Shown: one piece after another, positions 1 through 51,275 of the stretch
Position numbering within the stretch: the first letter of the stretch is position 1
Layout of the letters: each line of letters starts with the position of its first letter
From: a virus
Lineage: Duplodnaviria > Caudoviricetes
Virus record (IMG/VR): IMGVR_UViG_3300048574_000532
Location: 1-51,275 of that record
Direction: 5' to 3' (one strand)
DNA: 51,275 nt
The notes under the pieces: generated by a model
What the model saw: only the letters and a program-made list of their open reading frames with translations
Database searches by the model: none
Told to the model about the DNA's origin: nothing
Made by a program: the position numbers and the translations under genes

Positions 1-417
1 TCACTTGGCATTCCTTCTTTGAGGTTGAGCCGCTAAGCTCGCCCTGACAAAGTCCGCCGTCTCCTGAACGGATTGGACATAGGAATCAAGCGTGCATAGC
101 CACGAGCGAAGGCAGCCCCACCCGTCGTCGGTCAATCGGTACACGCGCTTGGCCGGCCCACTTCCTTCGATAAGCCAATCGGACTTCAGGTGTCCTTCTT
201 CTTCCATTGACTTCAAGACCCTGTACAGTCCTGCGGTATCCGGGGGATTGTCCTCGAAGACGGCCAGAGACCGAAGGTCTTGAGCTATGACATAGCCGTG
301 CTGACCTTCGGGCGCTCGCGCCAGTATGGCCATCACCACGGGGCGCAACAAACGGTCAAGCGTATTGCCGTTGCACGCACATTCGCCGGGGCTCATGCTT
401 ATTGGACTCCTTCCCAT
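1..417 (-). CDS. PadR-family winged-helix transcriptional regulator (host gene flanking the prophage)
   Basis: HGYVIAQDL...GLYRVLKSMEEEGHL.SDW...GPAKRVYRLTDDG is the PadR signature; GGAGG RBS upstream. Confidence 0.9.
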   Translation of the reverse strand: MGRSPISMSPGECACNGNTLDRLLRPVVMAILARAPEGQHGYVIAQDLRSLAVFEDNPPDTAGLYRVLKSMEEEGHLKSDWLIEGSGPAKRVYRLTDDGWGCLRSWLCTLDSYVQSVQETADFVRASLAAQPQRRNAK

Positions 418-501
418 ATTAGATCACCTCCACTATACGTTGCCGTGCCACTTCCTGCAACTTGTATCGTCCGTGGAGCCGTTGCACACGGAGAAGCCCG
501 C

Positions 502-613
502 TCCATCGACTTTTGCTGACGCTTGCCGTCGTCACCGCGATAGATGCAGTACCAGACTTTGTTCTCGCGCTGGATGAGGTTTTGGGGCTTCCTGGAGGAT
601 TTTTCTTGGTCAT
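502..613 (-). pseudogene. Truncated, frameshifted 5' fragment of a tyrosine integrase closely related to 50031-51275
   Basis: Translates SSRKPQNLIQRENKVWYCIYRGDDGKRQQKSME versus ASKKPQNLVQRENKIWYCVYRGDDGKRQQKSME in the intact integrase. The ATG at 613 is out of frame by one missing A in the A-run at 600-604, and similarity stops after KSME. Confidence 0.9.
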
Positions 614-750
614 TGCCGGACCCTTTGACGCTGTTTTCACTGCCTGACTTTGCGGTGACGAGTCGCAAAGTGTTAACAGGTGGGAAATCATCACGAATCC
701 GGCAAAAAGTCCAACAGCCTTTAAGCTATTGGTAGAGGCAAGGTTGGAAA

Positions 751-795
751 TGGTCGGGGTGAGTGGATTTGAACCACCGGCCTCTTCGTCCCGAA
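751..795 (-). repeat. att site: duplicated 3' half of tRNA-Pro(CGG), from the anticodon loop to CCA
   Basis: Minus strand reads TTCGGGACGAAGAGGCCGGTGGTTCAAATCCACTCACCCCGACCA: anticodon loop TT-CGG-GA, T-loop GGTTCAAATCC, acceptor end and CCA. The 5' half (D-arm) is absent. Confidence 0.9.
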
Positions 796-866
796 ACCCT
801 CCAGGGCATCCAACGCATTGCTACTAAATGACTTACAAGTTGCATTTTGTAGCAAATTGTTGCAAG

Positions 867-889
867 TGTTAACAGAAGTGTTAACACCT
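867..889. repeat. Tandem TGTTAACA palindromes; exact 23-bp inverted copy at 19260-19282; single TGTTAACA copies at 671-678 and 990-997
   Basis: TGTTAACAGAAGTGTTAACACCT (867-889) is the exact reverse complement of AGGTGTTAACACTTCTGTTAACA (19260-19282). Confidence 0.85.
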
Positions 890-1306
890 CGGTGCCCTAT
901 TCAACTATGTTTTGCCGGAGACGCAACCCAATGTTACAAAGCGCAACCAAAACGCTGCACTCCTAACGGGGAGATCCCCACCTGCACAGTGTTAACAACC
1001 GCGCGAATCGCTCCCGCGCTTGCCAACCATGACAAGGTGATTTATCGTAATGCTCCACCTGGCTTGAATTCAATTTCTGAGCAAGATGCTCCAAACACTC
1101 TGCCGCCATCGTCCCCACAAGCCGTGTGTCATTTCCTCTCTCGGACTCAATGGGACCTAACCCCAGGCTCAATTGGGCGTCTTCCGCGGTGTAACGCCGA
1201 CGCACCACAATCCTTCCGATTTGCCTGTGAATTGGGCCTTTCCTACATCCTATTTTCTGTATGAGTTACGGGTGCAAGGATGGGCGCTTGGGGCAAAAAA
1301 TCCGAT

Positions 1307-1335
1307 TTGACAGAATCGCGACTTTCGGGTAACTT
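1307..1335 (+). promoter_or_regulatory. Putative sigma70 promoter of the early/replication operon, overlapped by ACTTTCGG direct repeats
   Basis: TTGACA(1307-1312)-17 bp-TAACTT(1330-1335); ACTTTCGG at 1321-1328 and 1332-1339. Confidence 0.55.
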
Positions 1336-1448
1336 TCGGTTGCGTTTGTAGGCATTCGTGGGGATGAAACGAAGCTCATGAACGGGGTGATTTGGCCCGT
1401 AACGGCACTTTAACGAAGCGTCGGTGCGGCACGAATTGAGGTACGGCT

Positions 1449-1661
1449 ATGGTTTCCGATCGCCTGACATCATGGCGACGAAGCCGGGGTCTCTCGCTGC
1501 GTCAAGCGGCGTCTCTCCTCGGGGTCTCGCACTCGACCTTGCTTGCGCTGGAGCGCGGCAAGCGTCCGCTCACGACCGCCACCGCACGCAAGATTGCGCC
1601 TGCGCTGGGGCTTCGCGATTGGCGCTTGCTGTTGGAGGCGCGACCCAATGAAAGGGCGTAA
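1449..1661 (+). CDS. XRE/Cro-like helix-turn-helix regulator
   Basis: RLTSWRRSRGLSLRQAASLLGVSHSTLLALERGKRP is an HTH_XRE pattern; GAGG RBS upstream. Confidence 0.85.
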   Translation: MVSDRLTSWRRSRGLSLRQAASLLGVSHSTLLALERGKRPLTTATARKIAPALGLRDWRLLLEARPNERA

Positions 1662-1878
1662 GAAAAGGCAGCCGAAGCTGCGCACGCTTCGCGACCAGGG
1701 ATGGGTAAGCGTCGCGGAAGCGGCGAAGTACTACGGCGTGCATCGCATCACGATATATCGCTGGCTTATGGAGGGCGTGCTCGACTGGCGCCCGACTCCG
1801 GGGAACCATCGCAAGCGGGTCAAGGTGGGCGACGACGATCAGGACCTGTTCGCCCGCACCCGCAGGCGTCTCGCCTGA
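1648..1878 (+). CDS. Excisionase-like (HTH_17/MerR-type) DNA-binding protein
   Basis: WVSVAEAAKYYGVHRITIYRWLMEGVL; start moved to the ATG at 1648 after GGAGG. Confidence 0.75.
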   Translation: MKGRKKRQPKLRTLRDQGWVSVAEAAKYYGVHRITIYRWLMEGVLDWRPTPGNHRKRVKVGDDDQDLFARTRRRLA

Positions 1879-1968
1879 GAAGGCATTTCTAAATCGCAAA
1901 GGGCATGGTGCGCCTGCACCACAGGGGAGATCCGTGTCTTCGGACACCACGAGGGGAGACTTGTATCC

Positions 1969-2316
1969 GTGAATACGAACGAAAATGTCTTGCACCCGGG
2001 CCACTACACGGGCGTGCGGGTACGGGTAACGGACGTAAGCGTTACCCGCGAGCAAACGACCGGCGAGATTGAGTGCATCGACCTCATTCGCTCGTTGTTG
2101 ACGCCCGAGCAGTTCGCGGGTTATTGCCGCGGCAACGCGCTCAAGTACACGTTTCGCGCGGGGCGCAAGCAAGGCACTCCTGCGGCAGAGGACCTGCGCA
2201 AGGCCCGCCAGTATTGCGAGTGGGCCGCCGAGACAGAGGAACGGTCGCACACGCGTAAAGTCGGGCGGGAAGAACGCATCTACGGAATCCCCTCGCTCGT
2301 GGACGATGCCCGATGA
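1969..2316 (+). CDS. DUF3310-like phage protein
   Basis: V.HPGHYT...IECIDLI...GYCRGNALKYTFRAGRK...EDLRKARQY. Confidence 0.8.
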   Translation: MNTNENVLHPGHYTGVRVRVTDVSVTREQTTGEIECIDLIRSLLTPEQFAGYCRGNALKYTFRAGRKQGTPAAEDLRKARQYCEWAAETEERSHTRKVGREERIYGIPSLVDDAR

Positions 2317-3356
2317 GCGGTGCGCTTCTTCCCAAGCCCGACAGGCTCTTGACGAACTCGCGGATGAAGCTCGCACAGCGCTGCTTGCGTGCCCACCGGT
2401 ACCGCTACGGGCTCGGGCTGCGCGCGTTGAGCGAGTCGCCGGCGCTGACCTTCGGCAAGGCGGTACACAACGCATTGGCGACCTTCCGGCTCACGCACGA
2501 CACGCACGCCGCTCTTGAGAGCGTAAACGCCTTTGCATGGGAAGATCCGTACGAGCAGGCAAAGTGTCGCGCCCTCGTTACCGCGTACTTCTGGTACTGG
2601 GCAGAGGCGGACATCTGCACGACCTGGGTCGAGGTCGAGCAAGTCTTTCAAATGCCGCTGGCGAACCCCGAGACGGGCGAGAATCTGGGCGATTGGAGTC
2701 TTGGCGGGCGGATGGATGCCTACGACTCCGAGGGCTGGATTTGGGAAACCAAGACCACCATCGAGAGCATCGACGCGAATACCCGGTACTGGGACCGCCT
2801 GCGCCTTGACTCACAAATCAACTTGTACGTGCTCGCGCAACGGGCGAAGGGGCTTCGCGTCGAGGGCGTGTTCTACGACGTGCTGAAGAAGCCCGAACAC
2901 AAGCCCAGCGGCATTCCGGAGCTCGACTCGAACGGCCTCAAGATTGTCCTCGACGGCGCGGGCAATCGTGTCTACAAGGCGAACGGCGAACCCCGCCAAA
3001 GCGCGGGCGAAGGCATGACCCTGCTGAATCGCCTGGAAACGCCCGAAGAGTACGGCGCCCGCGTGTATGCGAAGCTCATGGCGAGTCCCACCACCTATTT
3101 CCAACGCCAGAAGATCGTGCGCCTCGAAGACGATCTGGAGGCCTATCGTCGCGAGTGCTGGCTCGCGGCGAAGCTCATCACCTGGTGCGAAGAGAACGAC
3201 TGCTGGATTCGCAGCGTGGACAAGTTCACCTGCAACCACTGCGACTACGACCGCATCGATTTCCAATCCATCACCGTTGACCCCACGGGTCCGCCCCCGA
3301 GCGGATACGTGTACGTGGATAACCCGCACGTCGAACTACAGGAGGAAAGCGAATGA
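2313..3356 (+). CDS. PD-(D/E)XK exonuclease (Cas4/RecB-like phage recombination nuclease)
   Basis: TNSRMKLAQRCLR...FGKAVHNAL...GRMDAY...ETKT...QINLY...CNHCDY. Confidence 0.8.
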   Translation: MSGALLPKPDRLLTNSRMKLAQRCLRAHRYRYGLGLRALSESPALTFGKAVHNALATFRLTHDTHAALESVNAFAWEDPYEQAKCRALVTAYFWYWAEADICTTWVEVEQVFQMPLANPETGENLGDWSLGGRMDAYDSEGWIWETKTTIESIDANTRYWDRLRLDSQINLYVLAQRAKGLRVEGVFYDVLKKPEHKPSGIPELDSNGLKIVLDGAGNRVYKANGEPRQSAGEGMTLLNRLETPEEYGARVYAKLMASPTTYFQRQKIVRLEDDLEAYRRECWLAAKLITWCEENDCWIRSVDKFTCNHCDYDRIDFQSITVDPTGPPPSGYVYVDNPHVELQEESE

Positions 3357-4177
3357 CCGAACTAAAGACATTACCCGCTGCGCCCAGGCCCGCGCCGCCA
3401 AACGACGAAGCCCTTCCCCTCTCGGGCGGCTTCAAGATTGGCAAGGCCAAGCGCAAACCCGAGCGCGTTGTGCTCTACGGCACGAGCGGCATCGGAAAGA
3501 CCTGCCTTGCTGCCTTGGCTTCGAGGCCGGTGTTCATCGACCTGGAGGATTCCACCGGAACCCTCGGGCTCGATGTGCCGACCATCAAGCCGGCCGAGGG
3601 TTGGACCTGGAAGACCATGCTCGACGCCCTCGACACCAAATCCGCCTGGGATGCCTTCGATACCGTCGTCATCGACACGTTGAGCAAGGCCGAGGACCTG
3701 TGCGCCGCCCACGTGTGCGCCACCATTCGCGGGAAGGGCGGAATCAAGGTGGACCGCATCGAGGACTACGGCTACGGCTCGGGCTACTCGTACATGTACG
3801 ACATGTTCCTCGGACTTCTCGCGAAGCTCGAAGAGCACCGCGACCAGGGGCGCCACATCATCCTCGTATGCCACGACTGCACGCAGGAAGTGCCCAACCC
3901 GCAGGGCGTCGATTACATCCGCTACGAGCCCCGGCTGCAATCGCCCAAGGCGGGCAAGAACTCCGTGCGCTTTCGCGTGCGGGAGTGGTGCGACGATCTC
4001 CTGTTCGTGGGCTACGACCTCAACGTGTCCAAGGAAGGCAAGGCCCAAGGCTGCGGCTCGCGCACGGTATACCCGCAGGAGCAGCCGCACTGCATGGCCA
4101 AATCTCGCACCCTGAAACAACCCCTCGTGTACCAGCCCGGCGACGATTCCCTGTGGAAGTCGCTGGGAATGAAGTAG
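3353..4177 (+). CDS. Sak4-like AAA ATPase (ssDNA-annealing protein)
   Basis: Walker A LYGTSGIGKT, IDLEDS, Walker B TVVIDTL, IEDYGYGSGY, REWCDDLLF. Confidence 0.85.
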   Translation: MTELKTLPAAPRPAPPNDEALPLSGGFKIGKAKRKPERVVLYGTSGIGKTCLAALASRPVFIDLEDSTGTLGLDVPTIKPAEGWTWKTMLDALDTKSAWDAFDTVVIDTLSKAEDLCAAHVCATIRGKGGIKVDRIEDYGYGSGYSYMYDMFLGLLAKLEEHRDQGRHIILVCHDCTQEVPNPQGVDYIRYEPRLQSPKAGKNSVRFRVREWCDDLLFVGYDLNVSKEGKAQGCGSRTVYPQEQPHCMAKSRTLKQPLVYQPGDDSLWKSLGMK

Positions 4178-4210
4178 TCACCCGCAACCGCAACGAAAGG
4201 AGTATCACCC

Positions 4211-4915
4211 ATGGCATTGTGCCAACGAGAAGGACGATTCAAAGCCCTCGTCACCGACGTGATCGTAAAGGAGTGCGGCCCGAACAACCTCTGTGCGGCC
4301 GAATTCTTCTTCGACATCGCCGAAGAGCGCTTCGAGAGCCCGGAAGGGCAAGCTCCCATCTGGAAGGACGCGAGCGCCGAGAAGCTCTCCATCACCCACA
4401 CCTTCTGGCTGGAGAAGAAGGACGGGTGCTTGAACGACATCAACATTGCCATGCTGCGCAAGGCCACTCCCTGGGACGGCCTTGAACCCGGCTCCCTCGA
4501 ACACCTCGCGGGCAACACCGTCGTGCAAATCGACGTGGTTCAGGATGACAAATACAAGGCGGGCCGCTGGATCGTGCGGTGGGTCTACCACGAGAACGAC
4601 ACGGGCAGGGCGCCGCACAAACGGGCCAGCGTCGAAGAGAAGCAAGCGCTGACAAATCGCCTCGGCTCGAAGTTCCGGGCGCTGGCGATGGCGCAAGGGC
4701 TGCCCGTGACGCCGCCCGCACCCGTGCCCAAGGGCGACCCGCTCCGGTTCAACGCGCTTCGCTCCCGGTACTTGGCGGCGGACGCCGACACGGACCCGGA
4801 GGAGCGCGAATTGGAGTGGCGCCGCCTGGTGAAGCGCGTGGGGGGCCGCTATACGGCCGAGCTCACCGAGGAGGAGTTGAACGAACTGGAAGCGGAGATG
4901 CAGATCCCGTTTTAG
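4211..4915 (+). CDS. Putative ssDNA-binding protein (DUF669-like, acidic C-terminus ending IPF)
   Basis: Follows Sak4 as phage SSBs commonly do; acidic tail ...EAEMQIPF; AAGGAG RBS. Confidence 0.5.
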   Translation: MALCQREGRFKALVTDVIVKECGPNNLCAAEFFFDIAEERFESPEGQAPIWKDASAEKLSITHTFWLEKKDGCLNDINIAMLRKATPWDGLEPGSLEHLAGNTVVQIDVVQDDKYKAGRWIVRWVYHENDTGRAPHKRASVEEKQALTNRLGSKFRALAMAQGLPVTPPAPVPKGDPLRFNALRSRYLAADADTDPEERELEWRRLVKRVGGRYTAELTEEELNELEAEMQIPF

Positions 4916-4933
4916 GCATCCAAGGGGGGACCG

Positions 4934-6640
4934 ATGCAGCTTGACTTGCTCATCGGCGACGTGCCCCCGCCGTTGCGCCTGTACCAAGAAAATGCGGTGC
5001 AAAGAGTAGTCAGCTCCCTGCACCGCGGGAAGAAACCCATCCTCGTATCTCCCACAGGGTCCGGCAAGACGCGTATGGGAACCGAGGTGGTCGAGCGTAT
5101 CGGTGGGCACGCGCTGTGGTTAGCGCATAGAGAAGAACTCATTACCCAAGCCGTACACGCTATAGCCGAAGCGTGCCACGAATGGCCGGGTGTGATCAAG
5201 GCGGGGGTGCGTCCGGATTATTCCAGGCGCATTAAGGTGGCGTCGAGGGACACGTTGTTGCGCCGTACGTTTCCACAGGCGGACCTCGTGCTCATTGACG
5301 AGTGCCACCACGGCCCGGCGCGCTCGTACCGGCGCATCATCGAGCACTACACGGAGCGCGGGGCGATGATTGCCGGTTACACGGCGACACCGTTTCGCGC
5401 TGACGGCCGGGGGCTTGGGCAGGCGGGGTTCGACGAAATCGTCGTGGCCGCGTATGCCGATGAGCTCGTGGAGCAAGGTGTCCTCGTGGCACCCAAGGTC
5501 TACGCGGGGCGTCCGCCGGACCTGCGCGGGGTCAGCAAGGCGTGGGGAGACTACAACCTTGCGGCCCTCGGGGAACGGGTTCGGACGGGCGCCCTCGTGG
5601 GCGACATCGTAAAGACGTGGCTTGCCAAGGCGGCGGGGCGTAAGACGATTGTCTTCGCCGTGGACGTGGAACACAGCAAGCTCATCGTGGAGGCGTTCCG
5701 GGCCGCGGGAGTCGTGGCCGAGCACCTCGACGGCAACATGCCGGGCGAGGAGCGCCGCGCGGTCCTGGAGCGATGGGAGCTCGGGCTTACCACGGTCGTA
5801 TCGAATTGCATGGTACTGGCCGAGGGCTTTGACCTGCCCGAGCTCGAAGTGGCCATCCTCGCGGCGCCGACCGCCTCGCTGTGCAAGCACATCCAAACGG
5901 TGGGCCGAATACTGCGGGCCGCGCGGGGGAAAACCGGCTGCCTCGTGCTCGACCATGCCGGCAACCATCACGTTCACGGGCTGGTGACGCGGCGCATCGA
6001 GTACAGCCTCGACGGGCAGGTGGCGGGCGACCGCGATCCGCTCAACATGAAGCGCTGCGCGCAGTGCTTCCTGCTGTACGAAAAGCACAAGACCGCGTGT
6101 CCCGAGTGCGGATGGATGCCGACCCAGAAGCCGCGCGCGCTCGTGGGGGGCCTCAGCACCGAGGCGGTGGAGCTTTCCGAGTACGTCGAAGACTTCGCGT
6201 ACCGGGCGGAAGCGTACCGTCTTTTCGCGGCGCAGGCCGAATCGATGGGCTATCGGCCGGAATGGGCCGCGGTGCGCTTCGAAGAGCGGTTCGGCGAGTG
6301 GCCCGTGGTGGCGCTCGGGGAGCTGCTTGAGCCCGCCCAGGCCTCCGCGGCACAGAAGCGCGATGTATTCCGCCAACTCCTCGTGAAAGCCCGTCGCAAA
6401 GGCTTTCAAGACGGCTGGGCCTCGCACAAGTACCGCGCAATCTTCGACGTGTGGCCCTCGGGCTTTGTGACCGAGGTGCGCGACGAGGTGGGCGCGGACG
6501 AAACCGACGAGATCCGCCGACTCAACAGACGATTCCGACAAAAGATGGCTCGCTCGTGTACCCCGGTGCCTGCGGTGCCGGTTCCGAGCGGTGCTTCAAC
6601 CGAAACAGACGACTACGAAGAGCCGGAAGAGCTCTTCTGA
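4934..6640 (+). CDS. SF2 DExH helicase with zinc ribbon
   Basis: SPTGSGKT, IDECHH, TATP, EGFDLP, QTVGRILR, LDHAGN, CAQC...CPECG. Confidence 0.92.
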   Translation: MQLDLLIGDVPPPLRLYQENAVQRVVSSLHRGKKPILVSPTGSGKTRMGTEVVERIGGHALWLAHREELITQAVHAIAEACHEWPGVIKAGVRPDYSRRIKVASRDTLLRRTFPQADLVLIDECHHGPARSYRRIIEHYTERGAMIAGYTATPFRADGRGLGQAGFDEIVVAAYADELVEQGVLVAPKVYAGRPPDLRGVSKAWGDYNLAALGERVRTGALVGDIVKTWLAKAAGRKTIVFAVDVEHSKLIVEAFRAAGVVAEHLDGNMPGEERRAVLERWELGLTTVVSNCMVLAEGFDLPELEVAILAAPTASLCKHIQTVGRILRAARGKTGCLVLDHAGNHHVHGLVTRRIEYSLDGQVAGDRDPLNMKRCAQCFLLYEKHKTACPECGWMPTQKPRALVGGLSTEAVELSEYVEDFAYRAEAYRLFAAQAESMGYRPEWAAVRFEERFGEWPVVALGELLEPAQASAAQKRDVFRQLLVKARRKGFQDGWASHKYRAIFDVWPSGFVTEVRDEVGADETDEIRRLNRRFRQKMARSCTPVPAVPVPSGASTETDDYEEPEELF

Positions 6641-6653
6641 AAGGGATTACGTA

Positions 6654-7265
6654 ATGACACAGGCTTCTGATTTCACGAACAAGCGTGCAAACGACTCGAT
6701 TTACCTGGGCCGGGGGTGGCTGCTCGACCTGAGCATGGAAAGCCTTGAGCGCGACAGCTTCAAGCTCTTGGCCGAAGAACTGGCCGTCAAAGGCATGCCA
6801 GCCGGCGCCGAACGCACGCGCCGGATGCAAGAACTCGTCATTAAGCGCGTCCAATACCTCGGGCGCGTCCTGTTGGCTTGTACCAGCGGCCTCTCTCGAC
6901 ACCGCCAAGGCTCCTTCTGGGATGAATCGGCGCGCTTCCTGAAAGACGTGGCCGAAGAAACCTGGCGCAACGGCGAAATCGTGTCGGAGCTGGCGCGCTC
7001 CATGGACTCGGACGGTACCAAGACCCCAACGCCCGACGCGACCACATCGACCGCCACAGCGCCTTCCAGTGGCCAACCGTCCGAGGTCGAGGAGTTCCTC
7101 GATGCGCTCGGTTTGCCCGAGGATTCCTCTCTTCGAGGGCTTCTGAAGGCGGTCTTTGAACCCGCAAGCGAATCACCCCAGGCCGAACAGGACCAAGGCG
7201 CTGAGATGTGCCTGGAGTGCCCGCTCTCCGACGCGTGCAACAACCGCAAGGCATATCGGGGGTAA
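6654..7265 (+). CDS. Hypothetical phage protein
   Basis: Operonic ORF after the helicase; C-terminal CLECPLSDAC. Confidence 0.6.
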   Translation: MTQASDFTNKRANDSIYLGRGWLLDLSMESLERDSFKLLAEELAVKGMPAGAERTRRMQELVIKRVQYLGRVLLACTSGLSRHRQGSFWDESARFLKDVAEETWRNGEIVSELARSMDSDGTKTPTPDATTSTATAPSSGQPSEVEEFLDALGLPEDSSLRGLLKAVFEPASESPQAEQDQGAEMCLECPLSDACNNRKAYRG

Positions 7266-7274
7266 GGACACGTC

Positions 7275-7580
7275 ATGGGGGCGCTGACCTGTGGGCAATG
7301 TAGGTACCGCATCGCGGGGCGGTGCGAGAACGCGAGGGGACGGTGGGGGCGCGTAGCCCCCGCCGACCTCGGCTGCGCGGCGGGGAGGCAACGACGGGGC
7401 ACGGGGGCGCATTGGCGTTGCGAGCACTGTGGGCATGTGTTCGCGGTGCTGCGCCACGAAGTGCCCCGTTGCCCCGCCTGCGACTGCAACGACACGACGG
7501 AAACGGCGCTGCCCTTGGATTCCGTGAGCGATACGGACTATCGGGGGTGGCGCGACAGGGGGGAAGGAAATGCATTTTGA
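7275..7580 (+). CDS. Small zinc-finger protein
   Basis: CGQC, CEHCGH, CPACDC motifs; TAAGGA RBS. Confidence 0.6.
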   Translation: MGALTCGQCRYRIAGRCENARGRWGRVAPADLGCAAGRQRRGTGAHWRCEHCGHVFAVLRHEVPRCPACDCNDTTETALPLDSVSDTDYRGWRDRGEGNAF

Positions 7581-7601
7581 TTATGCGACGGAGGGCGGCC
7601 G

Positions 7602-8102
7602 ATGAGCCCGCCAACCCGATATCCCGCGCGGTGTCAGAAATGCCGCATGGAGTTCATTGAGGGGGATCGCGTTGTGCGCAGGGGGAAAGGTTTCGTGCAT
7701 TCGCGTTGCGTGGGGACCCACGGCGGAGACAGCGCCTTGGACGCGGCGATGCGGGAGCCCTGTGAAATTGTATGCGTGGCCAACGAGGCCTTTCCGTGGG
7801 AAGTGCGCTGCGAACGCGACAACCCGCGCTTTCCGAATCTGCTGCTCGAAGCCTTCTACAACCTCGAAGGGGCCAACGCCTTTGCCCTCCAGAACGGGGT
7901 GAAGATCCTTCGGGTGCGGGGTGAAGACGAGATCTCCGAGGAGAAGTGCCCCAAATGCAAATTCGATTGGTGCAAGTTGCCGGCGTTCGAGGAAAGGTTG
8001 TGCTCAAAGCATTACCTGCAACGCGTCCGTGCGCGAGGACAGGGCTTGGTGAAGCGAGGGCGGCCCAAGAAGGAAAAAGAGGAGCTTGTAACGAATGGCT
8101 AA
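7602..8102 (+). CDS. Hypothetical Cys/His-rich phage protein
   Basis: RYPARCQKC...VHSRC, CPKC...CSKH; GGAGG RBS. Confidence 0.6.
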   Translation: MSPPTRYPARCQKCRMEFIEGDRVVRRGKGFVHSRCVGTHGGDSALDAAMREPCEIVCVANEAFPWEVRCERDNPRFPNLLLEAFYNLEGANAFALQNGVKILRVRGEDEISEEKCPKCKFDWCKLPAFEERLCSKHYLQRVRARGQGLVKRGRPKKEKEELVTNG

Positions 8103-8547
8103 AGAGATTGCGCTTCGCGAGAAGCCGATTCAAAACGCCATCTTGAAGGAATTCGGCAGTAACCCGGCGCTGCGCTTGTGGCGCCAAAACACCGGCGTGG
8201 GTTTCTACCTGGACCCGCGCAGGGGCACGCGGCGCGCTGTGCGCTTTGGAGTCAAAGGCGCCGCGGACCTGACCGGCCTCGTGGTGGGCACGGGGCAACG
8301 CCTCGAAATCGAGGTGAAGGCCGAGGGGGAAGGGCAATCCCCCGAGCAGGCCATCTATGGGCAAATGATTAGGCGATGCGGCGGGCTCTACATCGTGGCC
8401 CGCAACGTGGAGGATGTGTACCGTGCGCTTTCCGCTTGTGGAATATGCTTACGACCTGGGGATGAAGTTCATTCGGCTGGAGGGGAAGAAGCCGGTCGAT
8501 GCGAACTGGACGCAGACCAACTGGCTCTCCCCGGATGCGATTGCTGA
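8095..8547 (+). CDS. VRR-NUC family nuclease
   Basis: EKPIQNAIL...LWRQNTG...FGVKGAADL...LEIEVKAEGEGQSPEQ...GGLYIVAR. Confidence 0.85.
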   Translation: MAKEIALREKPIQNAILKEFGSNPALRLWRQNTGVGFYLDPRRGTRRAVRFGVKGAADLTGLVVGTGQRLEIEVKAEGEGQSPEQAIYGQMIRRCGGLYIVARNVEDVYRALSACGICLRPGDEVHSAGGEEAGRCELDADQLALPGCDC

Positions 8548-10756
8548 CCTCGACGAGAAGTACAACCTCGGACTCGTGACGGGCATCCCCTCGGGGGTGT
8601 GCGTGCTCGACCTCGATGCGGGCCACAGCCTGCGCGAGGACCAGGTGCTCCCCGATACGCCGTGCGTCAAGACCGGTTCGGGCGGTGGACACTGGTACTT
8701 CAAGCATCCCGAGGACTTTGACCTTCGCAACAGCGCGGGCAAGCTCGGGCCGCACATGGACATTCGGGGCACCGGCGGGCAAGTCGTGTGGCCCGGTTCC
8801 CTGCACCCGAAGACAGGCAAGGTGTACGAGTGGATTATTCCTCTCGACGACATGGAGCTCGCTCCCCTACCCTCTTGGATTGTCCGCGCGATTCGGCAGG
8901 ACCCCGAGAAGAAGCTCTATCTTCTGCCCCCCCCCAAGCCCAAGGGCAAACCGAACTCCGAATGGGGTCAAGCGGCCCTCGTGCGCGAAGCCTACGATCT
9001 CGGGATGGCCGAGGAAGGAACACGCAACCATGCCTTGAACAAAGCAGCCTTTAAGATCGGGCAAGTCGTGGCCGGGGGCTCCCTCGACATGCACGAGGCC
9101 CGCGAGCGCCTAACGAACGTGGCGCTGCAAATCGGGCTCGAACCCAAGGAAGTCGAGGCGACCTTCCGCAGCGGCTTCCACAAGGGCTACTCGCAGCCGC
9201 GCTACCCCGACCCCAAGCGCGATGGCGGCATCGTCAACGACGCCCAGGGCGATAAGCCGTCGATCCTCGTGCCGGGTGAGCACATCGACGCCGAGGGCAT
9301 GCGCATCGAGCAGGGCAACGACACCTTCGCCGACCAGGTGCTCGACACCCTGCCCGAAGGCCAGCTTTACCGCCGCGATCTCCTGGCGGGCGTCTTCTCG
9401 GGCGCCCAAGGGCACCGCATCTGGCACAACGCCACGCCCGAGCTCATGCGCTACATCACGGACCAGCACGTGCGCCTGGGTGCGTGGGAATACAACAAGC
9501 GCGAGCAGACCAGCCGCTACAAGTACAAACCCTCCACCGGCGACCAGGGCCGCATCGTCCTGAGCGTCGCGCACATGCACCCGAGCATCCTCGAAGTCAA
9601 GACCTTCACCCATTACCCCATCTACCTGCCCGGATTGGTGAGGGCCAAGCAAGGCTACAACGAGGGCGGCGTGTACCTCGACTTGCCCCCCGACCTCGCC
9701 GACATCGAGCCCATCCTGGAGCCCGGCGCCTGCCGCGCATGGTTCAAGGACCTCCTGTGCGATTTCCTCTTCGAGGACGATGCGTCCTTCGACAACTACA
9801 TGGCGCTCCTGTTCACGGCCATCCTCGCCCCCGCCATCCCCGGCAACCGGCCGTTCTTCTACATCAACGCCGCCGTGCCGCGCACGGGCAAGTCAAAGCT
9901 CATCGAGGAAGTCGCCGGCGAGATCATCCTCGGCCGCCAGACGCCCGCCCTGCAAGTGGGCTCGCGCGAAGAAGAGCGCGTGAAGCAGCTTGGCTCGGCC
10001 GTGCTCTGCGGCGAGACCCTCATGCACCTCGACAACATCTCGCGCGAGCTAAACTCCGCGGCGCTGGCCTCGGCTCTCACATCGAGCATCATCGCCTACC
10101 GCCTGCTCGGCGAAAACAAGGTCGCGAACCTGCACAACAACCTCATCATCTGCGGCACCGGCAACAACGTTCAGTTCTCGATGGAAATCGCCAAGCGCAT
10201 CCTGCCCACGACCCTCGTGACCCTCGACATGCACCCCGAGCGCCGCACGGGCTTCAAACACCCCAACATCCGCGCCTACGCCCAAGCCACGCGCCGGCAA
10301 TCCCTCGCCCACCTCCTGGGCGCCATCGAAATCGCCAAAATGGAGGGGCTCGACACCATCAATACCCCGCCCATGGGCGGCTTCGAGCCTTGGACCTGCA
10401 CCGTGGGCGGCGTGTGCATCGCCAACGGCTTCAACCGCATCCTCGGCAACCAACCCGACTTCCAATCCCAATTCGACGAGGAAACCGAACAACTCACGCA
10501 CTTCACCGACCGCTGGGCCGCCGAACTCGCTACCGACACATGGGTTACCCCCATCCAACTCGTACGCCTGATCGCGGACACCGACCTACTCCCCCGCGTC
10601 CAGGAAGGCGCCAACCTCTGGAGCAAAGCCGCTCGCATGGGCCGCTTCTTGAAGCAGTACCGCAATTCCCCCGTGGGCAAATGGCGTATCCTCGCCCGAG
10701 TCAAAGGCAACGGTCGGGAATACAAGCTCCTGCCTTCGAAGGAAGTACGGGGCTAG
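8462..10756 (+). CDS. Bifunctional DNA primase/polymerase with C-terminal P-loop ATPase (helicase-like)
   Basis: NLGLVTG..SGVCVLDLD, KTGSGGGHWYF, DIRGTGGQVVWPGSLH, GTRNHALNKAAF, PRTGKS, HLDN, TGNN. Confidence 0.88.
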   Translation: MKFIRLEGKKPVDANWTQTNWLSPDAIADLDEKYNLGLVTGIPSGVCVLDLDAGHSLREDQVLPDTPCVKTGSGGGHWYFKHPEDFDLRNSAGKLGPHMDIRGTGGQVVWPGSLHPKTGKVYEWIIPLDDMELAPLPSWIVRAIRQDPEKKLYLLPPPKPKGKPNSEWGQAALVREAYDLGMAEEGTRNHALNKAAFKIGQVVAGGSLDMHEARERLTNVALQIGLEPKEVEATFRSGFHKGYSQPRYPDPKRDGGIVNDAQGDKPSILVPGEHIDAEGMRIEQGNDTFADQVLDTLPEGQLYRRDLLAGVFSGAQGHRIWHNATPELMRYITDQHVRLGAWEYNKREQTSRYKYKPSTGDQGRIVLSVAHMHPSILEVKTFTHYPIYLPGLVRAKQGYNEGGVYLDLPPDLADIEPILEPGACRAWFKDLLCDFLFEDDASFDNYMALLFTAILAPAIPGNRPFFYINAAVPRTGKSKLIEEVAGEIILGRQTPALQVGSREEERVKQLGSAVLCGETLMHLDNISRELNSAALASALTSSIIAYRLLGENKVANLHNNLIICGTGNNVQFSMEIAKRILPTTLVTLDMHPERRTGFKHPNIRAYAQATRRQSLAHLLGAIEIAKMEGLDTINTPPMGGFEPWTCTVGGVCIANGFNRILGNQPDFQSQFDEETEQLTHFTDRWAAELATDTWVTPIQLVRLIADTDLLPRVQEGANLWSKAARMGRFLKQYRNSPVGKWRILARVKGNGREYKLLPSKEVRG

Positions 10757-10912
10757 CAAAAATACTGAAGCGAACGCTTTTCGCCAATCGTTCGTGCTGG
10801 AACAGCGTCAAGCACATAGCTACAATGCCCAAGTGGGAGCCGTGATTGAAGGCAGGGCAACGATAACGGCCTGTCTCCTCGGGCGAGAACATCCTGCCAG
10901 CGCGGTCATTTA

Positions 10913-10941
10913 TTGACAAAGAAAGTCTAGTGGGGCATTAT
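10913..10941 (+). promoter_or_regulatory. Putative sigma70 promoter for the defence genes
   Basis: TTGACA(10913-10918)-17 bp-CATTAT(10936-10941), upstream of a GGGAG RBS and the ATG at 10989. Confidence 0.5.
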
Positions 10942-10988
10942 TTTCGGATTGCGCCGGTGGATTCTGTTTTACAGAGGGAGCCAATTCA

Positions 10989-12950
10989 ATGGATACAGGT
11001 CTAGATACTGCCCCCCATGCCATCATCGTTAGGCAGGGGAAGATACTGGATTTCATTGATGGCCTTACTCAGCGTCCCGATACGCCAGAGGAGTATGTCC
11101 GTCAAGAAATTGCAAAGTCGTTGGTGCGCGAGTATCGCTACGCCAAGTGCGATGTTGAAGTTGAGTTTGTTGTGCGCGTGGGGACTCGGAAGCCGCGGGC
11201 GGACTTGGTAATATTCCCACCCCAGACGCCACACGCGCAAGACAAAGCTCGCATAATTGTGGAGTGCAAAGCCTCTACCGTCAAGGCCGCAGACAAGAAG
11301 GACGGAGTTGGGCAGTTGAAAAGCTATATGGCCGCTTGTCCAAATGTTGAGTACGGCATGTGGACCAACGGCATAGAACGCTTCTGTTATCGCCGTTTAG
11401 TTAGGGCTGGAATGGTAGAGGTCGAGGAAGTTCCCGACGTACCTGAATTCGGTCGCGGGGATGAAGACATGGATCGGCCGCGCTTCGATCAGCTTAAGCC
11501 TGCGACATCAGATGCTCTCCTCTTTGCTTTTCGTCGATGCCACAACTACATCGCCGGCAACCAAGGTCTCCAGAAACCTCAAGCTTTTTGGGAGCTGCTT
11601 AAACTTATCTTCTGCAAGATCCATGATGAACGCCACAACGACGAAATTGAGTTCTTTGCTGCCGCCACCGAAAGACACGGGGCGATTGGAATCCTGAAGG
11701 TCCAGAAACGAATTGAGGCTCTGTTTACGCAAGTCAAAGATGATTACCCGACAATCTTCAAGCAGTCAGAGGCGATCGATCTAAAGCCTGTCGTCCTCGC
11801 TTACTTGGTGTCGCAGCTCCAGATGTATTCTCTCCTGGAGAGCGATATCGACGTAAAGGGCCGAGCATATGAAGAAATCGTCGGCTCGAATCTTCGTGGA
11901 GATCGTGGCGAGTTCTTCACACCCAGAAACGTGTGCCGCATGGCTGTCGCCATGCTAGATCCTGGCGAAAAGCAGTTGGTGCTTGATCCTGCCTGCGGAA
12001 CAGGTGGGTTCTTGATCACAGCAATGAACCATGTAATTGAGAAGATCCGGCATGCGGAAATGGGCAAATGGGGCAACAAGTTCGAAAGTGCAGAGAGTGC
12101 CATACAAGAGCGAATCCGGAAATTTGCAAACCGGTTCATAATTGGCATGGATTTCAATCCAGAGTTGGTGAAGGCCACCAAGATGAATATGGTCATGAAC
12201 AATGACGGTGCGGGGGGGCTCTATCAAGCTAACTCTCTTGAGGCCCCCGCCACTTGGGATCCCGCTCTGCATAAGCGTGGCTTAATGGGTAAAGTGGATC
12301 TGCTGTTTACGAATCCGCCGTTCGGTTCTAAGATTCCAGTCACCGATCCATCCATTCTGGAAAAGTATGACCTCGGCCATTCCTGGAGCTACAACAAGAG
12401 TCAAGATCGATGGGTTAGGGCAGACTCCGTGCAGAAGTCGCAGCCACCCGAAATTCTGTTTATCGAGCGTTGTGTGAAACTCTTGAAACCAGGAACGGGG
12501 CGAGTCGCAATAGTGTTGCCAGATGGCATCCTGGGCTCACCTGGGCTCGGGTACGTTCGCGATTGGATCTTACGCAACACGCGAGTTTTGGCGAGTATCG
12601 ATTTGCACCCTGACACCTTTCAGCCCTTCGTTAGCATTCAGACGAGCATCTTGGTGCTTCAACGCAAGACAGACGAAATGATAGCCCTCGAAGAAGCGGC
12701 CGGAAGAATCAGCGACTACCCTGTCTTCATGGCCGTCGCCAACCATGTTGGCCACGACAAGCGCGGAAACACCAACTATGTGCGCGACCGTAAAGGCAAT
12801 GAAATCATTGAAGAAGTAGAGGAACAAATCAAGGAATGGGAGGATGGCACCTTAGTCTACCGCAGGCAGACGAAGCGCCAAAAAGTACTCGATGACAATA
12901 CGCTTCAGGTTGCGCAGGAGTTCCGCAAATGGCTGTCAGAGCAAGATTAG
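10989..12950 (+). CDS. Restriction endonuclease (HsdR_N-like PD-(D/E)XK) fused to N6-adenine DNA methyltransferase
   Basis: PEEYVRQ...RADLVIF...IVECK...QLKSY...WTNG nuclease domain; GEFFTPR, DPACGTGGF and NPPFG methyltransferase motifs. Confidence 0.9.
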   Translation: MDTGLDTAPHAIIVRQGKILDFIDGLTQRPDTPEEYVRQEIAKSLVREYRYAKCDVEVEFVVRVGTRKPRADLVIFPPQTPHAQDKARIIVECKASTVKAADKKDGVGQLKSYMAACPNVEYGMWTNGIERFCYRRLVRAGMVEVEEVPDVPEFGRGDEDMDRPRFDQLKPATSDALLFAFRRCHNYIAGNQGLQKPQAFWELLKLIFCKIHDERHNDEIEFFAAATERHGAIGILKVQKRIEALFTQVKDDYPTIFKQSEAIDLKPVVLAYLVSQLQMYSLLESDIDVKGRAYEEIVGSNLRGDRGEFFTPRNVCRMAVAMLDPGEKQLVLDPACGTGGFLITAMNHVIEKIRHAEMGKWGNKFESAESAIQERIRKFANRFIIGMDFNPELVKATKMNMVMNNDGAGGLYQANSLEAPATWDPALHKRGLMGKVDLLFTNPPFGSKIPVTDPSILEKYDLGHSWSYNKSQDRWVRADSVQKSQPPEILFIERCVKLLKPGTGRVAIVLPDGILGSPGLGYVRDWILRNTRVLASIDLHPDTFQPFVSIQTSILVLQRKTDEMIALEEAAGRISDYPVFMAVANHVGHDKRGNTNYVRDRKGNEIIEEVEEQIKEWEDGTLVYRRQTKRQKVLDDNTLQVAQEFRKWLSEQD

Positions 12951-14359
12951 TCGCGCCTCCTCCCCCGGCGAAAACTGTATGGCCTTACCACACACTTGAA
13001 CATACAGCGATACCCCTATCCGTGCTATTGGACGGTGATAGACGCTTGGAAGCAGAAACGTACCTCTCTTCTGGTTTTGGCATTCGTGCTGCCATCCAAA
13101 ACAGGGCAGAGGGATGGATCCACTTCAGCGACGTTGCGCGAGTTTGGATGCCAGGCCGCCTAAAAGGGATTCAGGTTACTTCTGAGCATGGAACACCATT
13201 TCTCGCAGCAACGCAAGTATATGATGTGCGTCCGGTCCCACGGAAATGGCTAGCATTGGAGCGCACCAGCGATGCGACCAACAGATTCGTGAGTTCAGGT
13301 CAAATTCTGGTTACTTGCTCAGGCTCCGTTGGCCGTCCAACCCTAGCACACGCGCCCCACGAAGGTGTTCTTATATCGCACGATTTATTGCGTATTGAAC
13401 CATTGGATCCGCAACATACGGGCTGGCTTTACGCTTACTTACATGCACCCGAAGTTCGTGCAATGGCGACCGGTGCAAAATATGGACACATAATCAAGCA
13501 CTTGGAAACCGAACATCTTGACGCGATCCCGGTAGTACAGGTAGACGAGATCACCAGGGCGCATTTCAACACCCAACTGCGGAGAATCCTCGAATTACGA
13601 AACAAAGCATACAGCCTTGCCAAAGAAGCAGACAGGCTTTTTGTGGAGGCCCTTGGCCCTGTGAAATCTACCGCGAAGGAGTATGGATTCGCGGTACGGG
13701 CAACAGACATCCTTCAGGGTCGCCGTCGATTGGAGGCGAACTATCACAATCCTCAAGCGGCTGCTATCTTTATGAAGTTCAAACGCTGGGAGCGCCTCGG
13801 AGATCTTGCATGCCGAGTGTGGTGGATGCCCAGATTCCGACGATACTACGGGGACGATGGACTGCCTTACCTAAGCGCCGATGAGCTCTTTACTGTCAAT
13901 CCATCAGAGAACAAAAGGATTCTAGTTGACCCGGACGATAATCACAAAGACTACTTTGTGAAGCGGGGATGGATCGTCATGGCCTGCTCAGGCCAGGTCT
14001 ATGGCCTCAACGGGGCAGCTGCCTTGATGACAGAGCATCACGAGAATACTTTCTTCTCGCACGATCTCATACGCATCATTGCAGATGAGTCCAAGATTGC
14101 TGCCGGTTATTTGCTGGTCGCCCTTACCCATCAAACCCACGGACGTCCACTTTTGATACGTGCGGCCTATGGCACATCAATTCCGCATCTCGATCCAGCT
14201 GATGTTGCGGATTTTCCGGTTGTTCGGCTAGAGCCTTGCCAGGAATCCACCATTGCAGCACTCTCCGAGGAATCTGCGAAGGCTCGGGCGGACGCGGACG
14301 CGCTAGAGCGGTCGATCGCTTATGACGCAAGCCTGATCATCCGGCGTTTCATGTCGTAA
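12929..14359 (+). CDS. HsdS-like specificity subunit with two target-recognition domains
   Basis: Two repeated halves (RRLEAETY...GQILVTCSGSVG...SHDLLRI and RRLEANYH...GWIVMACSGQVYG...SHDLIRI); overlaps the MTase gene end. Confidence 0.82.
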   Translation: MAVRARLVAPPPPAKTVWPYHTLEHTAIPLSVLLDGDRRLEAETYLSSGFGIRAAIQNRAEGWIHFSDVARVWMPGRLKGIQVTSEHGTPFLAATQVYDVRPVPRKWLALERTSDATNRFVSSGQILVTCSGSVGRPTLAHAPHEGVLISHDLLRIEPLDPQHTGWLYAYLHAPEVRAMATGAKYGHIIKHLETEHLDAIPVVQVDEITRAHFNTQLRRILELRNKAYSLAKEADRLFVEALGPVKSTAKEYGFAVRATDILQGRRRLEANYHNPQAAAIFMKFKRWERLGDLACRVWWMPRFRRYYGDDGLPYLSADELFTVNPSENKRILVDPDDNHKDYFVKRGWIVMACSGQVYGLNGAAALMTEHHENTFFSHDLIRIIADESKIAAGYLLVALTHQTHGRPLLIRAAYGTSIPHLDPADVADFPVVRLEPCQESTIAALSEESAKARADADALERSIAYDASLIIRRFMS

Positions 14360-14408
14360 ATGGACAGTAGGCTACCGGGCGTATGGGGAAAACATAGGGA
14401 GAGACCTT

Positions 14409-15296
14409 ATGGCGGGGCCGCAGTTTGTTAAATACTTCACGCATGTCATTGCTGCACTTAAGAAGCTCGGCAATTCAGGCACTCCTTCGGAAGTGCGTGA
14501 ACTCATAGCACAAGAGTTGAGCTTGACTGACGATGTGCTGAACGAGCAAATGGAGAGCGGTGCCTCGCGCTTTGACAACCAAGTGGCGTGGGCCAAATTT
14601 TACCTGGCAAAAGCTGGCTACATCGACGCTTCGAAACGCGGCGTATGGCGACTTACTGAAGCTGGCTTAAACTCTGCCATGTCAGAGGACGACGCACTGC
14701 GGCTTTTCCAGGATGTTCACAAACAATTCAAGTCGGTTTCTGACGCACCTACCGCTACGTCTGGCGACGATCTTGAGGAAGCTACCGCGCCCGGTGACTC
14801 TGGCATAACGGTGGCTGAGGACTACAAAGCCGAGCTTTTGGACATCATCCGAGCGCTGCCACCGGCCGGCTTCGAACGGCTATGCCAGCGTCTGCTTCGT
14901 GAATCTGGCTTTCAACAGGTCGAGGTGACAGGCCGAAGCGGTGACGGTGGGATTGATGGCAAAGGTCTCCTGCAAATTAATCCGCTGTTGAGTATTCAGG
15001 TTGTGTTCCAAAGCAAGAGATACAACGCTCACACGTCGGTTTCAGTTTCGCAGATTCGGGACTTGCGGGGCGCCATGGCCGGGCGAACTGACAAGGGAAT
15101 CTTCATTACGACAGGGAACTTCACTTCCGACGCACGCAAGGAGGCGCTACGAGAGGGCGTACCTCCTATCGAACTGGTAGATGGGCAGAAGTTGGTCGAG
15201 ATGTTTGAAAGCCTCGAACTGGGGTTGACTCCACAAAAGACCTACGAAGTTGACCATCGCTTCTTTGAGGATTTTGCGCGGTCTCAGGCGAATTAG
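14409..15296 (+). CDS. mrr: Mrr-family (type IV) restriction endonuclease
   Basis: Mrr_N RFDNQVAWAKFYLAKAGYI...RGVWRLTEAG; Mrr_cat FERLC...SGDGGIDG...QSKRY...GIFITT. Confidence 0.9.
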   Translation: MAGPQFVKYFTHVIAALKKLGNSGTPSEVRELIAQELSLTDDVLNEQMESGASRFDNQVAWAKFYLAKAGYIDASKRGVWRLTEAGLNSAMSEDDALRLFQDVHKQFKSVSDAPTATSGDDLEEATAPGDSGITVAEDYKAELLDIIRALPPAGFERLCQRLLRESGFQQVEVTGRSGDGGIDGKGLLQINPLLSIQVVFQSKRYNAHTSVSVSQIRDLRGAMAGRTDKGIFITTGNFTSDARKEALREGVPPIELVDGQKLVEMFESLELGLTPQKTYEVDHRFFEDFARSQAN

Positions 15297-15329
15297 CAGC
15301 CTGTTGAGCCATGGGTGGGGTGATAGGCG

Positions 15330-16211
15330 ATGAACTTCAACGAACTCTTGCTCGGAAAAGGCATTGACCCGCAGAAGGTACTCGTCTTGAGGCACCGTCC
15401 TTCGGAGCCTCAATTCAATGCGGTCCTGCCGTGGCTGGCTGCTGAAAAGCCTGAGCTTTACAACGCATACCAGCAGACCCAGGGCGAAAAGCTTGAAGGG
15501 ACCATGAAATCCCTTGCGCATGTTGGATACGTTGCATCGTTCATCGGACACGCGGCAGGCAAAGCACTCTTCATTGGCTTGTACGCTATAGGCAATTCCC
15601 ATCCCCTCACCTACGAAGAATACTGGAAGCTCCCCGTGCACATTGCCCTCAAGCAACTTGGGATGAGAGGGTTTACAGGAGAGAACCAATCCACTGTCCT
15701 CTGGTTTGACCTCGATATGACTGACTTCTACGCATCTTGGAAAGGAAAGCTGGTCATCGGCTGGCCCCCGCCAGAGCGCTCATGGTGGCGGCGCGCCCAC
15801 CGCAACGACATTTCCGTTCTGGCGGTCCATGAAACTAGTGTTCTGGATGCCGCTATGCCGGACTGGGATGCAATAAACCTCAGCTGGGAAGACCTTCGGG
15901 TATTGCCGTCGCGTTGGAGGTCCGCCATCTCGCAATGGCGCGGCATCTACTACATCTTCGACACATCAGAGGCGAGGGGCTACGTCGGTTCGGCGAGCGG
16001 AGAGGATAACATCCTCGGACGATGGCAAAACTACGCCACCAGTGGCGATGGCGGAAATCGCCTGCTTCGACAACGAGACCCTCGCAATTTCCGGTTCACA
16101 ATCCTGCAGCGGGTCTCGCCGGACATGGAGCCCGCCGAGGTAGTCCGCTTCGAGAACTCCTGGAAGCACCGCCTGCATACCCGCGCCCCATTCGGCCTCA
16201 ACGCTAACTAA
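15330..16211 (+). CDS. GIY-YIG nuclease family protein
   Basis: GIYYIFD...YVGSASG...ILGRWQNY...FENSWK...GLNAN. Confidence 0.85.
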   Translation: MNFNELLLGKGIDPQKVLVLRHRPSEPQFNAVLPWLAAEKPELYNAYQQTQGEKLEGTMKSLAHVGYVASFIGHAAGKALFIGLYAIGNSHPLTYEEYWKLPVHIALKQLGMRGFTGENQSTVLWFDLDMTDFYASWKGKLVIGWPPPERSWWRRAHRNDISVLAVHETSVLDAAMPDWDAINLSWEDLRVLPSRWRSAISQWRGIYYIFDTSEARGYVGSASGEDNILGRWQNYATSGDGGNRLLRQRDPRNFRFTILQRVSPDMEPAEVVRFENSWKHRLHTRAPFGLNAN

Positions 16212-16277
16212 AGGTAAAGTGCCATGACAGCCGAAGACGATCTGGCAGGGCTGCGGAGAAATGCAAGAACACTGGGT

Positions 16278-17153
16278 CTACGTCGACAACTCACCCGTTG
16301 CGCCAAGTTTTTGGGCCAGAACCTCAAATCCATCTAGAAAAAGCCCAATATGGCGCTGTGCGCTCGGGCTTGCCGCCCACACTTCCTCATAAGCCTGACT
16401 GTGGAGGAGTTGCTCGGCATTCCGAATGTCGCTGCGAATAGTTGGGAGCACCGCTTCGAGGCATGTGCTTTGAGGTTCAGGCATCTGCCCCGTCTGAGAA
16501 TAGTACAAGGCAATGGGATAGTTGAGTGTTTGGGCATTCACATCCGCCGTGAAATCGTAGACATCATCCACAGCAAGTTCTAACGAGAAATAACACTTTA
16601 GGAACTGGAGCTTCTCGGTGCAGCCACTATCACTAGGCAAGAGTGACACGGGAAATAGCCCTAGGATCATCTTTTCGTAGACATTATCGAACTGGCTGTA
16701 TCGGTTACAGAATCGCGCGGGGATTTCCCATTCCTTTTCAAGAGCCAGGTACTGGGACTGCACAGCATAGAGCGCCTTGAATTGGTCCAGAGCTTGGCGC
16801 CCGTACGCTTTATGGAGTATCTCCACCAATTCGATAAGAAGAAATCCTGCAGCCTGACTGTACTCAGGAATGTCCCATGGATTGTCAGCGTGGCCGTCTA
16901 TGACTTTGTCCAAGAGCAAGCCATAGACGTTTAGGAGCGCACATAGGTACATCAGATCTGGAGAAGCGTTTCCTCGTGCGTACAGCTCGAAGATGGGCAG
17001 AAAGTTCTTCTCGTAGACGCGAGCCGCTTTTCGAATCAGGCGAGTCTTCAAGTGTGGCGAGAACTTAGCAATTCCAGCGCTATCAAGCGCGCAGAAGACT
17101 TCCGTCGCAAGCTGATGGGAAACTTGTTCAAGTGCGTGAGGGCTGCCCGCCAT
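16278..17153 (-). CDS. Class I isoprenoid-synthase-fold protein; putative ComQ/PalQ-like peptide prenyltransferase
   Basis: Helical protein with two Asp-rich motifs, LLLDKVIDGH...PW and AVDDVYDFTADV; ATG at 17153 overlaps the end of the rSAM gene. Confidence 0.62.
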   Translation of the reverse strand: MAGSPHALEQVSHQLATEVFCALDSAGIAKFSPHLKTRLIRKAARVYEKNFLPIFELYARGNASPDLMYLCALLNVYGLLLDKVIDGHADNPWDIPEYSQAAGFLLIELVEILHKAYGRQALDQFKALYAVQSQYLALEKEWEIPARFCNRYSQFDNVYEKMILGLFPVSLLPSDSGCTEKLQFLKCYFSLELAVDDVYDFTADVNAQTLNYPIALYYSQTGQMPEPQSTCLEAVLPTIRSDIRNAEQLLHSQAYEEVWAASPSAQRHIGLFLDGFEVLAQKLGATGELST

Positions 17154-18432
17154 CGACCATCTTCTCCAGATATTTGAGTCCAAGCTGGCGAGTGGCTTCA
17201 CAGTTGTGGAGGTTTTCAATCCGCAAATCTGGACAATCTCCCGCACAATTGTACTTACAGAAACAGTCTTGACATTCCTGGTACTCAAATACATTCATCT
17301 TCCGCAGGGCGTGGAGCTTCTCCTCGTCCAATAGGAACTTCATCGTCTCAGGGTCAAAGCGACCAATGTCGAAAATCGAAGGATAGCAATCTCGCGTACA
17401 GGAAATCAGTCTACCGTCGGCCGCGACGGTCCAGTTAGGAACACCAACAGCCCCGCAAAAGCACGTCCTAATTTGCTGAAACTTGCTGACATGTGAGTTG
17501 CGGATTTCAACGCCAATGTTGGCCCCGTATTCAAGAGCGGATACCAGCATTTCGGCGTACAGAACTCTGTCCGGAGGCGCAACACTTTGATCTGCACGAG
17601 CGCGTCCATAAGGCGCCAAAGGTTCAAGAGATACCCGTTTGCCCGGGAAGTTCTCAGCGAAGAAGTCCAGAATGGCCCGATAGTGCTTCATACTAAAATC
17701 GGAGATCGTAACACGAAACCCCAACGGCATCCCTTTGTCATAGAAGAATTTGGCTGATTCAAAACAGACTGGGAATGATTGGGAGCCGCTCCGGGTAGGC
17801 CTGTGAAGGTCTTGGATGAAAGCCGGCCCGTCAAGAGATAACGACAAGTTAGTGAAGTGCTTAGCCACAAATTCACGAACAGGAATTCCATAATACCCGT
17901 TCGTTGCCATGGTAAAGGAACATTGCATCGAGTTTTCCGCTGCCAATGTCGTTGCCTCAGCGACAACTTCCTGCAAGAGGCCAAAACAAGCAGTTGGCTC
18001 TCCGCCTCCGAAGAGACTTATCTCGACCGACTCAGATGGCTGTATTGCCTTTGCTTTGAGATACGAAAAATAGGCTGCCAAGAGTGAGCGTGCAAATGCC
18101 GGCGTCATCGTTTGTGTTCTATGGGCGTCACCGGCGGAAAGATAACAGTATCTACACTTTAACGTACAGTCATCCGTCAAAGCTATCGACACCCGTGGCG
18201 TAGCCTGCTTCAGTAGGGAATGCACGGCTATAGGGTCTACCCGCGGATATGACTTCAACCGGGACACAAGGTCGGAAGCTAACCCACTATCAGTAGACGA
18301 TTCTTGAGCAATCCACAACGGAAGTTCGCTATCTGCAAGGGCGAGGTAGCCTCGAAGAGGAGCATACACAAGAACCACAGCAGGATTATTGCTGTGGGGA
18401 ATGAAGAAAACCTCCTCTTCAGCTATTAGCAT
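17128..18432 (-). CDS. Radical SAM/SPASM-domain peptide maturase with probable N-terminal RRE
   Basis: CTLKCRYC, FGGGEPT, ATNG, SLDGP..QD.HR; SPASM motif CFCG...ISC...CQDCFCKYNCAGDCP...C; ~80-aa N-terminal extension. Confidence 0.9.
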   Translation of the reverse strand: MLIAEEEVFFIPHSNNPAVVLVYAPLRGYLALADSELPLWIAQESSTDSGLASDLVSRLKSYPRVDPIAVHSLLKQATPRVSIALTDDCTLKCRYCYLSAGDAHRTQTMTPAFARSLLAAYFSYLKAKAIQPSESVEISLFGGGEPTACFGLLQEVVAEATTLAAENSMQCSFTMATNGYYGIPVREFVAKHFTNLSLSLDGPAFIQDLHRPTRSGSQSFPVCFESAKFFYDKGMPLGFRVTISDFSMKHYRAILDFFAENFPGKRVSLEPLAPYGRARADQSVAPPDRVLYAEMLVSALEYGANIGVEIRNSHVSKFQQIRTCFCGAVGVPNWTVAADGRLISCTRDCYPSIFDIGRFDPETMKFLLDEEKLHALRKMNVFEYQECQDCFCKYNCAGDCPDLRIENLHNCEATRQLGLKYLEKMVDGGQPSRT

Positions 18433-18467
18433 AATATGGATCCGCCAACAAAGCGCAGAAGTCGGGA

Positions 18468-18656
18468 CTACCAGGTACCTGAACTGTCGTTGCAGTCGCA
18501 ACCACAGAAGTTAATGCGGTTGCACCCGTCGCGGTCACATCCGCTCGTTACGGCTGGACTTGGTTCCCAACGAATCTCCACTTGCAGAAGTTCGTCGAGT
18601 TTCGGTTTGCGGGTTACAGTTTGCTTTGTCGATACAGGTGTCTCTCGCTTATCCAT
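18468..18656 (-). CDS. Putative RiPP precursor peptide (5 Cys in the C-terminal core, terminal Trp)
   Basis: MDKRETPVSTKQTVTRKPKLDELLQVEIRWEPSPAVTSGCDRDGCNRINFCGCDCNDSSGTW; AGGAGG RBS 8 nt upstream; ends 35 bp before the rSAM start. Confidence 0.8.
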   Translation of the reverse strand: MDKRETPVSTKQTVTRKPKLDELLQVEIRWEPSPAVTSGCDRDGCNRINFCGCDCNDSSGTW

Positions 18657-18679
18657 TTGGCTATCCTCCTGTGGATGCG

Positions 18680-18708
18680 AATTTACTCTCTTTCTCAGGG
18701 TGTGTCAA
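18680..18708 (-). promoter_or_regulatory. Near-consensus sigma70 promoter of the RiPP operon
   Basis: Minus strand TTGACA(18708-18703)-17 bp-TAAATT(18685-18680). Confidence 0.75.
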
Positions 18709-19259
18709 GTGTTTGGTGTGTTTGGAACGTAGCATCAGATCTCCCTTTAGTGAGTTTGATGATGTTTAGGAGGTTCGTAAGAGGTCTATGCGTGGGGGAA
18801 AGACAGGGTTAGAATAGAACGCAATGCGTCTCTATATATATGAACACGCGCGAAATCTCATAAACACCACCCACCTCACTAACTCAATGAACTTCAGCGT
18901 GCTATCGCAGTCGGGTTTGCCATCAGAACCACGCTCAACCAAGCGAATATCTCCCATTCAACACGCGTGCCAAGCGTCCCACGAAGAGCACGCAATCCGT
19001 TGCATGTTCGTTGCGCTGTTTTGCAGGTTTGAGGCGCAAGGGTGCCACCACAGCCGCCTTGGCCGGCATCGGGCTCGTGCCGTGCTCCCTCGCTTTTTGG
19101 CAGTCCTTGCCGTGCGCGCTCCACAGGCCCAAGAAAAGGCCTCGACAGCACCCGAGCACGTAGCATCTAACGCCTCTCGAAGGCGAAGCGTGCTACTTAG
19201 GCAAGAGGTCGCTGGTTCATGAGCCTTGCACTGCAAGTACTTACAGCGCCCATCGCGTT

Positions 19260-19282
19260 AGGTGTTAACACTTCTGTTAACA
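19260..19282. repeat. Inverted copy of the att-proximal tandem TGTTAACA motif
   Basis: Exact reverse complement of 867-889. Confidence 0.85.
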
Positions 19283-19571
19283 ATCCAGGCCCTTTCCCCT
19301 GTCCACTCGCCCCGCGGCGCCCTGTGTCTCGTGCGTTGTGAAGGCCTCGACTGACCGTGCCTTATGACTGAAGAGCGGGCCACGGGCGGCGGGCGGCGAC
19401 CTCGACCGCGGCGACCTCGACGCGCACGGGGGCGGGGGTGGGGGGAAGCCGTAGGGTACCCATATCCGGGCGCGGCACCTCTCCGAGATTTTGGGCGCTC
19501 AAAAATCGAATGTCGGTATTGTTGCGTGCACTGGCCTTTTTTTATTTTCGAAAAAGCTCTACGTTGTTTAC

Positions 19572-20270
19572 ATGAGTTTTGCGGTACAAGAACTCGATGA
19601 GCAATTCCTTCCTGCGGTTGACTCTCCTGTAGGTGCGGGTCTCGACGGGCTTGAAGGGGCTCCCTCGGCGACGGCAAGTCCCGAATGGGGCTCCTTCGGC
19701 TCGTGGGCCGCCCGCAACGGGGAGCGCAAGGCCCTCACGGAGAAGGCGCGAGAAATCTGCCGGCTTTACGTGACGGGGCTTTCGCAGGTCGCGATTGCCC
19801 AGCAACTCGGCTGCTCGCCCTCGACCGTGGGGCAATGGCTCCGCTGCGAGATTGGCAAGGCGGAAGTGGAGCGCTTGCGGGGCGTGCTCGTGGAGAAGAC
19901 GGCGCATCCGAGGGCGGTCTTGGACCGGCTCACGGTGGAAGCCGCCGAATGGTACCGCAGCGTCATGCAAGGGGAAATTCCGGTTAAGGATGAGATCCGG
20001 CTCAAGGTATGCCAGGACATCTTTGACCGCTCGGGCATCAGCCGTAACCCCCACGAAGACGCCGCCCGCTACGCCCTCATCGACAGCCGCGAACAACTCA
20101 TGGAAATCAAACGCATCGCGTCCGAGTCGCGCAAGCGCATCAAGCCGGACGAGGACGGCGTAATCGATATCGAATCGCTTTTCGATGCAACGCGGGAGCA
20201 AGTGGTTCATGTCACAGATTCTCACGATGACGGGGACTCCGGGGCGCCTGACGCGGCTGGAGGGGACTGA
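19572..20270 (+). CDS. Probable terminase small subunit (HTH)
   Basis: HTH GLSQVAIAQQLGCSPSTVGQWL followed by IRLKVCQDIFDRSG; first gene of the late region. Confidence 0.6.
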   Translation: MSFAVQELDEQFLPAVDSPVGAGLDGLEGAPSATASPEWGSFGSWAARNGERKALTEKAREICRLYVTGLSQVAIAQQLGCSPSTVGQWLRCEIGKAEVERLRGVLVEKTAHPRAVLDRLTVEAAEWYRSVMQGEIPVKDEIRLKVCQDIFDRSGISRNPHEDAARYALIDSREQLMEIKRIASESRKRIKPDEDGVIDIESLFDATREQVVHVTDSHDDGDSGAPDAAGGD

Positions 20271-20523
20271 CGCGCCGCAGGGGCTTCAAGCCTCGGCCTA
20301 TACCGCGTCGGACGGCGCCTTCGCCAATTCGGCGCTCATCACGGTCGAGGCGCACAACATTCGCCTCGCGTTCCACGAGGACGACTTGGACGCCACCCAC
20401 GGGGCCATGCTCTATGTGGGCGACGTGCTGGACCTGCGAAGCATCGCGCAGATTGAACGATTCCGGTTTATCGACGCCGTGAGCGGGGAACACGGCGCCA
20501 TTCAGTTCATCCCCTATTTCTGA
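20209..20523 (+). CDS. Small virion-associated beta-rich protein
   Basis: SALITVEAHNIRLAF...HGAMLYVGDVLDL; lies in the late operon. Confidence 0.55.
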   Translation: MSQILTMTGTPGRLTRLEGTDAPQGLQASAYTASDGAFANSALITVEAHNIRLAFHEDDLDATHGAMLYVGDVLDLRSIAQIERFRFIDAVSGEHGAIQFIPYF

Positions 20524-20536
20524 GGTACGGGCGCGA

Positions 20537-22150
20537 ATGAGCAGTGCAATCGAACGCGGCGCAAGGGATTTGCTCGTAGCCCTCATCGAACAGATTGAGG
20601 TCTTGCAGCAAAACATCGGTACGCTCCTGGCGGGCGGTACCGTACCCGCCCTGTTCGGCGCGGTCGAGTCGGAGATCAATACCACCTGCTCCTACGGCGT
20701 CGTCTTGAACCAACTCGACGGCACGCCCGTTCCCGCGAACCGCATCCAGGCGGGACAACACGAGGTTTACGTCCACCACGACGGCTCCCCTCCCACTTCG
20801 GCGCAGGTGCAACCGCTTGCCGCGCCGACCGTCTCGGAAGGGCGCGTATGGTTCACTATCACCTGGGCTTCGGGTGTTTCCTCCGGGGACGTGTTCGAGA
20901 TTCGTTTTCCGGGCATTATCGTCACCAACCTCGACGGCACCACGCACACGCTTCCGACCCAGTACTTCTGGGGGCGTCTTACCGAACTTGGAACCGTGGC
21001 GGCCAATATCACGGCTATCAAGGCGGATATCGAGACCGGCCCCAACGCTCTTTCGCAGGTCCGTACCGACATTGCCGCCGTGGACGCCGTGGTTGACCGT
21101 ATCGAGGCTGATACCACGTCTACCGAAACGAAGGTGGACGGGGTAAACGCCACGCTGGCGCTCATCAAGGCCAAGACCGACCTTATCACGTCCACTCCGG
21201 CCGGTTCAGGTACCGCGATGACCTTGGCTGCCGATTCCATCACCGCGAGCGTACTGGCAGCCGACGCGGTCACGGAAGTTCAATCCGGGCTGGCCACGGC
21301 TTCGAATCTCGCTGCGGCGAAAGCCGTGGTCGATGCCGTCAAACTCAAGACGGATCTGATTCCCGCTTCGCCTGCGGCAGTGGGTTCGGCGATGACACTG
21401 GCCGACGACGCTGTCACGGCGGCGAAGATTGCAGCCAATGCCATCGGCGCCACGGAAATAGCGGACGCGGCGATTACGGCCGCCAAGCTCGGCGCGGACG
21501 CGATTACGGAAGCCAAGATTGCCGATAACGCCATCGCCGCCGAACATTTGGCCGCCACGGCGATTGCAAAGATTCTCGCTACGGCCATCGGGGCGAACAC
21601 GGTCAACGGGTCTCTGGCTTCGGCCTTAACCAAGTCCACGACCGCCTCGACCTTCGACCGGTCCACCGACTCCTTGGAAGCACTTCGCGACCGCCTCGAT
21701 GCCATTTACGGCGCCGGGGCAACCACCACCGTTCAAGCCATTTTCGACGAAGTGGCGCAAGAAAAGGTCTCCCGAGTCGCCTTTGGCTCAAGCGTCCAGG
21801 ACGGCGCCGAGAAAGTTCTCTACAGCCAGAGCGGCAGCGTCCCGTTCCGCTTCGAGGGCGGTTGGATTCGCATCCCCTCCACAATTAGCGGGCAGACCGT
21901 CACTGTGCGGATATACGCGAAGCTGCTTTCGACAGACGCCGCGTTTGACGCCACCACGAAACTCTCGGAAGTGGCACTGACCGCGGCGGGCACGTACTTC
22001 GTACCGAGCCAATTCCCCATTGGGGGCGCCACCTACAAGGCCATCATCCCCGCGTGGTGGAACCAATACGGCATTCAGATTTCGGTCCAGCAAGCGGCCC
22101 AAGGCAACGGGTGGCTCACGCTCCCGTACGAGTTCTACGACAACAAATGA
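20537..22150 (+). CDS. Tail-fibre/spike-like virion protein with Ala-rich repeats
   Basis: Repeats AVTAAKIAANAIGATEIADAAITAAKLGADAITEAKIADNAI; duplicated KTDLI...P...AMTLA unit. Confidence 0.6.
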   Translation: MSSAIERGARDLLVALIEQIEVLQQNIGTLLAGGTVPALFGAVESEINTTCSYGVVLNQLDGTPVPANRIQAGQHEVYVHHDGSPPTSAQVQPLAAPTVSEGRVWFTITWASGVSSGDVFEIRFPGIIVTNLDGTTHTLPTQYFWGRLTELGTVAANITAIKADIETGPNALSQVRTDIAAVDAVVDRIEADTTSTETKVDGVNATLALIKAKTDLITSTPAGSGTAMTLAADSITASVLAADAVTEVQSGLATASNLAAAKAVVDAVKLKTDLIPASPAAVGSAMTLADDAVTAAKIAANAIGATEIADAAITAAKLGADAITEAKIADNAIAAEHLAATAIAKILATAIGANTVNGSLASALTKSTTASTFDRSTDSLEALRDRLDAIYGAGATTTVQAIFDEVAQEKVSRVAFGSSVQDGAEKVLYSQSGSVPFRFEGGWIRIPSTISGQTVTVRIYAKLLSTDAAFDATTKLSEVALTAAGTYFVPSQFPIGGATYKAIIPAWWNQYGIQISVQQAAQGNGWLTLPYEFYDNK

Positions 22151-22515
22151 GAAACACCCCACTCACCGCGGAAGAAATCATGGCCTTCGGTCCCTGCGAC
22201 GCCTGGCCCGAGGAACGGGTGCGCGGCTATGTCGGAGTGGGCATCCAACCCGAGAACTTCCTCGACCTGCGCGACCTGTACGACCTTGAGTTCTTGTGGC
22301 TCATACTTCGGCGTGAGGTAATGACGGACGAGGAAATCCGCAACTTTACGGTCCGCGCGGCCCTGCACCCCGACGTGCCTGACACGCCCGAGGATGCGGC
22401 GTGGTTCACCTACGCCGCGCTCTGGCAAGACACCATGGCGGGGGCGTGGGAAATTGTCCGCAAGTCCGGCAAGCCGGAGTTGCTCGCTCGCGTGCTTCGC
22501 CGGGAGGACGCGTGA
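22147..22515 (+). CDS. Hypothetical phage protein
   Basis: ATGA overlap with the upstream gene; MRNTPLTAEEIMAFGPC... Confidence 0.6.
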   Translation: MRNTPLTAEEIMAFGPCDAWPEERVRGYVGVGIQPENFLDLRDLYDLEFLWLILRREVMTDEEIRNFTVRAALHPDVPDTPEDAAWFTYAALWQDTMAGAWEIVRKSGKPELLARVLRREDA

Positions 22516-23141
22516 TGCCCATGACACTCACGCAAATCGCCGGCACGGACCAGACGTGCTACATCTACCACAACGGGCCAAGCAAGGGTGAGTTGATAGC
22601 GGACAAGCTCTTCTGCAAGTTCGCCATTCCACCCGCGTTGCGGGGCCAATCGATAGTGCAGGCACTCTTCAACCTCTACGTCAGCGCTTCCGGAGACTAC
22701 ACCACCGCGCTCGGCGTCGCCACCACAACAGGCGCGTGGAACGGCAGCAGCACCTATGCGAATCTACGTGCTCTCTCTCTGGCGAATCTCTCGAGTGTGA
22801 CCATACCGACCACGACGGGCGTGTGGGTCCCCTTCGACGTTACGGGCGATGCCACCAAGGGCTTCAAAGAGGCCTGTGCTTCCGGCCGCTCCGAGCTCAC
22901 CGTCGTGCTCACCTACCTCGCGGGAACCCCGCTCTATCGCGCCGAAGGCTTCATGATCGGGTATGCGCAGGGCTTTGGCGACGACGATACGCATCACTTT
23001 GACTATCGCGCCTTCGACTTTGCTGGGGGTACCCCCGGCGTCAACGTGCCCAACGTTTACATCACCGCTGCCAACGAGGGCGGACCCGGGACGAACCCCG
23101 GCGACGAGGGTCTGGCGCTCTATGCGGGCGTCGTGGCGTGA
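22515..23141 (+). CDS. Virion protein with a DNRLRE/CBM96-like beta-sandwich
   Basis: LFCKFAIPPAL.GQSIVQALFNLYV...W...WVPFDVT pattern; TGATG coupling with the upstream gene. Confidence 0.45.
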   Translation: MPMTLTQIAGTDQTCYIYHNGPSKGELIADKLFCKFAIPPALRGQSIVQALFNLYVSASGDYTTALGVATTTGAWNGSSTYANLRALSLANLSSVTIPTTTGVWVPFDVTGDATKGFKEACASGRSELTVVLTYLAGTPLYRAEGFMIGYAQGFGDDDTHHFDYRAFDFAGGTPGVNVPNVYITAANEGGPGTNPGDEGLALYAGVVA

Positions 23142-23148
23142 AGGGGGA

Positions 23149-23364
23149 ATGCTCGTGCTAACCAAGAAACAGTACTACGCGATGCGGCGACAGCACCAGG
23201 TCTTGAAGGACCGAAGGGCGCAACTGAAAGACCAGCGCAACGCCTATCAGAACGCGATTGCCGCCATTGAGGAGGAACTCGCCGAAGTGGACGACGAGGA
23301 GCAGCTTTACACGCAGCAGTTGAAGTCCCTGACCGACGAGTACGAGCGGGCGAACAATCGATGA
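23149..23364 (+). CDS. Small coiled-coil protein
   Basis: Heptad-rich sequence; AAGGGGG RBS; ATGA overlap with the lysozyme gene. Confidence 0.6.
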   Translation: MLVLTKKQYYAMRRQHQVLKDRRAQLKDQRNAYQNAIAAIEEELAEVDDEEQLYTQQLKSLTDEYERANNR

Positions 23365-23804
23365 ACACGACTGCCTTAAGCACTTGGTCGGCGCGGGATG
23401 CGACCGAAAAAACCCTTCGCAAGGATGAAGGCTACCGCAGGTTTCCGTACCGGGACTCGCGGGGCATCCTCACCATCGGCATTGGCTGGAACCTCGAAGC
23501 GAACGGGCTCCCGGACGACATCATCGAGGAACTCTTCCGGCGCGGATTTGAAGCCGCGTACCAAGGGGCGCGCGAACTCTGCCCCAACTTCGACCATCTC
23601 AGCGGCAATCGGCAGCTCGTGCTTGTGGCGATGGTCTACCAGATGGGCAAGTGGACCGTCGGCGGCTTCAAGAACTTCCTGCGCAAGCTCGGCGAAGGGG
23701 ATTACCGGGGCGCCGCGGCCGAGATGCGCGACTCGCGGTGGTATCAGCAGACCCAGGACCGCGCCGAGCGGCTGGCTCGCCTCATGGAGGGGACCAAGCC
23801 GTGA
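23361..23804 (+). CDS. Endolysin, T4-lysozyme-like (GH24)
   Basis: DEGYRRFPYRDSRGILTIGIG (E-x8-D-x5-T triad), MVYQMG, AAAEMRDSRWYQQT.DRAERL. Confidence 0.9.
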   Translation: MNTTALSTWSARDATEKTLRKDEGYRRFPYRDSRGILTIGIGWNLEANGLPDDIIEELFRRGFEAAYQGARELCPNFDHLSGNRQLVLVAMVYQMGKWTVGGFKNFLRKLGEGDYRGAAAEMRDSRWYQQTQDRAERLARLMEGTKP

Positions 23805-24100
23805 TGGAGTGGTTGAACCTCGGAGCGCAGTTCGGGATCACGGGCTTTTGCATCGCCTATTTCATGTGGCGCGACAACCGTCGTGACAAGAACGACGCCG
23901 AACGCGAGGAAAAGCGCGGAGTTGAGCAAGCGGAAACAAATGCATGGATTCGCACCCGCTTGGTCGAGACGGTGGAAAACAACACGGGAGCATTACGGGA
24001 CTTTGCGGCAGCGCTGCGGGCGATGCCGCTGGGGTGCCCACTCCACTCGATAAGCAGACTCAAGGGGGAAAACAATGCCGTATCACCGGGACACGAATAG
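23804..24100 (+). CDS. Single-TM lysis protein (holin-like or i-spanin)
   Basis: N-terminal hydrophobic helix followed by a charged coiled coil; directly after the endolysin. Confidence 0.55.
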   Translation: MEWLNLGAQFGITGFCIAYFMWRDNRRDKNDAEREEKRGVEQAETNAWIRTRLVETVENNTGALRDFAAALRAMPLGCPLHSISRLKGENNAVSPGHE

Positions 24101-24428
24101 GTTGAGGGGATTGGGTTGGTTCTTGTGGGGCATCCTGGCCGCCGCGCTGATTGCCCTGGCAGGCTGCGTATACACCCGAACGACCGCCCCGGATGGCACG
24201 GTTGTCGATCAATGGGTGCCCGATGCGGCCCTCGTTCGCGATAGCCTCGCGGCCCTGCCCACGGTCCTGAAGGCTATAGAGGACGTGAAGAAGGACCCCG
24301 AGATTACCCCCGAGGAACGGTCCGCGCGCCTCGAAGAGCTTCAGCTTAAACTTGAAGCCCTCAAAGAAATTCTCAACGCGGCGGGCCAAGGTACCCCCGT
24401 TTCGACCGCCACGACCAGTGCGAAGTAA
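24075..24428 (+). CDS. Lipoprotein (possible o-spanin)
   Basis: Signal peptide with lipobox LAGC; overlaps the previous gene. Confidence 0.6.
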   Translation: MPYHRDTNRLRGLGWFLWGILAAALIALAGCVYTRTTAPDGTVVDQWVPDAALVRDSLAALPTVLKAIEDVKKDPEITPEERSARLEELQLKLEALKEILNAAGQGTPVSTATTSAK

Positions 24429-24439
24429 GGAAGCGACTC

Positions 24440-25015
24440 GTGCCGCAAACCGTCCTATCGTTTGCCGAGCTTAACGTCGAACTCGCGGCCGTAGCCGCGG
24501 GGGTGGGCAAGATTCGCGACCTCGTGCGCGCGGCACAGGCCTTGGAGCGCTATCTCCTGGCCGGCACAACCCAGGGCATGACGCAGATCACGGCGTCGGT
24601 CCAAAACGTGTTGAACGATGCGGCGGCGCTTCGAAACGACGTGCGGCAACGTTTGCTGGACCTCAACTTTCAGCACCAACTCGTGGTGAATACCGGGCGC
24701 GACATGTTGGCCGTTAACGTGAACGCGGTGGATTCCCAAGCCGGCAACAAGACTTCCATCGGCACATGGTCGCTCTCCGGGGCGTTCAAGGGCGACCGAC
24801 TCGCAGGTTCGCCGTTCCTCGGCTTCGCGGCCGGAGACGTAGTGGAGCTCTCGAACGCTGAAGACAACGGCAACAACGGCAAGCAGTTCACCGTTGGATC
24901 GGTGCAAACCGACGCCAACACGCACATGGAAAAGCTCGTAGCCACTACCGCCGTTTCCGGAATCACAGGCAACACCGACGATACAAAACTTCGAATTACC
25001 TTGAAGAAGCGATGA
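24440..25015 (+). CDS. Hypothetical virion protein
   Basis: TAAGGA RBS with GTG start; beta-rich C-terminus GFAAGDVVELSNAEDNGNNG.FTV. Confidence 0.55.
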   Translation: MPQTVLSFAELNVELAAVAAGVGKIRDLVRAAQALERYLLAGTTQGMTQITASVQNVLNDAAALRNDVRQRLLDLNFQHQLVVNTGRDMLAVNVNAVDSQAGNKTSIGTWSLSGAFKGDRLAGSPFLGFAAGDVVELSNAEDNGNNGKQFTVGSVQTDANTHMEKLVATTAVSGITGNTDDTKLRITLKKR

Positions 25016-26583
25016 AACCAGACCGACACACCATCTTTGCCGACAAAGACCTTGCCACGCTTGCGGCCATGGGCGCCGTGAGCACGGAGGCCTTTGCCCG
25101 CGCGTTCATGTACGAGCATTTCTTTGCCCCCATGAGCCGTCAGCACAAGCGGTTCTGCGCCTTCATGGACGACCGGAACAGGCCCAAGAAGAACGCAATT
25201 TCACACCGCGGCTTCGGGAAGACTTCGCTAACCCTCATGGCGAAATGCGCGCAGCACATCCTGTACGACAAGAGCCGCTTCATCGTCTACGCTACGAACT
25301 CCCTCGACCGCGCCATCATGCGCAGCCAGAACTTGAAACGCGAACTCTTGACCAACGAGCGGATTCGGCGTCTCTGGCCCTCTATCAAGGTGTCGGAAGG
25401 GGCCGACATCGGCATGGACGAGGAATTCTCAAAACGCTGCTGGACCGCCTTTGGGCGCACGGTGTTCGTTCCGATGGGCTTCGGGCAAACGCCTCGCGGG
25501 TTGCTGTTCGGTCGGCGACGTCCCGACCTCATCATCATCGACGACTGGCAGGACTTGACGCGCCTCCACAACGAAGACTTCCGGCAGGCCGACTTCGAGC
25601 GGTTCCGGGGCGATATCGAGGAAGCGGTGTCCCAGTATGACAACGACTGGGAAATCATCCACACCGACACGTGCAAACACCAGGACGGGCTCACCGAACG
25701 GCTGGAAGAGCTTCCGGACTGGGCGAGCTTGCGCCTTCCCATGGCCGAAATGCGCGACGGTGTTCTGTACAGTCTCGTGCCCGAGCTCATCGACCACGAG
25801 AAGATTCGCCAGAAGTACGAAAGCCACAAGGCGGCGGGCACCCTCGACGTGTTCTATCGGGAAGTTTTGTGCCAGCCGATGGCCGAAGAAAACCTCGTGT
25901 TCCGGCGCGAATACTTCAAGCATTGCCCCCTGTACGACCTCAACACGCAGCGCAACTTGAAGGAAATGGACTCCATCGTGCTCGTGGACCCCGCGCGTTC
26001 GGCCAATCCCACGGCCTGCGAATCGGGCGTGGTGGGCTGGACCGTGGACCGGTACAAGCCTGCGCTTTATTGCCGCAAGGCCCTTGGGCTTCGCGAGCAT
26101 CCCGACACCGTTATGGACGCCGCCATTAACCTTGCCCGCCACATCGATGCGTGGATTATCGGTATCGAGGTGACGGGCTTGGGCGAGTTTGCGACCTATC
26201 CCTTGAAAACCCGCCTCGGGAACCTGGGCGAGCAGTTCAAGGTGGTCGAACTCCACGCCAAGGGCGGCGTCACCGAACCGGGCAAAATTGCGCGTATCAA
26301 GTCGCTCATCCCCTTCTACCGGCGCGGCGAGGTGTTCCATGTCGAGGGTGAATGCGACCGGCTTGAGCAGCAATTGCTTTCATTCCCCAACGCCCGGCAT
26401 TGGGACCTCATGGACGCGGCGGCCTACATCGTCGAGGTATTGGCCCAGGGCGATGCGTTCTGGCTCCCGCCCGAATTCGAGGGCATGAACTTCTACACGG
26501 CCTCGGCCAAGGAATGGAAAGAGATTCGGGCCGAAGCGGAGCGCGAATGGGCGCGCGACGGGGAGGTGTACCAATGCCGGTAA
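25012..26583 (+). CDS. terL: Terminase large subunit
   Basis: SHRGFGKT Walker A, RPDLIIIDD Walker B, nuclease VDPA...IE...KIARI...DLMDAAAY. Confidence 0.9.
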   Translation: MKPDRHTIFADKDLATLAAMGAVSTEAFARAFMYEHFFAPMSRQHKRFCAFMDDRNRPKKNAISHRGFGKTSLTLMAKCAQHILYDKSRFIVYATNSLDRAIMRSQNLKRELLTNERIRRLWPSIKVSEGADIGMDEEFSKRCWTAFGRTVFVPMGFGQTPRGLLFGRRRPDLIIIDDWQDLTRLHNEDFRQADFERFRGDIEEAVSQYDNDWEIIHTDTCKHQDGLTERLEELPDWASLRLPMAEMRDGVLYSLVPELIDHEKIRQKYESHKAAGTLDVFYREVLCQPMAEENLVFRREYFKHCPLYDLNTQRNLKEMDSIVLVDPARSANPTACESGVVGWTVDRYKPALYCRKALGLREHPDTVMDAAINLARHIDAWIIGIEVTGLGEFATYPLKTRLGNLGEQFKVVELHAKGGVTEPGKIARIKSLIPFYRRGEVFHVEGECDRLEQQLLSFPNARHWDLMDAAAYIVEVLAQGDAFWLPPEFEGMNFYTASAKEWKEIRAEAEREWARDGEVYQCR

Positions 26584-28508
26584 TTATCGACAAGCAAGGC
26601 GAGTCCCGGCAAGCACAGCACCGCGTTTCCCTGCGGGAAGCCAATTATCCTTACACCTACCCCGAAGGCCTCGATCTCAAGCCGGGTTCGCCGACGCACG
26701 ACCGCTTGCGCGACGAGATCATGCGGCGGCTCCGCGACTCCAAAGACCGGATGACCACCCGCCACTCCACGTGGCGGGACCTCGAATGGACCTTGAAGGC
26801 TTACATCCCTCTTGACGCCGAGGAGGAACGGCGCCGCGAGCGGGATTCGAGGAAGCCGGTCTCGATTGTGGTGCCGGTCTCTTGGGCGACGCGGGAAACG
26901 ATTTGCACGTACCTCTTGGCCTCGTTCACGGCCGAGAGCCCGATGATTCAGTACGAGGGCCGGGGACCCGAGGACGTGTTTTCGGTGGCGCTCCTGGAAC
27001 TCCTCGTGGATTACCAGCGCCAACGCAAGAAATGGGAATTGGCACTCCTCACGCAATGGATGGATTCCCTCACCTACGGGTTCGGCGTGGTGACGCCCAC
27101 CTGGCGGCGCGAGATTGGATACCGCGTCCAACCGAAACCGCAAGGGGTGATGGACTTCCTTACGGGCCTCTTCATGGAGACCGGAGAGCCCGAGAAGGAA
27201 CTCGTGGAGTACGTTTCGTTTGAGGGACACCGGCTCGATGCGATTGACCCGTGGCTGTACTTCCCGGACCCCCACGCCCCGGCGCATCTGCCCGAGGACA
27301 TGGAATACGTCGGCTGGCTGGTGCCCACGAACGCGATGGCGCTCTTGGCCGAGGAAAAGAACACGGGCTCGCTGTTCAATGGCCTCTACGTGAAGCACCT
27401 CGGGGATGCGCGCTCCCACGCGCTGCGTTCCGGGGACCGCGACCCGGCCGAACCCCGGCAATCGGGCAATCCGGTCGATGTGGCGTGGATGTACTGGAAC
27501 CTTATCCCGAGCGAATACGGCCTGGGCGACTCCATTTACCCCGAGCCTTGGATATTTGCCCTGGCCGGCGACGAGGTACTGGTCCAAGCGCGGCGCCTGA
27601 AGCTCGCGCACAACCGCTTCCCGGTGACGGTGTGCTGTCCCGATACGGACGGCCGCACGGCGGTACCCACGTCTCGCCTCGAAGTCGGATACGGCTTGCA
27701 GCACGTGACGAACTGGCTCATCAACAACCACGTGGCAAATCTTACGAAAAGCACCAACAACGTCTACGTGTTCGACCCTTCGATTATCAACGCAGCGGCG
27801 ATGCAGGCGGCTTCCGAGGCCGGTGGGCTCATCCCCACGCGGCGCTCGACCTGGGGACGCCCCATCAAAGACGGAATCATGCAGTTGCCCGTAAACGACG
27901 TGACGGCGCGAAACGTCCAGGATGCGGACTACCTCATGCAGGTCATGAACCGCGTGACCGGAGCCACGGACATCGTGCAAGGCATGATGCGCGAAGGAGG
28001 CGAGCGGCGCAGCGCCCTCGAAGCCCGAGGGGCGCGTAGCGCGGCCCTCTCCCGGCTCGAAAAGACGGCCAAGATGATTTCCATCCAGTCCATGCGAGAC
28101 CTCGGGTACATCGTGGGCTCGCAAACGCAGCAATTCATGAGCGAAGGGGTGGCGCTTCAAGTGCTGGGGCGCACGGCCGAGAAGCTCGCCCGGGAGCGGG
28201 GTATCCTGCCGGGAAGCTATATCAACGTCGATCCCTTTGCGGTGCTGTGCGATTTCGATGTAATCGTGCGCGACGGCACCATCCCCAACCCCGACAATGC
28301 GGACACCCTGCTTCGCATGTTCGAGATCATTTCCAGCAGTCCGGCCGCGGTCAACTGGCGGCTCAATGAAATCATCCTGGCTATTGCCCGCGAATCCGGC
28401 ATCAAGGACTTCGATGCCTTCGAAGTGCAAACAACCGTGATGGACGATGCGGCCTTACAGGCGCAAGTACAGGCGGGCAACATGCGGCCCGTGGAACAGG
28501 CGGCGTAA
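26574..28508 (+). CDS. Portal protein (P22/podovirus-like)
   Basis: ~644 aa directly after TerL; YGFGV, YFPDP, TGATDIVQG...RSALEA pattern; GGAGG RBS. Confidence 0.8.
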   Translation: MPVIIDKQGESRQAQHRVSLREANYPYTYPEGLDLKPGSPTHDRLRDEIMRRLRDSKDRMTTRHSTWRDLEWTLKAYIPLDAEEERRRERDSRKPVSIVVPVSWATRETICTYLLASFTAESPMIQYEGRGPEDVFSVALLELLVDYQRQRKKWELALLTQWMDSLTYGFGVVTPTWRREIGYRVQPKPQGVMDFLTGLFMETGEPEKELVEYVSFEGHRLDAIDPWLYFPDPHAPAHLPEDMEYVGWLVPTNAMALLAEEKNTGSLFNGLYVKHLGDARSHALRSGDRDPAEPRQSGNPVDVAWMYWNLIPSEYGLGDSIYPEPWIFALAGDEVLVQARRLKLAHNRFPVTVCCPDTDGRTAVPTSRLEVGYGLQHVTNWLINNHVANLTKSTNNVYVFDPSIINAAAMQAASEAGGLIPTRRSTWGRPIKDGIMQLPVNDVTARNVQDADYLMQVMNRVTGATDIVQGMMREGGERRSALEARGARSAALSRLEKTAKMISIQSMRDLGYIVGSQTQQFMSEGVALQVLGRTAEKLARERGILPGSYINVDPFAVLCDFDVIVRDGTIPNPDNADTLLRMFEIISSSPAAVNWRLNEIILAIARESGIKDFDAFEVQTTVMDDAALQAQVQAGNMRPVEQAA

Positions 28509-28777
28509 TGGACGAAAGACCCCTTGCCGAGCTCATCGAGGCGATGCGGCGCTCCAAGGCCTGGCGCCACGTCGAACAGGACATTCGCGAGCGTCGCGAC
28601 GTGGAACTCGAGAAGCTCTTGCACGACACGGACGACTACCCGAGCGTTTGCCACGTGCGCGGCTTCCTCGCGGCGCTGACGTGGCTGTGCGACGAACTGA
28701 TTCCCGGCTTGATAGCCGACGCACCGGCCATCGAGCTTGAAGAGACACAAACGCAAGAAACACCGGAGACCGAGTAA
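28508..28777 (+). CDS. Small conserved phage protein following the portal
   Basis: TAATG coupling; typical portal-scaffold spacer gene. Confidence 0.65.
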   Translation: MDERPLAELIEAMRRSKAWRHVEQDIRERRDVELEKLLHDTDDYPSVCHVRGFLAALTWLCDELIPGLIADAPAIELEETQTQETPETE

Positions 28778-28857
28778 CCGAAGACCGTACAGAACTGCCG
28801 TAGGGGCTGATCACCCCGAAGCGAGGCACAGGACTCGCACGGCAGATCGCCACCTGT

Positions 28858-28901
28858 GGGGCGAGAACGAGCACGCCGCTCGTCTCTCGCCCCTTTTTTT
28901 T
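28858..28901 (+). terminator. Intrinsic terminator/attenuator inside the late operon
   Basis: GGGGCGAGAACGAGC-ACGCC-GCTCGTCTCTCGCCCC stem with one bulge, followed by T8. Confidence 0.75.
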
Positions 28902-28923
28902 GAACCACACGGAGGAACGAACG

Positions 28924-29847
28924 ATGCCCGATGCGATTACGACCCTCTCCCCCGCCGACCCCGCGGCGCCGCCGCCCGTGCCCCCGAGGAGGGCTGCGGC
29001 CCGCGACGGCGCGGAATCCGATGACACCTCCTCGCTCGTGGAGTTCGCGCCCACCGACACCCCGCTTACGAGCGTGCCGACCTCGATGAGCGGCTTCGAG
29101 AACGAGACGGAAGACGCGGCGGACTTCATCGAAGACTCCCCCACACCCGCGCCCCAGACCGCCCCCGCGCCCGAGGGCGAGGACGACCTCGCGGGCCTCA
29201 TCGGCGAGGAGGAAATTCCGCCCGTGGCTCCCGATCCCCCGAGCATCGAGAGCCTCATGCAGGAAATCGAGCGCTTGAAGACCGGCCTTACGGAGCAGGC
29301 CGCGCCGCAAGCAGCGCCCCAGGCGGCTCCCGCGTCGAGCGAACCCGAGCCCGAGGTCTTCGTGACCGAAGAGCAGTACGACGAACTCCTGGGCTCCCAC
29401 GACAAGTTCAACGGGTTCCTTCGCGACTTCAAGCGCAAGACCCAAGTGGAATCGGTCCAGGCGGCGCACGCCGTGGTCATGCCGCAAGTCGCCCAGGTGG
29501 CCGCGGCCATTGCGGCGAACATCGTCTCAACGCACTCGACCGTCGAGAAGTTCTACGCGGCCAATCCCGACCTTGCGAACAACCGCGATTACGTAGGCCG
29601 CGTGTACCAAACCCTCTTGAGCAAGTTCCCCGATCTGCCCGTCGAGAAGCTCGTGGCCGCGACCGCCAAGGTTGCCAAACGGGGACTCGCGCGGGCGCAG
29701 CAAACCCAAACCACATCCACACCGGGACTGCGCGCGGCGCCGCCGAACGTGGTCCCGATGGCTCCGCCGACAGGGGCTCGCCCTGCGGTGGCACCCAGGC
29801 ATCAGCTTGACTCCCTCGCCGCTGAATTGGCCGCGGTCAGGCTGTGA
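28924..29847 (+). CDS. Capsid scaffolding protein
   Basis: Acidic Pro/Ala-rich N-terminus, FYAANPDL motif, position between portal and capsid; GGAGG RBS. Confidence 0.7.
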   Translation: MPDAITTLSPADPAAPPPVPPRRAAARDGAESDDTSSLVEFAPTDTPLTSVPTSMSGFENETEDAADFIEDSPTPAPQTAPAPEGEDDLAGLIGEEEIPPVAPDPPSIESLMQEIERLKTGLTEQAAPQAAPQAAPASSEPEPEVFVTEEQYDELLGSHDKFNGFLRDFKRKTQVESVQAAHAVVMPQVAQVAAAIAANIVSTHSTVEKFYAANPDLANNRDYVGRVYQTLLSKFPDLPVEKLVAATAKVAKRGLARAQQTQTTSTPGLRAAPPNVVPMAPPTGARPAVAPRHQLDSLAAELAAVRL

Positions 29848-29874
29848 AACGCAAATCCAAGGAGGTGAAGACAG

Positions 29875-30273
29875 ATGCGTAAAGACAACGCGTACGAGCG
29901 GAACACGGTGAACCTGAAAGAGCTCGCGCAAATCGCCGCCACCGGCGAGGCCAAGAGCGAAACGATTCCCGTCAATGCGGACGTGGTGCTGGCACCGCTC
30001 CCGGCCAAGGCCGCGACCGCGCACACGGCCGTGCTTCCGAACGTGAGCGAAGCGGCCGGCAAGTTCGTGTCCGTGCATGCGGTGCTCGACGAGAACGAAC
30101 ACGCCGCGGCGGGCGCCGGTGCCTCCGTGGTCGTGAAGGTGGGCGCGGACAGCCTCACGCAGGGAACCAATGGAGTACTTGCGACCTATCGGGCCGCGGG
30201 CGACCACGGGCTCTTCTACTGCGACGGCATGGGCTGGTTTGAGCTCGCCACCAAAGAAACGCCCGCCGGCTAA
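29875..30273 (+). CDS. Probable capsid decoration/auxiliary protein
   Basis: AAGGAGGT RBS; VLPNVSEAAGK...LFYCDGMGW; directly upstream of the major capsid gene. Confidence 0.55.
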   Translation: MRKDNAYERNTVNLKELAQIAATGEAKSETIPVNADVVLAPLPAKAATAHTAVLPNVSEAAGKFVSVHAVLDENEHAAAGAGASVVVKVGADSLTQGTNGVLATYRAAGDHGLFYCDGMGWFELATKETPAG

Positions 30274-30347
30274 TCCCTTCGACTTCGAGTGTCGCGTTGC
30301 GGAGCGCGGCCCTCGGTAAAGCCTCTGCGGAAAAGGAGAAACGCAAG

Positions 30348-31676
30348 ATGCCTAAGCTCTGGATGGGCATGGAAGGGGTGGGTCGCTTCGACGACACCCC
30401 CGAGCATCGCCCGCAAAACTGGAGGCAAAAGGTCCTCCAGGAAGACCCCAACGGGGACGCCCCCATCACGGCGATCTTGAGCAAGCTCAAGAACGAAGTG
30501 ACCGACGACTACCAGTACAACTGGTTCGAGAAGGAATTCCCCGAACAAGGCGGCGACGTGGACGGCATTTACCTCAATGCCGCCCTCACCACCGCGTATT
30601 CCGATGCCGTTCCGGCCAACACCATCGTGTATGCGAAGGTGGACGCGGATACGGCGGGCCTGTTCGTGCCGGGCGCCGCGGGCTTGCTGCGCTGCGGTAC
30701 GGACTTCACCGCGGACCTCGTGGGCAAGGTCGTGGACGTGGTGAAGAACGGTTCGCGCTCCTACCTCGCCATTCGCCTGCTGCGCGCGGACGGGCAAGGG
30801 AACAGCACGCTGACCACGTGCGACTACCTGATGCGCGTCGGGTCCATCTTCGGGGAAGGAGCGAAGTCGCCCTCTCCCATTTCGCGCGAATCCATGCGGA
30901 AGTTCAACTACACGCAGACCTTCCGCACAGCGCTCGAAATCACCGGGCGCATGCTCAACACCACCTTCCGCACCGGGGACAAGTACCAGGAACGGAAGGG
31001 CGACTCCCTCAAGGACCACATGCGGGACATCGAATGGGGTCTCGGGTTCGGCGAAATGTCGGACATCGTGAACGAGGAAGGCCAGCACGAGACCACGACC
31101 AAGGGTATTCGTGCGTTCATCCGCGATTACGCCCCCGACAACCTGCTCGACTTCACGACACAGGCGGAAACCCTCTTCAAGGGCAAGACCTGGCTCGAAG
31201 CCGGCGACGCCTTCTTCGAGAAGGTGATGGAGCAGGTGACGGGGATCGGTCCCGAGGAGCGCCTTGTCATCGGCGGGAACGGGGTCTTGGCGGGCTTGAA
31301 CGCGCTTGCCCGCAACCGGGGCCAGTGGACCTACACCACGGAAACCCGCGCCTACGGCATCGCAGTCCGCGAGTACGTGACGCCCTTCGGGCGCTTCGAC
31401 TTCATGCGGCACCCGCTGTTCAACAAGGTGCCGAGTTTGAAGAACGCAGCGTTCGTGTTGTATCCGGGCTTCCTGCGCTATCGGTTCCACAAGGGCCGCG
31501 ATACCCACTTCAAGCGCGACCCGAACAATCCGTTCCTCACCAAGAACAAGCTCTCCGGGCCGGTGGACATTGACGGTATCCACGAGGAATACCTCACCGA
31601 CTGCGGCCTGGAGCTCTGGCACCCCGAGTGCCACGCCTTCATCAGCGGGATCGGGCAGAAGAACACACAGAACTGA
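30348..31676 (+). CDS. Major capsid protein (SU10/DUF5309-like HK97 fold)
   Basis: YNWFE, GSIFGEGA, FNYTQTFRT, HMRDIEWGLGFG, TTKGI, TPFG, EYLTDCGLE; AAGGAG RBS. Confidence 0.85.
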   Translation: MPKLWMGMEGVGRFDDTPEHRPQNWRQKVLQEDPNGDAPITAILSKLKNEVTDDYQYNWFEKEFPEQGGDVDGIYLNAALTTAYSDAVPANTIVYAKVDADTAGLFVPGAAGLLRCGTDFTADLVGKVVDVVKNGSRSYLAIRLLRADGQGNSTLTTCDYLMRVGSIFGEGAKSPSPISRESMRKFNYTQTFRTALEITGRMLNTTFRTGDKYQERKGDSLKDHMRDIEWGLGFGEMSDIVNEEGQHETTTKGIRAFIRDYAPDNLLDFTTQAETLFKGKTWLEAGDAFFEKVMEQVTGIGPEERLVIGGNGVLAGLNALARNRGQWTYTTETRAYGIAVREYVTPFGRFDFMRHPLFNKVPSLKNAAFVLYPGFLRYRFHKGRDTHFKRDPNNPFLTKNKLSGPVDIDGIHEEYLTDCGLELWHPECHAFISGIGQKNTQN

Positions 31677-31685
31677 GGAGCGGCC

Positions 31686-32438
31686 GTGAACTGCAAGAAT
31701 CTGCGCATCGCGTTCGTGAAACGCACGGGCCGCTACGACCTCGTGGAAGACGGCGCCAATTGGGCGGACAAGGGAGCGAACGAGTACCTCAACCGAGGGC
31801 AGAAGCTCCTGGACTCCTTGATTGTCCTCCCGCACCACGAGCGCCGTTGGTTCAAGCGCCTTGCGGCGGGCGACTGGCAAGTCCGGTTTCCCTCGCTGTG
31901 CCGGACCGTGCGCGCGGTCGAAATGGCGGATTCGACGCAGAAATGGCCCCTCGATCTCGTGTCGATGGAGGAACTCCGAAGAACCTACGCGGCGGGGGAT
32001 TTCTCGGCGGTAACGCCGGGCACCCCCGCCGTATTCACCCCCTCGGACGGGGCCATCAATTCCACCCAAGCGGGCTGGACCGCCCAAAACTTCGCGGGCA
32101 TGCACGATTGGGAAGACGTGCAGTACAGCTTGGGCGAGGGAGCCAACGCCTACGAGGGCATTGTCTGGATGCCCCCCTGCGCGGCGGACGGTCTCACGGT
32201 TTCGGTGTGGGGCCTGTGGTACACGTCCGACCTCGTGAACGACGAGGACAAGACGTGGTGGAGCATCAACGAGCCGGATCTGACGCTTCGCGCGGCCACG
32301 GCGGAAATGGAAGCCGACCTGCGCAATTCCGAGGGCTACAACGACGCCGTAAACGCGATGCAACCGAAGTTGAAACAACTCGACTTCGACCAAGCCTACC
32401 GGGAATCGCTTCGACACGGCAGCAAGATTCGGGGGTGA
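31686..32438 (+). CDS. Head-tail adaptor (tail tubular A-like)
   Basis: Follows the capsid gene; YLNRGQKLLD, WWSINEPDL motifs; GAGGAG RBS. Confidence 0.6.
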   Translation: MNCKNLRIAFVKRTGRYDLVEDGANWADKGANEYLNRGQKLLDSLIVLPHHERRWFKRLAAGDWQVRFPSLCRTVRAVEMADSTQKWPLDLVSMEELRRTYAAGDFSAVTPGTPAVFTPSDGAINSTQAGWTAQNFAGMHDWEDVQYSLGEGANAYEGIVWMPPCAADGLTVSVWGLWYTSDLVNDEDKTWWSINEPDLTLRAATAEMEADLRNSEGYNDAVNAMQPKLKQLDFDQAYRESLRHGSKIRG

Positions 32439-32439
32439 C

Positions 32440-32856
32440 ATGGCCAAGGTGAATTTTAAGGTAAAGAAGAAGCCCGTGGAAATGCCCGACCCTTCGGGCT
32501 TCGCGCGGGTGGCGCCGGTGCCGATTTCGCTCGAAGCGAGGCCCCAAGCGCTCTATTACTGCCGCATCGCGGGCTACCTCATGGACATCGGCGCCTACTT
32601 CCCCGTGGCGTGCACGGGCTCACTGGTGGTAACGCTTCGCGCCCCGAATGGCGTCGAAACCGAACACCGCTTCCCCGTGGAGCGCCGCGCATACCTCTCG
32701 CTGCTCGATTCGCTCGCCGTGGAAAAGAACACCGTCATCGCGGTCCGCGTGGAGTCCGACGATACGGCCGCGACCGCCGTGCTGAGCGCGTATTACGTGC
32801 CCCTGCGGGCCGTCAAGGTGGAAGGGTATGCCGAGCAATCGCCTGAGACTGTTTGA
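32440..32856 (+). CDS. Hypothetical virion protein
   Basis: Operonic ORF with GGGGTG RBS. Confidence 0.6.
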   Translation: MAKVNFKVKKKPVEMPDPSGFARVAPVPISLEARPQALYYCRIAGYLMDIGAYFPVACTGSLVVTLRAPNGVETEHRFPVERRAYLSLLDSLAVEKNTVIAVRVESDDTAATAVLSAYYVPLRAVKVEGYAEQSPETV

Positions 32857-34321
32857 GGACAGCCTCGGCCGAGGCTTGAGCCCTCTTCCCCACACCCCGG
32901 TCAACGCCCCGGTGTTGAGCGAGGGCTACGGCTTTCGTCCGCTTGGAGAAACGGCGCATGCCTACGTGCCGGTGCAGGCCCTTGGCGGCGCCCAGGCGCT
33001 CGATTGGCCGTTCCCACAACTCCACGCGGGGCAATCGCAGTATTTCGCCTTCGACCGCACAACGGTTCGCCTCGTGACGCCCGGCAGCGCGGGTTTTGTC
33101 ACGGTGCCGACCTACGACGCCCGCAACCCGAGCATGCCGAAGGCCATTCCCGCGGGCGGGCCGTGGCACGTCGCGGATTGGGGCACGTTCTACATGGCGA
33201 CGAACGGCGCGTGCCTCGTGTACCTGTCGTATCCCTACTCCAAGGTGCTCGTCGAGACGCAGTGCTACCCGAAGACCCTGTGCGCCTTTCGCGACCGTTC
33301 GATGTTTGGGAACATCGTCGGGTATCAGGCGGAATGGAGCTCGTTCTGGCACACGTGGCTCGATGCCGATATGCCTTTGGCCTTCGGCTCGGGCATGCCC
33401 AACCTGTATCCGAACTCCGTGGCGTGGGGCTCCATCGAAGGCGGGGATGCGCTCCTGTGGTTTCGGCGCGACCTTGCGGAAACGGGCTACCTCGCGGGGG
33501 TAAACAACGCCGCAAAGCCGCAATGGTTGGAAAAGCTCCGTCAGAACCAGGTCGGCTACGAGGACATGCCCTGGACGGGCGAAGTGCTGTGCGTGAAGGC
33601 CCTCGACAATGCCGTCGTGGTCTACGGCACGCGCTACGTCTCGATTCTGATGCCCGTCAACGTGAGCTACCCCACCTTCGGCCGGCGCGATCTCGCCCCC
33701 ATCGGACTTGCGGGGCGCGCGGCCGTGGCCGGTGACGAGACCGGGCATGTGTTCGTATCGAGCGACGGGATCTTGTACCGCGTGTCTGGCGAGGGACAAA
33801 TCGAACGGATCGAATACGGGGCGCAATTCGCGGGCATTGCCGCGCAAGACCCCGTGGTGACCTACGACCCCTACCGGGGCGAGTATCGAATCTCGGCGCG
33901 GGACCGCGCTTACCTCTTGACGCCGGCAGGGCTTGTGGAATGCCCTGAGCGAACCGTTGCGTGTGTGCCTTTCGCGGGAGCCTTGTACGGACGCGGCGAA
34001 GCCGTTTCTGGACGCATGGGCTTCAAGGCGGTCTCGTGGCCAACGGACCTCGGCACTCGCGGATTGAAGAACCTCACGGGCATAGAACTCGGGGCGCGCA
34101 ATCCGCAAGAGATCTCCGTTGCCCTCGAATACCGCAATGACCTCAACGGCCCGTGGAAGACGGCTCCGTACATTGCGCTCACCCGCGAAGGTTACGGCGG
34201 GGTCCACGTAACCGCCGTCGAGTTCCGCGTGACCGTCGCGGCCGATGCCTTCCCCGACTTCGATTACGTGGACCTCTATTGGAACGCGGGCGGCAAGGCG
34301 CATTTCGGGAGCCTGGCATGA
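32828..34321 (+). CDS. Tail nozzle/stabilisation-like protein, paralog 1
   Basis: Beta-rich, podovirus tail position; shares motifs with 34318-35799. Confidence 0.55.
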   Translation: MPSNRLRLFEDSLGRGLSPLPHTPVNAPVLSEGYGFRPLGETAHAYVPVQALGGAQALDWPFPQLHAGQSQYFAFDRTTVRLVTPGSAGFVTVPTYDARNPSMPKAIPAGGPWHVADWGTFYMATNGACLVYLSYPYSKVLVETQCYPKTLCAFRDRSMFGNIVGYQAEWSSFWHTWLDADMPLAFGSGMPNLYPNSVAWGSIEGGDALLWFRRDLAETGYLAGVNNAAKPQWLEKLRQNQVGYEDMPWTGEVLCVKALDNAVVVYGTRYVSILMPVNVSYPTFGRRDLAPIGLAGRAAVAGDETGHVFVSSDGILYRVSGEGQIERIEYGAQFAGIAAQDPVVTYDPYRGEYRISARDRAYLLTPAGLVECPERTVACVPFAGALYGRGEAVSGRMGFKAVSWPTDLGTRGLKNLTGIELGARNPQEISVALEYRNDLNGPWKTAPYIALTREGYGGVHVTAVEFRVTVAADAFPDFDYVDLYWNAGGKAHFGSLA

Positions 34322-35799
34322 GGGAGACCTTTGGAAGCATTCGCAAGGCCTTCACCTTGGGCCTGGAACCCGAGCCGGGCCTGAACGGCGCCGATTACCT
34401 TGTGAAGTGCCACAACGCCCGCGCGACGGAAATCGGTCTGCGTCCTCACGAGGTAATCGTCAATACGGCCAATTCGATGCCTCTGCCCCCTTCGTGGCCT
34501 TACCCGCGCCTGTGGCACTTCGGAAACGTCGCGCCCTACCTCTTCTACCGAGACAAAATCTACCGGGGCACAGGTGCTCTCGACGTTGCGGTTACGCAGC
34601 CGGGCGGCCCGTGGCACGTGGCCGAACTGGGCTATACCTGGATGGCCGCGAACGGCGCGAGTTTCGTGTACCACGTGCCGAGTGCAGGCAGCGCAGAGCT
34701 CACCGAAACCTTCGTACAGAGCGTGGCGGCGGTCGGGAACACCTACGTGCTGGGCGGACTCGACGGCACGCGGTTCCTGAATCCGGGAGTACAACGGGTA
34801 TTTGCCGCGTGGCGCGCAAACGCTCCCGACGTGACCGACAACCTCACCTTTCCCGATGCGTCGTGGCTCATGTGGTGGAGCGTGGGCGGGGGTGCTTCCG
34901 ACGAACCGTTTGCCGCCGAACTCGCGTTTATGGGGCGCGGCGACTTCTCACGCTACGAGCGGGTCCTCATGGACTACGCGACCTCGGGGCGCATCGGATT
35001 CGTTCCGACGCGCATGGGTTCGGTTCGCGCGATTTTGCCCTTGGGCAACGGCAACGCGGCTGTCTACTGCGCCTACGGCGTGGGCATTCTCGATTCGGTG
35101 TTTGGCGACGACGGGGTGAGCCGCTTCCGGTGGCGCCCCGTCCTGGGTATCGGCATAGGAGGCCGCTCTCATGTGGCTGGCAATCTTTCGGTGCATTATC
35201 TGGTGGACACTACCGGCCGCGCGTGGGCACTCTCGGGCGACGGCGCAAAACCCTTGGGCTACGGCGCCTATCTGGGACCAATGGCGGCCAACGAAACGAA
35301 TGTACCGATGGTCGCCTCCTACGATCCGCAAGAGGCGGAAGCCTACTTTGCGGCGTACCCCACGGGCTGCTACGTCCTGCGAAACGGGCTTGCCCTCTCA
35401 TCCCGAGACGATTGCCCCACCGGCTTGAGCCGCAACGCGGCGGGTGTATTGCAGGGCTACGCCTTCGGCACGTACTCGCGCGCCTTCGAGGCAGTAAGCG
35501 GGCGGTTCGACTGCAACCAACCCGGCATGAAGTCCCTGCACGTGCTGCAAGCCTCGGCACAAGACGTATCGCAGCTCCAACTCGCGCTCGATTACCGCTA
35601 CGGCAACGAGACCGCTTGGCGGGCCTATCCTTGGCTCAACACGAGCCCGGAGGGTTCCGCCTATCCCACGACTACGGCCGTGGATTTTCGCGCCAAGCTC
35701 AAAGGGGAAATGGGGACCGATGGACGCATTGACTACGCCTATTATCGATACCAATTCGCAGATCGACGCGATACTCGCGGACTCTACGGGCAAGCCTGA
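34318..35799 (+). CDS. Tail nozzle/stabilisation-like protein, paralog 2
   Basis: ATGA coupling; GGPWHVA...MA.NGA motif shared with the upstream gene. Confidence 0.55.
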   Translation: MRETFGSIRKAFTLGLEPEPGLNGADYLVKCHNARATEIGLRPHEVIVNTANSMPLPPSWPYPRLWHFGNVAPYLFYRDKIYRGTGALDVAVTQPGGPWHVAELGYTWMAANGASFVYHVPSAGSAELTETFVQSVAAVGNTYVLGGLDGTRFLNPGVQRVFAAWRANAPDVTDNLTFPDASWLMWWSVGGGASDEPFAAELAFMGRGDFSRYERVLMDYATSGRIGFVPTRMGSVRAILPLGNGNAAVYCAYGVGILDSVFGDDGVSRFRWRPVLGIGIGGRSHVAGNLSVHYLVDTTGRAWALSGDGAKPLGYGAYLGPMAANETNVPMVASYDPQEAEAYFAAYPTGCYVLRNGLALSSRDDCPTGLSRNAAGVLQGYAFGTYSRAFEAVSGRFDCNQPGMKSLHVLQASAQDVSQLQLALDYRYGNETAWRAYPWLNTSPEGSAYPTTTAVDFRAKLKGEMGTDGRIDYAYYRYQFADRRDTRGLYGQA

Positions 35800-36244
35800 G
35801 TACAAGACCCTTCGCCTCGACGAATACCAGATTGCGCAGTGGTGGCCCGTGCTCGCGCAGACTATTGCGGCATCGGTGCCCCCGCCGTGGGATTCTTCGG
35901 GCTACATCACCCCGCGCGTCTTCCAAGAACTTCAGGCGGGGAAGATGCAGGCGTGGATCATGGTCGCGGATCGGGAACCCAAACCCGAGGTCTGCATGAT
36001 TGCGACGACCCGCTGGGGCCAGGACGCCGTGACGGGCGAGAAGCACTTGGTCCTCTTCTCGCTCTACGGCTACGAGCCGGTGGGAAGCGAAGTGCTAGAA
36101 GACGCATTTCAGACCCTTGCGCGCTTTGCCCGCGGCGGCGGCGCCTCGCGCATCCTTGCCTACACCTGCAATGCCCGCGTCGTGGAACTGGCCGACCGGA
36201 CCGGCGCCGATACCGCGTGGCGCTTTCTCCATTGGAGGGTCTAA
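35720..36244 (+). CDS. Hypothetical protein, possibly a GNAT-like virion protein
   Basis: LQAGKMQAW...LVLFSLYG...FARGGGASRILAYT pattern, at the position before the ejection genes. Confidence 0.5.
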   Translation: MDALTTPIIDTNSQIDAILADSTGKPEYKTLRLDEYQIAQWWPVLAQTIAASVPPPWDSSGYITPRVFQELQAGKMQAWIMVADREPKPEVCMIATTRWGQDAVTGEKHLVLFSLYGYEPVGSEVLEDAFQTLARFARGGGASRILAYTCNARVVELADRTGADTAWRFLHWRV

Positions 36245-36247
36245 TCC

Positions 36248-37186
36248 ATGAGCGCACAATTCGCCACGTCCTCGGGCGAGCCCTTGCAGTTCCCGGAATA
36301 CATCCAGCACACGCACCAGGACTATCTTGACGGCTCGTTCAGCAATTATCCCTACAACATCAAAGCCTACCTCGAAGCCGCGTTGACGGCGGGCTCGCCG
36401 TATGCCGGGGCCGTTGCCTACGACCCTTCGGACGACCTCGCCGACGCCCGCACGCGCATCGACGCGCACGCGGAGCTTGTGGATGCCCTCGACTACGCGA
36501 ACGTGCAGGACATGATGCCCCTGGCGCTAACCGTTGCCGACACGCTGGCGGGAAGCGCCTCGAAGATCGACGCGATGGTGGCCGCGTTCGACGAGAAGCA
36601 AAAGGACAAGCTCTATGCAGCCTTGAACGCCCTGTGCGGATCGCTCTTCGACACCCGCGCCACGGGAAACTCTCAGTTCAAGATGGCCCTCGCCTCGCTG
36701 TACGACTCGCATAAACGGGAAGTCGGCGAGTACCGCGCGAATCTCGATATGCAGGAAGAGAAGATGCGCGAGTACGCGGCCCTGCAACTCCTGGAATCGA
36801 TGATGCGGATGCACCTCGCGAAGCTCGATGCCGACGCGCGGGTGACGGGCATGGTCACGGAGGCCGACATCAAGAAGATCCTCGGCATGAAGGAATACCA
36901 CGAATCGGAAATCCAGTTGGCGGAGCTCGACGCCAAGTGGGACCTCGAACTCTTCCGCTACGGGGAAAACATGCTGCACGCCCTTTCTGGGGTCGCCTCG
37001 GTAGGCCCGCGCTACGACCAGCGCACGAGCGGACTCGCGGGGCTCATGTCGGGCATGGGCGGGGCCGCTTCCGTGGGCGTCGCCGTGGGCACGGCGATGG
37101 GCAATCCCCTCCTTGGGCTCGCGGCGGCCGGGCTCATGATGGGCATGAACTTCCTGGGCGGTCGCGCGCAGGGCTACACGAACTGA
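36248..37186 (+). CDS. Internal virion/DNA-ejection protein
   Basis: Helical, with a Gly/Ala-rich hydrophobic C-terminus; GGAGG RBS. Confidence 0.6.
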   Translation: MSAQFATSSGEPLQFPEYIQHTHQDYLDGSFSNYPYNIKAYLEAALTAGSPYAGAVAYDPSDDLADARTRIDAHAELVDALDYANVQDMMPLALTVADTLAGSASKIDAMVAAFDEKQKDKLYAALNALCGSLFDTRATGNSQFKMALASLYDSHKREVGEYRANLDMQEEKMREYAALQLLESMMRMHLAKLDADARVTGMVTEADIKKILGMKEYHESEIQLAELDAKWDLELFRYGENMLHALSGVASVGPRYDQRTSGLAGLMSGMGGAASVGVAVGTAMGNPLLGLAAAGLMMGMNFLGGRAQGYTN

Positions 37187-37200
37187 TTCAAGGGGGAACC

Positions 37201-37902
37201 ATGAGCGACAAGTGGGATTCAATTCTGAGCCTCGCCAAGGGCATCAGCGGCGTGGGCGGCATGTTCGGCGGACCGTTTGCCCAGATGGCGGGACAGTCCG
37301 ACGACGTGGCCACGGCGGCGATGGTCTCGCGCGAGCTCGAACGACAAAAGCAAGAACAGGAAAAGCAGGAGAAGGCCTCGAAGCGGGGCGGGCTCGGACG
37401 GCTAGTGGGCTCGACGGGCGGCGCTATTGCGGGCAGCATCCTCTTGCCGGGCATCGGTACCGCCATCGGTGCGGGCCTGGGCGACATGGCGGGAAACGCC
37501 ATCGGCACAAAGTCCGCGGGCGGCGACCTAGACATGAAGGAAATGCTCAAGGGCGGGCTCGAAAGCGGGATTACGTCTTATATCGCGCCCAAGGTGCTCG
37601 GGAGCGCGGCTCAGACGGCGAGTGCGGCCCCCGGCGCCGTGGCGTCCGGCGCCGAGAAGCTCTCGCGGCTTCCGACCTGGATGGGTACGCACATGGCGCA
37701 ATGGGGCGGGGACTCCCCGCTCATGCACCAGATTCTCGGGCACCTCGGCTCGGGAATCGGCATGGGCGTGCAAAACGCGACGGTACGTCCGATGGTGCGC
37801 GGCGCAATGAATGCTGCAATGCCCTCTAATGCGCCCTCGCAAGGCCTGTGGAGCCCGTACCTCGACGAACGGTACGCGCTCGCCAACCAGTGGGGGAAAT
37901 AA
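37201..37902 (+). CDS. Internal virion/ejection protein with glycine zipper
   Basis: GGAIAGSILLPGIGTAIGAGLG. Confidence 0.6.
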   Translation: MSDKWDSILSLAKGISGVGGMFGGPFAQMAGQSDDVATAAMVSRELERQKQEQEKQEKASKRGGLGRLVGSTGGAIAGSILLPGIGTAIGAGLGDMAGNAIGTKSAGGDLDMKEMLKGGLESGITSYIAPKVLGSAAQTASAAPGAVASGAEKLSRLPTWMGTHMAQWGGDSPLMHQILGHLGSGIGMGVQNATVRPMVRGAMNAAMPSNAPSQGLWSPYLDERYALANQWGK

Positions 37903-37906
37903 TCCA

Positions 37907-38917
37907 ATGGCGCTTACGGGTCAATTCACGCTTCCCGCCGCGCTTGCGGCCGAGGAGGAACGACGCCGCGCATCGATGTTGGCGTCGCCTGCTCTTCCCG
38001 CGGTCCCGACGCCCGCCCAGGCGGCCCCCGGCGCGCCGCAGGCCGACCCGAATTACTGGAAGGCCAACCTCGCGATGGGGCTCGCGGGCCGTGCGGCGGA
38101 ATTGCTTGGGGGGTCTGCCGGACCGAAACCCATCTCGCTTCCCCCGGGCGCGATGCTTGGCATGGAAGGGCTGCGGACCCTCTACGGAATTCAGCGAGGC
38201 GAGCGCGATGCGCAAACCGCATGGCAGATGCATCAACAGCAACGCGAGGACGCGGCCCGGCGCGAGGCGACGGTTAACGCACGCGAAGACCGGGACTTCG
38301 GGTTTCGCCAACAGGCGCGCAACGACGATGTGGCTTGGCGAGGCTACGAGGCGCAAAACCGCAACGCCTGGAGCACCGCCGAGTGGAACCGCAACAACCT
38401 GTTCCACGGCGACCAGATGGACCTTGCCCAAAGCGAACAGCAGGCGAACAAGGACTACCGCAAAGAATCCCTCATGCAAGGCTGGGAAGGGCTCAAGCTC
38501 GAAAAGGAGAAGCTCGCAAAGTATCTCGCCTCGGGTGGAAGCGGCGGGGGCGCTTCGGGTGGTTCTTTGAGCGGCGCCAAGCTCGATGCCATTGCGAGCT
38601 ACATGCAGTCGCAAGGCTACACCGACGACCAGATCAACGGCGTCATCGGCCCCATGATCGAGCAGTCCATCGGCGTGAAGCTCCCCGCAAAGCCCCAAGC
38701 TCCGAAAGAGGAAGTTGCAGAAACGGCCAACGAAGCCGTGGCAAGCCGCGATTGGCGGGATTGGATGGGCCTTGCCCATGATTTGCCGCTCACGCAAAGC
38801 CCTGACGGCAAGCAGCTAATCGACCGCACGAAACTCGTGAAGGGACGCAAGTACCAGACGCAAGGGGGTATCGCGACGTTCGACGGGCAAGACCTGTGGC
38901 TGGAGGGGATGAAGTAA
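37907..38917 (+). CDS. Internal virion/ejection protein
   Basis: Q/R/E-rich helical region, Gly linker, small C-terminal domain. Confidence 0.55.
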   Translation: MALTGQFTLPAALAAEEERRRASMLASPALPAVPTPAQAAPGAPQADPNYWKANLAMGLAGRAAELLGGSAGPKPISLPPGAMLGMEGLRTLYGIQRGERDAQTAWQMHQQQREDAARREATVNAREDRDFGFRQQARNDDVAWRGYEAQNRNAWSTAEWNRNNLFHGDQMDLAQSEQQANKDYRKESLMQGWEGLKLEKEKLAKYLASGGSGGGASGGSLSGAKLDAIASYMQSQGYTDDQINGVIGPMIEQSIGVKLPAKPQAPKEEVAETANEAVASRDWRDWMGLAHDLPLTQSPDGKQLIDRTKLVKGRKYQTQGGIATFDGQDLWLEGMK

Positions 38918-38919
38918 CC

Positions 38920-41900
38920 ATGCCGGAACGCAAGAGACTCGACCTCGACGATCCCGCGCTCGTGCCGCAGGCAGCGCCCAAGTCAAACCGCATCAAACTC
39001 AACCTCGACGACTTGAGCATCCTGCCCAAGGACGTGCCGTTCGGCGAGGGCGTTTCCACTTCACTAGCCACAAACGCGGACGCGGCCCTTGAAGGGCTTG
39101 CCGGTACCGCGCAGCGAGGCATGCGCGCCGTACGGCTCGATCCGATGGGCACGCTCTTGAGCCGCACCGGCCCCGGATTCTTCCTCATGGACCGCGAGCA
39201 GCGCATGAACGAACGCGCAGAGGCGGACAATCCGGCGCAAGACAATTGGCTGGAAGGCCTCATGCGGGGCGCGGAGAACTGGCTCGCGGAAACCGCCCAC
39301 GGCGCCCGTACGGATGCCGCAGAACGCCAGCAGGCCCTTGCCGAGCAGTACCCCGAAATGCGCGGTGCAATGTTCGACGGATGGAAGCCGGATGTGAACG
39401 TGCTCTTGAACCCCGAGCGCATGCTCATCGAAGGTCTTGGACAAACGGTTCATTATGCACCGTCGCTGGCTGCGGCCCTCTTGACCAAGAGTCTTCCCCT
39501 CGGCTTGCCGGGAAAGGCGGCGGACGTGGCGGCGGGTCTCGCGGGAGGGTATGCCTCGGGCCTGGAAACGGGCGGACAGGTCTACCGCGACAACATCGAG
39601 CAAGGCATGCCCGAGGGCACGGCACAGGCCAACGCGCGACTCATGGAAGGGGTAACGACGGCCCTGAGCGCCTTGCCTTTCGAGCGCATCGTGGGCGAAG
39701 AACTCGCACCCGGCCTTGCCAACCTCGGGCGCAACGCCCTCAAGGTGGCCGGCACCGGGGCAATTGAGGCGGGCAGCGAAACCCTCGAAGAGTACACCCA
39801 AGGCATTCTCTCGGGCCTCACGTCGCACGAGGCACTCGGGCAAGCGCTGTCCGCCGGCGCCATGGCCGGACCCACGGCGAGCGCGGCGCATCTCGCCTTT
39901 CAGAGTCCGGGCATGTTCGGCCCGAGCGAGGCGCCCGAGGCATCGCCCACGGAAGCGCCTGCAACGCCGCAACCGAGCGATAATTGGCAACGGGCGGAGC
40001 AACTGGCCGCGTTGCAGAACAAGGGCAAGGCAGAGGGCTTGAGTCCCGAAGAGGCGACGCTCATGCGCAGCCTCGCGCAGAGCATCGACACCGAGGCCCT
40101 TGCCAACGAACTCGCGGCTATTCAGGCGGCGCCTAGTCCGACGCCCGCGGAAGGCGCACAGAATGCCCCAGGAGCGCCCCACGCTCAGAGCCCTGCTGAG
40201 GCATCAAACACTCAGTCGTCGCCCGTGGAGCCCGTCGCCGCAGCCCTGGCGCAGGACACCGAGGCCAACAAGGAACTTGTCCAGGCGCTCATCGGCACGA
40301 CCGATAACCTCGCCCGTACCGTAAGCGCTTTGACCGAAGCCCCCATGGCACCCGAACCCGAGGTGTCGGGCATCGCTCAGTCCACCGAGACCGCGCCCGC
40401 CCCCAAGGCTCCGAATCCCACACTCACCGGATCGAATCGGCTAAGGCGCCTTGCGGAGTATCGAGCGCAACGTGAAGCCGCTTCCGTGGAGACGGCAGAA
40501 AAGCCCGAGGCACCGGCAGCGCAGACTCCACTCGACCCTGAGGAAGCCATCTTCAACCCCATTGACCGTGCGGCTCCTCAAGAGGAAAAGGTGCGCCAAC
40601 TAAACGCGCTCACCGAGGTCAACAAGCCGCGAATCGATCAAGTCATAGGGGAGATCGACAAGGCGCTCGGCACGAAATCGAAATCCAGCATCAAAGAGCC
40701 GCAGAAGATCCTCAACAAGGCCAATCGCCCGAGCATCAAGGCAAGAAAGCCGTGGCACGATGTGGAACACGTGCGGGACTCGCTGCGCTTCAAGACGGTC
40801 ATCAACAGCTTTGAGGACGTGTCGGCCGCGTTCGATATCATCCACAAACGCCTGGGCGCCGAGGTGGTGAAGACCGACACCGAGAAGATGCTGGCACCGA
40901 AAGAGTGGGGATGGCGATTTGCGGCGTTCGACCTTCGAATGCCGAACGGACAGCTTGTGGAATGGTACTTGCCCCTGCGAGAGCTCGAAGAGGCGAAGAA
41001 GGCAGGGAACCACGACTTGTTCGAGAAGTGGCGTGAAACGACAGACGAGGAGCGGACGGCCCGTTGGAACGAGTACCGCACGGATCTTCGAGCGAGCCGA
41101 CGACGCTATGAGGGCGCCTGGCGGGCGGCTCTGGCTCGGTTGTCGCAGGACGAAAGCGCAGCGGCGGCTTCCTGGAAGAACTTGAGCACCTCCTTGGGAT
41201 CGGTCACGGGCTCGAATTCATCCTTGAGCTCGTCGGCCGAGAACGTGCCCCGACGCCAGACCCCGTCGATGCGGACGGCCGGGAACTCGGGCGCAAGTAC
41301 CATGACGCGGCCCGTGGATTTGTCGAAGGAGACTATTGCGTCATCGGGGGAGAAAACGGGGAATTCAGGGTCAAACATCGGTCAAACCTCCACAACTATT
41401 TTACCACAGTCGGATGCGCAGACAAAGGATGACCGCGACACGGAGGGCGGCGCGGCGGCGCCCGTGCGTCCGGTGGCTCCTTCCCCAACGCCCGACGCGG
41501 GAGAATCGGCCACTCTTACGCGGGATAATGCCGACGAGGAACAAATCCCACGGACTTCGGCCGTCCAGGGCCACGATACGGGCATTCTCGCGGAGGGGTT
41601 CAAGGGAGAGATCCCCGCACGGTATGCCGTGTTCGAGCTCCGCGATCTCACCGCATCCCACGACTTTTGGCGAGGCACGCCCGCTGCCAACAACGAGCAG
41701 CGCGGCACGTATCCCAAGAGGTTGCAGCCCCGCGATTACGGCCCCGGCACCGCGGAAGAGTCGAAGGTTGTGCGTTTTGCGCAGGAGCAGAAGTCGCCCT
41801 ACTACGTCTCTTCGCACCCTGGCGCCGACTCCGGTCCGCCCTCGGTTTCGCCCGACGGAACGGTGATTAACGGGAACGGCCGTGTGATGTCGCTCCAACT

Positions 41901-44900
41901 CGCGGCCGGCCGCAACGACTACGCCTGGATGCGCGAGGCCGTGCTGAACCAGGCCGAGACATTCGGGCTCGACCGGGCGGCCGTGGACGCGATGGAATTT
42001 CCCGCCCTCGTGCGCGTGGTGGACATGAACCCCACGAGCAAGGAAGCCCGTGAATTCGCGCGGGCGGGCAACGTGACGACGACGCAACAGCAGAGTCCCG
42101 CGCGCACGGCCGCGTCCTTGAGCGGGCTCATCGATGCCGAACTGCTCGACAGCCTGGACCTTTCTGACGACATCACCTTCTCCGAAGCGGTGAAAGGACC
42201 TGCGGGCGCCTCGTTCCGTCAAATCCTGTTCGAGGCGCTGCCCGCGTCCGTGCGGCCGAATTACTTCCGAGACGACCGAACCCTGACCGACACGGGCGCC
42301 GAGCTCGTGCAAAACATGCTCCTGTCGCACGTGTTCCCCGTCTCGCTAATCGAGCGGCTGAGCACGGCACGCCCAAGAATGAAACAAGTCATCGAGGGGG
42401 CATTGCCGCAACTCCTGAGCATTGTGCGCGACTACCCGGAAGGCGACATTACTCCCCAGTTGATCGAGGCCTTGGAGTTCCTGTCGCGCTACCCCGAGGT
42501 TCGCAAGCAGAGAGAGGTCAAGGCAATCCTCGGGCAACAGTCCATCTTCGGCGGAAGCGACGAAACCCTCTCTCCCGCGGGCGAGATGGTGACCGAGTTC
42601 CTGGTACGCGACGGGGACAAGCCCCGCGTGTTCCGGGAGCGGCTCGCCAAAGCCATTTCTGATTACGCATGGTCGCAGGGCCTGCTTGGTGAAGGCGGCG
42701 ATGCCCTCGACATCATCGTGGGCGCGCTCGACGTGCAGCCCAAGGAAGGCGCCGTATTCGGTCGCCCGGTAGCGCTCCTGGCCGCGGCAACCCCACGGCG
42801 CGCCGTTGACCGGACACGCGCCGTCACACCTTTGAATGAGGCGCGGCGGACGATTAACCAGGTCGTGTCCCGGCTCTCGCGGGGAAAGAACTTCAAGGTG
42901 CTGCGGACGATGGGCGAAGCGCCCGAGGAGGTGAGGCGGACGCTGTGGAAGCAGTTGCGTTCGGTGGAGGTGGGCGAGCGGCGGTATTTCGTGGCCGGAT
43001 TCTTCCACGAGGGCACGGCCTATTTCGTGGCCAACGACCTCGAAGCGCTCGCCGCGCAAGACGGGCTCTCTTTGGAGGCGATGGCGGTGGCGAAGTGGGC
43101 GCACGAGTACGGGCTCCACTACGGTCTGCGCGGGATGCTGGAGGAATTGCACGGGCCGGGTGGGCGTCTGGCGTTCAAGCGCCTCATGCGCGACGTGTTC
43201 GCGGCCGTGGGGCGGGAAGGCATTCTCGAAGCCGTTGGCGAAAGCTATGCCAACGCACCCAACGACGTGCTCGCCGAAGAGTACCTTGCCCATCTGGCCG
43301 AGCGCCTCGACAAGAACAGCAAGCTCACGGCGTCCGAGCGCACCGTTTGGAAAAGGGTGCTCGACTTCTTTCGCAACGCCTTGCGCCGAACCCTTGGGAA
43401 ACTGACCGACCGCGACATCGAGCGCGTGGTCTTGAACTCGCTCCGCTGGGCCATGAACCGTGGCGAAACGAACGGCACGCCCGACACGCGGTTCAGCCTC
43501 ACCTTCGGTCACGAGTTTCAGGACAAGCAAAAGGACCGCAGCGAGAATACCCTTGCCGCGCGTGATGCGGCCTTGCGGGTGTTCGACAAGGGCGGAAGTG
43601 TTATGGACGCGTGGCGAGCGGCCCGGCGCGCCGCACAGGAGGCCGATGCTCGCCCGTATTCCACCGAGGGAATCCGATTGGCCGGCGATCACGGCATGCG
43701 CCAAGCGGCCCGGCTTCGCGGCATCGATATCGAGGATAAGGCTTTCGGCGACGGCTGGAACAGCAAAGAACCCGCGAGCGCTTGGGATTCCGAGTCGAAG
43801 CAAGGTGCCATTTTCGCGGAACGCCCGTTGCCGAAGCTGAAATCCGCCCGAGGGCAGTGGAAGAAGTACGGCGAGCCGCGCTTCTCGATTGCCGAGGCGC
43901 GGCGCCAAACCGAGACTCCGGCCTTCAAGCGGTGGTTCGGGCAATCGAAGGTCGCGGCGGAGGACGGCGCGCCCCTTGTGGTCTATCACGGCACGGTCAA
44001 CGACTTCGCCCAGTACGACGAACGTCGCGGCAATGTCGAAAGCGACTGGGGCGCGGGATTCTACTTCTCAAACACGCCCGAGGACGTAAACGAGAACTAC
44101 GCGGGCGAAGGCCCCGACCTCACCAACAAGATTGAGCGGCTTGCAGAACGTATCGAGGCCGAAGAAGAAATCCCTTACGCGGAGGCCCGCGAGCGCGCCC
44201 GCGCGGAATTGTCCGAGGGCCGGGCGAATGTGATGCCGGTGTTTCTCTCCCTGCAAAACCCCTTCGAGGTGGGCGGCGAACGCCCGGAGTACTGGGAAAC
44301 CGAATACGACCCCGAGGACGAGGACGCCGAACCCACGGGCAAGGCCATCGACTTCCTGGAGGCGCTTCGGCACGTGGCTTACGGGTTTGATGACGTAAAT
44401 ACCGATACGCTCAGCGAGGACCTCTCCGAATATCTCTACGACGGCGGCAAGGCCGAAGATATGGTTGAAGCGGCGCGAAAGAGCGAGGGGCTTTCCTACG
44501 CCACGGACGAGCACGGCGATCTGGCCGGCCACGAAATCATCCGGCTCGCCCTGGAACGCATGGGCTACGACGGCATCATCGACCGAAGCGTCAACAAGAA
44601 ATTCGGATGGGAGAGCAAGCAGAAGCCCATGCTCGGCATGGCGCAGGACACCGTACACTACATCGCGTTTCGTGCGAACCAAATCAAGAGCGCCACGGGC
44701 AACACCGGGGCTTTCGACCCCACCAACCCCGATATCCGCTTCAGCGCCGAGACGCGCACGGGCGACCCCAATGTGGCGCCCGAGGCCGCGCGGCGCATCG
44801 AGGCGGGCGAGCTTGCCTCGGAACCCGGCAAGCGCGGCCTCGCAAACCCCTTGCCCGACATCGAGCACCTGCGTCAGGTCTACGACACGGTGCAAAGCGT

Positions 44901-47175
44901 GATGGATGAGCTCGGGATTCCGGGCGTGAAGAGGGTCAAGGACACCTATGCCGCGGCGGAAGAAATGGACCTTGCGCAGGTCCAAAGCCGGATGATGGAA
45001 CATGCCCGTAACGGCCGTACCTTCGAGACGGTCGAGGAAGCGGGGGCGGCCCGGCTCGTGTTGGAGCGGGAGTCTCCGAAACTCCTGAAAGAGAATCGCC
45101 TCGAAGAGCTCGCGAAGCTCATCGGCGCCTACAACGACACCGGCACCGAGGCGGCGCGTATCCTCGCCATTCGCCGGGAACAGCTCGACCTCGATACGCC
45201 CGAGGCGAAACGCTCGGCGCTTCTCGGCCAAATCTTCGAACCCTCGCGCCGGCTCAAGGCCGAACGGGACCGCCTGACCCGCCAAATCTCCCAGGAGAAG
45301 AATCCGGGGAAGCGGGCGGTGCTTTTGCGGCGCCGTGGCCTCGTTAACAAGCAGATGGCGAAGGAACTCGAAAGAGCCAAGGCGATTCTCGACCGCTACG
45401 GCATCGACCCCGAGCGCATCGAGGAAGCCAAGCCTGCCGTATTGCGCCGGGTCCTGCGGGATGTGGCGGCCTCGAAGCACACCTACTGGGATGCGCTCTT
45501 CGAGTGGCGCATGAACTGGGGACTGCTCTCGGGCGGGCGCTCCTTCGTGGTAGACCCGCTCTCGACGGGCATGCACGCCGCGTGGGACGCCACGGGAGAG
45601 CGCTTCGTGAAAGCGATGCTGAACCTCTTCGTGGGCGACCCGCTCTCCCCGCACCTGAACGAACTCGTGACGCAATGGCGGGGACTCGTACCGGGGCTCG
45701 CGGCAGGGTGGCGCAACGCTTTCCGCACCCTCGCAACCGAAGAGCCCACCCTGGCCGCAAGCAAGGGGCAAAAGAACCTCGGGGAGACCTTCAAGGACCG
45801 GCACGACGTGGCCATTTCCGGGCGCAAAGGCTACCTCGTGCGCCTGCCCTCGAACCTCAAGGCAGCGTCGGACGAGTTCATCAAGTCGGTTGTGGCGCAC
45901 ATGGACGTGTGGGCGCAGGCCGACCGCCTCGCGCGTCTGGAAGGCCTAAAGGGTGGCAAACGCACGCAACGTATTGCCGAGCTTGTAGGCGATGGACGCT
46001 CCCTCGCCTGGACACTCGCCCTCACACACGCCAACTACATCGCCTTCCAGGAGCCCTTGAAGAGCGAGGCGGGAAATAAGCTCATGGGCACTGTGCACGG
46101 CACGCCCTTGCGCTGGGCATTCCCCTTCGTGAAGACTCCCACCAACCTCGTGAAGCTCGGGCTCCGCAAGAGTCCACTCGGGATTCTCTCCCTCGTGCGC
46201 GAGCGGGGCAAACTCTCCACAGAAGAGAAGGTCGCCCGCACGGCTGAACAACTCATCGCGTGGGGCATGACGGTGGGCCTCATGGCCGCAATGAGCGGCG
46301 ACGAAGACGAACCGTGGATTACCGGCACCTCGTCCTGGACACCCGAAGAACGCAACAAGCGCGAAGCCGAGTACCGCTTCGCGGCTCCATACACCATCAA
46401 GCTCCCCGGCTACGGGCGGGTCGATTACTCCCGCCTCGAACCCTTCTCGACGGCCCTGGCCACGACGGTAGACGCCCTCGACAACTTCAAGCACAACGGC
46501 GCCGGCGTCGAAGCAGGCAACGAGTTCATGCACGACATGGTGGGACTCCTGAAGGACAAGCTCTTCCTACGAGGCATGAGCGACCTCATGGACCTCACGA
46601 TGGACGAACGGCGCCGCCCCAAGGTGGCCGCAGACTTCCTGAGCTCGTTCATCCCCAACCTCTACCAGCAAGCCGCCCTCGCCAGCGACCCCAACGTACG
46701 CGAGTTACAAGACGCCGGCCACGGCCGCTTCAAGGACCGCGTGATCTACTCGATGTTCCCGACCTCGCACATTCCCTATCCCAAAGTGGACGTGTGGGGT
46801 CGCGAAATCCGAAAGGGCGGCAACGCCCCCTGGCGCGCCGCCATGCCCATTAATCTCTACCCCGACCAACAAAGCGACCTCGAACACAAGCTCGACACCC
46901 TTATCCGCAAGTACAACGAGAATGCCCCACCTGAAAAGCAATGGTGGCCCTCACGCCCGCAACCCTTCTACACCAAAAACGGCGAAACCCATTATTGGAC
47001 AGACGAAGAGTATCACCGCCTGAGCGCACTGGCCGGGAAATACACCCTGGAAAGATTGCGCCGCACCCGCCTAGACTTGGACTCGCCCACAGGCAAGGAT
47101 ATCGAGCGCATCAAGACGGCGCTCGAAGAAGCAAGGGAGCGGGCACGCAAGGAGGTTCGGCGTGAAAAAGGGTAA
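38920..47175 (+). CDS. Giant polyvalent ejection-type protein: RelA/SpoT-like NTase, ddrB-ParB-like, zincin-like peptidase, ADP-ribosyltransferase-like and LPD38-like C-terminal domains
   Basis: ~40590-41120 SIK...VRDSLRF...GWR...VEW; ~41610-42090 YAVFEL.DL.ASHD...LQPRDY...GPP...INGNGR; ~43100 AHEYGLH...EEYLA; ~43915-44745 FKRWFG...VVYHGT...GFYFS...GYDGII...NQIKSATGNTGAFDP.NPDIRFS; C-terminal PFVKTPTN...DYSRLEPF. Confidence 0.82.
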   Translation: MPERKRLDLDDPALVPQAAPKSNRIKLNLDDLSILPKDVPFGEGVSTSLATNADAALEGLAGTAQRGMRAVRLDPMGTLLSRTGPGFFLMDREQRMNERAEADNPAQDNWLEGLMRGAENWLAETAHGARTDAAERQQALAEQYPEMRGAMFDGWKPDVNVLLNPERMLIEGLGQTVHYAPSLAAALLTKSLPLGLPGKAADVAAGLAGGYASGLETGGQVYRDNIEQGMPEGTAQANARLMEGVTTALSALPFERIVGEELAPGLANLGRNALKVAGTGAIEAGSETLEEYTQGILSGLTSHEALGQALSAGAMAGPTASAAHLAFQSPGMFGPSEAPEASPTEAPATPQPSDNWQRAEQLAALQNKGKAEGLSPEEATLMRSLAQSIDTEALANELAAIQAAPSPTPAEGAQNAPGAPHAQSPAEASNTQSSPVEPVAAALAQDTEANKELVQALIGTTDNLARTVSALTEAPMAPEPEVSGIAQSTETAPAPKAPNPTLTGSNRLRRLAEYRAQREAASVETAEKPEAPAAQTPLDPEEAIFNPIDRAAPQEEKVRQLNALTEVNKPRIDQVIGEIDKALGTKSKSSIKEPQKILNKANRPSIKARKPWHDVEHVRDSLRFKTVINSFEDVSAAFDIIHKRLGAEVVKTDTEKMLAPKEWGWRFAAFDLRMPNGQLVEWYLPLRELEEAKKAGNHDLFEKWRETTDEERTARWNEYRTDLRASRRRYEGAWRAALARLSQDESAAAASWKNLSTSLGSVTGSNSSLSSSAENVPRRQTPSMRTAGNSGASTMTRPVDLSKETIASSGEKTGNSGSNIGQTSTTILPQSDAQTKDDRDTEGGAAAPVRPVAPSPTPDAGESATLTRDNADEEQIPRTSAVQGHDTGILAEGFKGEIPARYAVFELRDLTASHDFWRGTPAANNEQRGTYPKRLQPRDYGPGTAEESKVVRFAQEQKSPYYVSSHPGADSGPPSVSPDGTVINGNGRVMSLQLAAGRNDYAWMREAVLNQAETFGLDRAAVDAMEFPALVRVVDMNPTSKEAREFARAGNVTTTQQQSPARTAASLSGLIDAELLDSLDLSDDITFSEAVKGPAGASFRQILFEALPASVRPNYFRDDRTLTDTGAELVQNMLLSHVFPVSLIERLSTARPRMKQVIEGALPQLLSIVRDYPEGDITPQLIEALEFLSRYPEVRKQREVKAILGQQSIFGGSDETLSPAGEMVTEFLVRDGDKPRVFRERLAKAISDYAWSQGLLGEGGDALDIIVGALDVQPKEGAVFGRPVALLAAATPRRAVDRTRAVTPLNEARRTINQVVSRLSRGKNFKVLRTMGEAPEEVRRTLWKQLRSVEVGERRYFVAGFFHEGTAYFVANDLEALAAQDGLSLEAMAVAKWAHEYGLHYGLRGMLEELHGPGGRLAFKRLMRDVFAAVGREGILEAVGESYANAPNDVLAEEYLAHLAERLDKNSKLTASERTVWKRVLDFFRNALRRTLGKLTDRDIERVVLNSLRWAMNRGETNGTPDTRFSLTFGHEFQDKQKDRSENTLAARDAALRVFDKGGSVMDAWRAARRAAQEADARPYSTEGIRLAGDHGMRQAARLRGIDIEDKAFGDGWNSKEPASAWDSESKQGAIFAERPLPKLKSARGQWKKYGEPRFSIAEARRQTETPAFKRWFGQSKVAAEDGAPLVVYHGTVNDFAQYDERRGNVESDWGAGFYFSNTPEDVNENYAGEGPDLTNKIERLAERIEAEEEIPYAEARERARAELSEGRANVMPVFLSLQNPFEVGGERPEYWETEYDPEDEDAEPTGKAIDFLEALRHVAYGFDDVNTDTLSEDLSEYLYDGGKAEDMVEAARKSEGLSYATDEHGDLAGHEIIRLALERMGYDGIIDRSVNKKFGWESKQKPMLGMAQDTVHYIAFRANQIKSATGNTGAFDPTNPDIRFSAETRTGDPNVAPEAARRIEAGELASEPGKRGLANPLPDIEHLRQVYDTVQSVMDELGIPGVKRVKDTYAAAEEMDLAQVQSRMMEHARNGRTFETVEEAGAARLVLERESPKLLKENRLEELAKLIGAYNDTGTEAARILAIRREQLDLDTPEAKRSALLGQIFEPSRRLKAERDRLTRQISQEKNPGKRAVLLRRRGLVNKQMAKELERAKAILDRYGIDPERIEEAKPAVLRRVLRDVAASKHTYWDALFEWRMNWGLLSGGRSFVVDPLSTGMHAAWDATGERFVKAMLNLFVGDPLSPHLNELVTQWRGLVPGLAAGWRNAFRTLATEEPTLAASKGQKNLGETFKDRHDVAISGRKGYLVRLPSNLKAASDEFIKSVVAHMDVWAQADRLARLEGLKGGKRTQRIAELVGDGRSLAWTLALTHANYIAFQEPLKSEAGNKLMGTVHGTPLRWAFPFVKTPTNLVKLGLRKSPLGILSLVRERGKLSTEEKVARTAEQLIAWGMTVGLMAAMSGDEDEPWITGTSSWTPEERNKREAEYRFAAPYTIKLPGYGRVDYSRLEPFSTALATTVDALDNFKHNGAGVEAGNEFMHDMVGLLKDKLFLRGMSDLMDLTMDERRRPKVAADFLSSFIPNLYQQAALASDPNVRELQDAGHGRFKDRVIYSMFPTSHIPYPKVDVWGREIRKGGNAPWRAAMPINLYPDQQSDLEHKLDTLIRKYNENAPPEKQWWPSRPQPFYTKNGETHYWTDEEYHRLSALAGKYTLERLRRTRLDLDSPTGKDIERIKTALEEARERARKEVRREKG
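41106..41378 (-). CDS. Nested antisense small protein inside the giant gene; candidate antitoxin/immunity protein for the RelA/SpoT-like domain
   Basis: ATG at 41378, GGAGGT RBS 7 nt upstream, own promoter, protein-like composition; the sense frame over the same bases is Ser-rich, like a shadow frame. Confidence 0.75.
   Translation of the reverse strand: MFDPEFPVFSPDDAIVSFDKSTGRVMVLAPEFPAVRIDGVWRRGTFSADELKDEFEPVTDPKEVLKFFQEAAAALSSCDNRARAARQAPS
41398..41425 (-). promoter_or_regulatory. Extended -10 sigma70-like promoter for the nested antisense gene
   Basis: Minus strand TTGTCT(41425-41420)-16 bp-TAAAAT(41403-41398) with TG at 41406-41405; a local AT-rich patch in a GC-rich gene. Confidence 0.65.
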
Positions 47176-47386
47176 ACTCGCCATTCGCCTTCGCTCGGCG
47201 CAGAAGGTTCAGTTGCGCTGGCGTTTGCCGAACCACCACGGGGCGCAGGATTCGGTTTTCCGACGATTTGTCGATGCGCCCTACAAGGCGCATGAGAGAC
47301 AAGAAAGCTAATTCACCCATTCATTTATGGGCTGCTGAGAGATCCTGCAACCATCGAATTCCGAAGCCCGCGCCCCAAGATTCCAG

Positions 47387-47776
47387 TTAGCGACAAGCAG
47401 TGATTTCGTACACCTCTCCTTTCGAAAACGCATCGTGAGGGACCGTACGTTTGCTGTTTGTTTTTCTTAGCGAGTTTAGCTCCAATAGAAAGCAGGTGAC
47501 TGAACCGGCAAGCTGTCGCTGACGGAAACAGGTGCTCCAGTCCTTTCCGTATTGCTTTGCCCATTCAAGGCAGGGGTCACCGATCGCAAGAACCGCGGGA
47601 AGCTTTATTTTGGAATATGCCCGCGCTTCAAAAAATACAAGAGGAGTTACTATTCGCTTAAACAATTCCAGAATTTCGAGAAGTCCGTCCAAGTCCTTGA
47701 AAATAGGGCGGTCTTTAATGAAATCCTCCCATTCCGGTAGACGAATATCCTCTCCACAGTGCCGTTCAGTTCGCAT
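47387..47776 (-). CDS. Hypothetical moron protein
   Basis: AAGGAG RBS before the ATG at 47776; AT-rich; upstream minus-strand TTGACT(47881-47876)-18 bp-TATCAT(47857-47852). Confidence 0.6.
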   Translation of the reverse strand: MRTERHCGEDIRLPEWEDFIKDRPIFKDLDGLLEILELFKRIVTPLVFFEARAYSKIKLPAVLAIGDPCLEWAKQYGKDWSTCFRQRQLAGSVTCFLLELNSLRKTNSKRTVPHDAFSKGEVYEITACR

Positions 47777-48050
47777 GATGCGTCTCCTTCTGTAGTTTTG
47801 ACTGCGAGAACCACGCCATTTATGTTCCTCCACAGTGACCATCATATCTACATGATATCATTCTATCTGCCCCATAGTCAAGTCTGTCGGAAGTTGGGCG
47901 ACTCCGCGGGTCGAAGTCAACGCTAAGGGATGAATATGCTATCATCCAATTCGTCTGTCCTATCTGGGATAGCACCTCGCAGGGATGCGGATATGGGCAT
48001 GGGGTCTAAACCATGGCTAACGGGGGTCCGTTTGTCAGGGGGAGTGTTTC

Positions 48051-49940
48051 ATGGTGCACCGTAACTTGGCCTACCTCTTGTGTCAGTGCGTTGCCGTTAT
48101 GCTCGCAGCAAGTGCGTGCGGGACAGGAGAACCCGCAACTGCAAGCTCTTCCGCTACCGCCGCCGCAGGGGGAGAAGTTGGCCCACAATCGGAATGGGAC
48201 ACGTGGTGGAATGCAAAACTGGCAGGTCGCCAGACCTTCACTTTGACCCCCGACATTCGTGCAAAGACTGCGGCATGGTTCGACGGTCGCTCCGATTGGC
48301 TAGAGAATGCAGCCCAAGAGCTTGAGTCTCCCGACTTGGCCAGCGTTGAGAGAATGGACCAGCTTCAGGCAGCCGACCTGACTGGGTTCGCTCGATCCAT
48401 GCTGCCTCTGCGCGTCTTTGCAGCAGTGGAGCACCCTGCTTCCGGCGCCCTTACGCTCAGAGAGTTTCTGAGTGCGTTCGATTCCGTACCGGGGCACACC
48501 GCCCTTGTAGTTTGGCGTGCTGCACTTAATGACATGTGCATGGTTGACGTCAGCATAGGGGCGGCAGCGGATCGTGACCAAACATGGGGCAAATACGATC
48601 TCAAGCCAGGGAACGGCGGCACGTTCTCGCTTGTTTTTTCGCGCGAGAACGAGGTTCTTGTCCTGCACAAGGTGGGTGTATATGCGCGAAGTTCAGATGG
48701 CAAAGATCGCTCTGAAGACACCCTGCCTTCGTTTCTTGATGACCTCGTCGCTGAGTTGAAGGAGCGTCGTGAGCCTACTCCCGAGGCTGGTGCGAAAGCC
48801 CCGACTTCTCCAGAAGTTTCGGCCGTTCAACGTGGCAATTCGAGAACGCCAGTTCATCCTGAGCCGATTCAGGAGGTTGAGACGTGGTGGAAAGATAAGT
48901 TGGCACTCGGCACTTCTATGCCTGTAGATACAGCCAAGCCTGGTAACGATAAGAGTGTCACTATATCGCAGTTGTTTGATTCGACGGGCTCGCTTCCCTC
49001 GTTCGAGCTCTTGAACTGGTGCTGGGGGCCAGTTGAGAAAACCGATCCAGGGGACGCCTTAAAACCCCTGATGTCACTCAAACTGTACACATCTGTTGCG
49101 CATTCTTCCTCTGGTGTTCTCACATTGCAGGAGTTTCTGCACGGTCTTGAGATGGGGCCGAGCGACGGAAGCACGTCCTACCAGTGGCACCGCGGCCCTG
49201 ACGGGATGGTCCTGCTGGATGCTGATCTGACGTTTCAGCCCGAAGGAGACGACCCCTGGAAAGAGTTCAGGGACGAACAGGGGCACGTCTACTTACTGCT
49301 TCTTTTTACGCACGAGGAACGGGCAATGGTTCTTCGCAAGGTCGCGCTCAAGTCACGGCCGGGCGACGAAATACCCCTGTCGTCCTTCCTTGATCACATG
49401 GTGATCCGGATCAAGAAATGGCAGGTCCTTCAGTTCAGGATGGAAAACGAGCATGATTCCGAGCGGCAGGGCGTGATTGAACTCCTCGACGGCCTGACAT
49501 CATTCAAGGTCAAGGGCATCTATCTCGGAATGACAAAGCAAGACTTGATATCAGCATTGAACCCGCTGGTAGGGGCGGATGGCATTACTGTTCAAGAGGC
49601 GGTTGTTGCCGCGATGACAGTGCCCGATGCGGAGGAGGTTACATTAACTGAAATCGGGCTAGGCCGATTTATTCTCAAGTTTGGGCGGCTCCATACTTAT
49701 CTCATAGGAGGATCTGTCACAGACAAATTCTTCAACTCCGGAGCCATGAATGTGGAGCAATTCGTACAATCCTTTGTGGATGCCTACAAGATCCCTGAAA
49801 TGAAGAAGGAGTACGATCCTGATTCCTACGCAAGTTATTACGTGTATCGCGACCCACTAGGTTACGAGGTTCGGATTCTTGAGGACAAAGGCTTGATGGT
49901 AAGACCGTTGGAGAATGCGGGGAAACCCCAGTTCGACTAG
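48051..49940 (+). CDS. Putative lipoprotein with an internally duplicated domain (moron)
   Basis: Hydrophobic leader ending ASAC; repeat TWWNAKLAG...SGALTLREFL versus TWWKDKLALG...SGVLTLQEFL; extended -10 TGcTATCAT at 47937-47945. Confidence 0.65.
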   Translation: MVHRNLAYLLCQCVAVMLAASACGTGEPATASSSATAAAGGEVGPQSEWDTWWNAKLAGRQTFTLTPDIRAKTAAWFDGRSDWLENAAQELESPDLASVERMDQLQAADLTGFARSMLPLRVFAAVEHPASGALTLREFLSAFDSVPGHTALVVWRAALNDMCMVDVSIGAAADRDQTWGKYDLKPGNGGTFSLVFSRENEVLVLHKVGVYARSSDGKDRSEDTLPSFLDDLVAELKERREPTPEAGAKAPTSPEVSAVQRGNSRTPVHPEPIQEVETWWKDKLALGTSMPVDTAKPGNDKSVTISQLFDSTGSLPSFELLNWCWGPVEKTDPGDALKPLMSLKLYTSVAHSSSGVLTLQEFLHGLEMGPSDGSTSYQWHRGPDGMVLLDADLTFQPEGDDPWKEFRDEQGHVYLLLLFTHEERAMVLRKVALKSRPGDEIPLSSFLDHMVIRIKKWQVLQFRMENEHDSERQGVIELLDGLTSFKVKGIYLGMTKQDLISALNPLVGADGITVQEAVVAAMTVPDAEEVTLTEIGLGRFILKFGRLHTYLIGGSVTDKFFNSGAMNVEQFVQSFVDAYKIPEMKKEYDPDSYASYYVYRDPLGYEVRILEDKGLMVRPLENAGKPQFD

Positions 49941-49976
49941 GAGGGGCTAGTCAACTACCGGATACGCTAACTTACT

Positions 49977-50013
49977 CGACCGTTCCTCCGCGTATGAGCC
50001 GGAGGAACGGTCG
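49977..50013. terminator. 14-bp perfect hairpin between convergent genes (probable bidirectional terminator)
   Basis: CGACCGTTCCTCCG-9 nt-CGGAGGAACGGTCG. Confidence 0.7.
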
Positions 50014-50030
50014 CCTTGTTTAGCTTTCCA

Positions 50031-51275
50031 CTACCCCCACTGACTCATCACTTCAAGCGCTTTCGCCTGATTCCGCTCGGCGTATATCTTGGTGACCTCA
50101 ACATCGCTATGCCCGAGAATCAAGCTCGCGACTTCAAGGCCAAACTCTTCGCGCAGGTACGTAGCGGCGCTGTGGCGAAGGCGGTGCGGGTTCCACAGGG
50201 GTAGCTTGGCTGCGTTGCAGGCGTGGACGATGGCGTGTCGGAATGAGTTGTTGTCGTAGTGGTCACGGACCACGCGATCGCTCTTTCGTGGGGAGGGCAG
50301 TTGGTCCGGGCGGCGGTGCATCTTGCAGTTGGCTTTGCGCTCGGCCATGACTTCTCTCGGGTTAAAGATGTACGCGTCACCGGGGCGGTTCACGAGGTAC
50401 GGACGCAGGATGGCTTGGGCCTTGGGACCGAAGTAGAGGATGCGGGGCTTGCCGCGCCACGCGCCTTTGTGCTTCCTGGAGATATCGACGGTCCAGACGT
50501 TAACGGTAATCGGCTCGCCGTTCTTGCCCTTGAAGGTCTTTGGAGTGCGGTCGAGGTCGTTGGGGGTAAGGTCGAGGAATTCGCCCGAGCGGGCGCCAAT
50601 GAGCAGTTGTAGCTCGACCATGTTCGCGATGGTGCGAGGCATGTATTTCTTGGTGGCTTCGAGAAGCTCTTGTGAGACCGGCTGAATGTCTTTCCGCTCG
50701 GGCGCTACGATTACCTTGCCGTTGGGCATCTTGATTCCGCGGCATTTGTGGATGGTCTCGACGGCGGTGAGGGCCTGCCACGTTTCCACGGGGCAGAACT
50801 TCCGAGCGACTCCCCACTTGAACGCCCGCACCAAATACTGCTGGTAGGAATTGACGGTCTTTCGGAAATACCCCGCCGCCACCCAATCCCGCTGCACTTC
50901 CAGGAGCATGAGGGTATCGAATTCCTGGGGCGGCAAGTGCCCGTATCGTTTCAACGCCTGTTGAACGATCAGCACCGTGTTATGCGAGGAAGTAACCTTG
51001 CCGTCCGGCCTGCGGTAGTACGCTTCCGAGTAGGCCACCCAGGCATCGATCATGTCCTTGAGCGTGGCGCAGCCATTGTTGGACTCGCGGATGCCGGCGC
51101 GGCGCTCCCGCTCTTCGAGGAACTTCTTCTGCTCGCGCACGGCGGTAAGCAGATCGGTCGTTTCCATCGACTTCTGCTGGCGCTTGCCATCATCACCGCG
51201 GTAGACGCAGTACCAGATTTTATTTTCGCGCTGGACGAGATTTTGGGGCTTCTTGGAGGCTTTTCGCGTGCTCAT
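50031..51275 (-). CDS. int: Tyrosine recombinase / phage integrase
   Basis: IGARSGE, HKG, PHRLRHSAAT, LGHS...TKIY catalytic motifs; N-terminal arm-binding-like domain. Confidence 0.95.
   Translation of the reverse strand: MSTRKASKKPQNLVQRENKIWYCVYRGDDGKRQQKSMETTDLLTAVREQKKFLEERERRAGIRESNNGCATLKDMIDAWVAYSEAYYRRPDGKVTSSHNTVLIVQQALKRYGHLPPQEFDTLMLLEVQRDWVAAGYFRKTVNSYQQYLVRAFKWGVARKFCPVETWQALTAVETIHKCRGIKMPNGKVIVAPERKDIQPVSQELLEATKKYMPRTIANMVELQLLIGARSGEFLDLTPNDLDRTPKTFKGKNGEPITVNVWTVDISRKHKGAWRGKPRILYFGPKAQAILRPYLVNRPGDAYIFNPREVMAERKANCKMHRRPDQLPSPRKSDRVVRDHYDNNSFRHAIVHACNAAKLPLWNPHRLRHSAATYLREEFGLEVASLILGHSDVEVTKIYAERNQAKALEVMSQWG

What the first reader, a model, noticed from the sequence alone, without database searches (positions are those of the whole stretch)
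16278..18708. Prophage-encoded RiPP cluster: Cys-rich Trp-terminal precursor, rSAM/SPASM enzyme and isoprenoid-synthase-fold enzyme
Seen: a compact minus-strand operon with a near-consensus promoter (TTGACA-17-TAAATT) and an AGGAGG RBS. It encodes a 62-aa peptide (leader ...KLDELLQVEIRWEP; core GCDRDGCNRINFCGCDCNDSSGTW, Cys at 40/45/51/53/55, with C45-x3-N49 and C53-x3-D57), then a rSAM/SPASM enzyme with an RRE-sized N-terminus, then an overlapping DDxxD protein. Known: SPASM rSAM enzymes make sactionine/ranthionine thioethers (for example Cys-x3-Asp by PapB), and ComQ/PalQ-type isoprenoid-synthase-fold enzymes prenylate Trp at or near a peptide C-terminus. Inference: the product would be a thioether-crosslinked, Trp-prenylated peptide, an unusual tailoring combination and rare phage cargo. 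No transporter or peptidase is encoded and the cluster sits in a defence hotspot, so an intracellular or membrane role (anti-phage activity, lysis-lysogeny signalling) is as plausible as a secreted pheromone or bacteriocin.
Basis: partly seen in the sequence, partly recalled or inferred. Interest (0 to 1): 0.88.

Follow-up and report, generated by a model that had tools for sequence, protein, structure and literature searches.

The report
Prophage peptide cassette with prenyl-type enzyme
A prophage carries a three-gene cassette that probably turns a small cysteine-rich peptide ending in tryptophan into a cross-linked, lipid-tagged product, using a radical enzyme and a previously unnamed enzyme family shaped like prenyl-chain enzymes.

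Summary
On the minus strand lie a promoter (18708-18680), an AGGAGG site, a 62-aa peptide (18656-18468), a radical SAM/SPASM enzyme (18432-17128) and a 291-aa protein (17153-16278) that overlaps it by 26 nt.

- **Peptide and enzyme pair:** the peptide belongs to a conserved, uncurated family with core C-x-R-I-x-x-C-x-C-x-C. This core lies beside the enzyme in 33 of 35 close metagenome loci.
- **Third protein:** it matches no Pfam, NCBIfam or PHROG model. It folds confidently (pLDDT 92) into the class I isoprenoid-synthase fold, Z 18 to GGPP synthase and MoeN5. It keeps two Asp motifs.
- **Linkage:** such enzymes occur only in one clade of the rSAM tree, 3 seen and 7 inferred.
- **Peptide ends:** peptides seen beside them end in Trp in 4 of 5 distinct loci (window, L162/163, L019, L242) and in Cys in one (L185). 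Only 1.7% of background small ORFs end in Trp.
- **Setting:** the cassette sits in a low-GC island of a provirus, next to Uzume, Mrr and a type I-like methylase.

Cross-linking and C-terminal Trp prenylation are inferred, not shown. I found no paper on this enzyme pairing. This scan has noted similar trios (with DUF5685) on other DNA.

The parts
18680..18708 (-). sigma-70-type promoter-like site TTGACA-17 nt-TAAATT
   Evidence: 10 of 12 matches; sequence
18665..18670 (-). AGGAGG ribosome-binding site, 8 nt before the ATG
   Evidence: sequence
18468..18656 (-). 62-aa precursor peptide. The leader holds V-E27-I-R-W-E, the counterpart of the family motif E-K-E-V-D-M-G-F. The core is GC40DRDGC45NRINFC51GC53DC55NDSSGTW62.
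   Evidence: Alignment A3 of 28 peptides: C51 and C53 invariant; E27, C45, R47 and C55 nearly invariant.
17128..18432 (-). radical SAM/SPASM peptide maturase, 434 aa. It has a conserved 80-residue N-terminal domain, CxxxCxxC at 89-96 and a 7-Cys SPASM region at 326-411.
16278..17153 (-). 291-aa class I isoprenoid-synthase-fold enzyme (called p3 in this report). Its motifs are D82-x3-D86-x3-D90 and D196-D197-x2-D200-x3-D204. It overlaps the rSAM gene by 26 nt.
15330..16211 (+). context: UzuA (Uzume defence) homologue with a GIY-YIG domain, convergent with the cassette
   Evidence: 2e-76, full length
14409..15296 (+). context: Mrr-type (type IV) restriction endonuclease
10989..14359 (+). context: HsdR_N-N6 methyltransferase (10989-12950) and a type I specificity-like subunit (12929-14359)

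Best explanation
The cassette is a self-promoted moron in a provirus that makes a doubly tailored ribosomal peptide.

1. The 62-aa precursor is recognised through its leader (the V-E-I-R-W-E region). The rSAM/SPASM enzyme then most likely installs intramolecular thioether bridges from the conserved cysteines C45, C51, C53 and C55 onto neighbouring residues of the core C-N-R-I-N-F-C-G-C-D-C-N-D.
2. The translationally coupled 291-aa enzyme (p3) is a class I isoprenoid-synthase-fold protein with two Asp motifs, which would hold Mg2+ and a prenyl diphosphate. It then transfers a host-made prenyl group (C5 to C15) to the peptide, most likely to the indole of the C-terminal Trp62, as PalQ does.

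Shown here: the genes, the conserved pairing of peptide and rSAM, the fold and motifs of the third enzyme, its restriction to one rSAM clade, and the excess of Trp-terminal peptides beside such enzymes.

Inferred: the thioether chemistry, prenyl transfer, the acceptor residue, and any biological role. The product could be a lipidated peptide that is secreted or sits in the membrane and benefits the lysogen.
For: **Peptide and rSAM pair**
- Of 35 metagenome loci whose rSAM is at least 36% identical, 33 hold the core motif within 450 bp. Most of these ORFs have GGAGG-type ribosome-binding sites.
- The window peptide aligns with them (A3).

**rSAM enzyme**
- It passes PF04055 and the SPASM domain cut-offs. 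Its best named hits are PapB and the SCIFF maturase.

**Third enzyme (p3)**
- The AF2 model has pLDDT 92.3 and pTM 0.89.
- All of the 50 Foldseek rows shown are isoprenoid synthases.
- VIA-align gives Z 18.0, rmsd 3.2 A over 247 residues to human GGPPS, and Z 17.4 to the prenyltransferase MoeN5 over residues 2-284.
- The Atlas's nearest clusters are named 'class 1 isoprenoid biosynthesis enzyme'.
- In 33 aligned relatives, D86, D196, D197, D200 and D204 are nearly invariant. They lie at the C-terminal ends of helices 65-86 and 178-199 of the model.

**Linkage**
- The 26-nt overlap with the rSAM gene.
- A p3 homologue lies near the rSAM and peptide in L185, and beside another rSAM in L019.
- A second, distantly related family lies right after the peptide in L162/L163. 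hhalign gives E 1.2e-4 with both Asp motifs in register; the fold gives Z 16.8 to terpene synthases.
- Seven further pairs are inferred from identical longest-contig lengths.
- All 10 linked rSAMs fall in one clade of 30 of 75 tree rows (SH-aLRT 86). None of 19 visible loci outside that clade has such a gene.

**Acceptor residue**
- Peptides beside these enzymes end in Trp in the window, L162/163, L019 and L242 (a viral contig), and in Cys in L185. Among 13,300 background small ORFs, 1.7% end in Trp.
- PalQ is an all-alpha prenyltransferase that is strict for a C-terminal Trp. Its motif residues are reported as D89/D93 and D200/D204 (PMC10853753, passages read).
Against: - No chemistry was measured.
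- p3 matches no Pfam model, including polyprenyl_synt, at E<=1: 0 of 33 family members. A profile of the family finds no solved structure by sequence.
- The first Asp motif is DxxxD, not DDxxD.
- The family has no nearly invariant Gln, whereas the characterised Trp prenyltransferases are said to use a Gln next to the second motif (PMC13290415, PMC12510300, passages).
- The L185 peptide has no Trp at all, so Trp cannot be the family's only acceptor.
- The best structural matches of the L162-type relative are terpene cyclases, not transferases.
- The rSAM scores far below every curated family cut-off (PapB 105.8 against 340), so its reaction type is open.
- The Trp-terminal ORFs in L019 and L242 were picked after the fact from among a few small ORFs.
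- Seven of the ten linked pairs rest on equal contig lengths, not on sequence that I saw.
Confidence: 0.5

Rival explanations
1. The third enzyme does tailor the peptide, but not on Trp. It could S-prenylate a Cys, O-prenylate Ser58/Ser59 or an Asp carboxylate, or act on the free C-terminus. The Trp would then only help binding.
For: The L185 peptide beside a p3 homologue ends ...CGDNSSC and has no Trp. Peptides of the linked clade share the tail D-(x)-S-S before the last residue. The family has no conserved Gln. Earlier scan notes describe Cys-terminated peptides beside DUF5685 and rSAM genes (not checked here).
Against: Four of 5 distinct linked peptides end in Trp, against a 1.7% background. 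Two of them (L019, L242) have no Cys in the core. According to the 2026 review (PMC13290415, passage), all characterised trans-IDS-like peptide prenyltransferases target Trp.
Confidence: 0.2
2. The third enzyme is a terpene synthase or cyclase, or a short-chain prenyl diphosphate synthase, that makes a small isoprenoid. It is unrelated to the peptide, and the linkage reflects shared mobility.
For: The fold alone does not separate synthases, cyclases and transferases. The second motif D-D-x2-D-x3-D also resembles the NSE/DTE triad of class I cyclases (a recalled motif, not from a call). The L162-type relative matches sesquiterpene synthases best.
Against: The gene overlaps the rSAM gene by 26 nt. 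Linkage to rSAM-plus-peptide units recurs in five very different loci and is confined to one rSAM clade. Trp-terminal peptides are in excess. No member matches the polyprenyl_synt or terpene synthase Pfam models.
Confidence: 0.12
3. The rSAM enzyme does not make thioethers. It installs another change: a C-C or C-O cross-link, an epimerisation, or oxidation of Cys to formylglycine.
For: Scores lie far below all curated cut-offs. Non-thioether enzymes also hit: anSME 3.2e-20, DynA 3e-18, HxsB 2.6e-19 and cyclophane formers.
Against: Four cysteines are invariant or nearly so in 28 peptides. The two best named hits are thioether makers. Trp and other aromatic residues are not conserved in the core.
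Confidence: 0.25
4. The cassette is itself an anti-phage or lysis-lysogeny device of the prophage and acts inside the cell or at its membrane, rather than making a secreted bacteriocin or pheromone.
For: It lies in a low-GC island with UzuA, Mrr and an MTase plus specificity pair. It has its own promoter. No transporter or peptidase was found among the ORFs examined between 10989 and 20270. Most relatives are bare two-gene units.
Against: Neither the peptide nor p3 matches PADLOC, and the rSAM shows only generic similarity to pVip (5e-9). Location in an island is weak evidence. The related cluster in L242 has a C1 peptidase.
Confidence: 0.15

Closest known systems
PalQ/PalX of Paenibacillus alvei (C-terminal Trp prenyltransferase; PMC10853753)
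   Same: All-alpha isoprenoid-synthase-fold enzyme encoded beside a ribosomal precursor that ends in Trp. Its Asp pairs are reported at D89/D93 and D200/D204, with the same 4-residue spacing as D82/D86 and D200/D204 here. The enzyme is of similar size.
   Different: PalX has an NHLP leader and the cluster has a histidine kinase and no rSAM gene. Here the leader is different, an rSAM/SPASM enzyme is present and there is no kinase. No conserved Gln is seen. I could not compare sequences directly because no tool gave me the PalQ sequence. A family member beside a Cys-terminal peptide (L185) has no PalQ counterpart.
ComQ/ComX of Bacillus (IPR033965)
   Same: A trans-IDS-like enzyme that prenylates Trp of a small ribosomal peptide. 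The cluster encodes no dedicated protease.
   Different: ComQ acts on an internal Trp and belongs to the polyprenyl_synt sequence family. None of the 33 p3 relatives matches that Pfam model at E<=1. ComX is not Cys-rich and has no rSAM partner.
PapB/freyrasin ranthipeptides and SCIFF/CteB
   Same: An rSAM/SPASM enzyme with a short Cys-rich precursor. These are the best named NCBIfam hits. Like SCIFF, most relatives are bare maturase-plus-peptide pairs.
   Different: Scores are 105.8 against a cut-off of 340 (PapB) and 89.3 against 425 (SCIFF). The core motif C-x-R-I-x-x-C-x-C-x-C matches no NCBIfam peptide model. No prenyl-type enzyme is known in those systems.
MoeN5 (moenomycin prenyltransferase) and GGPP synthases
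   Same: The closest solved folds: Z 17.4 and Z 18.0, covering nearly the whole protein.
   Different: Sequence identity is 10-15%. Their acceptors are a lipid or IPP, not a peptide.
Cys-rich peptide + rSAM/SPASM + DUF5685 trios noted earlier in this scan (e1-4188319, e1-4133266, e1-3969389)
   Same: The same three-part logic: a small Cys-rich peptide, an rSAM/SPASM enzyme and a prenyl-synthase-like protein of unknown function.
   Different: The window protein does not match DUF5685 at E<=10, and only 1 of 33 relatives does, at 5.8e-4. The hosts differ (gut Clostridia, methanogens). Those notes are unchecked AI notes.

Membership tests
Radical SAM superfamily with SPASM domain | CxxxCxxC cluster motif and a PF04055 score above the cut-off | tested here: met
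   C89/C93/C96 are invariant in 18 sequences. PF04055 scores 35.2 bits against a cut-off of 29.5.
Radical SAM superfamily with SPASM domain | C-terminal SPASM domain with 7 Cys for auxiliary clusters | tested here: met
   TIGR04085 scores 36.9 bits against a cut-off of 27. C326, C345, C387, C390 and C396 are invariant; C400 and C411 are at least 90% conserved.
PapB-family ranthipeptide maturase (NF047865) | score above the curated equivalog cut-off | tested here: not met
   105.8 bits against a cut-off of 340
SCIFF maturase (TIGR03974) | score above the curated cut-off | tested here: not met
   89.3 bits against a cut-off of 425
RRE (PqqD-like) leader-binding domain at the rSAM N-terminus | PqqD-like winged-helix domain before the rSAM core | tested here: inconclusive
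   No PF05402 hit at E<=1. The 80-residue N-terminal domain is conserved (F9, Y23, P25, L26 and R27 invariant). The Atlas features search gives only a lead: score 0.88 to a cluster in which 11% of members carry PqqD. No structure was predicted.
Sactipeptide / ranthipeptide | Cys S to C-alpha or to C-beta/gamma thioether bridges in the product | not testable with these tools
   Needs MS/MS and NMR of the product.
Class I isoprenoid synthase fold (IPR008949 superfamily) | all-alpha fold with two facing Asp-rich motifs on helices D and H | tested here: met
   pLDDT 92.3. Z 18.0, rmsd 3.2 A over 247 residues. All 50 Foldseek rows shown have this fold. The Asp motifs lie at the ends of helices 65-86 and 178-199. 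I did not superpose the motifs on FARM and SARM residue by residue.
trans-isoprenyl diphosphate synthase (Pfam polyprenyl_synt PF00348), which includes ComQ | sequence match to the family model | tested here: not met
   0 of 33 family members match at E<=1.
PalQ-type C-terminal Trp prenyltransferase system | precursor ends in Trp | tested here: met
   W62 is the last residue. The same holds in 4 of 5 distinct loci with a p3-like enzyme.
PalQ-type C-terminal Trp prenyltransferase system | NHLP-type leader and a histidine kinase neighbour | tested here: not met
   The peptide has no Pfam or NCBIfam hit. The neighbours are an rSAM gene and restriction or defence genes.
PalQ-type C-terminal Trp prenyltransferase system | sequence homology to PalQ, and a conserved Gln next to the second Asp motif | tested here: inconclusive
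   No tool gave the PalQ sequence, so homology was not tested. There is no nearly invariant Gln among the conserved columns of A2.
DUF5685 (PF18937) | match to the family model | tested here: not met
   The window has no match at E<=10. One of 33 relatives matches, at 5.8e-4. An Atlas structure row gives TM 0.70 over 180 residues.
Provirus cargo in a defence island | phage genes on both sides and defence genes alongside | tested here: met
   IMG/VR provirus record. Terminase, portal, tail fibre and integrase are present. The island at about 11-19 kb has GC 0.50-0.55 against about 0.63 elsewhere. It holds UzuA at 2e-76, Mrr, an MTase and a specificity subunit.

The most novel reading that the evidence does not exclude
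The 291-aa protein and the L162/L242-type protein define a new, rare superfamily of peptide prenyltransferases that act on the C-terminal residue (Trp, sometimes Cys). These enzymes have been recruited repeatedly to unrelated radical-SAM peptide systems. In this prophage the resulting lipidated, thioether-bridged peptide would serve the lysogen at its membrane, as a superinfection or defence factor or as a ComX-like signal for lysis-lysogeny decisions.
Probability: 0.13. Interest if true: 0.9.

Novelty: new variant of a known kind. Interest (0 to 1): 0.66.

Why it matters
Only three kinds of all-alpha (trans-IDS-like) peptide prenyltransferases have been characterised: ComQ, PalQ and the ChrPC P domain (review PMC13290415, passages). 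They are sought after as tools for putting lipids on peptides.

This locus points to two further, sequence-unrelated families with the same fold. They sit beside Trp-terminal peptides and are tied to radical SAM enzymes.

It also defines an uncurated rSAM/peptide family (core C-x-R-I-x-x-C-x-C-x-C, with a sister clade G-C-T-C-I-x-x-E-x-C-C-G-C) that has dozens of members in metagenomes.

Finally, it shows such a cassette as self-promoted cargo in a prophage defence island. That makes a simple three-gene expression test possible.

Tried and rejected
I therefore could not fetch the contigs of the rSAM homologues P0002-P0047 or of the p3 relatives P0063-P0092. I used the search for related loci instead, plus the equality of longest-contig lengths. 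The latter is an inference, not an observation.

**Complex prediction.** Complex prediction of p3 with the precursor gave 'no answer' (score 0.00). It counts neither for nor against binding.

**Sequencing runs.** The look-up of sequencing runs listed no run and no RNA holder.

**Searches that led nowhere**
- The p3 profile found only the starting genome among 401 genomes of the class of G001.
- tblastn of p3 against 50,697 phage records found nothing at E<=0.01.
- The rSAM found only matches of at most 30% identity, in 15 phage records.
- Megablast of 20000-44000 against phages found nothing.
- A scan for relatives of the primase in viral contigs found nothing. I therefore could not compare the island with the same site in related phages.
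- The genome and viral scans with the rSAM alignment gave only distant relatives, at most 31% identical.
- DUF5685 does not match the window.
- The profile of the p3 family found no solved structure by sequence.
- hhalign of A2 against the single L162 protein was weak (probability 6%). It reached E 1.2e-4 only with a profile on both sides.

**Host.** The host organism was not identified.

**Literature.** The searches found no paper that joins an rSAM/SPASM enzyme with an all-alpha prenyltransferase on one peptide. The library is partial: for example, Hubrich et al. on ChrPC/NctPC is not held.
- PMC10853753: I read part 1 of 4 of the full text, plus passages.
- PMC13290415 and PMC12510300: passages only.
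- The other papers: search listings only.

Supplements are closed. Figures S2 and S6 of the PalQ paper (motif alignments) may bear on the motif comparison.
Full report
**What is there**

The window is a complete IMG/VR provirus record of 51,275 bases.
- It has a PadR gene at the left end and an integrase at the right end.
- It has primase, helicase and nuclease genes.
- It has a terminase, a portal, a tail fibre and a giant internal virion protein.
- Its GC content is about 0.62-0.66, except for an island at about 11,000-19,000 with GC 0.50-0.55.

The island holds these genes:
- an HsdR_N-N6 methyltransferase (10989-12950);
- a type I specificity-like protein (12929-14359);
- an Mrr endonuclease (14409-15296);
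- a full-length UzuA homologue (15330-16211; PADLOC 2e-76).

The finding's cassette fills the rest of the island on the minus strand:
- a promoter-like site TTGACA-17-TAAATT at 18708-18680 (10 of 12 matches);
- AGGAGG at 18670-18665;
- a 62-aa ORF at 18656-18468;
- a 434-aa gene at 18432-17128;
- a 291-aa gene at 17153-16278, which overlaps the previous stop by 26 nt.

**The rSAM enzyme**

It passes Pfam Radical_SAM (35.2 bits against 29.5) and the SPASM domain model TIGR04085 (36.9 against 27). CxxxCxxC (C89, C93, C96) and seven C-terminal cysteines are conserved in 18 aligned sequences, and the ATG start agrees with the homologues.

The best named families are the PapB ranthipeptide maturase (2.7e-30) and the SCIFF thioether maturase (2.4e-25). 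All scores lie far below the curated cut-offs, so this is an uncurated family.

The first 80 residues form a conserved domain of RRE size, but I could not show that it is an RRE.

**The peptide is a real precursor**

The protein search found 61 relatives of the rSAM. Forty-six of them are 38-47% identical, and almost all come from metagenomes. The metagenome scan returned 79 loci.

Six-frame reading of these loci gave the following.
- In 33 of the 35 loci whose rSAM match is at least 36% identical, an ORF within 450 bp encodes a peptide with the core G-C-[QNKR]-R-I-[SNH]-x-C-[SGT]-C-[DN]-C-[ND] and the leader motif E-K-E-V-D-M-G-F.
- The two misses are L182, which has the same leader but a variant Cys core, and L194, where no core was found.
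- Most of these ORFs have GGAGG-type ribosome-binding sites.
- The peptide lies downstream of the rSAM gene in 30 of the 33 loci. It lies upstream in L171, L174 and L175, as in the window.

In the alignment of 28 peptides (A3), C51 and C53 are invariant and E27, C45, R47 and C55 are nearly invariant. None of six peptides tested matches an NCBIfam model at a meaningful level, and the window peptide matches nothing in Pfam, NCBIfam, PHROGs or PADLOC.

A sister clade of rSAMs (28-35% identity) pairs with a different core, Y-G-C-[TS]-C-I-x-x-E-x-C-C-G-C-x-x-Q, in 30 of the 79 loci.

**The third protein (p3)**

It has no Pfam, NCBIfam, PHROG or PADLOC match. The word-based search found only the protein itself. 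The exhaustive phmmer search found 30 relatives (E 3.6e-22 to 1.9e-4, 24-36% identity). The family is rare: apart from the starting genome, none of 400 other genomes in one bacterial class has it, and no phage record does.

In 33 aligned sequences (A2), E139 and K161 are invariant. D86, Y135, W142, Y148, P168, D196, D197, D200 and D204 are nearly invariant. These give the motifs F-L-D-x-x-L-D and L-L-x-D-D-I-x-D-x-x-x-D-I.

With this alignment AlphaFold2 gives pLDDT 92.3 and pTM 0.89, all helices.
- The 50 Foldseek rows shown are all trans-prenyl diphosphate synthases, MoeN5 or terpene synthases. The E-values are modest (best 2.0e-4, and only 2 at or below 0.001).
- VIA-align gives Z 18.0 (rmsd 3.2 A, 247 residues) to human GGPP synthase and Z 17.4 to MoeN5 over residues 2-284. 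These values are above the level the tool gives for chance helical matches.
- The Atlas search agrees. It is a separate method, but it also rests on predicted models.
- The two Asp motifs sit at the C-terminal ends of helices 65-86 and 178-199. From recalled knowledge of this fold, that is where the metal-binding motifs lie.

So the fold claim is supported. Membership in the polyprenyl_synt sequence family is not: 0 of 33 members match.

**Is p3 tied to the peptide?**

Directly seen:
- The window itself, with the 26-nt overlap.
- L185. The gene order is rSAM (38% identical), a peptide ending ...CSCDSTCGDNSSC, a BspA-type LRR gene, then a p3 homologue.
- L019, a bacterial MAG. It has a 69-aa ORF with a GGAGGA ribosome-binding site that ends ...YWDQAWDQTW, then a p3 homologue, then an overlapping short rSAM/SPASM gene.

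The p3 profile hit only these two among the 20,492 ORFs of loci L002-L240.

L162/L163 are nearly identical human-gut metagenome contigs whose peptide ends ...CDCNDSSW. There, the second gene after the peptide encodes a 317-aa protein with the same two motifs (L-V-D-K-I-L-D at 94 and I-D-D-I-C-D-Y-M-S-D at 228).
- A pattern for both motifs hits only L019, L185, L162 and L163 among all ORFs of at least 150 aa.
- This protein has its own family of 16. In that family D95, D99, D228, D229, D232 and D236 are invariant.
- It aligns to the p3 profile at E 1.2e-4 (probability 54%) with both motifs in register.
- It folds (pLDDT 92.7) into the class I terpenoid synthase fold, with Z 16.8 to a sesquiterpene synthase and Z 14.9 to the N-prenyltransferase DabA.

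A scan with this family found one viral contig, L242. It has an integrase, a C1 peptidase, an rSAM gene, the 316-aa homologue, a GT-D-like gene, a 54-aa peptide with an AAGGAGG site that ends ...GGWNNSGGGANW, and three more rSAM genes, one of them with a SPASM domain.

Indirectly: seven relatives of p3 or of the L162 protein share their exact longest-contig length with rSAM homologues. The pairs are P0099/P0005, P0067/P0006, P0069/P0012, P0074/P0015, P0104/P0009, P0078/P0020 and P0118/P0008. This is an inference; one or two pairs could be coincidence.

**Tree**

I built a tree of 75 rSAM sequences (IQ-TREE quick search). I left out partial rSAMs under 400 aa and near-duplicate loci, and rooted on 8 sister-clade rows.
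- All 3 seen and 7 inferred linked rSAMs fall in one clade of 30 rows (SH-aLRT 86).
- That clade also holds the Bacteroides caecimuris enzyme (L176 = P0036), whose peptide ends ...CDCDDGTW. Its contig is too short to show what follows.
- None of the 19 visible loci in the other clade-A branches has such a gene.
- The window's rSAM sits on a long branch (1.34) at the base of this clade, so its exact place is unsure.
- The four distinct peptides of this clade lack the fifth Cys of the family and end D-(x)-S-S-(x0-2)-W or -C.

**Acceptor residue**

Of 5 distinct loci with a p3-like enzyme and a visible peptide, 4 peptides end in Trp and 1 ends in Cys. Among 13,300 small ORFs of the fetched loci, 1.7% end in Trp and 2.8% in Cys.

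In the window and L162 the peptide was identified independently, by family homology. In L019 and L242 I picked it after the fact, though each has a strong ribosome-binding site.

L019 and L242 have quite different cores without Cys. This suggests that the enzyme reads the C-terminal Trp rather than the Cys core.

There is published precedent. PalQ is an all-alpha enzyme that is strict for a C-terminal Trp, with Asp pairs D89/D93 and D200/D204 (PMC10853753). The 2026 review states that all characterised trans-IDS-like peptide prenyltransferases target Trp, and that residues added beyond the Trp abolish PalQ activity (PMC13290415).

Against this reading: L185 has no Trp, the family has no conserved Gln, and no enzyme activity has been measured.

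**Mechanism proposed**

The leader is recognised and the rSAM/SPASM enzyme bridges the conserved cysteines; thioethers are the most likely chemistry. The coupled p3 then uses Mg2+ and a host prenyl diphosphate to alkylate Trp62. My estimates are:
- real peptide-plus-rSAM unit: about 0.9;
- p3 acts on the peptide: about 0.7;
- thioethers: about 0.55;
- prenyl on the C-terminal Trp: about 0.55.

**Biological role**

The role is open. The cassette is self-promoted cargo among defence genes. No exporter or peptidase was found among the ORFs I examined between 10989 and 20270.

**Comparison and novelty**

It works like a PalQ/ComQ system joined to a PapB- or SCIFF-type system, but it is a sequence member of none of them (see the membership tests). 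The searches listed under Tried and rejected found no paper on this pairing.

This scan has noted Cys-rich peptide + rSAM/SPASM + DUF5685 trios on other DNA. The window protein does not match DUF5685, so any kinship is at the level of fold.

I rate it a new variant of a known kind.

Noticed in passing
loci L188-L233 (for example L197:2123-2326, L201:5259-5432): A sister clade of the rSAM (28-35% identity) is paired in 30 of 79 metagenome loci with a different conserved peptide. Its leader is ...T-L-x-F-E-E-N and its core is Y-G-C-[TS]-C-I-x-x-E-x-C-C-G-C-x-x-Q. One tested member has no NCBIfam match.
   Followed up: partly
L242:2296-12181 (IMG/VR contig of 49 kb): A large RiPP-like cluster lies next to two recombinase genes. 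It holds a C1 peptidase, four radical SAM genes (one with SPASM), a class I isoprenoid-fold protein, a GT-D-like protein and a 54-aa Gly-rich peptide that ends in Trp.
   Followed up: partly
L019:3033-5998 (bacterial MAG): A 69-aa ORF ending ...YWDQAWDQTW, a p3 homologue, an overlapping short rSAM/SPASM gene (381 aa, no N-terminal domain) and an APH-like kinase follow one another on one strand.
   Followed up: partly
L171:4947-7643: Two rSAM paralogues of this family lie in tandem after one precursor.
   Followed up: no
window 10989-16211: The defence island combines a methyltransferase with an HsdR_N domain, a specificity-like subunit (also hit by the PADLOC 'mad' models), Mrr and UzuA. I saw no separate HsdR motor subunit.
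   Followed up: partly
L144:6981-7382 and L115:about 4388-4540 (large viral contigs): ORFs near distant rSAM relatives end in long Cys-Asp or Cys-Glu repeat strings (CDCDCDRCAC..., ECDCECPEE...).
   Followed up: no
L162:900-3475 and 8710-10684: The gut-metagenome relative of the cassette lies between IS66-like ORFs (my reading of the ORF order and sizes, not tested) and an HD-domain protein. This suggests a mobile or conflict-system setting there too.
   Followed up: no
I did not check it.
   Followed up: no

What the first reader, a model, noticed from the sequence alone, without database searches (positions are those of the whole stretch)
41106..41425. Self-promoted antisense gene nested inside the giant ejection protein, next to its RelA/SpoT-like domain: candidate embedded toxin-immunity pair
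Seen: the ~2750-aa ORF stays open across this region, yet the minus strand carries a 90-aa ORF (MFDPEFPVFSPDDAIVSFDKSTGRVMVLAPEFPAVRIDGVWRRGTFSADELKDEFEPVTDPKEVLKFFQEAAAALS...). It has an ATG, a GGAGGT RBS 7 nt upstream, and an extended -10 (TG-G-TAAAAT) with a -35 (TTGTCT) in an AT-rich patch. The frames share codon positions 1 and 2, and here it is the sense translation that looks like a Ser-rich shadow (SWKNLSTSLGSVTGSNSSLSSSAENV...SSGEKTGNSGSNI); elsewhere in the gene the antisense frames look like the shadow. The ORF ends where the RelA/SpoT-like domain ends. Known: toxic small alarmone synthetases and phage MuF-fused RelA/SpoT toxins need an adjacent immunity protein. Inference: a convergent toxin-antitoxin pair was captured in-frame. 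The enzyme would be delivered with the virion protein, while the antidote is made from its own antisense promoter, protecting the lysogen or producer cell and possibly excluding related phages. I do not know of a description of this architecture, but I could not search for one.
Basis: partly seen in the sequence, partly recalled or inferred. Interest (0 to 1): 0.92.

Follow-up and report, generated by a model that had tools for sequence, protein, structure and literature searches.

The report
Antisense immunity gene inside phage toxin
A small conserved protein gene is written on the opposite strand inside a giant phage virion protein, next to that protein's alarmone-synthetase-like domain, and probably encodes its antidote: a rare, well-supported case of both DNA strands coding for real proteins.

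Summary
The 90-aa minus-strand ORF (41106-41378), its GGAGGT ribosome site and a sigma-70-like promoter are present as described. In this window alone they are not significant: the joint null probability is 0.18.

The same module occurs in 61 viral contigs with GC 0.39-0.70. All 62 sources, window included, keep the antisense ORF. It has an aligned ATG or GTG start, and 41 of 44 distinct copies have a Shine-Dalgarno motif (null mean 0.22). Wobble bases are constrained for the antisense protein only in this stretch.

In two loci the sense frame stops after the domain, yet the antisense gene persists as a convergent gene. Its profile finds 275 protein clusters. One is a 4-copy repeat protein and one is fused to a (p)ppApp-hydrolase-like domain.

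AlphaFold folds the antisense product (core pLDDT 75-83). The sense translation of the same DNA comes out disordered. The neighbouring sense domain has a RelA/SpoT small-alarmone-synthetase fold. A co-fold places the small protein on that domain's conserved cleft (ipSAE 0.84, best control 0.27).

Toxicity, immunity and expression remain untested. No description was found in five literature searches.

The parts
38896..47175 (+). Giant polyvalent internal-virion protein gene (2759 aa) that contains everything below
   Evidence: ORF. Pfam ddrB-ParB at aa 905-1042 (E 8.5e-14) and ART-PolyVal at aa 1689-1940 (E 1.9e-19). The C-terminal part, 44002-47172, matches PHROG 6651 'internal virion protein' at E 3e-12.
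40528..41220 (+). RelA/SpoT-like small-alarmone-synthetase-fold domain (sense aa 545 to about 775)
   Evidence: AlphaFold2 with 44 sequences gives pLDDT 92-98 for residues 1-228. Foldseek against the PDB: RelP 6ewz E 2.1e-7, SAS1 5ded, exported SAS 8vx3, Tas1 6ox6_A E 6.8e-6, CapRel 7ztb E 2.4e-5, probability 1.00. There was no Pfam hit at E<=0.1 and no PDB sequence hit. Invariant residues include R67, D84, R87, G128, R130, E145 and Y147.
41106..41378 (-). Nested antisense gene (90 aa plus stop): candidate immunity protein
   Evidence: The ORF is present and is kept in 62 of 62 sources. Wobble constraint for this frame is 0.725, against 0.504 at sites free in both frames. AlphaFold2 mean pLDDT is 71.7, with a core of 75-83 and four strands plus two helices. 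A profile of the family finds 275 clusters at E<=1e-3. The co-fold with the domain scores ipSAE 0.84 against 0.27 for the best control.
41386..41391 (-). Shine-Dalgarno GGAGGT, 7 nt before the ATG
   Evidence: Read. A 4-base SD motif at -16..-4 is present in 41 of 44 distinct homologues (null mean 0.22). GGAGG or AGGAG is present in 38 of 44 (null mean 0.084).
41398..41425 (-). Sigma-70-like promoter: TTGTCT, 16 bases, TG-n-TAAAAT; predicted start near 41391
   Evidence: Found by the scan. 0 of 1000 synonymous resamples reach its score. Homologues with a site at the same position and p<=0.05 number 7 of 29, the window included.
41221..41440 (+). Ser/Thr-rich sense linker read from the complement of the antisense gene's 5' two-thirds and its start region
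   Evidence: AlphaFold2 gives pLDDT <50 for model residues 229-296 with the same alignment depth as for the antisense product. The sense frame stays open in 44 of 44 nested copies. The null probability of that has mean 0.62, and its product over 29 representatives is 1.3e-9.

Best explanation
The minus-strand ORF is a real protein-coding gene nested inside the giant virion protein gene. Its codons share wobble positions with the sense codons.

It encodes a 66-90 aa alpha/beta protein of a family that has no entry in the libraries searched. This protein most likely binds the conserved substrate cleft of the adjacent RelA/SpoT-like pyrophosphokinase domain and blocks it. That makes it a structural immunity (antitoxin) protein for a toxic effector domain that is otherwise delivered with the virion protein.

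The gene has its own ribosome site and, in the window's lineage, its own promoter. The antidote can therefore be made independently of the late structural operon, in the lysogen or the producing cell.

The sense frame across the gene reads as a disordered Ser/Thr-rich linker that joins the domain to the downstream domains. Toxin domain plus immunity gene travel as one DNA cassette between polyvalent proteins.

Shown by computation: the gene is real and dual coding, the fold of the neighbouring domain, and a co-fold above controls. Inferred: toxicity, neutralisation, timing of expression, and the substrate. (p)ppApp synthesis is favoured over tRNA pyrophosphorylation.
For: Conservation of the module. 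124 giant proteins share the sense module, at positions from aa ~95 to ~4300. 61 viral loci carry it.

Conservation of the antisense ORF.
- The ORF is open in 60 of 62 sources at the aligned position. The other 2 have it as a convergent gene. There are 44 distinct products.
- Starts are ATG in 37 and GTG in 7, and 36 of 44 fall in one alignment column.
- An SD motif is present in 41 of 44 against a null mean of 0.22. GGAGG or AGGAG is present in 38 of 44 against 0.084. Over 29 representatives with <45% codon identity, the product of the null probabilities is 1.8e-21 for the 4-base SD.

Selection on the antisense frame.
- At sites synonymous in sense but amino-acid-changing in antisense, purine/pyrimidine identity is 0.725 (bootstrap 0.65-0.80). 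Sites free in both frames give 0.504. In the control domain the same two classes give 0.541 and 0.546.
- The antisense Trp codon keeps its G in 26 of 29, although the sense residue that carries that base varies.
- Antisense Leu columns are kept through both CTN and TTR codons while the sense residue flips among R, S, K and N.
- BLOSUM62 column scores favour antisense over sense in 42 columns against 24 in the tail. In the domain the count is 19 against 108.

Independence from the sense frame. In L053 and L059 the sense ORF stops after the domain, with 5 further stops in L059. The antisense gene remains with SD and ATG (HMM E 2.8e-15 and 1.3e-8).

The family is real elsewhere. The profile finds 275 clusters at E<=1e-3 and 35 at <=1e-10. 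P0124 carries 4 tandem copies. P0186 carries one copy plus a domain matching PDB 7smg '(p)ppApp hydrolase' at E 5.4e-41.

Structure. The antisense core has pLDDT 75-83, while the sense translation of the same DNA is below 50. The domain has a SAS fold.

Co-fold. ipSAE was 0.84 in each of three runs, and the best of 3 controls was 0.27. That mark was reached by 58 of 80 solved complexes and 2 of 110 mismatched pairs; these counts hold only roughly because my own alignments were used. The runs agree in at least 98% of contacts, and partner pLDDT is at least 82. The interface uses invariant domain residues (67, 69, 123-129, 165, 168-169) and the most conserved antisense stretch (residues 43-57).

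Known precedent. Temperate-phage (p)ppApp toxins carry a Tis1-like binding immunity protein plus, variably, an Aph1 hydrolase immunity protein (PMC10083569, passages; PMC12226406, abstract).
Against: - No expression data of any kind.
- No terminator-like site.
- A promoter-like site above the null occurs in only 7 of 29 representatives.
- The domain has no sequence-level match to RelA/SpoT in Pfam or the PDB. Its activity and toxicity are unknown.
- The small protein has no significant structural match. The best VIA Z is 4.2. Tis1 (6ox6_B) ranks 5th of 48,161 chains, but at Z 3.4, rmsd 3.1 A over 55 residues, which is within noise.
- The sense frame is also constrained in the overlap (class B 0.747). 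Some conservation is therefore sense-driven, above all over the last domain helix.
- The co-fold is the model's own confidence and used my own alignments.
Their linkage to SAS-like toxins is therefore untested. The one hydrolase fusion rests on a single cluster, plus one ESM Atlas structural row at TM 0.49.
Confidence: 0.65

Rival explanations
1. The antisense gene is real and its product binds the domain, but it is not an antidote. It could be a chaperone or packaging adaptor for the giant protein, an allosteric regulator of a non-toxic enzyme, or an independent anti-defence or regulatory protein that merely shares the DNA.
For: All the evidence that the gene is real applies equally. Toxicity of the domain is untested. 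The family also occurs fused to unrelated regions: the shared C-terminal domain of P0144, P0199, P0211 and P0256, and other tails in P0250 and P0252. That suits a general binding module.
Against: The gene is always next to this one domain and never seen apart from it in the 62 sources. The co-fold puts it on the invariant cleft residues rather than on a peripheral surface. One relative is fused to a (p)ppApp-hydrolase-like enzyme, which fits neutralisation of an alarmone-type toxin.
Confidence: 0.25
2. The antisense transcript is what matters, for example antisense control or transcriptional interference on the late giant gene. Translation of the ORF is incidental.
For: A promoter-like site faces into the giant gene. 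There are no expression data to separate RNA from protein function.
Against: An RNA-only role does not explain a conserved SD plus start codon. It does not explain amino-acid-specific wobble constraint, or Trp and Leu conservation across codon families. It does not explain homologous domains in multi-domain proteins or a confident fold. No Rfam match was found.
Confidence: 0.04
3. There is no antisense gene. The ORF is a shadow of a conserved Ser-rich sense segment in a GC-rich genome, or the segment is invertible DNA.
For: In the window alone the ORF is expected by chance (joint null 0.18). Antisense stops in this frame can arise only at sense Tyr, His or Gln codons. The sense frame keeps some constraint.
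Against: The ORF, start and SD persist down to GC 0.39, and the joint null mean is 0.056 per sequence. The class A wobble signal is absent from the control domain. The gene persists where the sense frame is closed. Independent proteins carry the domain. Sense conservation falls to background (0.165) right beyond the antisense start. Only weak, imperfect inverted repeats flank the segment.
Confidence: 0.03

Closest known systems
Tas1-Tis1 and the temperate-phage MuF-Apk2 / BcTis1 / Aph1 systems ((p)ppApp synthetase toxins with a binding immunity protein and a hydrolase immunity protein)
   Same: A RelA/SpoT-fold toxin domain is carried on a delivered or phage-borne multidomain protein. A small structured immunity protein occludes the active site. 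An optional (p)ppApp hydrolase acts as second immunity (PMC10083569 passages; PMC12226406 abstract). Here the domain has the SAS fold and matches Tas1 6ox6_A at E 6.8e-6. The co-fold sits on the cleft. One family member is fused to an Aph1-like hydrolase.
   Different: Those immunity genes lie downstream on the same strand as separate genes. Here the gene is antisense and nested in, or 3'-overlapping, the toxin's own ORF. No sequence similarity to Tis1 was found, and the structural similarity is only Z 3.4. The carrier is a polyvalent internal-virion protein, not MuF or PAAR. The substrate is unknown.
toxSAS toxin-antitoxin modules (FaRel, FaRel2, PhRel, CapRel) and their pZFD / Tis1-like / SAH antitoxins
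   Same: A SAS-fold toxin is neutralised by a small structured domain that blocks the donor or the acceptor site. Some are neutralised by alarmone hydrolases (PMC11782079 abstract and section 14).
   Different: Those modules are bicistronic same-strand operons, or fused in cis (CapRel). None is described as antisense-nested. The paper's own text (section 14) says acceptor-site blockers go with (pp)pApp makers. Which site is blocked here was not determined.
Immunity genes of pore-forming (ionophoric) colicins
   Same: The immunity gene is on the opposite strand to the toxin gene and has its own promoter (PMC9517006 passage). This gives immunity that is independent of toxin induction.
   Different: From recall, the colicin immunity gene lies beside the colicin coding sequence rather than inside it. 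Those immunity proteins are membrane proteins, and no dual coding is involved.
Antisense overlapping protein genes of bacteria (EHEC ano, pop and others; two long Pseudomonas aeruginosa OLGs) and HIV-1 asp
   Same: A protein gene is embedded antisense in another protein gene (search listing and starts of abstracts only).
   Different: By their abstracts those are described as evolutionarily novel or narrowly distributed. This one is kept across at least 29 lineages with <45% codon identity and GC 0.39-0.70. It has relatives as free domains, and it is functionally tied to the very gene that hosts it.
RelA/SpoT domains in polyvalent proteins (Iyer et al. 2017)
   Same: That paper notes RelA/SpoT domains in phage polyvalent proteins and in MuF toxins (PMC5512222 passages). 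The host protein here has ART-PolyVal and ddrB-ParB domains.
   Different: The paper's main text has 0 occurrences of 'antisense' or 'opposite strand', and no immunity partner is described in the passages shown. Its supplements were not seen. The domain here is too divergent for Pfam's models.

Membership tests
RelA/SpoT-homologue small alarmone synthetase (SAS / toxSAS) fold | Three-dimensional fold of the synthetase domain | tested here: met
   Foldseek against the PDB: RelP 6ewz E 2.1e-7 (TM by target 0.63), SAS2 6fgk TM by target 0.71, Tas1 6ox6_A E 6.8e-6, CapRel 7ztb E 2.4e-5. 69 matches had E<=0.001. The query model has pLDDT 92-98.
RelA/SpoT-homologue small alarmone synthetase (SAS / toxSAS) fold | Sequence match to the family models (for example Pfam RelA_SpoT) | tested here: not met
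   No such Pfam family at E<=0.1 for the giant protein. A profile of 44 sequences finds no Rel or SAS chain in the PDB at E<=1.
RelA/SpoT-homologue small alarmone synthetase (SAS / toxSAS) fold | Conserved catalytic acidic and basic residues | tested here: inconclusive
Invariant K56, K64, R67, D84, R87, G128, R130, D135, E145 and Y147 exist.
RelA/SpoT-homologue small alarmone synthetase (SAS / toxSAS) fold | Pyrophosphokinase activity and toxicity | not testable with these tools
   Needs expression and enzyme assays.
Tis1-like structural immunity proteins | Fold like Tis1 (PDB 6ox6 chain B) | tested here: inconclusive
   VIA-align over 48,161 chains puts 6ox6_B at rank 5 with Z 3.4, rmsd 3.1 A and 55 aligned residues. 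The best row overall has Z 4.2, so this is within noise. Foldseek against the PDB gives nothing at E<=0.001.
Tis1-like structural immunity proteins | Sequence similarity to Tis1 | tested here: not met
   Profiles of 44 and of 106 family members find no Tis1 chain in the PDB at E<=10.
Tis1-like structural immunity proteins | Binds and occludes the toxin's active site | tested here: inconclusive
   The co-fold supports binding: ipSAE 0.84, best of 3 controls 0.27. The mark was reached by 58 of 80 solved complexes and 2 of 110 mismatched pairs (only roughly valid with my own alignments). Contacts agree in at least 98% and partner pLDDT is at least 82. The interface lies on invariant cleft residues. 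This is a model, not a measurement.
Tis1-like structural immunity proteins | Gene linked to the toxin gene | tested here: met
   Nested in, or 3'-overlapping, the toxin-domain coding sequence in 62 of 62 sources.
Polyvalent proteins of phages and conjugative elements | One polypeptide with several unrelated effector domains, including family-specific ones | tested here: met
   ART-PolyVal and ddrB-ParB in the window's protein. Relatives carry LPD-type, N12 methylase, RadC and other precomputed Pfam domains.
Antisense overlapping (dual-coding) gene pair | Both frames kept open and under purifying selection over the overlap | tested here: met
   Antisense: class A 0.725 against baseline 0.504. 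Sense: class B 0.747. Over 29 representatives, the product of the null probabilities is 6e-9 for the antisense frame staying open and 1.3e-9 for the sense frame. Caveat: the antisense 'open' and 'start' counts are partly by construction, because the ORF was defined from them.
Type II toxin-antitoxin operon | Bicistronic, same-strand, co-transcribed toxin and antitoxin genes | tested here: not met
   The genes are on opposite strands, nested or convergent.

The most novel reading that the evidence does not exclude
Phage polyvalent virion proteins carry an obligate dual-coding toxin-immunity cassette. A previously undescribed family of small immunity proteins is encoded antisense inside the toxin-bearing ORF itself, and its complement is read as the flexible linker to the next domain. 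One stretch of DNA then supplies the toxin's last helix, an inter-domain linker, the antidote, and the antidote's own ribosome site and promoter. The cassette moves as a unit between giant proteins in more than 100 lineages. Immunity would be expressed from the silent prophage, while the toxin is stripped of its inhibitor when the virion protein is unfolded for ejection.
Probability: 0.55. Interest if true: 0.92.

Novelty: new variant of a known kind. Interest (0 to 1): 0.86.

Why it matters
Antisense protein genes nested in other protein genes are mostly young, narrowly distributed and disputed. Standard gene callers discard them.

Here the comparative signal is unusually clean. It comprises a start codon, a ribosome site, frame-specific wobble constraint, survival of the gene where the host frame is broken, and free relatives. 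It spans lineages from GC 0.39 to 0.70. This gives a strong test case for dual coding.

It also ties the nested gene functionally to its host gene as a toxin domain and its probable antidote. That explains why the two are inseparable.

Practically, it suggests three things:
- Toxic effector domains in giant phage and conjugative-element proteins may hide their immunity genes on the other strand.
- A new immunity or inhibitor family for RelA/SpoT-type enzymes exists.
- Annotation pipelines systematically miss such genes. The family surfaced in databases largely as short ORFs, at least some of them (P0003, P0125, P0126) identical or near-identical to nested copies.

Tried and rejected
Searches with the window's 90-aa protein alone gave little.
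- The search for homologous proteins returned 1 hit, a 65-aa identical fragment on a 923-base contig.
- tblastn against GenBank phages found nothing.
- A viral-contig scan found nothing.
- Pfam found nothing.
- The ESM Atlas feature search gave no usable hit.

The sense module was not found by tblastn in GenBank phages or in PLSDB plasmids. blastn of the region against phages also found nothing.

Family naming failed. Pfam on 44 members gave only scattered hits at E>=0.0037. NCBIfam on 106 members gave nothing meaningful. PDB sequence profiles gave nothing. Foldseek against the PDB and BFVD gave no match at E<=0.001.

The context of free-standing relatives could not be obtained.
- P0186 was not found in viral contigs.
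- In genome contigs only its hydrolase part matched, in 3 loci.
- The search for homologous proteins with alignment A4 and 'longer' lengths found none among 8000 candidates, which is weak evidence.
- A4 was too diverse for a scan.
- The metagenome scan with A5 returned 15 loci that hold only the unrelated C-terminal domain. None holds the family or the SAS module.
- Ten longer hits have no Pfam family at E<=0.001.

RNA evidence: no RNA holder was listed by the look-up of sequencing runs.

The invertible-segment idea found only weak, imperfect inverted repeats. The RNA-family idea found no Rfam match at E<=1. A search for an alarmone hydrolase in the prophage found no HD_4 match. A look for other nested genes with GGAGG plus ATG in the giant gene found none with a protein-like product.

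Rows left out of the counts:
- L002, because it is the same contig as L007.
- Antisense stretches under 60 aa.
- 15 of the 44 distinct sequences, when picking the 29 representatives (<45% codon identity).
- Codon boxes TA, TG and AT, in the wobble test.

Supplements of the papers were not seen and may list further domain architectures or immunity genes.
Full report
**What is in the window.** The window is a complete IMG/VR provirus record of 51,275 bases. The + strand ORF 38896-47175 encodes 2759 aa. It has Pfam ddrB-ParB (aa 905-1042) and ART-PolyVal (aa 1689-1940) domains. Its C-terminal part matches PHROG 6651, 'internal virion protein' (E 3e-12). It is therefore a polyvalent, virion-internal protein.

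So are GGAGGT seven bases before the ATG and a TTGTCT-16-TG-n-TAAAAT promoter-like site. Antisense codon positions 1 and 2 face sense positions 2 and 1, and the third positions coincide. The long antisense ORFs elsewhere in the gene (303-610 aa) lie in the other, codon-aligned frame that is typical of GC-rich shadows.

In this window alone the ORF is unremarkable. Resampling synonymous sense codons gives a joint probability of 0.18 for open frame, start and SD together.

**Relatives.** The 90-aa protein alone finds almost nothing. The sense region (aa 590-840) finds 124 giant proteins of 1.5-4.8 thousand residues at E<=0.001, of which 120 are listed. In these the module sits anywhere from aa ~95 to ~4300, and the sense alignment usually runs on through the Ser-rich stretch.

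An alignment of 15 module sequences (A1) recovered 61 viral-contig loci. All match a profile of the module. Their GC ranges from 0.39 to 0.70.

**The antisense frame in the relatives.** I examined 62 sources: 61 loci plus the window, with L002 dropped as a duplicate of L007. In 60 of them the wobble-coincident antisense frame is open across the aligned stretch, giving 44 distinct products.

All 44 have a start codon near one alignment column: 37 ATG and 7 GTG, with 36 exactly in that column. The ORFs are 66-90 aa.

Immediately upstream lies a canonical ribosome site, for example GGAGG followed by 6-9 bases and ATG. The null resamples synonymous sense codons with each locus's own codon usage, 2000 times.
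- A 4-base SD motif at -16..-4 is expected in 0.22 of sequences and seen in 41 of 44.
- GGAGG or AGGAG is expected in 0.084 and seen in 38 of 44.
- Among 29 representatives with <45% codon identity, SD is seen in 27 and the 5-base form in 25. The products of the null probabilities are 1.8e-21 and 3.5e-36.

The 'open' and 'start' counts are partly by construction, because I defined the ORFs from them. The SD counts are not.

**Which frame is selected.** Because the wobble positions coincide, I compared three kinds of third-position site. Class A sites are synonymous in sense but decide the antisense amino acid. Class B sites are the reverse. Class C sites are free in both frames. The measure is purine/pyrimidine identity between representatives.

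| Region | Class A | Class B | Class C |
|---|---|---|---|
| Overlap | 0.725 (bootstrap 0.65-0.80) | 0.747 (0.61-0.85) | 0.504 (0.49-0.52) |
| Upstream domain (control) | 0.541 | 0.968 | 0.546 |

The antisense frame is thus under amino-acid-level selection only in the overlap. The sense frame keeps a weaker constraint there.

The column detail agrees.
- The antisense Trp codon keeps its final G in 26 of 29, although the sense residue carrying that base varies (T, V, L, D, S).
- Two antisense Leu columns are kept through both CTN and TTR codons, while the sense residue flips among R, S, K and N.
- Antisense hydrophobic columns correspond to chemically mixed sense columns.

BLOSUM62 column scores favour antisense in 42 of 66 overlap columns (p 0.05) and sense in 108 of 128 domain columns. 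Sense identity is 0.54 in the domain and 0.29 in the overlap. It drops to 0.165, which is background, just beyond the antisense start.

The sense frame also stays open more than expected given the antisense protein. The null mean is 0.62 and the product over 29 representatives is 1.3e-9. Both frames are therefore maintained.

**A natural control.** In L053 and L059 the sense ORF stops right after the domain, and L059 has five further stops. The antisense gene is still intact there, with SD and ATG (profile E 2.8e-15 and 1.3e-8). In those loci it is a convergent gene that overlaps only the 3' end of the domain-coding gene. In L053 another minus-strand ORF lies upstream of it. The antisense gene thus does not depend on the sense frame.

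**The family exists elsewhere.** A profile of the 44 products (A2) was run against 1.84 billion representative proteins. It finds 275 at E<=0.001 and 35 at <=1e-10. Most are 65-100 aa and match end to end.

Some hits are the nested ORFs themselves, called on short contigs: P0003, P0125 and P0126. Others are multi-domain proteins:
- P0124 has four tandem copies.
- P0130, P0144, P0199 and P0262 have two copies each.
- P0144, P0199, P0211 and P0256 share a further C-terminal domain.
- P0186 joins one copy to an HD domain (Pfam HD_4, E 1.3e-5). That domain matches PDB 7smg '(p)ppApp hydrolase' at E 5.4e-41, against 1e-11 for Rel hydrolase domains.

The ESM Atlas structure search also lists an HD_4 cluster whose N-terminus resembles the protein (TM 0.49). 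That is a lead only. No Pfam, NCBIfam or PDB sequence match names the family.

**Structures.** With 44 sequences, AlphaFold2 gives the antisense product a mean pLDDT of 71.7 and a core of 75-83. The model has four strands in two hairpins, a short helix and a long helix.

With the same depth, the sense module gives pLDDT 92-98 for aa 545 to about 772, and below 50 for the following ~75 residues. The 5' two-thirds of the antisense gene therefore faces a disordered sense linker. Its 3' third faces the last helix of the domain.

This split explains part of the sense constraint. In the linker part, class B is carried mostly by one column, a sense Gln codon opposite the antisense Trp, which gives 253 of 253 pairs.

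The sense domain has a small-alarmone-synthetase fold: RelP E 2.1e-7, then SAS1, an exported Streptomyces SAS, Tas1 and CapRel. It has no sequence-level match.

The antisense model has no significant structural neighbour. In the exhaustive VIA search, Tis1 (the Tas1 immunity protein) ranks 5th of 48,161 chains, but at Z 3.4, which is within noise.

**Binding.** The co-fold of domain residues 1-232 with the small protein scored ipSAE 0.84 in three runs, and the best of three controls scored 0.27. That mark was reached by 58 of 80 solved complexes and by 2 of 110 mismatched pairs. These counts hold only roughly because my own alignments were used. Contacts agree in at least 98% between runs, and partner pLDDT is at least 82.

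The interface uses domain residues 67, 69, 123-129, 165 and 168-169, which include invariant R67, P124, G128, F165 and R169. On the small protein it uses residues 43-57, its most conserved stretch. This supports binding but does not show it.

**Promoter.** The window's site scores above all 1000 synonymous resamples. A site at the same distance (-10 ending 16-28 bases before the start) is above the null at p<=0.05 in 7 of 29 representatives (Wilcoxon over all, p 2.7e-4). It is absent or unclear in the 'FALIEDG' subfamily. A self-promoted gene is thus supported for the window's lineage, not for all lineages.

**Comparison with what is known.** Temperate-phage MuF-Apk2 toxins make (p)ppApp. They are followed by a Tis1-like binding immunity gene and, variably, by an Aph1 hydrolase immunity gene (PMC10083569, passages; PMC12226406, abstract).

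toxSAS antitoxin domains block either the donor or the acceptor site, and Tis1-like domains go with (pp)pApp makers (PMC11782079, abstract and section 14).

Ionophoric colicin immunity genes sit on the opposite strand with their own promoter (PMC9517006, passage).

Iyer et al. noted RelA/SpoT domains in polyvalent proteins. Their main text has no occurrence of 'antisense' or 'opposite strand' (PMC5512222).

Five full-text searches found no description of an immunity or antitoxin protein gene nested antisense in its toxin's ORF. The antisense overlapping genes that came up (EHEC, P. aeruginosa, HIV-1 asp) were seen as listings and starts of abstracts only.

**Verdict.** The gene is real and the locus is truly dual coding (my confidence is about 0.95). 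That its product is the immunity partner of the adjacent SAS-fold domain is the best-supported reading (about 0.65). It rests on invariable linkage, the co-fold, and the hydrolase fusion. It awaits toxicity-rescue, binding and expression tests.

The toxin-immunity principle is known. The architecture and the immunity family are new.

Noticed in passing
window 41257-41262 (sense codons preceding and encoding Gln in '...RRQTPS...'); alignment columns 93/94: The sense Gln codon opposite the antisense Trp is CAR in 28 of 29 representatives, although that third base is synonymous in the antisense frame (253 of 253 pairs). In L053, where the sense frame is closed, it reads as His. A sense-level role for Q-x-P-S, such as a processing site, is possible but unexplained.
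   Followed up: partly
window 44002-47172 (+): The C-terminal third of the giant protein matches PHROG 6651 'internal virion protein' (E 3e-12). This supports delivery with the virion. Upstream ORFs gave only weak PHROG hits (virion structural protein, tape measure).
   Followed up: partly
proteins P0144, P0199, P0211, P0256; loci L067-L081: A second unnamed domain of about 100 aa is fused behind one or two copies of the immunity-like domain. It also exists alone in 15 metagenome loci and in ESM Atlas clusters of ~100-aa hypothetical proteins. Its function is unknown.
   Followed up: partly
protein P0250 (258 aa): One copy of the immunity-like domain is followed by a region that, from recall, resembles a SAM-dependent DNA methyltransferase. 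Pfam gave no family at E<=0.001.
   Followed up: no
protein P0005 (1865 aa): This giant protein matches the SAS-like module twice, at aa 800-985 and aa 1039-1294. It may be a tandem duplication of the cassette. No DNA was available to check for two antisense genes.
   Followed up: no
protein P0107 (3088 aa): This is the only relative seen in which the SAS-like domain is followed by an unrelated, Lys-rich sequence instead of the Ser-rich stretch. It is possibly a copy without the antisense gene. No DNA was available.
   Followed up: no
window 39064-40182, 41401-42330, 42346-43989, 44068-45900 (minus strand): Long antisense ORFs of 309-610 aa lie inside the giant gene. All are in the codon-aligned antisense frame expected of GC-rich shadows, and their products look Arg/Ser-rich. 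They were not tested comparatively.
   Followed up: partly
whole module: The module was not found by tblastn in 50,697 GenBank phage records or 72,556 PLSDB plasmids. So far it is known only from metagenomic viral contigs and proviruses.
   Followed up: yes
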